Source: a virus
Taxonomy: Duplodnaviria; Caudoviricetes
DNA length: 38,671 bases
Direction: 5' to 3' (one strand)
Virus record (IMG/VR): IMGVR_UViG_3300045285_000018
Location: 1-38,671 of that record
Below, one piece after another: positions 1-38,671 of the stretch. The notes beneath the pieces were generated by a model, which had not been told where the DNA came from, searched no databases, and saw only the letters and a program-made list of their open reading frames with translations. The position numbers were made by a program, and so were the translations under genes. The first letter of the stretch is position 1. Each line of letters starts with the position of its first letter.

Positions 1-127
1 AACGCCGCCGCGGCACGCGCATCTGGCTATGTCGGCATGGCGAATGCCTTCAACACCGGGCTGGGCCAGTACGCGAACAACCAGCAGCAGCAGCAATACC
101 TGAACCAGATGAATGGCGGCATGAGCT
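1..127. repeat. Exact terminal overlap (copy 1) of a circular contig
   Basis: 1-127 is identical to 38545-38671; the ORF reads in frame through the join; 127 is a common assembler k-mer size. Confidence 0.95.
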
Positions 128-210
128 ACACGCCACCGCCTGACTATGGCACCGGTGGCGGTGGCCGTTCTGGCGACTACAGCGAAAACGCACAACTTTA
201 CGGGGTCTGA
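1..210 (+). CDS. 3' part of the gp7-like ejection protein
   Basis: Frame 1 reads NAAAARASGYVG...AQLYGV to TGA at 208-210, in frame with 37885 across the join. Confidence 0.8.
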   Translation, partial: NAAAARASGYVGMANAFNTGLGQYANNQQQQQYLNQMNGGMSYTPPPDYGTGGGGRSGDYSENAQLYGV

Positions 211-211
211 T

Positions 212-1684
212 ATGGACAACACCATCGCATTGCAAGTTCGGCCCCCTCAACTCGATTCGCCTATCGAATCCCAGGGCAAGGTGCTGCAGCTGCGCCAGAT
301 GCTGAACGCGGACCAGCAGGCGCAATACCAGCAGCAGCAGCAAGCCCAGGCCCAGCAGGATGATCAATCTTACCGTGCAGCCTTGCAGGCAAATCCGAAC
401 GGCGGCGCGGGCCTGCTGTCGGCGCTGGCCGGATCTGGCAACTACAAAGGCCACGCTGCAGCGGTGAAGGCCGACCAGGACCAGCGCAAGGGCAATGCCG
501 ATATCGACAAGACGAAAGCAGACACCGACAAGGCAAACCGCGAATCTGCCAGCCATCAGTTCGAAATGGCCGGGCAGCTGGCGGGCGCCTGGGCGAACAA
601 CCCCGGCGTGACCAAGCAGCAGATTTTGGCCGGCCTGAACGCTGCCGCGCACAGCGGCGTGATTTCGCCGGAAATCGCGCAGGCCAAGCTGGACGAAGTA
701 AGCGGGCTGCCCGAGGATCCGCGCGCGCTGAACGGCTGGGCCAAAAACACGCTGATGCAGGTGATGAAGGCAAAAGACCAGTTCGACCTGACCACCGTCA
801 GCGCCAACACGAAGGCCACGAACGATGTGTCGATCGCCAACAGCGTGCGCAGCGCGGCCAGCAGCAGGTATTCCGCGGACAGCAGCGCGCGCACCGCCGG
901 CGCCCGCCTGGCCTACGACAAGGAAAAGGACAAGTCGGGCGATGACGCCCCGATGGATCCGCTGGCCGTGCGCATGACGGCCCAGCAGTACCTTGCTGGC
1001 GACAGCGGCGTCATCGGAAACTTTGGCCGCGGCGCCCAGAGTGCGCGCAACCTGGTCAAAGTGCGAGAGGAAATCGCCCGCCAGGCCAATGCACAGGGTC
1101 TGAACGGGGCCGACATTGCCGCCAAAATGGCAGAATTCCAGGGTTTGAAAGCCGGACAGCGCACCGCCGGCACGCGCAGCGCTTCGATCGAGATTGCCGC
1201 CAATGAGGCCGCCGAACTGGCGCCGCTGGCGCTGGAGGCATCGCAAAAGGTCGCGCGCAGCGGCCTGCTGCCATTCGGCAAGGCGCAGATCATGTTCGAT
1301 TCGAACACCAACGACCCCGCGCTGCGACAGTTCGCCATGGCAAACAACGCTCTAGCGAACGCTTACGGTCAGGTCATGTCGCGCGGCGGTGTGGCGACCG
1401 TATCGGACAAGGAACACGCCAAGGAACTGCTGTCCACCGCGTTCGACCAGCCATCGTATGCCGCTGCCGTGCAGCAGCTGCAGGCCGAAATCAAGGCCGC
1501 GCAGAAGGCGCCAAAGGCTGTGCGCAAGGATATGTCGAACGAAACCAGCGGGCGCGACCATGACGGCAAGCGCGCCGGCGCCGCGCCCACATCGAACGCC
1601 AAGGGCTGGACCTTGCACACGGACGCCAGCGGCAATAAGGCGTATGTCAGCCCTGACGGCAAGCAATTCGAAGAGGTCAAATAA
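212..1684 (+). CDS. DNA ejection protein (positional equivalent of P22 gp20)
   Basis: ATG at 212 directly after the upstream stop; Ala/Gln-rich, predicted helical, 490 aa; synteny. Confidence 0.65.
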   Translation: MDNTIALQVRPPQLDSPIESQGKVLQLRQMLNADQQAQYQQQQQAQAQQDDQSYRAALQANPNGGAGLLSALAGSGNYKGHAAAVKADQDQRKGNADIDKTKADTDKANRESASHQFEMAGQLAGAWANNPGVTKQQILAGLNAAAHSGVISPEIAQAKLDEVSGLPEDPRALNGWAKNTLMQVMKAKDQFDLTTVSANTKATNDVSIANSVRSAASSRYSADSSARTAGARLAYDKEKDKSGDDAPMDPLAVRMTAQQYLAGDSGVIGNFGRGAQSARNLVKVREEIARQANAQGLNGADIAAKMAEFQGLKAGQRTAGTRSASIEIAANEAAELAPLALEASQKVARSGLLPFGKAQIMFDSNTNDPALRQFAMANNALANAYGQVMSRGGVATVSDKEHAKELLSTAFDQPSYAAAVQQLQAEIKAAQKAPKAVRKDMSNETSGRDHDGKRAGAAPTSNAKGWTLHTDASGNKAYVSPDGKQFEEVK

Positions 1685-3780
1685 TGGGCTTCGACCTGTC
1701 CACCGCAAAACCAGTAGCAACCGCCCCACCTGGTGGCGGTTTCGACCTTTCCACGGCCAAACCGGTGGAACAGAAGCCGATCGCGCAGAATTTTGAGGAC
1801 GTGCACCCGAACTTCCGGGCTGAAGCGATCGCCAATAAAAAGGCTGTGGACGACTGGCGCGCCGCCGGGTCGCCACAACTGTCAACGGCGCCGAAGACCG
1901 AGGCCGAATTTAACAAGGTGCGGTCTGTACTGGCCGGCCTGAATTACGAAAAAGAGCATGGCCGCGCGGCGCCTGAACTGCCGAAGCCGGCGCCGCCGCG
2001 CAAGGCGACCAAGGCCGATCTGGAGAATGAAGCGCGCCTGCGCGCGCCGGATCGCACCTGGCGCGATGACAACCTGCTGGGCAACGTGTTCGGCGTCCCG
2101 GATGCTGGTATCGGTGTGCTGGCGGCAATGGCAACGCCGGTGATTGCCGTCCCTGGCGGCTTCATCAAGTCGGCCATCAGCGGCGGTGACCCGGAACAGA
2201 ACGCCAGCGCCATTGCCGAACGCATCGCCTACCAGCCAGCCACCGGTACCGGCGCCCAGCTGCTGCGCGGCATTGGCAAGGTGGCCGAACCGCTTGGCGC
2301 ACTGCCCAGCACGCAGATGCTGCACACCGCCCAGGCAATTGGCAGCGGCAGCACCGCATTGCGCGGCCTGGCCGGTCCCAGCGCCGCCGCCATGGCCGCC
2401 CAGGACGCGCAAATGGTCGCTGGAGCGCCGAAGCTGACCGCCGGCACACTGGCCGACCTGGTGCGCGGCCCGAAGCCTGCAGGCATGGCTGGCGTGGGCG
2501 CTGCCGCGACGGCAGAAGAAACCCTGCGCGCCCAGCGCTTTGCCAACATGCGCGCGCCGATGCAGCCGACCAAAGGGATTTTGTCCCGGTCGATGGACGA
2601 CGTGCAGTTCGAACGCGAGGCGGCCAAGCGCCCGGAAGGCAAGGCACTGGACAACCGGTTCGCAGAACTGAACCGCGGCATGGAACAGCACATGGATGCG
2701 CTGGCCGACGAAACCGGGGCCACGGCATCAAGCTCGCGCCAGACCGGCAAAGCGGTGGTAAATGCGCTGGAAATGAAGCGCGCTGCCAAAAAGGCCGAAA
2801 TCAAGAACGCATACAAGGAAGCCGAGAAAAATGGCGACCTGGCCGAACAGGTCAGCGTCAAGCCGCTGCTTGACTTCGTGGAAAAGAACCGATCGGCGGC
2901 CAGCACCGCCAATATCGTGACGGCCATCGAAAAGGAAGTCGATCGCCTCTCTGGCGGCACCGGCAAAATGTCGATCAACGACATGGAACAGCTGCGCAAG
3001 ATGACGAACACGCTGTCCGAGCCTGGCACGCCAAATGGTGCCTTCGGAAAGCAGGCCGTTCAGGTGATTGACGACGCCACCGCCGGCAAAGGCGGCCCGG
3101 CCTACCAGCAGGCGCGCCGGCTGTATGAGAACTACGCGAACGAGTTTAAGAACCGCGACGTGATCGACAAGCTGCTGCGCACCAAGCGCGGCACCAAGGA
3201 TCGCGCGGTCGCAACCGAAGATGTGGCCGACCACATTCTGTTCGATGGCAGCCTGGATGACATGAAGCACGCTTTTCGCGTGCTGGAGGCCCACCCAGCC
3301 GGCACCGCCCCGGAAATCGTGGCAGCCGGCCAGCAGGCCGCCAGGGAACTGCGCGGCGCGGCCATCGCCAAGATGAAAGAACGCATGTTCAGTAACGCCG
3401 GCGCCGACTCGTCGGGCCGCGTGGTCGGGTCCGAAGCGCAAATCAAGCGCATCGTGGCCGAACTGGACCGCGACGGCAAGCTGGAACCGCTGTTCGGGAA
3501 GAAGGGCGCCGAAGAAATCCGCGACACCGTGAAGGTGGCAACGGACCTGTACAGCACACCGAAAGGTAGCGTGAACAGTTCGAACACCGCCAGCGCAATG
3601 GAAAAGGTCATGAATAAATTCGAAGGCATGTTCGGCGGCACGCCGGTGGCCGGCCATGCCATCAAGTACGCGGCCAAGAAATTGGAATCGCGCAACATGA
3701 CAAAAAAAGTCAACGCAGCGCTGCAACCGACACCGCCGACACCGCCGCGCACGCTGGGCGACATGACGGGGGATCAATAA
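1684..3780 (+). CDS. Large DNA ejection protein (positional equivalent of P22 gp16)
   Basis: 698 aa, helical and Ala-rich, coupled by TAATG; duplicated N-terminal GFDLSTAKPV. Confidence 0.65.
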   Translation: MGFDLSTAKPVATAPPGGGFDLSTAKPVEQKPIAQNFEDVHPNFRAEAIANKKAVDDWRAAGSPQLSTAPKTEAEFNKVRSVLAGLNYEKEHGRAAPELPKPAPPRKATKADLENEARLRAPDRTWRDDNLLGNVFGVPDAGIGVLAAMATPVIAVPGGFIKSAISGGDPEQNASAIAERIAYQPATGTGAQLLRGIGKVAEPLGALPSTQMLHTAQAIGSGSTALRGLAGPSAAAMAAQDAQMVAGAPKLTAGTLADLVRGPKPAGMAGVGAAATAEETLRAQRFANMRAPMQPTKGILSRSMDDVQFEREAAKRPEGKALDNRFAELNRGMEQHMDALADETGATASSSRQTGKAVVNALEMKRAAKKAEIKNAYKEAEKNGDLAEQVSVKPLLDFVEKNRSAASTANIVTAIEKEVDRLSGGTGKMSINDMEQLRKMTNTLSEPGTPNGAFGKQAVQVIDDATAGKGGPAYQQARRLYENYANEFKNRDVIDKLLRTKRGTKDRAVATEDVADHILFDGSLDDMKHAFRVLEAHPAGTAPEIVAAGQQAARELRGAAIAKMKERMFSNAGADSSGRVVGSEAQIKRIVAELDRDGKLEPLFGKKGAEEIRDTVKVATDLYSTPKGSVNSSNTASAMEKVMNKFEGMFGGTPVAGHAIKYAAKKLESRNMTKKVNAALQPTPPTPPRTLGDMTGDQ

Positions 3781-5201
3781 TGCAAATCCCATTCGTCGGT
3801 GCGTCCTACCTGGAGCGCAGCACCAACCTGGATTGCCAGGTGTGCATCAACCTTTTCCCGGTCACAGGGGAATCTGGCACGGCAAAGGCCGTCAGCGCGC
3901 TGTATGGCACACCAGGCACGCGCCCGCTTACTTCGGCGGCCAACGGTGCCGTGCGCGGCGAACACGCGCCTACGGACGGGGGCGCCGGAATCGTGGTGGC
4001 CGGCACGCGCGTCTACCGGCTGAGCGAAACGTTTGTCCTTACCGACATTGGCGCTGTGGACGACTTGAACACGCCCGTGAAAATTGACGACAACGGCCTG
4101 CAGGCGGTCATTGTCACCGGCCCGAACGGCTACGTGGTCGACCTGGTGCAGAACACGGTGACGCAAATTTCCGACCCGAGTTTTTACGGCGCCGATAACG
4201 TCGACTTCCTGAACACCTACGCGATTTTCAACCGGCCCGGCACAAACCAGTTTTACATCACCGGTGGGAACGAAATCACCTTCGACGCGCTGGACTTTGC
4301 CACGGCTGAAAGTAACTTCGAACCGATCATCAATTTCATCGTGAACCATGATGAACTGGTATTTTTCAAGCAGACCGTTACCGAAATCTGGCGCGCCAGC
4401 GCCAACCCTGACTTCCCGTTCGCGCGCGATACAAACGCGTCGATCGAGCAGGGTTGCATGGCCCGCGATTCGGTCGCCTCGCTGGACAACACCATTTTCT
4501 GGCTGGGAAAGAACGCGGACGGCGCCGGCATCGTGTGGCGCCTGAACGGCTACACGCCGGTGCGGGTCAGCACCAACGCGATCGAAACCGCGATTGCCAG
4601 CTATGGCGATGCTTCCGACGCCGTGGCCTACGCCTACCAGCAAGAGGGGCATTCGTTCTACGTGATCAGCTTCCCAACCGGGAATGTCACCTGGGTGTAT
4701 GACGTGTCCACCGGGCTGTGGCACCAACGTGCCTACCTGAACCCGGTCAGCGGAAACCTGGAGCGGCACCGGTCGAACAGCCACATGTATTTTGCCAACA
4801 CGCATGTGGTGGGCGATTACGAGAACGGCAACCTGTACGCGCTGGACTTGGATTATTTCAAGGATGGCACCAGCCCGATGCCATCTATTCGCGCAACGCC
4901 CCACATTTCAACACCGGATTACCAGTGGATCACGCACGACTGCCTGCAAATCGACATGGAAACCGGTGTTGGCCTGGTGAGCGGCCAGGGCGTCGACCCG
5001 GTGGCGCTGCTGGACTGGTCAGACGATGGCGGCAAGAACTGGAGCAACCAGCACGACCGCAGCATGGGCGCCATTGGCGAGTTCGCCAACCGCGTGCGCT
5101 GGCATCAAATGGGGCGTTCGAAAGATCGCGTGTACCGATTGACGATTTCTGACCCGGTAAAACGGGCCATCTTCGGCGCCACGCTGAACCCAAGGCAATA
5201 A
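3780..5201 (+). CDS. Tail hub / packaged-DNA stabilisation protein, P22 gp10-like
   Basis: 473 aa; LYGTPG, TWVYDVSTGLWH and WSDDGGKNWS motifs typical of the family. Confidence 0.85.
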   Translation: MQIPFVGASYLERSTNLDCQVCINLFPVTGESGTAKAVSALYGTPGTRPLTSAANGAVRGEHAPTDGGAGIVVAGTRVYRLSETFVLTDIGAVDDLNTPVKIDDNGLQAVIVTGPNGYVVDLVQNTVTQISDPSFYGADNVDFLNTYAIFNRPGTNQFYITGGNEITFDALDFATAESNFEPIINFIVNHDELVFFKQTVTEIWRASANPDFPFARDTNASIEQGCMARDSVASLDNTIFWLGKNADGAGIVWRLNGYTPVRVSTNAIETAIASYGDASDAVAYAYQQEGHSFYVISFPTGNVTWVYDVSTGLWHQRAYLNPVSGNLERHRSNSHMYFANTHVVGDYENGNLYALDLDYFKDGTSPMPSIRATPHISTPDYQWITHDCLQIDMETGVGLVSGQGVDPVALLDWSDDGGKNWSNQHDRSMGAIGEFANRVRWHQMGRSKDRVYRLTISDPVKRAIFGATLNPRQ

Positions 5202-6220
5202 TGGGCCTGAACCTTTTCCCTGTTCGTGTTCCGATCGGTAAGGCGATCGACGCATCCGGCAAGACGCTGGACGTGCTGATGACCCCTGAATTTTCGCGCG
5301 CGCTGTCCGATCTGTTCGTGCGCGTGGGCGGCGAGACTGGATCGAGCAGCGATGATATCGAAACCCTGGCCGCCGAAGGCCTGGTGCCGACCCCCGCCGC
5401 GCCCGCGGCTGACCAGCAGCCCGACACGCCGCCGGAAGTCGCCGCGCTGATGAATGAATTGGTCCAGCTGCGCCAGCAGATGCAGGCGCTGCAGCAGCAG
5501 TTCGAACAATTCACACAGCCGGCGCCATCCAGCAACGCCGACCTGGAGGAACTCATTTTCTCCATGAGCAGTTTCTACACGGGTGTGGATTGGGGGCGCC
5601 CTGGAAAGATCGGGCTTTATTCTGCTAATTCTGGTGCCTTCACCACCTTGACCGCCAGCGGTGCCGTGGCGCTGTCGCCTGCCAATGCAAACGTGGTGCT
5701 GGCGCCCACAGGAACCGGGGTGGTAACGATTAACCCGGCCACGCTCGGGTCCATGAACAAGGTGGCGATTGGCGCAACTACTGCTGCATCGGGCAGATTT
5801 ACGACTGTTGACACTACCAATTCTGCAGGTGGCGCGGCCAGCGTAGCGTATCGGCTGTTTGACGCCACCGGGAATTACAGTTTTGGCATGGGGCCGACAT
5901 CAACCGAGGGATTCATTAACTACAACTCAGGAACCGCATCCAGTGCAATATTCGGGCATCGCTGGAATGTCAACGGCATCGAGGTGGCAAAAGTGGATGG
6001 AACCGGGCTATTTTCCGCAGCATCCTTGAAATCGGTTGGCGCGTTTGGCTGCAACGGGAAGGCGGCGCAGACCGCTGCCGCATCCGGCGGCGCGGTGGCC
6101 GGCACCGGCGCGACCAACGCCGCACCGTACGGCTACACCACGGCGGCCCAGGCTGACGCCATTGTTTCGCGCCTCAACACCATGCAAGCGGCTCTTGTTG
6201 CCAACGGCATTCTTTCTTAA
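5201..6220 (+). CDS. Tail needle/fibre-like virion protein
   Basis: Follows gp10; coiled-coil segment (LMNELVQLRQQMQALQQQ) then a Gly/Thr/Ala-rich beta region. Confidence 0.55.
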   Translation: MGLNLFPVRVPIGKAIDASGKTLDVLMTPEFSRALSDLFVRVGGETGSSSDDIETLAAEGLVPTPAAPAADQQPDTPPEVAALMNELVQLRQQMQALQQQFEQFTQPAPSSNADLEELIFSMSSFYTGVDWGRPGKIGLYSANSGAFTTLTASGAVALSPANANVVLAPTGTGVVTINPATLGSMNKVAIGATTAASGRFTTVDTTNSAGGAASVAYRLFDATGNYSFGMGPTSTEGFINYNSGTASSAIFGHRWNVNGIEVAKVDGTGLFSAASLKSVGAFGCNGKAAQTAAASGGAVAGTGATNAAPYGYTTAAQADAIVSRLNTMQAALVANGILS

Positions 6221-6239
6221 ACCCAGGGAGTTATAAAAA

Positions 6240-6572
6240 ATGATCACAAATTACTTTTTCGACGGCGGCAACGTCAGCGCCGCACTGGTCACCCAGGGTG
6301 ATGTTGTTCCTGCGAACACCAAGCGGAAGATCACAGGGGCAGTGGTCTGCAACGACACCGCCGCTGCGAAGCTGTTCACAGCGCAGATGGTGGGCAGCGC
6401 GGGCGCGGGCGCGGTAACCCTGATCAGCGCGCGCACGATCAATCCGGGCGAAAGCTACACCTGCCCGGAACTGGTTGGCCGCGGCATGGGGCCAGGCGGT
6501 TACCTGCAGGTGTCGGCAGATGTTACCGGCATGGATTTCAAATTCGAAGCACTCAACATCACCAACGGATAA
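6240..6572 (+). CDS. Small beta-rich hypothetical virion protein
   Basis: GGGAG RBS; 110 aa; inside the tail module. Confidence 0.55.
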   Translation: MITNYFFDGGNVSAALVTQGDVVPANTKRKITGAVVCNDTAAAKLFTAQMVGSAGAGAVTLISARTINPGESYTCPELVGRGMGPGGYLQVSADVTGMDFKFEALNITNG

Positions 6573-6575
6573 GCC

Positions 6576-8345
6576 ATGTTCACAGCCTTGATGCCCAACC
6601 CAAAGCAGCAGTTTTTCGACAACAACGGCATTCCGTTGATTGCCGGGAAGGTGTACACCTACGACGCCGGCACCAGCAATCCCAAGGCGACCTACACAAA
6701 TGAAATTGGCACGATCCCGCAAGCCAACCCGATTATTTTGAATGCGCGCGGCGAGCCAGCCAACGCCATTCGCTGGGTGGGCGCCTACCGCGTCGAGGTG
6801 CGCGACGTGCTGAACAACCTGATTTACACGGTTGACGATTTTCAGACCCCGATCGGCGCAGATGAAATTGCCGACATTACCGGCGCCGGCCTGGTTGGCT
6901 TTGATATTGGTCAGGTGTACCCGCTGGGTAGCGTAGGGCGCTTCCTGGTCGACCTGGGCCTGTCGACTGGCGCCACGTTTATGCGCTACATTTCGTCGGT
7001 GGTGGGCGCGGTCGCGCGCACGGTGCAAGCCAAATTGCGCGACGAAGTAACCACGGCGGATTTTGGGTGCGTCGGTAATGGCGTGGCTGACGATACGGTG
7101 GCGCTGGGCAAGGTAAAAACGGCACTGAACTCTGGCGTGGTGGTGCGCGGCCTTCCTGGCGTTCACCTTACATCGCTGCCGCTGGTGTTCACTTCGGCGC
7201 CCAATTTCATTTGCGACCCGGGTTTCCGTATCAAGCTGACCGCTGCCGCCGATTCGGTGATCAAGATCGACGGCAGCGGCGGCGGCCCTGGCTGGCTGTA
7301 CGGCTCGCAACTGAAGAATCTTATTCTGGATGGGAACGGCTTCGCACAGCATGGCCTTGACCTGAAAAATGTCATCAATGGGACGTTTGACGATGTTCGG
7401 GTTACCAACACCGTGGTGTCTGGTTTCAAACTTGGATGGGCGCAGTTGTGCAACTTCCGAAACATCATCGTCAGCGGCAATATCGAGGCCTTTACCACTA
7501 CGCCGCAGAACGGCATTCTGGTCGACGGCACCGTGTCTTCGTCCGCAAACACGTTCGAAAATATCAGCATGGAGAAAGTCAGCGGATCCGGCGTCAAGGC
7601 GCTTTCCCTGATCAACTCGCAATTCATCGGCGGCACCAGCGAAGGCAACGCCGTGGGCCTTGAGTTTGGCGAAACCGTCGACGTGGGCCGCACTGCCGTG
7701 GGCAATATCGTGCTGGGCATGGATATGGAAGTCAATTCGGTGAGCGACGTTATCTTGCGAGTGACCGCAAACACGAACAGCTTTTACGCGCTCCAGGCCG
7801 GCTATCTGTCGCCAGCCGTCCAGATTCTTGGCTCAAGCAATAACTATTTTTCTGGCGGTTCGGTGGGCGGCATCACCATGAACGCGGCCAGCCATGACAA
7901 CCGCATCGATTCAGTGAAAATGTTTGGTGTTGGCGCCACGATCACGGACGCCGGCACCTTCAACAACTGGCGCGGAATCTACAACGTGTCGACCGCCACC
8001 CGCATTGCTGATTCTGGCACGCGCGGGAAGGTGAACTATGCACCTGGCGCAGGGGCGACGGTATCTATTGACCTGGCAGTATGCAATTTTGCATCTGTGC
8101 GCGCCACTGGCACACCGATCAATATCGCTCTCGTTCCTGTAGCCACGGATGCGCTGGAAGTGGACGTTACCATTTACAACGTGAGCGGTGCGCCGATAGT
8201 CGTCAACTGGTCGGCAGCCTTCAAAATCACCGGCTGGGTTAATCCGGCAAATGGATTTAATCGCACGGCGCGATTCCGCATCGACAACGCCAGCGGCGGT
8301 TTCGTCTTCGTTGAATTTATCACCGCAGTGGACAACGCCAATTAA
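6576..8345 (+). CDS. Tailspike / receptor-binding protein with head-binding N-terminus and beta-helix body
   Basis: QFFDNNGIPLIAGKVYTYDAGT particle-binding domain; DFGCVGNGVADDT pectate-lyase-3-like start; Asn/Gly-rich beta-helix; lower GC. Confidence 0.85.
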   Translation: MFTALMPNPKQQFFDNNGIPLIAGKVYTYDAGTSNPKATYTNEIGTIPQANPIILNARGEPANAIRWVGAYRVEVRDVLNNLIYTVDDFQTPIGADEIADITGAGLVGFDIGQVYPLGSVGRFLVDLGLSTGATFMRYISSVVGAVARTVQAKLRDEVTTADFGCVGNGVADDTVALGKVKTALNSGVVVRGLPGVHLTSLPLVFTSAPNFICDPGFRIKLTAAADSVIKIDGSGGGPGWLYGSQLKNLILDGNGFAQHGLDLKNVINGTFDDVRVTNTVVSGFKLGWAQLCNFRNIIVSGNIEAFTTTPQNGILVDGTVSSSANTFENISMEKVSGSGVKALSLINSQFIGGTSEGNAVGLEFGETVDVGRTAVGNIVLGMDMEVNSVSDVILRVTANTNSFYALQAGYLSPAVQILGSSNNYFSGGSVGGITMNAASHDNRIDSVKMFGVGATITDAGTFNNWRGIYNVSTATRIADSGTRGKVNYAPGAGATVSIDLAVCNFASVRATGTPINIALVPVATDALEVDVTIYNVSGAPIVVNWSAAFKITGWVNPANGFNRTARFRIDNASGGFVFVEFITAVDNAN

Positions 8346-8388
8346 ACCATCACCCACTTAGCTGTGGGGTAGCGAAAGGATATACCCG

Positions 8389-8634
8389 ATGACAACGCCA
8401 ATCGACCACGAAAACGCCGTCAAGCTGGCCGTGATGGAAACCGAAATGATGCACATGAAAGCGGCTATTGCGGACCTGAAGTTTTCAAATGCCAGGCAAA
8501 CCGAAAAAATCGACCTGATTTTGACGGCCATGCACGAGGCAAAGGGCGGCTGGCGAACCTTGCTGATGATGGGCGGCGCCGCTGGCACCGCTGGCGGTTT
8601 TTTAACCTGGGCGCTGTCCCATTGGAAGGGCTGA
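8389..8634 (+). CDS. Putative holin-like protein (coiled coil + C-terminal TM helix)
   Basis: Immediately upstream of the endolysin; hydrophobic C-terminus. Confidence 0.5.
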   Translation: MTTPIDHENAVKLAVMETEMMHMKAAIADLKFSNARQTEKIDLILTAMHEAKGGWRTLLMMGGAAGTAGGFLTWALSHWKG

Positions 8635-8635
8635 T

Positions 8636-9103
8636 ATGTCACCGTCTGAATTTCTCGATCAAATTGTGCCAGCTGCGCGCGCATCGCACCGCGCCAGCGG
8701 CATCCCCGCCAGCTTCACCCTGGCGCAGGCCGCGCTAGAATCGGCCTGGGGCGCGTCCAAGCTGGCAAAGCAGGGATTCAACCTGTTCGGCGTCAAGGCG
8801 GATTCAGCGTGGAAAGGCGCCGTGCTGATGATGGAAACCGCCGAGTTCGAAAACGGCAAGCGGGTGATGGTGATGGCGCGCTGGCGCCAGTATCCAACCT
8901 GGGGCGCCTGCCTTGCCGATCGAGTTGATTTCTTCAAGCGGAACAAGCGCTATGCCGCCTGTTTCAAGGAAACCACGGGCCCTGGCTGGTGCCGCGCCGT
9001 GGCCGCCGCCGGCTATGCGACCGATCCTGACTATGCCGACAAGCTGCTGGCCATGATCAAGGGCCGCAACCTGGAACGCTTCGACAGTCTGGAAACGCCA
9101 TGA
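8636..9103 (+). CDS. Endolysin, GH73 glucosaminidase (FlgJ-like)
   Basis: AQAALESAWG, NLFGVKA and GYATDPDY motifs. Confidence 0.92.
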   Translation: MSPSEFLDQIVPAARASHRASGIPASFTLAQAALESAWGASKLAKQGFNLFGVKADSAWKGAVLMMETAEFENGKRVMVMARWRQYPTWGACLADRVDFFKRNKRYAACFKETTGPGWCRAVAAAGYATDPDYADKLLAMIKGRNLERFDSLETP

Positions 9104-9297
9104 GCAGCACGCGCGCCAAAACAAAAGCCGGCGTCGGCGTGGTCGGTTACCTGGTGTGGGCGCTGTTCGCCTACCTGGACCCGGCTGCCCGTGCAGACTT
9201 CCTGAAATTCAATATCGGTTGCGTGGTTGGCGTGGTCGGCCTGATACTGCGTGACATGCCCCATTCACCTTCCCCACCACCGAAAGACCCACCATGA
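9100..9297 (+). CDS. Small two-TM membrane protein in the lysis cassette
   Basis: ATGA coupling; two hydrophobic segments. Confidence 0.55.
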   Translation: MSSTRAKTKAGVGVVGYLVWALFAYLDPAARADFLKFNIGCVVGVVGLILRDMPHSPSPPPKDPP

Positions 9298-9647
9298 AAA
9301 CGTTCCGCAATACTATCCTGCAGCTGCTGGCCATGTGCATGCTGTTGACCGCATGTACTCAGGCTGGGCTGGCGCCTGCGCAAAGCCTGGAAGAAAAAAT
9401 AGCCTACGGCTACAGCGTCAATGCCGCAGTGCGCACCAGCGCCGCCCAAGCCCTGAAAGCTGGAAGCATCAATATTTCAGATGCCAAGCAGGCGCTGGTC
9501 ATCACCGATACCGCCAGGGACGCCCTAGACGCCGCCAGCACCGCGAACGGGCAAGGCGACACCACAACGGCCATGGGTAAGTTGGCGATGGCCACAGCGC
9601 TGCTTACGCAGCTTCAGCAGTATCTACAGACCAAAGGGGTAAAGTGA
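9294..9647 (+). CDS. Lipoprotein in the lysis cassette (possible spanin-like)
   Basis: Signal peptide with lipobox LTA-C. Confidence 0.65.
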   Translation: MKTFRNTILQLLAMCMLLTACTQAGLAPAQSLEEKIAYGYSVNAAVRTSAAQALKAGSINISDAKQALVITDTARDALDAASTANGQGDTTTAMGKLAMATALLTQLQQYLQTKGVK

Positions 9648-9859
9648 TGGGAACGATTGAGGCATTGAACGCGCTGCTGGCGCTGATGAACACGGCCATG
9701 AACGCGATGGCGTCGGCCATGGAAGTGTCGGGCATTATCGCCAAGGCCCATGGCGAAGGCCGCACCACTCTGACGGCAGATGAAATGGCCGCCGTAAAAG
9801 GAATCGATGACGCGGCCCGCAAGGTGCTGGCCGACGCCATCGAGCCAGTTAAGGATTAA
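9644..9859 (+). CDS. Hypothetical protein, last gene of the late operon
   Basis: GTGA coupling; amphipathic, 71 aa. Confidence 0.55.
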   Translation: MMGTIEALNALLALMNTAMNAMASAMEVSGIIAKAHGEGRTTLTADEMAAVKGIDDAARKVLADAIEPVKD

Positions 9860-10043
9860 TCGGCGCCACCATGGCGCGGCGGTCGAACCCGCCGCGCTGC
9901 TCAGGCTCATGCTGCCGTACCTTGCCGCGCCGGTCGTAATGCTGGCGCAGCAGGACTTCAACCTTGGCAATCGCCATTGCCTTGTCAAGTTCCTCATTCA
10001 GCAAGCGGCGTTCTTCTTCTGTCGGCTGGTCATAGTTGCTCAT
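9849..10043 (-). CDS. Hypothetical protein
   Basis: ATGA-coupled last gene of the leftward operon. Confidence 0.5.
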   Translation of the reverse strand: MSNYDQPTEEERRLLNEELDKAMAIAKVEVLLRQHYDRRGKVRQHEPEQRGGFDRRAMVAPINP

Positions 10044-10666
10044 GGTGTCGCCCCCTTCGCTGCGCTACTGGTGGCAAGAATTTGGGTGCGCTGCGTTGTT
10101 CCGTCGCCGTTGTAGTTGTACACGGAAGATACTTTGCGGGCATGGGCGATTGCTCCCTCCGTGCGCTTGACTTCGTCCTCGTCGTCTTTGCGCCATGTGC
10201 TACGCTCGGCGATGTCGATAAGTTCGTGAACCTGTCCGATCAAGGTGCGGCGCATACTCTCATACCAGTTGGTGATCGGCTCCGCGCTCGCCTCGGGCTG
10301 GCTCGGGACTGCGGGGGCGGCAGCACGATTCCGCAGCACTGACGCAATACTGCCAAGCAGCGCGCCACGGCATTCGTCAACTTGCTTGTCATCGCAACCG
10401 AAATCCAGGCCGCACAGCTTGCCAACGTTGCGCAGTCGCTGGGCGTTGTAGTGCAGTTCGTCAGCATCGCCAGCCGGTTGGATAGCTGCAACGGTGGCGG
10501 TGTGCTTGATGTAGGACGCGATTGCAGGCCACAGTGCTGCGTGTATAGCACTCCACGTTTCTGACGAATTATTGCCGTCCGGTACATTGTCGAAAAATAT
10601 CGTTGCTGCCTCTTTGAATGCAGCGTCATCGCGCAGGGTCACTGCGGCATTGGTGTCGGTGGTCAT
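10040..10666 (-). CDS. Hypothetical protein
   Basis: GGAG RBS; 208 aa. Confidence 0.6.
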   Translation of the reverse strand: MTTDTNAAVTLRDDAAFKEAATIFFDNVPDGNNSSETWSAIHAALWPAIASYIKHTATVAAIQPAGDADELHYNAQRLRNVGKLCGLDFGCDDKQVDECRGALLGSIASVLRNRAAAPAVPSQPEASAEPITNWYESMRRTLIGQVHELIDIAERSTWRKDDEDEVKRTEGAIAHARKVSSVYNYNGDGTTQRTQILATSSAAKGATP

Positions 10667-10679
10667 ATTGTCTCCAGTT

Positions 10680-10705
10680 GGCGCGCCGCTGGTAGACGGC
10701 GCGCC
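10680..10705. other. Intergenic GC hairpin
   Basis: ggcgcgccg-N8-cggcgcgcc; no clear U-tract. Confidence 0.5.
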
Positions 10706-10711
10706 GTGTGA

Positions 10712-11356
10712 TTAATCTGCAGAGTTGTGCGCGCGGATGCCGTAATAGACCGCTTTGCAGGCCATGATGTCGACTTGCGCATCATGCGCGCCATCCAGCA
10801 CCTTGCCGGTGAAGTGGTAATACGCCTCGCCCAAGTTCGGGGATTTCGGCCCTTTCATGCGCTTTGCCAGCATCTTTTCCGTGGGCGGCAGGTTGATAAT
10901 TTTCGTGCTGCTGGTTTGCGTGCAAAATGCCGGCGCCGCCTTCCAGTAGTCCGCGAACGGCACTTCCCCGGCGCCGGTCTGCATCGCTTCGCCCGACCAG
11001 TAGGCGCAGCGCATGATGGCAATGCGCAGCATGCGCGCGTCGAAGGGTTCATTGTGGCCGCACCGCATGTCCGCGTTGCACCACAGTTCCAGGAAGGCGT
11101 CCAGCGCCACCTTGGCCGGCACGCCGTAGCGGTCGGCATGGTCCTCGCTGATGCCGTGCGTTTCCAGGGCTTCGACGGACATTTTCCAGCCTTCCGGCTT
11201 CAAAATCAGGTTGATGGCGCCCAGCGTCCTGCCGGTTTCTTCCACGCACAGTTCAGCCGCGAGTTGGACGATATGCGGCTGGTCGGGATGCTCGCTTGGC
11301 TCTTTGAACAGCGGCAAGCCGGTTGTTTCCGTATCGAAAAATAAGATTGTCTTCAT
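10712..11356 (-). CDS. DnaQ-like (DEDDh) 3'-5' exonuclease
   Basis: FFDTETTG, GHNEPFD and AHDAQVD motifs. Confidence 0.92.
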   Translation of the reverse strand: MKTILFFDTETTGLPLFKEPSEHPDQPHIVQLAAELCVEETGRTLGAINLILKPEGWKMSVEALETHGISEDHADRYGVPAKVALDAFLELWCNADMRCGHNEPFDARMLRIAIMRCAYWSGEAMQTGAGEVPFADYWKAAPAFCTQTSSTKIINLPPTEKMLAKRMKGPKSPNLGEAYYHFTGKVLDGAHDAQVDIMACKAVYYGIRAHNSAD

Positions 11357-11760
11357 TTTTTTGTTGCTCCATTTGAAGGTGATTTACGTCCGCTTGCATA
11401 AGCTTCCCGAAGGGTCGCGGCAATGCGGTCTTTTGTTTCCTGAGAGTGCTTGAAGCCGGTTTTGTGGTGCTTGTTATGGTCGGCAGGTGAAATCGATTCG
11501 ATATTCCCCTCCACGTCGTTGGTGCGATCTTTATCACCATGGTGCGCATGCTCATTCGGCAGCAGCGCGCGCCCCAATTTTGCCGCCAGCAGAACCCGAC
11601 TTTTTCGAACATAGATGCCATTCGCTACCACCGGCACACCAGGGAAGAACCGGTGCGGCCTGATGCGCAGGCGCGCATACCGGTTACGTCCCTTCGCTGG
11701 GTAATCGCCAACCACTTCGATTCCATGGGCCAGCGTGTACAACGGTGGTAGCTGTTTCAT
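11353..11760 (-). CDS. HNH endonuclease with a NUMOD3-like motif
   Basis: HAHHGDKDRTNDVEGN...HNKHH and GFKHSQETKDRI; ATGA-coupled at both ends. Confidence 0.75.
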   Translation of the reverse strand: MKQLPPLYTLAHGIEVVGDYPAKGRNRYARLRIRPHRFFPGVPVVANGIYVRKSRVLLAAKLGRALLPNEHAHHGDKDRTNDVEGNIESISPADHNKHHKTGFKHSQETKDRIAATLREAYASGRKSPSNGATKK

Positions 11761-12197
11761 GCTGCGTTCCTTTTGTTGTTGAGGCAAATTTCGACTACGC
11801 GGGCGCACTGCTTTTCGTCAAACCATCCGATGTGGCAGTGATTCACGTCGGTGATGCCCATTTCGCGGGCCAGCCAGGCATACACGGCGTTTTTGTCCAT
11901 GCCGTCGACTTCCCACATGGGCGACAGGTGCGACTTGGCCTGTTTCCGGGCCGCGCGCACGGCCTTGTTCGCCAACGTTCCCAGCGGGATATCAGTTTTC
12001 GGGTGGATCCCCACATAGCTGTCGCAGGCGTCGACCACGCACCGATAGGCAAAAGGCCAGGTGCCGTATTCCTTCCGGTAGATCACGCTGTTGCTGACGC
12101 GCTCCACCGCGCCGCCGCAATTCGGGCAGATGGTCGGCACGGGCAACGGGTTCAGCACCTTTTTTACTTGGGCCTTGGAAATTTTGAAGGTCTTCAT
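11757..12197 (-). CDS. Zinc-finger protein, DUF3268-like
   Basis: CPNCGG...CxxxxCDSYVGIHPKTDIPLGTLA and CHIGWFD. Confidence 0.8.
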   Translation of the reverse strand: MKTFKISKAQVKKVLNPLPVPTICPNCGGAVERVSNSVIYRKEYGTWPFAYRCVVDACDSYVGIHPKTDIPLGTLANKAVRAARKQAKSHLSPMWEVDGMDKNAVYAWLAREMGITDVNHCHIGWFDEKQCARVVEICLNNKRNAA

Positions 12198-12370
12198 GCT
12201 GGCACACCGGCGAAGAACCCGCCCCAATACAGCAGTCCGATTGATACGCTGCTGGAAATGACATAGGAAACAAAGGAAAATTTCCCCGTTCTCTGTTTGT
12301 CGTGCACCGAAAGCGCTATTCCCAGCAGAATCAGTTTCATGGCAAGATAAATCAACGCCGGGGTGCTCAT
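12194..12370 (-). CDS. Small membrane protein (58 aa)
   Basis: MSTPALIYLAMKLILLG...LLYWGGFF; ATGA-coupled on both sides. Confidence 0.6.
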   Translation of the reverse strand: MSTPALIYLAMKLILLGIALSVHDKQRTGKFSFVSYVISSSVSIGLLYWGGFFAGVPA

Positions 12371-14154
12371 GCTGCCGCCTGTTCGCGCGCGCCGGCGATC
12401 ATGCCGTCTTCGACCCAATACGCAGTAATCGTGTCGGCCAGGTCGGTGGGCAGCGCCTTCAGGGTACCGAACAGCAGGATGGTATCCATCACGTCGTTGA
12501 ACGCCAGGCTGTCGAGCCATTCCAGGCACTGGGCTCGGCCCGGCAAGTCCAGCACGTCGAAGCGGTCAAGCATCAGGATGCGCAGGCCCGACAGTTCGGC
12601 CACCACTTCCGCGAACATCGCGTCCCAGCGCCATTGCTCCGACTCACTCAAAAGCTGGTACGGGCGACCGTCAGCCGTCAGGGCCATGTCGGAGGAAACC
12701 GCCGGCACCATCCATTCGGTATCGATCGCATTCTGTGCAAGCCCAGCGTTCACCGGCTCCAGCGCATCATTCAACATTTCGGCGGGGATGCCATCCGGCG
12801 CCAGCGCGTCGGCAACCTTGGTCCAGGCCATCACGTCGTTGTGGTGCGCCAGCGCCTGGGCGGTCTTCGTGGCCGCTGCCGCGCGCGCGTTCGTGGCCGC
12901 CTGAATATCCAGCAGCTTATTGGCCGTGGTCTGGCGATCGGCGCGCGCGGACTTCAGCATGTCTTCCACTTCCGCCAGTTCCGCCGATGCATCCACGGCG
13001 CCGTCAGCGGGCGCCAGGGCGTCGAACTGTCCTTTCGCTTGCGTGGCGCTGTCCAGGTCGCGCTGCAGGTTCCTGATGCGGTTCTGGATCACCACCAGGC
13101 CTTGTTCGTGCGCCGGCAGCAGCGCCTGGGCTTCGGTGTCGACCTTGGCGCCCATCTTCCCGTTTTCGGCTTCGTAGCGCTCGACCATTTCTTCGCACTT
13201 CTGGCCGTATGGTTCATCCTGCTGCAACCATTTCGCCATTTCATCCAGCAGGACGGCCATGTCGTGCACCAGGCCAACGCGAGCCTTGCCGGCGGCGCGC
13301 TCGCGCAGCGCCACCACGGACGGTTCGTAATCGGCCAGTTCCTGTTTGGCGCGGGCCAACTGGTCGGCCAGGTCGGGCACCTTTCCAGCGACGGCGGCCA
13401 GGCTCGCGCGGCGGGTGGCATCCTCTTGCGCCTTGCGCGCCGCGTTCTTGATCGCGCCCAGGCTTTCGTTCAGGGTGGCGATGTTCCGATCGAGGCCGGC
13501 GACGGTGGTTTCCAGGTGCGCCAGGTCGCCTTCCGGCAGATCCGGCAGCGGCGCTTCCCATTCGGCGGCCTTCAGCGCGCCATAGGTGCCGCCGGTCAGC
13601 TGGCGCCACGCGCCCTTCGCTTCGGTGGCCTTGCTCTTGGCGTGGTCGCACACGCTGGGAAAGCCAGTGCGCAGCAGCGGCAGCACCGCGTCGACTTTCG
13701 ATTCCTCGCACGCCCACTTTTCGGCCAGCATGCGCGCCTTGACGGTTTCGGCGTTCGGCTTCAGCTTCGTCAGGCCGAACAGGAAGGTGCGGCGCTCGTC
13801 GGCGGTCATGCGGGCGAAGCGCTGACCGTACAGCGCCACGCGCATGGCTTCGGTGATTTCCGGGCCTACAAATTCACCTTTGGGCATGTTGAAGGCGAAG
13901 CTCTTGTCCGGGTCGTTGTCAATGCCGATATGCGCGCCGCCGGCCTTCGCTTCGCCGTGCACCAGCTTGCCGAATTCTTTTTTCAGGTTCACTTCTCGCA
14001 CCGTGTCCTGCGTGATGGCGATGCGCACCGCTTCCTGGATGCTGCTTTTCCCGCTGCCGTTACGCCCGGCAAACAGCGTGATGGTGGTCGGCAGCTTCAC
14101 GTTGACAGATTGAATCCCTAGCAGGTTGTCGGCCTGGATTGCTGTTACTTTCAT
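12367..14154 (-). CDS. Rad50/SbcC-like ABC ATPase with coiled coil
   Basis: Walker A GRNGSGKS, signature LSESEQ, Walker B ILMLDRFD; GGAG RBS before the ATG at 14154 (alternative start 14169). Confidence 0.85.
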   Translation of the reverse strand: MKVTAIQADNLLGIQSVNVKLPTTITLFAGRNGSGKSSIQEAVRIAITQDTVREVNLKKEFGKLVHGEAKAGGAHIGIDNDPDKSFAFNMPKGEFVGPEITEAMRVALYGQRFARMTADERRTFLFGLTKLKPNAETVKARMLAEKWACEESKVDAVLPLLRTGFPSVCDHAKSKATEAKGAWRQLTGGTYGALKAAEWEAPLPDLPEGDLAHLETTVAGLDRNIATLNESLGAIKNAARKAQEDATRRASLAAVAGKVPDLADQLARAKQELADYEPSVVALRERAAGKARVGLVHDMAVLLDEMAKWLQQDEPYGQKCEEMVERYEAENGKMGAKVDTEAQALLPAHEQGLVVIQNRIRNLQRDLDSATQAKGQFDALAPADGAVDASAELAEVEDMLKSARADRQTTANKLLDIQAATNARAAAATKTAQALAHHNDVMAWTKVADALAPDGIPAEMLNDALEPVNAGLAQNAIDTEWMVPAVSSDMALTADGRPYQLLSESEQWRWDAMFAEVVAELSGLRILMLDRFDVLDLPGRAQCLEWLDSLAFNDVMDTILLFGTLKALPTDLADTITAYWVEDGMIAGAREQAAA

Positions 14155-14197
14155 TTTTTTGTTCTCCATGGTGGGGCCGGTTTCCCGGCCCGGTTGA

Positions 14198-14947
14198 TTA
14201 TTCGACTTCGACGGCCTTGCGGCTGGCGCGCTTGGCTTTCGGTGCGGCGTCAGCGGCTGGTGCCGCTTCGGCTGCCGGCTTCGTGACGCGCTTCGGCTTG
14301 GCCGGGTCCAGCGTCACCGGTTCGGTTTCCACCTGGTCGGGCGCCGCCAGCGCCAGGGTGGTGCCCGGCTTGTCGAACAGGCTTTCCGCCTTGTCGCGCG
14401 CTGCGCTGTGCGGCGCCTTCGTGATCAGATCGGCCTGGGCAAAATTGTCGGGCTTCGCTTCTTCGTCGGTGCAGTCGAGCGACACCGGGATTTTCTGGTT
14501 CATCACGCGCATAAGCTTGGCGATCGAATCTTCGTCTGGCTTCGAAAACTGGCAGCGAAATTGGAACTTGACCGTGCCGCCCTGGAGCGGCGTTAACTTG
14601 AATTTGTTCGTTTTTCCGCCCGACAGAACAACATCGTGCTTTTCGTTGTCCACATCGTGGATCTGCAAGCGCGTGCGCGGAATCTCCAATTCCCAGGGAA
14701 TCGGACCCATCAGCGGGAAGTTCAGGTGCGGCATGTGGTCGGCGGTGATGAAGTCGACCGTATCATCGGCACGGTACAGGGCCGCGCGCAGGGCCGGGTT
14801 CAGCTTCAGCAGCAGGTTGTTGGCGCCGCTGAATTCGAACGCCAGGTCCACCGCCGGTTTGCTTTCCTTGCCGTTCATTTCCGCGCGCAGGTTGATATTC
14901 ACCAGCAGGCAGCGTTCCCTGTTCAGGGTAAAGGTTTCGATCGTCAT
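14198..14947 (-). CDS. Hypothetical phage protein
   Basis: GAGG RBS; 249 aa with a low-complexity C-terminus. Confidence 0.65.
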   Translation of the reverse strand: MTIETFTLNRERCLLVNINLRAEMNGKESKPAVDLAFEFSGANNLLLKLNPALRAALYRADDTVDFITADHMPHLNFPLMGPIPWELEIPRTRLQIHDVDNEKHDVVLSGGKTNKFKLTPLQGGTVKFQFRCQFSKPDEDSIAKLMRVMNQKIPVSLDCTDEEAKPDNFAQADLITKAPHSAARDKAESLFDKPGTTLALAAPDQVETEPVTLDPAKPKRVTKPAAEAAPAADAAPKAKRASRKAVEVE

Positions 14948-14983
14948 GCTATTTCCTCTTGGGTTGGTGGGGTAAAACTCTTG

Positions 14984-16186
14984 TTATTCGGGAGCCGACG
15001 CGGCGCGGCGCACGCGCTTGGCCGGTGCTTTCGTTTCAGCCGCTGCTGGCGCCGCTGCCGGCTTCGCGGCCTGCAATTCGCCCATGCGGGTGCGATACAT
15101 GGCCTGCAATTCCTTGCGCAGGCCGGCATGCGCCAGCGCGTCGATCATGTCGGAGGCGTCCGCCAACTGGTTCATGGACAGCGATTTATGGATCGCGGCG
15201 GCCACCCGTTCGTAAATTTCCGAATCTTCCGGGGTGATGTTCTGTTTTGGCGCCGGGTCGGCTGCCGGCTGCGCCGCCGGCTGGGCCGCGGCTTCCGGCT
15301 TCGACTCGCGCACTTCGACCGTTTCGGCATTGGCGCGGCGATCGTCCGCCGGCTTGTCGGTGCGCGGGATTTCGTCCTGCTGATCGTCGGGCGCGCCGTC
15401 GTCGTCTTCGTCCAGATACACGAAATTGCCGTCGATCGTGTTGTCCACCTTGACGCCCTTGCCAGATGAATGGGCATGGTCGGCGGCGATCGCGTTTTCC
15501 AGTTCCTGCGAAGTCGGCAGATACTTGATCACCTGAAGCAGCACGACTTTGCGGCCATAGGCTTCCATGTTGTCGTCGTTCTTCACGGCGTAGTGCTTGC
15601 CGCCCACCTTGTTATATTGGTTCAGGTGCTTGATCACCTTGGCGACGGACCACACCACGATGTGCGGCCACTCGCTGCCCTTCACGCGCCCGATGGCGTA
15701 GTAGTGCGTGATATCCGCGTGGTCTTCGTTGTCGCCCGGCTTGTGGTCCAGGAACGGCGAATCGCCCAGCGCATAGTCGAAGTGGTCGCCCTTGTGCACG
15801 ACGCCGGTCCACGCGCTGGCGCGCCCGGTGCGATTCACCAGGTCCACCAGGCCTTTCCAGCCAGGGACATAGTTCACGGTGTCGCCATAGGCCACCAGGT
15901 AGCCTTTGCCGCTGCCCAGGCCGATGCCGCTATTGATCGCCACGCTGACGGCCACATAGAACGATTGCGGCGTGGCCTTGCGCAAGTCTTTCGACTGCAT
16001 CAGCATCACGGTGGCCGTGCGGATTTCGCGTTCGACTGCCATGTGGCCGGGGATGCCGGCGCCCAGCAGATCCTTGCGCTTTTCCAGCAGATCGGTTTTC
16101 CCGGTGATCGGGTGCGCTGCCCGGCGCGCCAGGGCGTTTTCGCCTGATTCCTGGTCGGCCTTCATGTCTTGCAGTTGCGTTGCCAT
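14984..16186 (-). CDS. recT: RecT-family single-strand annealing protein
   Basis: GYLVAY...GWKGLVDLVNRTG and RKVVLLQVIKYLPTS motifs; AGGAG RBS before 16186. Confidence 0.85.
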   Translation of the reverse strand: MATQLQDMKADQESGENALARRAAHPITGKTDLLEKRKDLLGAGIPGHMAVEREIRTATVMLMQSKDLRKATPQSFYVAVSVAINSGIGLGSGKGYLVAYGDTVNYVPGWKGLVDLVNRTGRASAWTGVVHKGDHFDYALGDSPFLDHKPGDNEDHADITHYYAIGRVKGSEWPHIVVWSVAKVIKHLNQYNKVGGKHYAVKNDDNMEAYGRKVVLLQVIKYLPTSQELENAIAADHAHSSGKGVKVDNTIDGNFVYLDEDDDGAPDDQQDEIPRTDKPADDRRANAETVEVRESKPEAAAQPAAQPAADPAPKQNITPEDSEIYERVAAAIHKSLSMNQLADASDMIDALAHAGLRKELQAMYRTRMGELQAAKPAAAPAAAETKAPAKRVRRAASAPE

Positions 16187-16212
16187 GCGGTGGTTCTCCT
16201 TCGGTTGGTTGG

Positions 16213-17016
16213 TCATTCGTGGTAAGAACAGGATTCCCAGCGCCCGCAGTATTTTTTATCGCACAGCGCGCTGGAAGGATTTGGGGGGAACAGCCCAATT
16301 TTGAACATCTTGCCGGCCATTTCCAGCAGTCCGGGTTCAATGTCGGTTCCCACCAGGTGGCGCTTGGCATCGAACACGCGCGACACGCCCACCTGGCTGG
16401 TGGTGCTGGTCTGTAGGGCCATGATCTGTGCGCCGTCCGTGCGTTCGCCGTCCGTGTATTCGCTCAGTAGCTGGTAGACGCCAAGCTGGGGCGCGCGGGC
16501 CTTCACCACCACTTCGCCTTCGCTGAACAGGCGCCCGCCGGTCTTCAGGTCGGCAATGACCTTGCGTTTCGTCGCTGTGCGCACCACGCGCGCCCGGTCC
16601 ATGGTGCCGGTCAGGCGAATGATCACGCCTTCGGTTTCCACGTCCAGCGGCTTCAGCTTCATTTCGACCGATTCGAAGTTCATCATGGGCGCGATTTCGG
16701 CGCAGTAGCGCGCGTGCAGCGTCAGGCCGATTACTTCCGCCTGTTTCAGCGACAACTTGGGATCCTTGAAATCCACATCTTCGTGCGGGTTCCACAGCAT
16801 TTCCGTGAACACGTCCGCCGCTTGGTTGGCGCTGATCGGCGCGCCCGACAGCTTGGCCTGGTCGAACGCCGCGGTACTGGCGTGGATCGAGGTTCCCAGC
16901 CACGCGCGCAGGCTGCTGGCGCGGCTCCTGTGCATCAGGGTTTCCCATTCGAAGCGGTAGCCGCAATCGAACAGGCCGCCGAACGCGGACGCCCGGACCT
17001 GGAATACTTCCTTCAT
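16213..17016 (-). CDS. PD-(D/E)XK exonuclease (Cas4/RecE-like), RecT partner
   Basis: GTSIH, LTGTMD, IADLKTG, QLGVY; one N-terminal and three C-terminal Cys. Confidence 0.85.
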   Translation of the reverse strand: MKEVFQVRASAFGGLFDCGYRFEWETLMHRSRASSLRAWLGTSIHASTAAFDQAKLSGAPISANQAADVFTEMLWNPHEDVDFKDPKLSLKQAEVIGLTLHARYCAEIAPMMNFESVEMKLKPLDVETEGVIIRLTGTMDRARVVRTATKRKVIADLKTGGRLFSEGEVVVKARAPQLGVYQLLSEYTDGERTDGAQIMALQTSTTSQVGVSRVFDAKRHLVGTDIEPGLLEMAGKMFKIGLFPPNPSSALCDKKYCGRWESCSYHE

Positions 17017-17019
17017 GGT

Positions 17020-17217
17020 TCAGTCCTTTGGATCGGTGATGCGTTTCACAGGTGGGAATTTGCGGGCGCGCACTTCGGCGGCGATCGCCTGGGCGCGCTC
17101 CAACGCAAGGGATGGGCGGCCAGCATAAGCGCGGTTCAAGTCGTCCATCATGTCGAGGGAATCACGCATCGCGGCAAACAGCAGCGGGAACCCGTAATCG
17201 TTGCGTTGCTCGCTCAT
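17020..17217 (-). CDS. Hypothetical protein (65 aa)
   Basis: MSEQRNDYG...; ATGA-coupled. Confidence 0.5.
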   Translation of the reverse strand: MSEQRNDYGFPLLFAAMRDSLDMMDDLNRAYAGRPSLALERAQAIAAEVRARKFPPVKRITDPKD

Positions 17218-17411
17218 GATGGCACGCGCTCCAGCAGGTTGAACAGCATCAGCGCCAGCACGAAGCACAGCGCGGCCAGCAGCACCGCGTTGCGTTCGCC
17301 ACGCACCTGGCGCAGCATGTCGCGTTCGAACTGCGACAGGCCCAGCGTGCAGTCTTTGGGAAGGTGGCCCGGCCTGCCGCAGCGGGTGCACTCTTTTGGG
17401 AAGCGGATCAC
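17214..17411 (-). CDS. CCHC zinc-knuckle protein with a C-terminal TM helix
   Basis: CTRCGRPGHLPKDC = C-x2-C-x4-H-x4-C; VLLAALCFVLALMLF. Confidence 0.6.
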   Translation of the reverse strand: MIRFPKECTRCGRPGHLPKDCTLGLSQFERDMLRQVRGERNAVLLAALCFVLALMLFNLLERVPS

Positions 17412-17674
17412 GATGCAGCCCGCTGGATCTGCACGACGGTGGCGCGCGTGGTATTGGTTTCGAAGTCGACAGCATCGACCAGGTGGAAACGCTGCTTTGC
17501 CATGGTGCTTACCATGCGGTCATAGTCTGCAATCAGGCCGATCATTTCCAGCGCCCAATCGGGGAACAGGGGTTCGCCACCGCCTGCCATTTCTTCGTTG
17601 TATTGGGCGATCGCAGCGCGCGCCATCTTTTCCAGCCGGTCGGCGCGCAGCTTTGCTGCGTTAATGGTCATCAT
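17408..17674 (-). CDS. Hypothetical protein, first gene of the leftward operon
   Basis: AAGGGA RBS; 88 aa. Confidence 0.6.
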   Translation of the reverse strand: MMTINAAKLRADRLEKMARAAIAQYNEEMAGGGEPLFPDWALEMIGLIADYDRMVSTMAKQRFHLVDAVDFETNTTRATVVQIQRAAS

Positions 17675-17716
17675 CTTAGTTCCCTTCGTGGTTGTTTTTG
17701 TGTTCCAACAGGCATG

Positions 17717-17745
17717 ATACTACGCTCGCGTTCTGTTCCGGTCAA
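17717..17745 (-). promoter_or_regulatory. Leftward sigma70-type promoter
   Basis: TTGACC-N17-TAGTAT on the minus strand. Confidence 0.7.
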
Positions 17746-17777
17746 CATTTAAACGATAAATAAAGGAATTAAATTTG

Positions 17778-17806
17778 TTGCGAATAGAAAAGGATGGAAG
17801 TAGAAT
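17778..17806 (+). promoter_or_regulatory. Rightward sigma70-type promoter
   Basis: TTGCGA-N17-TAGAAT. Confidence 0.7.
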
Positions 17807-17849
17807 TCAACGCTGAATCACCAACCTTTCAACTTACTGGAATCGACAC

Positions 17850-18083
17850 ATGAAAAATACAGCCAACCACCCGCTGCTGGACGCGCTGATCGATGGCGAA
17901 ACAATCCGTAGTGACGCCGATATTGCGCGCGCGCTTGGCATCGCCGCCCCGCAGATCAGCAAAACCCGCCATGGACACGTCGAGGTCAGCGATATCATGC
18001 GCGTGGCGATCATGCGCAAATTCAAGTGGTCGCTGAAGCGCATCGATGAACTGGCGCCGCCGGCCGCCACGTCCGAGGAATAG
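17850..18083 (+). CDS. Cro-like HTH regulator
   Basis: SDADIARALGIAAPQISKTRHG; first gene after the divergent promoters. Confidence 0.75.
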   Translation: MKNTANHPLLDALIDGETIRSDADIARALGIAAPQISKTRHGHVEVSDIMRVAIMRKFKWSLKRIDELAPPAATSEE

Positions 18084-18085
18084 CC

Positions 18086-18613
18086 GTGCATATCGTCGTC
18101 GTGAAACAGACGGATGCAACCCTGGCCGAGCCGGCCGCCGGCATGGTGCGCCGGTTCCTGTTCGAATTCTTCGACGGCGCCACGGAAAAGGACACGAAGG
18201 CCTGGCGCCGATTCTGGCGCGCGATGAACGAAGCCGGCAGCGGTGAGTACTTCAGCTTCAAGCTGGAACGCCAGCGCCAGAACTGGCGGCACCGCAAACA
18301 CATGGGCCTGATCAGCAAGGTGTTCGATTCGCAGGAGCGCTTTACCGACTTCGAACAGTTCCGGCTGTGGCTGAAAGTGGGCAGCGGCTTTGTGGACTGG
18401 TGCGCCGGCCCGAAAGGCGGCGTGTTCCCGGTGCCGAAGTCGATCAGCTTCGACAAGTGCAGCGAGGAAGAAATGCGCGAATTTCACGACAACGTGAAAG
18501 CCTTTTTGCGCACCGAACACGCCGCAAAATACCTGTTCCCGAACGCCGCCATATTCTTGGCTGAAAAAGGCATCGAGGAAATTCTATCCCGCTATGAAAG
18601 GCAAAACGCATGA
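18086..18613 (+). CDS. DUF1367/NinB-like protein
   Basis: FEQFRLWLKVGSGF...PKSISFDKCSEEEM. Confidence 0.7.
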   Translation: MHIVVVKQTDATLAEPAAGMVRRFLFEFFDGATEKDTKAWRRFWRAMNEAGSGEYFSFKLERQRQNWRHRKHMGLISKVFDSQERFTDFEQFRLWLKVGSGFVDWCAGPKGGVFPVPKSISFDKCSEEEMREFHDNVKAFLRTEHAAKYLFPNAAIFLAEKGIEEILSRYERQNA

Positions 18614-18828
18614 GCACCTGGACCAATGTACAAGACGGCTTGCCCGAAGTGGACGACGACAACATCGCCTACGTGTGGGCCGTCGATATCGGCGCGCCAG
18701 GCTTCCCGCGCGCACCGATGGCCGGCAAAGTCCGGTTTCATAAATCGCTGGGCTGGCAACCTGAAGGCAGCACCGGCTGGGATTGGATCATCACCCACTG
18801 GATGCACTTCCCGGACCTGCCAGCATGA
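18610..18828 (+). CDS. DUF551-like protein
   Basis: WTNVQDGLPE...ITHWMHFPDLP. Confidence 0.75.
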   Translation: MSTWTNVQDGLPEVDDDNIAYVWAVDIGAPGFPRAPMAGKVRFHKSLGWQPEGSTGWDWIITHWMHFPDLPA

Positions 18829-19241
18829 AGCGCACCGAAATGAAACGCAGCGGCCCGATTGCGCGCACCGTGGTGCTGGCCGCGAAGCGCAACGGCAAGA
18901 CCCAGGCGCCGGCCCGCCGGTCGACCCTGAAGACGCGCGAGCGCACGCGCACGCCGGCCGAAGTCGAGCTGCACGACAAGCTGGCCGCGCTGGGCTGCAT
19001 CGCCTGCATGAAGGATGGCCGGTTCAACGACTACGTGAGCATCCATCACGTGGATGGCCGGACCAAACCGGGTTGCCACCTGCTGGTGCTGCCGCTGTGC
19101 GCGCCGCACCACCAGCGCGACGACACCGACCCGCTGCGCCGTATCGCGGTCCACCCCGACCAGGGCCGCTTCGAAAAACGCTATGGCGCCCAGCTCGACC
19201 TGGTGGCCGAATGCATGTCACTAATGGAGAAAAATAAATGA
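18825..19241 (+). CDS. Ref-like (RecA-dependent) HNH nuclease
   Basis: Basic N-terminus; LGCIAC, IHH and LPLCAPHH. Confidence 0.75.
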   Translation: MKRTEMKRSGPIARTVVLAAKRNGKTQAPARRSTLKTRERTRTPAEVELHDKLAALGCIACMKDGRFNDYVSIHHVDGRTKPGCHLLVLPLCAPHHQRDDTDPLRRIAVHPDQGRFEKRYGAQLDLVAECMSLMEKNK

Positions 19242-19537
19242 AGAAACCAGATTATTCGGTCGACCCGATGGCCACGGAAAATCATGGAATCCCGCTGTGG
19301 GTGGTGTACGGCGTTAGCGTATATTGGCCTGGTGTTTTGTGCTGCCGGATCAGGATCAATGAAGGCGTTCCAGTCATATGGGGCTATAGCGTATGGAAGC
19401 GACAGCCTGGATTTCGCACGCTGGGCGTGCCGGTAAAGTATTGGGCCGAAAGTCACGCGTTCTGCCACTTCTTTTCCAACCAGACGCGCATGCTTGAATA
19501 CGTCGAAAAAATCACCACTCCAAAGGCGGGAATATGA
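19238..19537 (+). CDS. Hypothetical protein
   Basis: ATGA-coupled on both sides; aromatic-rich; lower GC. Confidence 0.55.
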   Translation: MKKPDYSVDPMATENHGIPLWVVYGVSVYWPGVLCCRIRINEGVPVIWGYSVWKRQPGFRTLGVPVKYWAESHAFCHFFSNQTRMLEYVEKITTPKAGI

Positions 19538-19962
19538 TCCAGTTCACGATACCAGGCCAGCCTGTCGCCAAGGGCCGCCCGAAGTTTTCCAACGCCGGCG
19601 GCTTCGTCAAGGCATACACGCCGGCCAAAACGCGGGCCTATGAAGCTGTGGTGGCCGCGTGCGCCATGCAGGCCATGGCAGGGCGCCCGCCGTCCGATCG
19701 GGCCATCGAAGTGCTGCTGGAACTGCGCATGGAAATCCCGGTTTCCTGGTCGAAGGCCAAACGGCTGGCAGCATCGGAAGGCAAGGTACGCGCCACGAAG
19801 AAACCCGACGCTGATAACGTGCTGAAGGGCGTCAAGGATGCCTGCAACGGCATCGTGTGGGTCGATGACAGCCAGGTGGTGGTGATCACCGTCCGCAAGC
19901 TGTACCACGCTGAACCGTGCGTTGTTATTGGCGTGCGCGAGGTCGAAGGCGATCCGGCTTAG
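19534..19962 (+). CDS. rusA: RusA-family Holliday junction resolvase
   Basis: PVAKGRP and KPDADNVLKGVKDACNGIVWVDDSQVV. Confidence 0.92.
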   Translation: MIQFTIPGQPVAKGRPKFSNAGGFVKAYTPAKTRAYEAVVAACAMQAMAGRPPSDRAIEVLLELRMEIPVSWSKAKRLAASEGKVRATKKPDADNVLKGVKDACNGIVWVDDSQVVVITVRKLYHAEPCVVIGVREVEGDPA

Positions 19963-20570
19963 GTGCCAGTCGGACGGAATGGGGCGGGATCGTTTTTGAA
20001 GATACGTGCACGCAGGGTATCGCGGCGAATCCCGAGTTCTTCCGCTACTTCGATCAGCAGGCGCCGCTGGCCGTTGTAGTCGATCCAAAGATTGTGCCGC
20101 ACGTTGCGCATGCTTTCTGATCTGGTCGACCACCGGACGTTTCCGGGTTCATAGTTGCCGTCGTTTTCGATGCGGTCGAAGTGGTAAGGCCCATCAGGTT
20201 TTGCTGGGCATTCCGCGATGAATGTTTCCGGGTTTCGCCATGCATCGCAAACGGTAATGCCGCGTTCGCCGTAGTTTTTGTATTCGTGGCTTTCTGGATT
20301 CAGGCAGCGCCGCATCATGTCTTTCCAGACCGAGTAAAGCGGAGTTTTGCTCAAGCAATGCGAACTTGACCGGGCCAGCAGACCTTCGATTTTCAGGCAC
20401 CCGCAGCTACGCGTTTTACCGTTTTTCAAGCTGGTTGCGGTCACTATCTTGACCTTGCCGCAGTCGCACAAAACTTCGCACATGCTGTGACTTTTGATGA
20501 CGCCAAGGCTTGTGACGACAGTGAGGCGGTCAAATTTCTGGCCGGGTTCGATGGTGATTGGCTTTGGCAT
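19959..20570 (-). CDS. Free-standing HNH homing-endonuclease-like protein
   Basis: CDCGK, TRSCGC, YKNYGERGITVC and DRIENDGNYEPGNVRW; antisense to its neighbours. Confidence 0.8.
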   Translation of the reverse strand: MPKPITIEPGQKFDRLTVVTSLGVIKSHSMCEVLCDCGKVKIVTATSLKNGKTRSCGCLKIEGLLARSSSHCLSKTPLYSVWKDMMRRCLNPESHEYKNYGERGITVCDAWRNPETFIAECPAKPDGPYHFDRIENDGNYEPGNVRWSTRSESMRNVRHNLWIDYNGQRRLLIEVAEELGIRRDTLRARIFKNDPAPFRPTGT

Positions 20571-20717
20571 TGGGAAACTTTCATGAAATATACAGTTCAA
20601 AGTCTAGCACAACAAAGAAGTTTTAAAAGTTCCGCGAATTTGATTGACCTATATTAATGAACTGTGCGAATATTCGTTTGTCGGTGGTGGGCACTGATGA
20701 AAAACTAAACATCCTCT

Positions 20718-20799
20718 GAGGCCGTTTAGTTCTCGACTTTCTAGCGGTTCGACCGCAACTTGCCCACCAAGGAAAGTCCGAGAACTAAGCGGCCTTTTT
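20718..20799 (+). ncRNA. C4/CI-like cloverleaf antisense RNA ending in a terminator-like U-tract
   Basis: Long stem aggccgtttagttctcg-actttc / gaaagt-c-cgagaactaagcggcct enclosing the hairpins gcggt-tcg-accgc and cttg-cccac-caag; tgcccacca (20761-20769) is complementary to 20685-20693. Confidence 0.65.
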
Positions 20800-21000
20800 G
20801 CGTTCTGCCACCGACCACTACCCGCCTGGGAATGCAAACAACAGGGGCGCGCGGTGAAGCTGTACTGGTGGTCAGGGGGGTAGCACAGCAAACCGGCGGC
20901 GAAGAAAGCACCGGTCCCCGAAAAGGCTTTCGCGTCTGAGGCTCCGTATACGGGTATCAGTAAAGGGTGTGGTCTAAGGCTGCGCCCATCCACCGAACCG
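20800..21000 (+). ncRNA. Putative second structured RNA domain
   Basis: Several stems, some rich in G-U pairs; G6 tract at 20875-20880; no credible ORF. Confidence 0.45.
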
Positions 21001-21059
21001 GGTATGAAGTAAAGCAGTGAAACTTGATGAACTTCGAAACTAAACTTTAAAGGAAATAT

Positions 21060-21716
21060 ATGAACACCATGGTGAGCCGCGAGATTGCAAAAAAGGTGCT
21101 TGAGGTTGTTGATGCCGGACTGGTTAGCGGGAAGGGAAAGCCGATCCCCGGCCAGATGTGCGTCGAAGCGGCGGTGTGCTACGCCATGGGCCTTCCCCAC
21201 AGTGATGAACCGAAGTGCGTAGGCGAAGCTGTGCGTGTCTTCAAAATCCGGTTGAATGATTCGAAGTGGCCGACCGATGCCGACCGCACGAAAGGCATGC
21301 GCAAGCTGGCGATTGCCCAGCTGGGCAGCGACACGATCGACCAAATGGCGTTTGCCAAGCATGTGGCACTTGAGTGCCAGCGCCGTGTGCTGCCGCTGGC
21401 GCTGCGCCGCGCCGCCAGCTTCAAAGGCCCATTCGCTGAACGCCTTGAGGCTGCCGCCGTTGTCTTCGAATCTGCAACCACACTTGCAGAGGCTGACAGC
21501 GCTACGCGCGCCGCGCGAGCGCTGACAAAGGAGAGTCGCGCCGACGACTACGCCGACGACTACGCCGACGCCTACGCCTACGCCAACGCCAACGCCAAGG
21601 ATTTCCTCCTACAGGTTTTGAACCTGACGGCTGAAATTGGTCTGGAAGCACTGATCGCCTGCAAGTCGCCAGGCTGCGAATGGCTGGACCTGTGCGATGA
21701 AACGGTAGAGGCGTGA
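21060..21716 (+). CDS. Hypothetical protein with Ala-(Asp/Tyr/Asn) repeats
   Basis: AAGGA RBS; MCVEAAVC...HSDEPKCV; 218 aa. Confidence 0.7.
   Translation: MNTMVSREIAKKVLEVVDAGLVSGKGKPIPGQMCVEAAVCYAMGLPHSDEPKCVGEAVRVFKIRLNDSKWPTDADRTKGMRKLAIAQLGSDTIDQMAFAKHVALECQRRVLPLALRRAASFKGPFAERLEAAAVVFESATTLAEADSATRAARALTKESRADDYADDYADAYAYANANAKDFLLQVLNLTAEIGLEALIACKSPGCEWLDLCDETVEA
21540..21599 (+). repeat. In-frame degenerate hexamer tandem repeat
   Basis: gccgac gactac gccgac gactac gccgac gcctac gcctac gccaac gccaac gccaag. Confidence 0.85.
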
Positions 21717-22228
21717 TCATGGTCGACTTCGCCAACCTGCGCGCGCTTGCGAGCATCGGCGCCGCGCCGCGCATCATGGTCGACCGGCTGGACCTGGTGG
21801 AACTGCTGGCCGAAGTCGACGCGCTGCGCGCCGCGGTGCCGGCGAAGAAGGCCAGGGCGAAGAAGCAACCGACCGAGCCAGCATTGTGCACGCTGCCGGC
21901 CTGGCTGCCGCTGGATGCCTGGAACGCCTTCCTGGAAATGCGGAAGAAAATCAAGAAACCGCCGACCAACTACGCCCAGGAATTGCTGATCAAAAAGCTG
22001 GCCGCGTTCTATGCCAACGATCTGGACCCTGGTGTGATCCTGAACCAGTCGACGCTGAACGGATGGCAAGACCTGTACGCACCGCGCGAACCAAGCACCG
22101 CGCGCGTGCAGCGCCCTGGCGCCGTGCAGGTGGCCGACCAGAACCGCGCCAACAATGCCGAAGCGCTGCGCCTGCTGGGCCAACCGATGTTCGCTGACGA
22201 CGGAATGACGATCGAGGCCACACGATGA
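21713..22228 (+). CDS. Protein resembling the C-terminal domain of phage replication initiators
   Basis: LPAWLPLDAWNAFLEMRKKIKKPPT...ILNQSTLNGWQDLY resembles, from recall, the C-terminus of lambdoid O-like proteins; no winged-HTH N-terminus. Confidence 0.6.
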   Translation: MIMVDFANLRALASIGAAPRIMVDRLDLVELLAEVDALRAAVPAKKARAKKQPTEPALCTLPAWLPLDAWNAFLEMRKKIKKPPTNYAQELLIKKLAAFYANDLDPGVILNQSTLNGWQDLYAPREPSTARVQRPGAVQVADQNRANNAEALRLLGQPMFADDGMTIEATR

Positions 22229-22890
22229 ACCAGCAGGATGCGCAGGCATTCTTCGAACTGCTGGATGCAACCTACGACGTGATCGGCGTCGGCCCTGCGA
22301 AGATCATCAGCCCAGGCGCCAAGGCGATGTTTTTCGAAGACCTGGAACGCTACCCGCTTGACCTGATCCGCGCATCGCTGGCGGCACACCGCCAAGACCC
22401 GGAGCGCGGCAAGTTCACGCCGAAGCCCGCGGATATCGTGTACCAGATCGAGCGGCGCCGGAAGGTATCCTGGCTGTCGGCAGATGAAGCATGGTCCCAG
22501 GTGCCGAAGATCGAGGGCCAGCCCGGCCTGCTGAACGACGTTACCGCCCAGGCGCTGGCCGTGGCCCAGCAGTTCCTGACGCTGCCGCGGCCCGACCTGA
22601 CCGCGGCCAGGATGGCGTTCAAGGGCTGCTACGATCGCCTGGTCGAGCGCGCCAAGCTGGAGCGGCGCGGCCCGGTGTACTTCGTGTCTCCTGGTGGCAG
22701 CTTCGATGAGCAGCAAGCCGTCGTCGACGAAGGCGTGCGCATGGGTTTGCTGCCAAGACTGGACGTCACCCCCCAGCAAATGCTTGCATCCGGCACGCGC
22801 ACGCACGGCGCCAAGCCCGACCTGAAAGCGCTGTTGCTATCCCTGAACGACAAGACCATGCCACCACCGGAGGCGCAAGACTATGATTAA
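22225..22890 (+). CDS. Putative helicase-loader-like protein (P position)
   Basis: H...PERGKFTPKPADI, SADEAW and AARMAFKGCYDRLV; coupled to the O-like gene. Confidence 0.55.
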   Translation: MNQQDAQAFFELLDATYDVIGVGPAKIISPGAKAMFFEDLERYPLDLIRASLAAHRQDPERGKFTPKPADIVYQIERRRKVSWLSADEAWSQVPKIEGQPGLLNDVTAQALAVAQQFLTLPRPDLTAARMAFKGCYDRLVERAKLERRGPVYFVSPGGSFDEQQAVVDEGVRMGLLPRLDVTPQQMLASGTRTHGAKPDLKALLLSLNDKTMPPPEAQDYD

Positions 22891-23851
22891 CGAAATCCAT
22901 TTCGGCGACTGCCGCGTCAGCCTACGCGCCATGGCCGCCGCCGGCGTCAAGGTTCAGACCTGTATCACTTCACCGCCCTACTTCGGACTACGCGACTACG
23001 GCCACGCTGGACAGATCGGACTGGAAGATACGCCCGAGCAGTTTATCGCCGAATTAGTCGAAGTGTTTCGGTGCGTACGCGACGTGCTGGCCGACGACGG
23101 CACGCTGTGGGTAAACATCGGCGACAGCTACGCCACCGGTTCAAAATGGGGCGGCAGCACAGGCGGGAAAGCTGCATTGGGGATCCACGGAGCGGGCGGC
23201 GGCGGGCGTAACCGGACCAAACCAGGGCTTCCCGATAAAAATCTGATCGGCATCCCCTGGCGCCTTGCATTTGCTTTGCAGGCGGATGGGTGGATTCTTC
23301 GCCAGGACATCATCTGGCACAAACCGAACCCGATGCCGGAATCGGTGACGGACCGCTGCACCAAGGCGCACGAGTACGTTTTCCTGCTGTCGAAGGGGCC
23401 GCGCTACTACTTTGATTCCGAAGCAGTTCGCGAAGAAAGTAAAACCGCATGGAGTAGCGCCAAAGGCTTTAGCGAAAAAGGCCAAGCAGCACGTTCCGCC
23501 GGAATTGAAGGGCACCGTAACGGCGCAGGAGAACATTCTGAAGAAATGAAAGAAGGCCGCAACCGCCGCAGCGTGTGGACGATCGCCACTAAACCGTACA
23601 AGGGCGCCCACTTCGCCGTGTTCCCTTCGGCACTTGTCGAGCCGTGCATTCTGGCGGGAAGCCGTCCCGGCGATGTAGTTCTTGATCCGTTCATGGGCAG
23701 CGGCACGACGGCCGCCGTGGCGATCGAGCACGGCCGCCAGTTCATCGGCTGCGAACTGAACTCCGATTACAAGCCGCTTCAGGACGCGCGCATAACAGAT
23801 GCTAAAGCAGATGTATTTGAAAAAACACAGCAACAGGAGATGTTTGCATGA
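22883..23851 (+). CDS. DNA methyltransferase, beta class (SPPY; N4-C/N6-A)
   Basis: TSPPY, HFAVFP and VLDPFMGSGTT. Confidence 0.93.
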   Translation: MINEIHFGDCRVSLRAMAAAGVKVQTCITSPPYFGLRDYGHAGQIGLEDTPEQFIAELVEVFRCVRDVLADDGTLWVNIGDSYATGSKWGGSTGGKAALGIHGAGGGGRNRTKPGLPDKNLIGIPWRLAFALQADGWILRQDIIWHKPNPMPESVTDRCTKAHEYVFLLSKGPRYYFDSEAVREESKTAWSSAKGFSEKGQAARSAGIEGHRNGAGEHSEEMKEGRNRRSVWTIATKPYKGAHFAVFPSALVEPCILAGSRPGDVVLDPFMGSGTTAAVAIEHGRQFIGCELNSDYKPLQDARITDAKADVFEKTQQQEMFA

Positions 23852-24207
23852 ACGCTGAAACCCAGGTCGACAACACCACTTGCAACGCCAGCGGCTGCCC
23901 GATGGTCGCCACCAACAGCCGCAGCACCAACGGCGGCGGCGAATGGCTGTGCTTTATCCACTTCGCCACCGACCACGCCGACCGCTACCACGTCACCGCT
24001 GAACTGGTGCGCCTGCGCTGGCTGGTCGACATTGTGCGCTGCCTGCGCGCCGGCCAGCCGCTGACCGCCGACCAGCACCAGAACTTCGTACTGGCGCAGC
24101 GCAGCGACCTAAAACAGAAGGAAAGCGAGTGGCCGCGTGACTGGATGATCCGGCTGGAAGGCGTGCTGCAGCAGTCGTGCCGCGACAGCTTGGTGCAGCC
24201 AGCATGA
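23848..24207 (+). CDS. Hypothetical protein with a Cys/His motif
   Basis: CNASGCP...WLCFIH; ATGA-coupled. Confidence 0.6.
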   Translation: MNAETQVDNTTCNASGCPMVATNSRSTNGGGEWLCFIHFATDHADRYHVTAELVRLRWLVDIVRCLRAGQPLTADQHQNFVLAQRSDLKQKESEWPRDWMIRLEGVLQQSCRDSLVQPA

Positions 24208-24860
24208 CGCCGGTAATTATCGGGGACGCCACCCTGTACTGTGGCGACTGCGAAGACCTGCTGTCAATCATCGGCAAGGTCGACGCGGTAATCACGGACC
24301 CGCCGTATGGCTTGGGCAAGCGCATGCAGGGCGGCACATGGGGCGCGAAGGAAGAATTTAAAAACATGGTGGTGTGGGACAAATCAGCGCCGAAGGTGGA
24401 ATTTCTTTTGCAGCTTGCGAACCTGGCCGAAATCGCCGTGTTTTGGGGGGGGAATTACTACGGCCTTCCGCCAACGCGCTGCTGGCTGGTGTGGGACAAA
24501 CAGAACGCGGTGCCTACCATGGCTGACTGCGAAATTGCATGGACCAGCCTAGACGCCAACACGAAGCGGAAAAGCCATCCGGTGGGGCGCGTGCTGAACG
24601 GCCATCCTTCCGAAAAGCCACTAGCGCTGATGCTCTGGACGCTGCAGACCGTCAAAGCCAAGGGCGTGATTTTCGACCCGTACATGGGTTCAGGTACTAC
24701 CGGGGTGGCGGCCATTCAATCCGGCGAGTCTTTCATCGGGATCGAGCGCGATCCGCAGTATTTCGATATTGCTTGTCAGCGCATCGAGCAGGCCGTGGCA
24801 CAGGGCCAACTATTCGCGCCGCCGGCGCCAACCCAGCAGATACAGGAGTCTTTTCTGTGA
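24204..24860 (+). CDS. DNA methyltransferase, beta class (DPPY; likely N6-A)
   Basis: TDPPY, HPSEKP and FDPYMGSGTTG. Confidence 0.92.
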   Translation: MTPVIIGDATLYCGDCEDLLSIIGKVDAVITDPPYGLGKRMQGGTWGAKEEFKNMVVWDKSAPKVEFLLQLANLAEIAVFWGGNYYGLPPTRCWLVWDKQNAVPTMADCEIAWTSLDANTKRKSHPVGRVLNGHPSEKPLALMLWTLQTVKAKGVIFDPYMGSGTTGVAAIQSGESFIGIERDPQYFDIACQRIEQAVAQGQLFAPPAPTQQIQESFL

Positions 24861-25240
24861 CGCCGTTCGAACTGATCGCCCTGAAACAGAAGGTCGGCCA
24901 CGACTACGCCGACGAAGCCGCGCTGTTCGTGCTGATCCACTTCGACGCCGCGCACCGCGGCCAGCTGGGCGCCATCGGCTACAACTTCATCAGCCGGCAC
25001 CTGGTGCAGGCGCAATTCATCTTCGCCAAGCTGCGCCAGCCCGCGCTGTTGGACGTGGTGCGCGTGGCCGGCGAAGCCTGGCAGCGAGCCGGCGCGCGCG
25101 ATGGCGAGTTCGCCAGCTTGACCACTGCCGAATATGGCGCCATGCGCGCCGGCCTGCGCGTGTACCTGCGCACGCTGCACAAGATCGAGGCCGGCACCTA
25201 CCGGCAGGCCTGCAACGTGGCCGACCAGGTTATGCAGTAA
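24857..25240 (+). CDS. Hypothetical protein (127 aa)
   Basis: AGGAG RBS and GTGA coupling; MTPFELIALKQKVG... Confidence 0.6.
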   Translation: MTPFELIALKQKVGHDYADEAALFVLIHFDAAHRGQLGAIGYNFISRHLVQAQFIFAKLRQPALLDVVRVAGEAWQRAGARDGEFASLTTAEYGAMRAGLRVYLRTLHKIEAGTYRQACNVADQVMQ

Positions 25241-25284
25241 CGCGCAGTCGGCCCGCGTCCTGGCCGACACATCAAAGGGAACAC

Positions 25285-25557
25285 ATGGAAACTTTCACCC
25301 AGCCGAAAATTACCGGCTACCGTCAACTGACCGAAGAAGAGGTGGCGCTTATGAACGAAGGTAAAGCGCTGGCCGAACAGTGCGGTGCCTACATCGCCAA
25401 GCTGCGCGCGCGGGATGCTGAAATTGGCCGTACACCGCCAGCATGCGCTGACGCGCCGCGCCAACTCGATCAGCGCTGGATCAGCATTGGCGCCACCGAC
25501 TTGCAGCGCGGCTTCATGGCCGTGATTCGCGGCATTGCGCAGCCAACCACGTTCTAA
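25285..25557 (+). CDS. acb2: Anti-CBASS Acb2-like cyclic-oligonucleotide sponge
   Basis: KITGYRQLTEEEVALMNEGK...RWISIGATDLQRGFMAVIRGIAQPTTF matches the Acb2 pattern as I recall it (KIxGYRxL..RW..IG.TD.Q.G.MA.IR.IAQP..F); 90 aa; AAGGGA RBS. Confidence 0.85.
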   Translation: METFTQPKITGYRQLTEEEVALMNEGKALAEQCGAYIAKLRARDAEIGRTPPACADAPRQLDQRWISIGATDLQRGFMAVIRGIAQPTTF

Positions 25558-25617
25558 ACTGCCAGTCTGGCCGGCACGCCGCCCCGCCGACCTGGGGCGG
25601 CACAATAGGAGTTGACC

Positions 25618-25764
25618 ATGTTGCAGACAGAAGACCGCGACGGCACCAAAGCCGAAATGGAACGCATTGAAAAAGAGCGCTTGAAGCAATTCAAGGATGA
25701 CAAGGAAAAACAGGAAGCTGCCGAAAAGCAGCCCGCCGCCGGAAAATCAAAGGACAAGCCATGA
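25618..25764 (+). CDS. Small highly charged protein (48 aa)
   Basis: Below the ORF-track cutoff; AGGAG RBS; MLQTEDRDGTKAEMERIEKERLKQF...; stop overlaps the next ATG. Confidence 0.6.
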   Translation: MLQTEDRDGTKAEMERIEKERLKQFKDDKEKQEAAEKQPAAGKSKDKP

Positions 25765-26309
25765 AATTTACGCATATCGCCAACCCGGTGGCCGTCACCG
25801 CTCGCACCATCCTGGGCTTGGAGTTGATCACCGAAGGCGCCATGCTGTCGCTGGATGATATCAGCAACTATTTTGCCAGCAATTCCATGCTGTCGCGCTA
25901 CACGCCTGTGCCAGGCGACTACCTGGTGACCCAGGATGACGGTTACGAATATGTGAACCCGAAAGCTGTTTTCGAACGCAAATATTCACCGATCATTGAT
26001 CTGCCAGATACGCCGCCGCAGCTGGTGCCTGGCGCGCAGATGTGCTTTTCCGGCGCCCTGCTGCACCTGAAGGGCGGCGCCTGTATCGCGCGCAAGGGAT
26101 GGAACGGCCAAAACATGTTCGTGTACATGGTGCCAGCGAACAGCTACCTGGCGCAGACTGATGCGGCCAAGGCCAGGTTTGGTGTCGGCGCTATGGTGCC
26201 GTACAACGCCTACCTGGCCCTGGTCGGTGTCGACGGCAGCGTCAGCACCTGGGCGCCGAGCGTGGGCGACACGCTGGCCGAAGACTGGATGATCGTCCAG
26301 CCTCTGTAA
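25761..26309 (+). CDS. DUF2829 / Tad2-like anti-Thoeris sponge fused to an extra N-terminal domain
   Basis: FSGALLHLKGG..IARKGWNGQNMF...WAPSVGDTLAEDW is the DUF2829 pattern; N-domain GDYLVTQDDGYEYVNPKAVFERKY. Confidence 0.8.
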   Translation: MKFTHIANPVAVTARTILGLELITEGAMLSLDDISNYFASNSMLSRYTPVPGDYLVTQDDGYEYVNPKAVFERKYSPIIDLPDTPPQLVPGAQMCFSGALLHLKGGACIARKGWNGQNMFVYMVPANSYLAQTDAAKARFGVGAMVPYNAYLALVGVDGSVSTWAPSVGDTLAEDWMIVQPL

Positions 26310-26358
26310 TCCGGGCCGCCGCGCCCCGCACCGCGCGGCACATCACAAGGAAAACAAA

Positions 26359-26946
26359 ATGCAATTTGAAACCATCTTCGTTCTGCTGTTTGCCTTTGCG
26401 GTGCTGGTCTTCCTGTACGCGCGGCGCCACATCATCGGTACGCTGCAGAAGGAAAACCAGGAACTGCACAAGCGCAATGACAAGCTGACCCACATAGTTG
26501 ATCGCCAGCGCATGGAAATCAACCGGCTGACGGATGAAAACACCAGGGAGTTGCGCGCCCGTCAACTGTCGTCCCTGGTGGCTAAGTCCGTCGAAGCACC
26601 GCGCGGCCAGGTCAGCATGATGCACATGGCCCAGGAGCAGGAAAGGGCGGCCAGGCGCCGATACGACCAGTCCAGCCTGCCGCAGCACGACGCCACCGCC
26701 CAAGCACTGCAGGACGTTGCAATCCATGGCATCAGCGTCCAGCGTGTTGAACCTGATGGCAGCAGCACCCGCGTGGCGCCGGCAGATTTGTACATGGGCA
26801 GCGGAGGAACATTTGACGGCGGCGGCGCTTCGGGAGACTATACGCCGGCACCAAGCAGTTGCGATTCGTCATCTAGTTCTAGCAGCAGCGACAGTTCATC
26901 GTCATGCAGCAGTTCGGATAGCAGTAGCAGCAGTTCATTCGACTGA
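26359..26946 (+). CDS. Membrane-anchored protein with coiled coil and Gly/Ser-rich tail
   Basis: N-terminal TM helix; GSGGTFDGGGASGDY; poly-Ser C-terminus. Confidence 0.7.
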   Translation: MQFETIFVLLFAFAVLVFLYARRHIIGTLQKENQELHKRNDKLTHIVDRQRMEINRLTDENTRELRARQLSSLVAKSVEAPRGQVSMMHMAQEQERAARRRYDQSSLPQHDATAQALQDVAIHGISVQRVEPDGSSTRVAPADLYMGSGGTFDGGGASGDYTPAPSSCDSSSSSSSSDSSSSCSSSDSSSSSSFD

Positions 26947-26966
26947 CCAACCCAAGGGGAAACCAC

Positions 26967-27056
26967 ATGTATGTCGCCGCCTACCTGATCATCGGCCTGG
27001 CCGCCAGCATCCTGTTTGGCCTGGTTGCGCGCTGGGGCAGCACCGGTTCAAGTTGA
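26967..27056 (+). CDS. 29-aa single-TM peptide
   Basis: AAGGGGA RBS; MYVAAYLIIGLAASILFGLVARWGSTGSS. Confidence 0.5.
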   Translation: MYVAAYLIIGLAASILFGLVARWGSTGSS

Positions 27057-27117
27057 CGCCCGACAACAGCCGGATTACACTTTGTCCGGTTCTCAAGTGT
27101 CCCAACAGCCACTATTC

Positions 27118-27151
27118 ACCCCGCCCAGCGAAAGCCCGGCGGGGTTTTTTT
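27118..27151 (+). terminator. Rho-independent terminator
   Basis: accccgcc...ggcggggt followed by a T-run. Confidence 0.8.
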
Positions 27152-27178
27152 CGCTCAGGAAATTAACGGCTGTACAAT
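27150..27178 (+). promoter_or_regulatory. Possible promoter of the 27226 gene
   Basis: TTCGCT-N17-TACAAT. Confidence 0.4.
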
Positions 27179-27225
27179 TCCAGCAGCCGTTTTTGCGGCT
27201 ACCAACCACCACAGGAGCTTCAAAA

Positions 27226-28386
27226 ATGGACACCAGACAGACAATCACCAACGGGGCGCTGAAGGTCAGCCCCGGCATTTCCACCGACGCCATGGCCGCG
27301 CTGGGGCTGTATGCCCAGGTAACGCCGTATGGTCGCCTGAAGGTAAGCGCCGAACCGGGCAGCCTGTTCGTTGACGCCTTCGACGGCGTGACGGTCGACA
27401 CCACCAACCGTTGGACGCTGAGCGGCACCGCCGTGCCGACCCAGGCCGCCGGCACCATGACGCTGAACGGTGGCACCACCAACAGCGCTTCGTCGGTGGC
27501 TGTGTCGCAGCCCACCTTCCTGCCGCCCGGCCTGGGCTTCCGCCAGTACGCCAGCGCCATCACCCTGTCGGCGGCCAAGGTCGCCAACCACAATAAGCAC
27601 CAGTTCTTCGGTGTCGGCGTGGTCACCGCCTACGCGATCGGCACGCCGCTGACCGATGGCTTTGGCATGGAAGTCGATATCACGGGCGAACTGTGCCTGG
27701 TAGTGTGGGTGGCCGGCGTGCGCTACGTGATCAATTCGACCAACACCGCGCTGATCACCGCCCAGGGCAGTTTGCCCACCGGTGCGGCCACCAGCACGTT
27801 CGGGCGCACGCTGTCCTGGCCGACCCCTGGCCCGCACATCTACTTCATGGAAGACCGCGGCGATAGCGTGTTCTTCTTCATCGACTCGCTGGACGCCCCG
27901 GTAGGCTACGCCGCCAACCTGCAGCCGCAAGTTCAAGCGCTGCCCCTGCGCCTGGCCGCCATCAATGCCGCTGCCGCCGTGCAGGCGTCCACGTTCACGC
28001 TGGGCGGCGTGGTGCTGGGCGACTCCACATCGCAGAATCAGACCATCAGCGATGCAACGTACCCATGGCGCCGCGCTGTAGTTGGAGCAGCTGGCGCGCA
28101 GAAGGTGGAATCGGTCAACAGCTACAACCACGTCATCAGCACAGCAGGCACCTACGTGGTGTCGTCCGCGCCCGGCATGCTGCACAGCATCACGATCAAC
28201 AGCAAGAGCGCCGCCGCCGGCCTGATCACCGTCTACGACAACACGGCAGCTTCCGGCGCCGTCATTGCCGTGATCGACGCCGCCAGCCAGGTGGGAACCT
28301 TCACGTTCGACGTGGCGCTTACCATCGGACTGACGATCGTCACATCAGGCGTGCCAGGCGCCGACCTGACCGTCAGCTACCGCTGA
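27226..28386 (+). CDS. Beta-rich, virion/lectin-like protein in its own transcription unit
   Basis: AGGAG RBS before the ATG at 27226; 386 aa, Thr/Ala/Gly/Val-rich. Confidence 0.6.
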   Translation: MDTRQTITNGALKVSPGISTDAMAALGLYAQVTPYGRLKVSAEPGSLFVDAFDGVTVDTTNRWTLSGTAVPTQAAGTMTLNGGTTNSASSVAVSQPTFLPPGLGFRQYASAITLSAAKVANHNKHQFFGVGVVTAYAIGTPLTDGFGMEVDITGELCLVVWVAGVRYVINSTNTALITAQGSLPTGAATSTFGRTLSWPTPGPHIYFMEDRGDSVFFFIDSLDAPVGYAANLQPQVQALPLRLAAINAAAAVQASTFTLGGVVLGDSTSQNQTISDATYPWRRAVVGAAGAQKVESVNSYNHVISTAGTYVVSSAPGMLHSITINSKSAAAGLITVYDNTAASGAVIAVIDAASQVGTFTFDVALTIGLTIVTSGVPGADLTVSYR

Positions 28387-28404
28387 TCAACCAGCACCAC
28401 CGCC

Positions 28405-28439
28405 AGCCCTGCCCAGCAACAGCTGCAGCAGGGCTTTTT
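28405..28439 (+). terminator. Rho-independent terminator
   Basis: agccctgc...gcagggct followed by a T-run. Confidence 0.7.
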
Positions 28440-28562
28440 CATATCCAGCAGGAAATGCGGTATATTTGCGCCAGATTAATTAATTTAATGAATTAAATGC
28501 CAAAAAATCAGAAATTGCGCAACTTCCTGCTATGTGGCTGATTAAAAAGGTGATTTGTCCAA

Positions 28563-28883
28563 ATGAGTACGAATAAAGAAATTGTGGAAAAGCCCAAAGC
28601 GCCCAAAAAGCGGGGCAGGCCAGCGGGCAGCGTGAACAAGCGCACCCAAGCGGCGCAGGAAAAGGCCGCGCGCAACGGGATCACGCCGCTGGAATTCATG
28701 CTGCGCAACATGCGCAAGTCGATTCCGAAGAACGCCACCGTGCAAGAGCGCATCGCCATGGAGTCGATGAAACAGCAGGCCGCGCGCGATGCTGCGCCCT
28801 ACGTGCATGCGCGCTTGTCGGCGGTCCAGGTGTCTGGCGGGCTGAAGCTGAACCACGAATCTGCGCTGGACGAACTGGAATGA
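28563..28883 (+). CDS. terS: Terminase small subunit
   Basis: GRPAGSVNK, ITPLEFML and AARDAAPYVHARL; directly before TerL. Confidence 0.75.
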   Translation: MSTNKEIVEKPKAPKKRGRPAGSVNKRTQAAQEKAARNGITPLEFMLRNMRKSIPKNATVQERIAMESMKQQAARDAAPYVHARLSAVQVSGGLKLNHESALDELE

Positions 28884-30427
28884 GCAGCATCAGCGCCCGC
28901 GAAAAGGCGATCCGGCAGCGCCTGAAAGATGACTTTCTGCACTATGCGCCGCGCTGCCTGAAGATCAGGACGAAGGCGGCCACCGTGGTGCCGCTGGTGC
29001 TGAACGATGCGCAGATGCTGATCCACAACGCGATCGAGGAACAGCGGGCGCGCACCGGGCGCGTGCGCGCCATCCTGCTGAAGGGGCGCCAGCAGGGCGG
29101 CAGCACCTACGTGGAAGGCCGGTTCTATTGGCGCGTCACCCACAGCAAGGGCATGCGTGCGTTCATCCTGACGCACGACGACGGCGCCACCACCAACCTG
29201 TTCGAAATGGTCGAGCGCTACCACGAGAACTGCCCGGCGCTGGTCAGGCCAACGGCCAGCACCAGCAACGCCAAGGAACTGATGTTCGACCAGCTGGACA
29301 GCGGTTACAAGGTCGGCACCGCCGGCAACAAAGGCGTGGGCCGCTCCAGCACCGTACAGCTGTTCCATGGGTCTGAGGTCGCATTCTGGCCGAACGCCAA
29401 GGGCCACGCCGCCGGCGTGCTGCAGGCTGTGCCGGATGAACCAGGCACCGAAGTGGTGATGGAGTCGACCGCCAACGGCCTGGGCAACTTTTTTCACCTG
29501 CAGTGGCAGCTGGCCGAGTCGGGCCAGTCGGAGTTCATTGCCATCTTCGTGCCGTGGTTCATCCAGCGCGAGTATCGAAAGCCAGTGCCGCAGGGCTTCC
29601 AGATTACCACCGAGGAAGCCGAATATCAGGCCACATACGGGCTGGACCTGGAACAGATCGTGTGGCGCCGCGCCAAAACCGTGGAACTGAACAACGACGA
29701 AACGTTGTTCATGCAGGAATACCCGGCCACGGCTGCCGAAGCGTTCCAGATGGCCGGGCTGGATCCGTACATCAAGCCCAAGATCGTGATGGCCGCCCGC
29801 AAGTGCAAGCTGGTCGATGAACCAACCGGGCCGCGCCACCTGGGCGTCGACCCTGCGCGCTTCGGTGACGATCGCACATCGCTTTGCCTGCGCCAGGGGC
29901 GTAAGGCGCACTGGATCAGAAGCAAGTCGAAGCTGGACACCATGCAGGTGGCCGGCTGGGTCAAGACCACGATCGAGGAACTGAAGCTGGAAAGCCGGCT
30001 TGGCGATCGCGTGTTCATCGACGTGGGCGGCCTGGGCGCTGGCGTGTATGACCGCCTGCGCGAAACCGTGCCTGACAAGGCGCTACTGGTGGCCGTGAAC
30101 AGCAGCGAATCGCCATTCGACGCCGTGAAGTACACGAATAAGCGGGCCGAAATGTGGGGCGAAATCCTGGTATGGCTGACGAACCAGCCCGCCAGCATCC
30201 CCGACAACGACGAACTGCATGCCGACCTGACGCAGATCAAGTACAGCTATGACAGCAACAGCGCGCTGGTGATGGAAAAGAAAGCCGACATGAAGAAACG
30301 CGGCCTGCGCTCGCCCGACTGCGCCGACGCGCTGGGCCTGACGTTCGCGCGGCCACCGGTGCCGCCAAAACTGGATGATGACGAAACGAAAAGCAACTTT
30401 AACGGGGGTGGTGGATGGATGACTTAA
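28880..30427 (+). CDS. terL: Terminase large subunit
   Basis: Walker A LKGRQQGGST, FHGSEVAFW, ESTANG; nuclease motifs GVDPARFGDD and SPDCADAL. Confidence 0.93.
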   Translation: MSSISAREKAIRQRLKDDFLHYAPRCLKIRTKAATVVPLVLNDAQMLIHNAIEEQRARTGRVRAILLKGRQQGGSTYVEGRFYWRVTHSKGMRAFILTHDDGATTNLFEMVERYHENCPALVRPTASTSNAKELMFDQLDSGYKVGTAGNKGVGRSSTVQLFHGSEVAFWPNAKGHAAGVLQAVPDEPGTEVVMESTANGLGNFFHLQWQLAESGQSEFIAIFVPWFIQREYRKPVPQGFQITTEEAEYQATYGLDLEQIVWRRAKTVELNNDETLFMQEYPATAAEAFQMAGLDPYIKPKIVMAARKCKLVDEPTGPRHLGVDPARFGDDRTSLCLRQGRKAHWIRSKSKLDTMQVAGWVKTTIEELKLESRLGDRVFIDVGGLGAGVYDRLRETVPDKALLVAVNSSESPFDAVKYTNKRAEMWGEILVWLTNQPASIPDNDELHADLTQIKYSYDSNSALVMEKKADMKKRGLRSPDCADALGLTFARPPVPPKLDDDETKSNFNGGGGWMT

Positions 30428-30780
30428 AGCCGGGAACGATCACGCTGGGACCGGCCAGCCTGCACTTGTCATACAGCGCAATCGTGCCGCCTAACATGCG
30501 CGGTAATGCACTGGAGATAACAGAACTGTTGACAACGGTCAACGAAAGGGGGCAGAATCACGCCAATTCCTTGATGCAAGAAGTTTGCGAGCAGGCCGAC
30601 CAGGCCGGTAAGCTTCTGTTGCTCATGCCCGAGACATACGGCCAGGATGGCGGATTGACCACCGAGCAGTTATCGGACTGGTATCAGCGCCGTCATGGCT
30701 TTGTCGTTCTCCAGCTTTCCCCTAAAACAATTCTGGTGCGCATGCCTGCAAGGGCCGCGGCCAAATGGGCTGGACAATGA
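30415..30780 (+). CDS. GNAT-like acetyltransferase between terminase and portal
   Basis: ERGQNHANSLMQEV (motif A-like) and LSDWYQRRHGF. Confidence 0.6.
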   Translation: MDDLKPGTITLGPASLHLSYSAIVPPNMRGNALEITELLTTVNERGQNHANSLMQEVCEQADQAGKLLLLMPETYGQDGGLTTEQLSDWYQRRHGFVVLQLSPKTILVRMPARAAAKWAGQ

Positions 30781-32972
30781 GCGACTACACCACCGACACC
30801 GACGCGCCAGACGGCAAGCTTTCAGACGAAGCGCTGCTGAAAGAAATCCGCGACTACTGCGACGAAGCAATCCGGGCCGACGCACACAACCGCGCGCCCG
30901 CCGTGGCTGATCTGCAGTTCCTGGTTGGCGAACAGTGGCCTGAAGATATCCGCAGGCAGCGCCAGCTGGAGGGGCGCCCGTGCCTGACGTTCAACCGCCT
31001 GCCCACCTTCCTGCACCAGGTCACCAACGACCAGCGGCAGAACAAGCCAGGTATCAAAACCCACCCTGTCGACGGCGGCGCCGACCTGAAGCGCTCCGAG
31101 ATTAACCAGGGCGTCATCCGGCACATCGAGTACATCAGCAACGCCGATATTGCCTATGACACCGCCGTGAACAGCGCCGCGGCCATCGGCTTCGGCTTCT
31201 GGCGCCTGATCACCGAGTATGAATCGCCCATGTCGTTCGACCAGGTGATCCGCTACCAGCGCATCAGGGACGCCCTGAAAGTGTTCATGGACCCGGCCAG
31301 CACCGAGGCAGACGGCAGCGACCAAAAGCGCTGCGCCATCATCCGGGACGTGCCGCGCAAGGAATTCAAGCGCCAGTATCCTCAGGCCGACGAAGCGACC
31401 AGCACGGCCATTGGTTTGCTGGGCCAGCAGGTGCAGCAAGGATGGATGAATGAAAATTACGTGCGCGAGGTCGAGTACTACTACTTCGAGTACACCAGCG
31501 AAACGCTGTGCATGCTGGAAGACGGCAGTATCGTGTTCGAAAAGGATCTGCCGGACGGCGCCATGGTCAAGCAGCGGCGTGAAAGCCAGATCCCGCAGCT
31601 GATGTGGTGCAAGGCCACCGCCGGCGCCATCCTGGAGCGCACGAAGATCATGTGCCGCTGGATCCCGGTGTTCCCGGTATGGGGCAATGAGGTCGACATT
31701 CAGGGCAAGGTGTTCCGAAGCGGGATCATTCGTGACGCCAAAGACCCGGCTCAGATGTACAACTTCTGGATGACCAGCGCCACCGAGGAAGTGTCGCTGC
31801 GCCCTAAAACGCCATTCATCGGCGCCGAAGGGCAGTTCGAAGGCCATGAAAAACAGTGGGGCCAGGCCAACAGCCGCACGTTTGCCTACCTGGAATACAA
31901 GCCGGTCAGCCTTGGCGGCCAGCTGGCACCGCCGCCGCAGCGCTCGCCCATGGCCGACGTTCCCGCCGGCATGCTGCAGATGGCAATCCACGCTTCGGAC
32001 AACATCAAGGCTGTCACGGGCCTGTTCGATAGCTCGATCGGCGCGCGCGGCAATGCCACCAGCGGCGTGCAAGAGCGCGCCCAGCAGAAGCAGGGCGACA
32101 CGGCCAATTTCCACTACACCGACAACCTGAACCGCTCGATTCGCCATTGCGGGCGCTGCCTGATCGACATGATTCCGCACTACTACGACGCCCAGCGCGT
32201 GGTGCGCATGATGAAGGAAGACGGCACGATCGAAAGCGCCGAAGTCAATGTGCAGAAGGTCGACCCGATCACCCAGCAGGTAACCGAAGTGCTGAACGAC
32301 ATGACGATCGGCACCTATGACGTGACCGTATCGACCGGTCCGAGCTATTCCACCCAGCGCGAAGAAGCAGCCGAAGCCATGGTGTCGATGGCTGGCGACT
32401 TCCCGAAACTGATGGAAGTGGCCGGCGACCTGGTGGTGGAGTCGATGGACTTCCCGGGCGCCGACAAGATCGCCGCGCGCCTGAAAAAGACCATGCCGGC
32501 GGAACTGACGAAGGACGACGACGGCACCGGCGAAGACCAAGGCCCGCCACCGCTGCCGCCGGAAATCGAACAGCATATCCAGCAGGCCGACCAGATGATC
32601 GACCAACTGCAGGGCGCGCTGAAGGAAGCGCAATCCGGCATCGAGAAAGCGCATGTCGACGCCGCCAGCCGCGAACAGGTCGCACTGATCCAGGCAGCCA
32701 GCGCCGCGCGCGTGGCCGAAATCAATGCCGGCGTGCTGATGGACAAGGAAGAACTGATCACGCTGCGCGCCCAGCTTGCCCACCACCAGCGCCTGGAACA
32801 GCAGGAACAGGTTGCAGGGCACCAGGTAGCCGCTGCCGAGCAGGCCGCCGGCCACACCGCCCAAGCGAACGAACAATCGGCTGAACTAGCCGCTGAAGCA
32901 TCCCGCACCGCTGCCAGCCAAGCAGCGGAATCTGCGCAAAACGGCCCTACGGAAGTGATTTCCGGCTCTTAA
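30777..32972 (+). CDS. Portal protein, P22 gp1-like
   Basis: GEQWP, RPCLTFN, KDPAQMYN and YDVTVSTGPSYSTQREE; C-terminal barrel-like coiled coil. Confidence 0.93.
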   Translation: MSDYTTDTDAPDGKLSDEALLKEIRDYCDEAIRADAHNRAPAVADLQFLVGEQWPEDIRRQRQLEGRPCLTFNRLPTFLHQVTNDQRQNKPGIKTHPVDGGADLKRSEINQGVIRHIEYISNADIAYDTAVNSAAAIGFGFWRLITEYESPMSFDQVIRYQRIRDALKVFMDPASTEADGSDQKRCAIIRDVPRKEFKRQYPQADEATSTAIGLLGQQVQQGWMNENYVREVEYYYFEYTSETLCMLEDGSIVFEKDLPDGAMVKQRRESQIPQLMWCKATAGAILERTKIMCRWIPVFPVWGNEVDIQGKVFRSGIIRDAKDPAQMYNFWMTSATEEVSLRPKTPFIGAEGQFEGHEKQWGQANSRTFAYLEYKPVSLGGQLAPPPQRSPMADVPAGMLQMAIHASDNIKAVTGLFDSSIGARGNATSGVQERAQQKQGDTANFHYTDNLNRSIRHCGRCLIDMIPHYYDAQRVVRMMKEDGTIESAEVNVQKVDPITQQVTEVLNDMTIGTYDVTVSTGPSYSTQREEAAEAMVSMAGDFPKLMEVAGDLVVESMDFPGADKIAARLKKTMPAELTKDDDGTGEDQGPPPLPPEIEQHIQQADQMIDQLQGALKEAQSGIEKAHVDAASREQVALIQAASAARVAEINAGVLMDKEELITLRAQLAHHQRLEQQEQVAGHQVAAAEQAAGHTAQANEQSAELAAEASRTAASQAAESAQNGPTEVISGS

Positions 32973-32987
32973 CTCTTGGGATTGACC

Positions 32988-33857
32988 ATGCAAACCGAAA
33001 CAACCGCCACTGAAGCAACCACCGAAACCGCGCAAACCGTCGACACGACGGCAGCGACCACCACCGCGCCGGCCAGCGCAGCGGCGGCCACGACTGCCAC
33101 CGATGAAGGCACCAGCACCACCACGGAAACGGAAGGCGACAGCGGCACGCAGCAGGAAACTGAACAGGAGCGCAACGACAAGGGGCAATTCAAATCGGGC
33201 GCGCAGAAGCGCATCGATGCTCTGGTCTACCAGCGCCACCAGGCCGAACGGGAGGCCGCCTACTGGAAACAGCAGGCCCAGGCCGTCCAATCCGGCAGTG
33301 CCGAGCCACGATTGACGGACTTCGAAACGCACGATGAATACGACCAGGCCATGCTGCAGCACCGCATTGACCAGGGCGTCAATCGCGGCCTATCGAAGAC
33401 CGCCGAACAGCAGGCCACCAAGTTCGAACAGCAGGCACAGAGCGCCGCCGCCGAAACATACAACCAGCGCGTTACTGAAGCCGTGACCAGGATCCCCGAT
33501 TTTGTCGAAGTCGTCAGCAAATCGGACGTTCCCATGTCGCCAGCCCTGCACGAAGCCTTGATGGACAGCGAGCGCGGCCCCGAACTGGTGTACCACCTGG
33601 CAAAGAATCCGGCAGAAGCTGTACGGCTGAACAACATGAGCGTGCGCCAGATGGACCGTGAAATCGGTCGCCTGGAAAGCTCGTTCGGCACCAAGCCGGC
33701 AGCCCCTACGCCACCTGCTGCACGCACCACCAGCGCCCCGGCCCCGATCAAGCCCGGCAGCCCGGCCAGCGCGCCAGCAAACACCGACCCCAACAAGATG
33801 GATCAGGCGCAGTTCGAAGCCTGGGCCAAGGCGAACGGGTCGAAATATATCCGGTAA
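32988..33857 (+). CDS. Scaffolding protein
   Basis: Acidic Thr-rich N-terminus, QKRIDAL, GPELVYHLAKNP; between portal and coat. Confidence 0.8.
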   Translation: MQTETTATEATTETAQTVDTTAATTTAPASAAAATTATDEGTSTTTETEGDSGTQQETEQERNDKGQFKSGAQKRIDALVYQRHQAEREAAYWKQQAQAVQSGSAEPRLTDFETHDEYDQAMLQHRIDQGVNRGLSKTAEQQATKFEQQAQSAAAETYNQRVTEAVTRIPDFVEVVSKSDVPMSPALHEALMDSERGPELVYHLAKNPAEAVRLNNMSVRQMDREIGRLESSFGTKPAAPTPPAARTTSAPAPIKPGSPASAPANTDPNKMDQAQFEAWAKANGSKYIR

Positions 33858-33890
33858 GCACTACAACCCCACCTTTTAGGACGCACAATC

Positions 33891-35108
33891 ATGGCAAACG
33901 TACTTGCAACCAACAGCATCATCGCCAAAACGGCGCTGGCAGTGCTGAAAAACATGTTGACCTTCTCGGCCAATGTGAACCGCGACTGGGAAGACACGTT
34001 CACCGAGAACATGTCGCGCGGCTACGCGCCCGGCCAGACCATCAACATCAAGAAACCACCGCGCTACACCTACCGCGCGGGCCGCGTGGCCGTACCGCAG
34101 TCGACCGTGGAAACCACGCTGCCGCTGACCCTCTCGCAAGGCGGTTGCGACCTGTCGTTCACCAGCGCCGAACGCACGCTGTCGCTGACCAAGCTGGAAG
34201 ACAAGATCGCCGCGGCCATCGCTTGCGTGGCGAACGAAATCGACCGTCAAGGCCTGCAGCTGGCGCACTTCAGCACCTTCAACACGCTGAACCCTACCGG
34301 CGTGGCGCCAACCAGCCAGGCGCTGGCGATCCAGGGTCTGACCGACCTGAACGCCCGCCTGGACGAAATGGGCGCGCCGCGCAAGGATCAGCGCCGCACC
34401 TTCATTGCCGCCCCGCGCGTCAACGGCTCGATGGTCCAGGGTATGGCCGGCCTGTTCAACGGTCAGGAAAAGATCGGTGAGCAGTTCAACAGCGGCATGA
34501 TGGTGCCTTCGTTCGGCCTGAAGATGGGCATGGATCAGAACGTGGACACGCACACCAACGGCACCCAGGTGGTAACCGGCACCGCCGTCAGCGCCGCCGG
34601 CCAGACCGGCGCCAGCATCAACGTGGCGGCCCTGGGCGGCACCATCACGCGCGGCACCGTGGTGACCTTCCCGGGCGTGTTCGCGGTCAACCCGCAATCG
34701 CGCATCAGCACCGGCGTGCTGGCGCAATTCGTCGTCACTGCCGACCTGGCCGGCGGCGCGACTGCAATCCCGGTCAGCCCTGCCCTGGTCACTTCCGGCG
34801 CGTTCCAGAACGTGACCGCCAGCCCGACCAACGGCCAGAACTTCCTGATCGTGGGCGCCGCGTCGACCAGCTACCAGACGAACATCGCCTACCACAAGGA
34901 TGCGTTCACGCTGGCGATGGTGCCGATGTGGGCGCCGACCGATGGCAAGGGCGTGATCGGCGTGCACCAGGAAACCAGCGACGGTTTCACCATCAAGGTG
35001 ACCGAGTTCTACGACGGCACCAACGACGTGCCTATCACGCGTCTGGACGTGCTGTTCGGCTGGGCCGCGACCTACCCGGAACTGTCCGCGAAATACTACA
35101 GCGTGTAA
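33891..35108 (+). CDS. Major capsid protein, P22 gp5-like
   Basis: GQTINIKKP, GMDQNV and RLDVLFGW; 405 aa. Confidence 0.92.
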   Translation: MANVLATNSIIAKTALAVLKNMLTFSANVNRDWEDTFTENMSRGYAPGQTINIKKPPRYTYRAGRVAVPQSTVETTLPLTLSQGGCDLSFTSAERTLSLTKLEDKIAAAIACVANEIDRQGLQLAHFSTFNTLNPTGVAPTSQALAIQGLTDLNARLDEMGAPRKDQRRTFIAAPRVNGSMVQGMAGLFNGQEKIGEQFNSGMMVPSFGLKMGMDQNVDTHTNGTQVVTGTAVSAAGQTGASINVAALGGTITRGTVVTFPGVFAVNPQSRISTGVLAQFVVTADLAGGATAIPVSPALVTSGAFQNVTASPTNGQNFLIVGAASTSYQTNIAYHKDAFTLAMVPMWAPTDGKGVIGVHQETSDGFTIKVTEFYDGTNDVPITRLDVLFGWAATYPELSAKYYSV

Positions 35109-35114
35109 TTGCGC

Positions 35115-35138
35115 AGGCCGGGGGAAACCCCGGCTTTT
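35115..35138 (+). terminator. Terminator after the capsid gene
   Basis: gccgggg-gaaa-ccccggc-tttt. Confidence 0.8.
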
Positions 35139-35192
35139 CCCGTTTCTGCTGCACCGAAATACCTACCCTTTTCACTCTCAAGGAAGAACATC

Positions 35193-35594
35193 ATGGCCGT
35201 CTTACTCCGTATTGCCTACATGGGCTATCTCGCCGGCACCACCGTCGAATTGCCTACCAACGTCGAAACCGCGCTGATCGCTCAAGGCCTGGCAACCACT
35301 GCCCTGGCCGCGAACATCACCCCCGGCCCGGTTACCGCCAACGTCCTGCAGGGAACTGTCGGCGTGGCTGCTGCTGCCGCGTCGATCGTCGTCACGAACG
35401 ACAAAGTGGACGCGAACACGAAAGTGTATGCCGTGATCGCCCAGGCTGCAGCTGACGCCACGGCCCTGCGCGTCGAACGTGTTGTCTGCGCTGCCGGCTC
35501 GTTCACCATCTACCTGACCGCGGCGGCCACGGCCACCACGTTCGTAGATTGGGCGATCCTCGCCACGCCGGGCATGCTCGTCGTCAACGCCTAA
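35193..35594 (+). CDS. Putative capsid decoration/accessory protein
   Basis: AAGGAAG RBS; Ala/Thr/Val-rich, 133 aa; directly after the coat gene. Confidence 0.55.
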   Translation: MAVLLRIAYMGYLAGTTVELPTNVETALIAQGLATTALAANITPGPVTANVLQGTVGVAAAAASIVVTNDKVDANTKVYAVIAQAAADATALRVERVVCAAGSFTIYLTAAATATTFVDWAILATPGMLVVNA

Positions 35595-35617
35595 GCCAGC
35601 AACCACAACCGCAGCAA

Positions 35618-35649
35618 GCCCGGCCAGCCATCACGGTGGCCGGGCATTT
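35618..35649 (+). terminator. Hairpin, possible weak terminator
   Basis: gcccggcca...tggccgggc-attt. Confidence 0.45.
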
Positions 35650-35665
35650 CAGGAGAACCAGCACC

Positions 35666-36154
35666 ATGAACCAAAATACCTACCCGAAGATTTTCACGCA
35701 CCGCAACGATCACAAGTCGCAGGTGGTCATCGCCAACGCTGAGCAGGAAGCCCAGCTGCCGCCCGAATACCTGCCTGAAGTCGTCGGCGCCGGCGGCCAG
35801 ACCATCAGCGGCGCGGACCATGCCGCCAACGTCATGCTGTCGCCCGAATACGACGCACTGCTGGCCGACCGCGAAAAGCTGGAGCAGGACCGCGCCACGT
35901 TCGCTCAGCTGGTGGCCGATGCCCAGCGCGATGCCAGTCAGCAGATGCAGGATCTGGCCGATGAGCGCGCCAAGCTGACCGCCGGCTACAAAGAATCCAT
36001 GGCCCAGCTGGAAGCCGACCGCGCGACGTTGAACGCCGATCGCCAGGAACTGGAAGACCAGCGCCAGCCAGCGGATACCGGGACGACTGACCAGGCAGCA
36101 CCAGCACCTGCTGCAGGCCCAGCCAAGCGCGTACGCACCGCGAAAGGCGAATAA
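35666..36154 (+). CDS. Coiled-coil hypothetical protein
   Basis: AGGAG RBS; 162 aa with heptad repeats. Confidence 0.65.
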   Translation: MNQNTYPKIFTHRNDHKSQVVIANAEQEAQLPPEYLPEVVGAGGQTISGADHAANVMLSPEYDALLADREKLEQDRATFAQLVADAQRDASQQMQDLADERAKLTAGYKESMAQLEADRATLNADRQELEDQRQPADTGTTDQAAPAPAAGPAKRVRTAKGE

Positions 36155-36156
36155 TC

Positions 36157-36870
36157 ATGGCAACGGTTCTGGATCTGGTCACCGAAGCGCTGGTAACGGT
36201 CAAGGCTTTAGCCGTTGGCGAGCCTATTCCGCCCAGCATGAGCAACAACGCGCTGAACAAATTCAACGACGTGCTTGAGGCGCTGTCGATCCAGAACCTT
36301 GCCGTGTACAGCACGCTGCAGACCACCTTCCCGCTGGTCGCCGGCACGGCCAGCTACACCATCGGCCCAACCGGCGCCGTGGTGGCGCAGCGCCCGCCCT
36401 TCCTGGACACCGCTTTCGTGACCTATCAGGGAACGGATTTCCCGGTCGACGTGCACACGGATGACGAATATGCGCTGATCGGCCTGAAAAGTCAGCGCGG
36501 CATTCCGCAGTGGCTGATCTACGATCCGGCCTACCCGAATGGCGTCATGATCTTGTGGCCCGTGCCTGATCAGGCCGCAACGATGACCATTTATCAAAAT
36601 ACCGTGTTCACCGCGGCCACGTCGCTGCTGAACACGTTTGCGATGCCGCCAGGATACCGCCGCATGATCCGCTTGCTGCTGGCCTGGGAGTTGGTCACCG
36701 ACTACCCCGGAATGTCGCAATCCGACATTGCAAAATTGGCCGAAGACACCAAAGGCGCGGTGGCGCTGGTCAAGCGGAACAACAAAAAACCCGAACTGTT
36801 GCGTTCGGAAGTGGCAGCCCTGGACTGTTCCGGCGGCGGCGACACCAGTAATTGGAGAGATGGCGCATGA
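36157..36870 (+). CDS. Head-tail adaptor, P22 gp4-like
   Basis: Helical N-terminus DLVTEALVTVKALAVGE...ALNKFNDVL; LWPVPD; MPPGY. Confidence 0.75.
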   Translation: MATVLDLVTEALVTVKALAVGEPIPPSMSNNALNKFNDVLEALSIQNLAVYSTLQTTFPLVAGTASYTIGPTGAVVAQRPPFLDTAFVTYQGTDFPVDVHTDDEYALIGLKSQRGIPQWLIYDPAYPNGVMILWPVPDQAATMTIYQNTVFTAATSLLNTFAMPPGYRRMIRLLLAWELVTDYPGMSQSDIAKLAEDTKGAVALVKRNNKKPELLRSEVAALDCSGGGDTSNWRDGA

Positions 36871-37436
36871 ACAATTTTCAAAAACTCGGCACTGGCTTGG
36901 ACGTGCTTCCGCTGCTGCTGGCGATCAAGCGCCGGCCAGGGCTGTGGAAGGAAGACACCTACCTGCGCGACTACCCGCAAGGCCCGTTCCAGCAAATTGA
37001 GTCGATCATGCTGCGCTTCCCCACCAAGAGCGTGCACGAAACCGAAGCCGAACTGGAAAAGCACGTCAGCACCTACGACCAGCACGAAAACGTGGACTAT
37101 CCGGCCTATGCACTGCTGCCCGAGGCGCGCCCGCTGATCATGAACCTGATGCACTACGTTGGTGGCGAACGGCTGGGCCGCGTGATGATCAACAAGATTG
37201 CCCCGGGCGGCGTGATCTTCCCGCACGTCGACACGCCATCGCACACGGACTATTACAGCCGCTTCCACATCGTGCTGCAGAGCCAGCCAGGCGTGCAGTT
37301 CCGCGCCGGCGCCGAGTCCGTCTACATGGGCGTCGGTGAGGCCTGGTGGTTCGACAACAGCCAGGAACACGAAGTGATCAACAACAGCGCCGACGATCGG
37401 ATCCACATGATTGTTGATATCAGGACTTCGAAATGA
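36867..37436 (+). CDS. Aspartyl/asparaginyl beta-hydroxylase family 2OG-Fe(II) oxygenase
   Basis: PGGVIFPHVD (HxD), RFHIVL, GEAWWFDN, HEVIN and RIHMIVD. Confidence 0.88.
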   Translation: MNNFQKLGTGLDVLPLLLAIKRRPGLWKEDTYLRDYPQGPFQQIESIMLRFPTKSVHETEAELEKHVSTYDQHENVDYPAYALLPEARPLIMNLMHYVGGERLGRVMINKIAPGGVIFPHVDTPSHTDYYSRFHIVLQSQPGVQFRAGAESVYMGVGEAWWFDNSQEHEVINNSADDRIHMIVDIRTSK

Positions 37437-37888
37437 TTACCTGCCACGTCGAAAGCTTCGAAGACCGCCTGGAAGAACTCCAGGCTTTGCTGCCTCTGCA
37501 CTACAAGGAACTGGCCCTGAACCAGGAACAGGTGCCGCTGTCGCCGCAATACCAGGTGTACATCGAGCGCGAGCGCGGCGGCGGCCTGCTGTTCGTCACG
37601 CTGCGCGATGCTGGCGAACTGGTCGGCTACTTCATCGGCTTTATCGCCCCCGGCCTGCATTACAGCACCTGCCTGACGTGCACGATGGACATTTTCTATG
37701 TCAGGGCCGACAAGCGCGCCGGCAGCGCTGGCGTGCGCATGTTCCGGTTCGTGGAAGCCGAACTGCGCCGGCGCGGCGTGCAGCGGTGGTTCATGGGTTC
37801 CAAGATTCACGCCGACGCCAGCGCGCTGTTCAAGCGCATCGGCGCGGCGCCCGTAGAAACGTATTACAGCAAATGGCTGGGGGAATGA
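37433..37888 (+). CDS. GNAT-family acyltransferase (position of P22 gp14 / T7 gp13)
   Basis: ELVGY, DIFYVRADKRAGSAGVRMFRFVE and LFKRIG. Confidence 0.8.
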   Translation: MITCHVESFEDRLEELQALLPLHYKELALNQEQVPLSPQYQVYIERERGGGLLFVTLRDAGELVGYFIGFIAPGLHYSTCLTCTMDIFYVRADKRAGSAGVRMFRFVEAELRRRGVQRWFMGSKIHADASALFKRIGAAPVETYYSKWLGE

Positions 37889-38671
37889 TGAAAAAGCACC
37901 TTCGTGGGGAACGAAAACAGGACGCGCTGCTGGATGGCGCGTTTCGGCATTGTGGCGTGGCCGCGGCGATCGTCGGCGGGGCCATCATCGGCGGCGTGGC
38001 ATCGAATGCGACAGCTGGAAAGGGCGCCAAGGCGGCGGACAAGGCTTCCGATCTGTCGAACCAGCAGTATCAGCAGAACCGCACCGACCAGCTGGCGCAG
38101 CTTGCCCAGCAGCGCGCCGATTCCGCGCAGTACCGGGAAGCCGGTTATGGTGCGCTGGCGCAGCTTGCTGGTGGCACGGCACCGGGCGGTGAGTTCAACC
38201 GCAATTTCACCATGGCCGACTACCAGCAAGACCCTGGCATGCAGTTCCGCCTTGATCAGGGCGAACAAGGCATCAACCGAGCGGCTACGGCCAGCGGCGC
38301 GCGCTATTCCGGCGCCACCCTGAAGGCGCTGGCGCGCTTCAACAGCGGGCTGGCATCACAGGAATACGGCGCAGCCTACAACCGCTTCAAGAGCGACACG
38401 GGCGACCGCTTCAATCGCCTGTCAGGCCTTGCCGGCACCGGCCAGGCCGCCGTCAACCAGACGAGCCAGGCCGGCCAGAACGCCTTTAACGCAATCGGCA
38501 GCGCCGGCATGCAGAACGCCGCCAACATGGGCAATGCAGCACAAAACGCCGCCGCGGCACGCGCATCTGGCTATGTCGGCATGGCGAATGCCTTCAACAC
38601 CGGGCTGGGCCAGTACGCGAACAACCAGCAGCAGCAGCAATACCTGAACCAGATGAATGGCGGCATGAGCT
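37885..38671 (+). CDS. DNA ejection protein, P22 gp7-like, 5' part (continues at 1-210; 289 aa in total)
   Basis: Missing from the ORF track. ATG at 37885 overlaps the upstream stop. MMKKHLRGERKQDALLDGAFRHCGVAAAIVGGAIIGG..., DPGMQFRLDQG, SGATLKAL; rich in Gly/Ala/Gln/Asn; follows a GNAT and precedes two larger ejection-like genes. Confidence 0.8.
   Translation, partial: MMKKHLRGERKQDALLDGAFRHCGVAAAIVGGAIIGGVASNATAGKGAKAADKASDLSNQQYQQNRTDQLAQLAQQRADSAQYREAGYGALAQLAGGTAPGGEFNRNFTMADYQQDPGMQFRLDQGEQGINRAATASGARYSGATLKALARFNSGLASQEYGAAYNRFKSDTGDRFNRLSGLAGTGQAAVNQTSQAGQNAFNAIGSAGMQNAANMGNAAQNAAAARASGYVGMANAFNTGLGQYANNQQQQQYLNQMNGGMS
38545..38671. repeat. Exact terminal overlap (copy 2)
   Basis: Identical to 1-127. 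Confidence 0.95.

What the first reader, a model, noticed from the sequence alone, without database searches (positions are those of the whole stretch)
20800..22890. Candidate RNA-dependent replication module: structured non-coding region + initiator lacking its DNA-binding domain + loader
Seen: a lambdoid phage would have O (origin-binding winged HTH plus iterons) and P here. Instead the 171-aa 21713 protein has a short N-terminus and a segment resembling the O-type C-terminal domain, coupled to a P-like gene. I see no iteron array and no helicase, primase or polymerase. The operon is preceded by ~460 bp of densely structured non-coding sequence with a G6 tract. Established: ColE1 initiates from a folded RNA II whose G-run helps form an R-loop, controlled by an antisense RNA. 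Inference: the RNA (or its DNA) could replace the missing origin-binding domain by opening or priming the origin, with the short protein recruiting host helicase.
Basis: partly seen in the sequence, partly recalled or inferred. Interest (0 to 1): 0.85.

Follow-up and report, generated by a model that had tools for sequence, protein, structure and literature searches.

The report
Knotted RNA replaces phage origin-binding domain
This phage's replication-starter protein lacks its usual DNA-binding half, and just upstream lies a conserved non-coding element with a predicted knotted fold and two short repeats that change in step across relatives, which likely makes an RNA that grips its own DNA to open the replication origin, working like the ColE1 plasmid primer without detectable kinship to it.

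Summary
21713 keeps only the C-terminal domain of an O-type initiator, 22225 resembles helicase loaders, and 20601-21059 is non-coding and folds better than shuffles. The region has two parts: a P4-CI/IsrK-like leader (20680-20815) and Rfam RF02932 Betaproteobacteria-1 (20818-20935), which extends to about 21005. The element has three covarying pseudoknots. A 5-9 nt loop segment is repeated at its 3' end, and the two copies covary in 47 phage and 30 independent bacterial-genome examples. Of 79 viral motif loci, 57 have a co-oriented replication gene nearby, and none has a recognised full-length initiator; two Glomeribacter loci are exceptions. Corrections: the G6 run is a pseudoknot arm, not a conserved G-run; no homology to ColE1 RNA II was detectable; lack of iterons is not diagnostic. 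The closest relatives put a different structured element in the same slot. Best reading (0.6): a transcribed origin RNA whose loop pairs with template DNA and nucleates an R-loop, onto which the headless initiator and loader put host DnaB. Function is untested. This scan reached the same reading on four other genomes.

The parts
20644..20673 (+). Likely promoter (-35 at 20644, -10-like hexamer at 20668) driving the leader, the element and the replication operon
   Evidence: Similar hexamers at the same place in L001 and L002. The consensus scanner did not call it. Inferred.
20680..20815 (+). Leader resembling P4 CI/IsrK: 5' element a (20680-20693), long branched hairpin 20718-20795 followed by a T5 run, loop element b (20761-20769, complementary to a), element a' (20806-20815, complementary to a)
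   Evidence: 17-nt inverted repeat; folds; a/a' pairing covaries in a subset, 10 of 30 with 9 or more pairs; nearly the same leader precedes a different element in L209.
20818..21005 (+). Extended Betaproteobacteria-1 element (Rfam RF02932 covers 20818-20935): five stems and three pseudoknots; candidate origin RNA
   Evidence: 61.2 bits against gathering score 49.4; conservation continues about 70 nt beyond the Rfam model; covariation.
20875..20880 (+). G6 run; 20875-20878 pairs with the C4 at 20916-20919 as a pseudoknot arm
   Evidence: All 4 pairs of this helix show changes on both sides; 80% of cells paired in 47 sequences and 73% in 30 others; coordinates.
20951..20957 (+). Loop copy of the covarying direct repeat (proposed guide)
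   Evidence: The same 7-mer stands at 20951 and 20999; family tests.
20999..21005 (+). 3' copy of the direct repeat (proposed DNA target, paired on the template strand), followed by A/T-rich DNA
   Evidence: the +10..+50 stretch is more A/T-rich than its locus in 44 of 46.
21060..21716 (+). 218-aa mostly helical protein of a large unnamed family (1350 hits); probably an exchangeable passenger
   Evidence: No Pfam or PHROG family; model pLDDT 92.9 with only generic helical-bundle matches, best Z 6.4; other genes fill this slot in L001, L002, L017, L020.
21713..22228 (+). Initiator with only the O-type C-terminal helical domain (about residues 57-122), a short two-helix N-terminus and no winged helix
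   Evidence: Atlas structure neighbours are the C-terminal parts of HTH_36, DUF1376, Phage_rep_O and Phage_rep_org_N proteins; 38% identity to the C-terminal half of a full-length HTH_36 initiator.
22225..22890 (+). Likely helicase loader (DUF6475 / G39P_N / lambda P-like)
   Evidence: scores 0.93-0.96, leads; PHROG families of unknown function that its counterparts in L001, L013 and L017 also hit.

Best explanation
The element at 20818-21005 is likely the phage's replication origin acting through an RNA: the nascent transcript is predicted to fold into a three-pseudoknot scaffold whose loop segment (20951-20957) would pair with the template strand of the identical copy at 20999-21005, nucleating an R-loop. 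That R-loop would displace the A/T-rich non-template strand downstream. The headless initiator 21713 and the loader 22225 would then put host DnaB on this single strand, so RNA-DNA pairing would supply the sequence specificity that the missing winged helix normally gives. The RNA 3' end may also serve as primer. The upstream leader would gate how much transcription reaches the element. Shown here: the conserved covarying fold, the covarying repeat, the placement beside co-oriented replication genes, and the headless initiator. Inferred: transcription, R-loop formation, helicase loading, priming, and control by the leader.
For: Fold: 89.3% of cells paired, covariation 0.552 against 0.153, 0 of 500 shuffles, slid controls 32-43%; repeated on 30 independent sequences, 91.4%. 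Direct repeat: own loop versus own 3' copy share 5.9 nt on average against 3.3 for other loci and 3.9 for the nearest relative; 39 of 47 share 5 nt or more; 0 of 20000 permutations. Independent set: 5.63 against 3.09, 24 of 30. The repeat's complement is not enriched upstream, inside or downstream, so no in-cis RNA partner is seen. Context: of 79 viral motif loci, 31 have a CTD-only initiator, 20 an SF2 helicase and/or toprim primase, 6 a primase-helicase, 22 nothing recognised, 0 a match to 40 initiator N-termini. All 75 such hits are on the motif's strand. The element lies before CTD genes but directly after most toprim genes, which fits an origin better than a 5' regulator. G-U outnumbers A-C 69 to 17 at paired columns, pointing to the transcribed strand. 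A second, unrelated element fills the same slot and shows the same three gene contexts: 25, 9 and 7 of 71, none full-length. Precedent: rG:dC pairing between RNA II and the template nucleates the ColE1 hybrid, and the displaced strand can load helicase/primase (PMC4412123, PMC5043065, passages).
Against: No experiment and no RNA data. Two Ca. Glomeribacter loci have the motif next to full-length initiators (L309 with HTH_36; L289, 304 aa with Phg_2220_C). 18 of 31 bacterial-genome hits showed no replication gene within 3 kb (by eye plus a partial Pfam scan). Short initiators L004, L013, L213, L214 and L217 showed neither element in the 1.6-3 kb upstream, so a headless initiator does not always have a detected RNA nearby. 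The repeat is only 5-9 nt. The long-initiator controls are often fragments and not matched for host. Loci are related, so counts are not independent events. BLAST with three motif copies found no small Rep-less plasmid. The DnaD-like fold match for the CTD is weak (Z 4.3).
Confidence: 0.6

Rival explanations
1. The element is an origin but folds as single-stranded DNA, serving as a primase or primosome assembly site; the repeats are protein contacts or a DNA-DNA pairing.
For: Same link to replication genes, including toprim primases whose stop codon abuts the element. Covariation cannot tell RNA from ssDNA.
Against: Fixed orientation with transcription (75 of 75), a promoter-like site and leader upstream, G-U excess. 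Identity rather than complementarity of the repeat is simplest with a transcript pairing to its template.
Confidence: 0.13
2. The RNA regulates transcription of the replication/late operon (antiterminator, pause or switch acting on RNA polymerase), with the loop invading the transcription bubble, and the origin lies elsewhere.
For: It follows a terminator-like U-tract in 30 of 45 loci against 0.29 of control windows, and heads the operon in the window.
Against: It lies after the replication genes in most helicase-primase phages and before them in CTD phages. It is absent from phages with long initiators, which have similar operons.
Confidence: 0.13
3. A protein supplies origin binding (the 21060 product, the short N-terminus of 21713, or a host factor), and the two repeat copies are its binding sites, the RNA having another role.
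For: 21060 is well folded and of unknown function. The N-terminal 45 residues of 21713 are conserved within its subfamily.
Against: 21060 is missing from this slot in relatives. Many motif-linked initiators start at the CTD itself (residues 1-16). The repeat takes 44 different sequences in 47 loci.
Confidence: 0.07
4. It is a trans-acting small RNA or ribozyme, as Rfam's 'sRNA' type suggests, placed near replication genes only for co-expression.
For: Compact multi-pseudoknot core with invariant unpaired bases; copies at chromosomal sites without replication genes.
Against: Does not explain the covarying identical copy at the 3' boundary or the near-exclusion from phages with full-length initiators.
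Confidence: 0.07

Closest known systems
Rfam RF02932 Betaproteobacteria-1 RNA (typed as sRNA; attribution to Weinberg et al. 2017, PMC5737381, is recalled: the main text does not name it and the supplement could not be read)
   Same: The window scores 61.2 bits over all 120 model positions, above the gathering score.
   Different: The conserved element is about 190 nt. Two more stems, three pseudoknots and the covarying repeat are not in the Rfam model. No origin role turned up in my searches.
ColE1 RNA II primer with RNA I
   Same: Proposed working principle: a folded nascent RNA with a segment that pairs with the template strand downstream and starts a persistent hybrid (PMC4412123, PMC5043065, passages).
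   Different: No detectable sequence or model similarity. About 190 nt against 550. The pairing segment varies in sequence rather than being a G-run. A phage initiator fragment and loader are encoded. No antisense RNA I was found.
RNA-based prophage origins of cluster A mycobacteriophages (PMC7157519, passages) and MRB plasmids (PMC3035462, passages)
   Same: Non-coding RNA needed for initiation; shows that RNA origins exist in phages and arose more than once.
   Different: Those replicons lack a Rep protein; here half an initiator plus a loader are kept. Sequences were not compared.
Lambdoid O/P and SPP1 G38P/G39P-type modules (roles recalled)
   Same: Initiator C-terminal domain followed by an overlapping loader gene, no own helicase.
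   Different: No N-terminal winged helix; origin specificity is proposed to come from RNA.
P4 CI RNA / Gifsy-1 IsrK leader (PMC4825925, one passage)
   Same: Leader with a terminator-like hairpin and mutually complementary elements at the head of an operon.
   Different: No Rfam match at 20680-20815. Here elements b and a' both pair with a. Antisense targeting of the motif was not general.

Membership tests
RF02932 Betaproteobacteria-1 | Score at or above the gathering score over the full model | tested here: met
   61.2 against 49.4 bits, positions 1-120
ColE1-type replicon | Homology to RNA II | tested here: not met
   Motif HMM and CM give no score above background on the ColE1 record; RF02932 not listed at E<=10 on its origin. 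One ColE1 record only; very remote kinship with large insertions is not excluded.
ColE1-type replicon | Fully complementary antisense RNA I | tested here: inconclusive
   No RNAI match and no consensus promoter on either strand; no RNA data.
ColE1-type replicon | RNA segment identical to a downstream non-template stretch, pairing with the template | tested here: met
   Met at the level of sequence, as a covarying direct repeat, not as a G-run; the pairing itself is not shown.
ColE1-type replicon | No replicon-encoded initiator; RNase H and Pol I priming | tested here: not met
   An initiator CTD and loader-like gene are encoded; priming could not be tested.
Lambdoid O-type initiator | C-terminal helicase/loader-recruiting domain | tested here: met
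   phrog_678 positions 202-296
Lambdoid O-type initiator | N-terminal winged-helix origin-binding domain | tested here: not met
   Only about 55 residues precede the CTD, no family hit, two helices in the model
Lambdoid O-type initiator | Iteron array in or beside the gene | tested here: inconclusive
   None found, but the test also found none in 9 of 11 full-length genes
DnaD/DnaB C-terminal fold | Structural match of the CTD | tested here: inconclusive
   2i5u Z 4.3, rmsd 2.3, 54 aligned, tied with unrelated helical proteins
P4 CI / IsrK-type leader | Processed small RNA that acts in trans on flanking complementary sites | not testable with these tools
   Only the complementary elements and hairpin are seen

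The most novel reading that the evidence does not exclude
A widespread class of phages has replaced the DNA-binding half of its initiator with a compact RNA that recognises the origin through a freely variable 5-9 nt guide: a natural RNA-guided origin opener. At least two unrelated RNA folds fill this slot interchangeably and serve three different replication machines (headless O plus loader, SF2 helicase plus toprim primase, primase-helicase).
Probability: 0.5. Interest if true: 0.9.

Novelty: new variant of a known kind. Interest (0 to 1): 0.78.

Why it matters
If true, it gives a function to an orphan Rfam family and explains how many phages replicate with an initiator that has no origin-binding domain. 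The trigger for persistent hybrid formation in ColE1 is still called speculative (PMC5043065, passage). A 190-nt element with natural compensatory variants of the RNA-template contact would make that step directly testable, and could give small orthogonal replicons for Betaproteobacteria.

Tried and rejected
1. Homology to ColE1 RNA II: suspected by eye, not supported; the second element also scored near background (25 of 344 scored shuffles as high). 2. G6 as R-loop driver: rejected, it is a pseudoknot arm. 3. The leader RNA as a general antisense against the motif's second loop: no enrichment, 15768 of 20000 permutations as high. 4. The repeat as a switch pairing with an in-cis complement: no enrichment. 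5. The 12-nt array in 21060 as iterons: it is a codon repeat and the gene is absent from this slot in relatives; its copy number is not bridged by the laid contig. 6. 21060 as origin binder: no HTH-type match listed, which does not exclude DNA binding. 7. Foldseek of 21713 against PDB: nothing at E<=0.001. 8. BLAST of the region or motif copies against plasmids and GenBank phages: only chance-level hits, plus one 49-nt piece in a 1.5-Mb Burkholderia replicon. 9. Sequencing runs: no RNA holder listed, no evidence either way. 10. GC skew: no clear reading. 11. MAFFT/RNAalifold consensus found only 10 pairs because stems were misaligned; helices were then chosen from the alignment by inspection and a pair scan, so leans towards the structure. 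One search uses new sequences, but aligned with a model holding the nested stems (not the pseudoknots).

Full report
Setting. The window is a complete 38,671-base virus record with direct terminal repeats, a P22-like podophage by portal and coat families. The finding lies between rusA, a divergent HNH gene (19959-20600, minus strand) and two DNA methyltransferase genes.

The proteins. 21713 matches only the C-terminal third of an O-like initiator profile. Its 81 homologs fall into a large short group and a group of 227-278 aa proteins with known N-terminal domains. In the alignment of 58 short members, the same N-terminus and tail flank two different C-terminal domain types. The model has two short N-terminal helices, a three-helix domain and no winged helix (mean pLDDT 73). 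Atlas structure neighbours align with the C-terminal part of HTH_36, DUF1376, Phage_rep_O and Phage_rep_org_N proteins (TM 0.40-0.48); the match to solved DnaD domains is inconclusive. 22225 is closest to DUF6475, G39P_N and lambda-P clusters. No helicase, primase or polymerase family was hit among the ORFs scanned (not all 286 ORFs). The intervening 21060 protein belongs to a family of 1350 hits, is mostly helical with no specific structural match, and is replaced by other genes in relatives.

The non-coding region. It folds better than all 100 shuffles and has two modules. The first, 20680-20815, is a long hairpin with a T run, flanked by element a and its two complements b and a'. A U-tract precedes the motif in 30 of 45 loci, and a/a' pairing is mildly enriched (8.0 against 7.1; 4 of 20000 permutations; strong in 10 of 30). 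It resembles the P4 CI/IsrK leader (PMC4825925, one passage). The second is Rfam RF02932 at 20818-20935.

The extended motif. Conservation runs about 70 nt past the Rfam model. On 47 sequences (43 of the 44 distinct full-length viral copies, plus the window, L017, L164 and L165), 24 named pairs, including three pseudoknots, are 89% paired with 250 two-sided changes. On 30 distinct copies from bacterial genomes the result holds. The G6 run is one pseudoknot arm, and most relatives have other letters there.

The repeat. A loop segment recurs at the 3' boundary, 7 nt identical in the window (20951 and 20999). Across the family each loop matches its own 3' copy far better than other loci's, including the nearest relative's, and this repeats in the independent set. 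No complement is enriched in cis. Identity between an RNA loop and downstream non-template DNA is what pairing with the template strand predicts. It is the logic of the rG:dC contact in ColE1 (PMC4412123, passages). ColE1 itself gave no score above background with the HMM or the covariance model, so this is a working resemblance, not membership.

Gene context. Of 80 viral loci 79 were confirmed: 31 have a CTD-only initiator (4 of these are weak 23-residue matches in 76-aa ORFs), 20 an SF2 helicase and/or toprim primase, 6 a primase-helicase, 22 nothing recognised (several truncated), and none matched 40 initiator N-termini. All these genes are on the motif's strand. These loci include close relatives. 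Conversely, the model found nothing in 30 records with long initiators and matched 2 of 6 with short ones (16 of the 36 at least 90% complete; hosts not matched). It also found nothing in 80 metagenome loci. The script classed those as 62 long, 8 short and 10 cut; L211 and L212 are short-family members classed long by mistake, and many loci have little upstream DNA. In bacterial genomes 31 of 80 pattern hits were real, mostly Betaproteobacteria by record title: 10 follow helicase/toprim genes, one precedes a short protein and DnaB, 18 showed no replication gene within 3 kb, and two, both Ca. Glomeribacter, precede full-length initiators. These two are counterexamples to strict exclusion.

A second element in the same slot. 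The closest relatives of 21713 (L001, L002, L209, L212; 59-69% identical) lack RF02932. They carry a different conserved element, in L209 behind a leader nearly identical to the window's, with the switch point just after a'. Its 71 viral loci show the same contexts (25 CTD, 9 helicase/toprim, 7 primase-helicase, 30 none, 0 full-length) and never the first motif. Five of the short-initiator loci examined (L004, L013, L213, L214, L217) showed neither element nearby, and L262 only a weak match to the second.

Mechanism. The simplest account is an origin RNA that pairs in cis with its template, opens the A/T-rich DNA downstream (44 of 46; intergenic DNA is often A/T-rich anyway), and hands the displaced strand to the initiator fragment and loader. 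Every functional step is inferred. Rivals are an ssDNA origin, a transcription regulator, a protein-bound repeat and a trans RNA.

Literature. Searches for the family name and accession and for combinations of phage, origin, non-coding RNA, R-loop, loader, pseudoknot and RNA-guided terms found no paper on this motif as an origin; the library omits most subscription papers. RNA-based origins are known from ColE1 (PMC5043065, passages), MRB plasmids (PMC3035462, passages) and mycobacterial prophages (PMC7157519, passages). PMC12753305 (abstract only) is protein-dependent and not relevant. The main text of PMC5737381 (passages) does not name the motif; its supplement could not be read and may list gene associations. 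Four unreviewed notes of this scan reached the same reading on other genomes; I saw them after and do not count them as support.

Verdict. A real, conserved module. It is a member of RF02932 in extended form and not a ColE1 replicon, and it probably works like one, with a variable guide and a retained half-initiator. New variant of a known kind; interest 0.78.

Noticed in passing
L001:2458-2707, L002:200-470, L209:1220-1485, L212:1988-2236; 71 loci L369-L439: A second structured element with no Rfam match in L001/L002 fills the same slot.
   Followed up: partly
L013:736-1120: Short initiator locus with a third kind of leader-plus-G-tract intergenic region, matching neither element clearly.
   Followed up: partly
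L298, L362, L294, L326, L314, L365, L353, L368 and others: Complete motif copies with intact repeats at chromosomal sites of Betaproteobacteria with no replication gene within 3 kb; possible remnants, satellites or stand-alone origins.
   Followed up: partly
L133:5055-6020: Initiator C-terminal domain fused in front of the loader in one 321-aa protein, downstream of the motif.
   Followed up: partly
window 25761-26309: Protein with a Tad2-like (Thoeris anti-defence 2) domain, E 9e-19.
   Followed up: no
window 21539-21602: 12-nt tandem codon repeat in the 21060 gene; the laid source contig starts and ends here, so copy number is not independently bridged.
   Followed up: partly
window 19959-20600 (minus): HNH endonuclease gene inserted divergently right before the promoter; absent from L001, where rusA adjoins the leader.
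   Followed up: no
L006:2523-2601 and 5044-5111: Two Rfam int-alpA matches, the first at the start of a full-length initiator gene.
   Followed up: no
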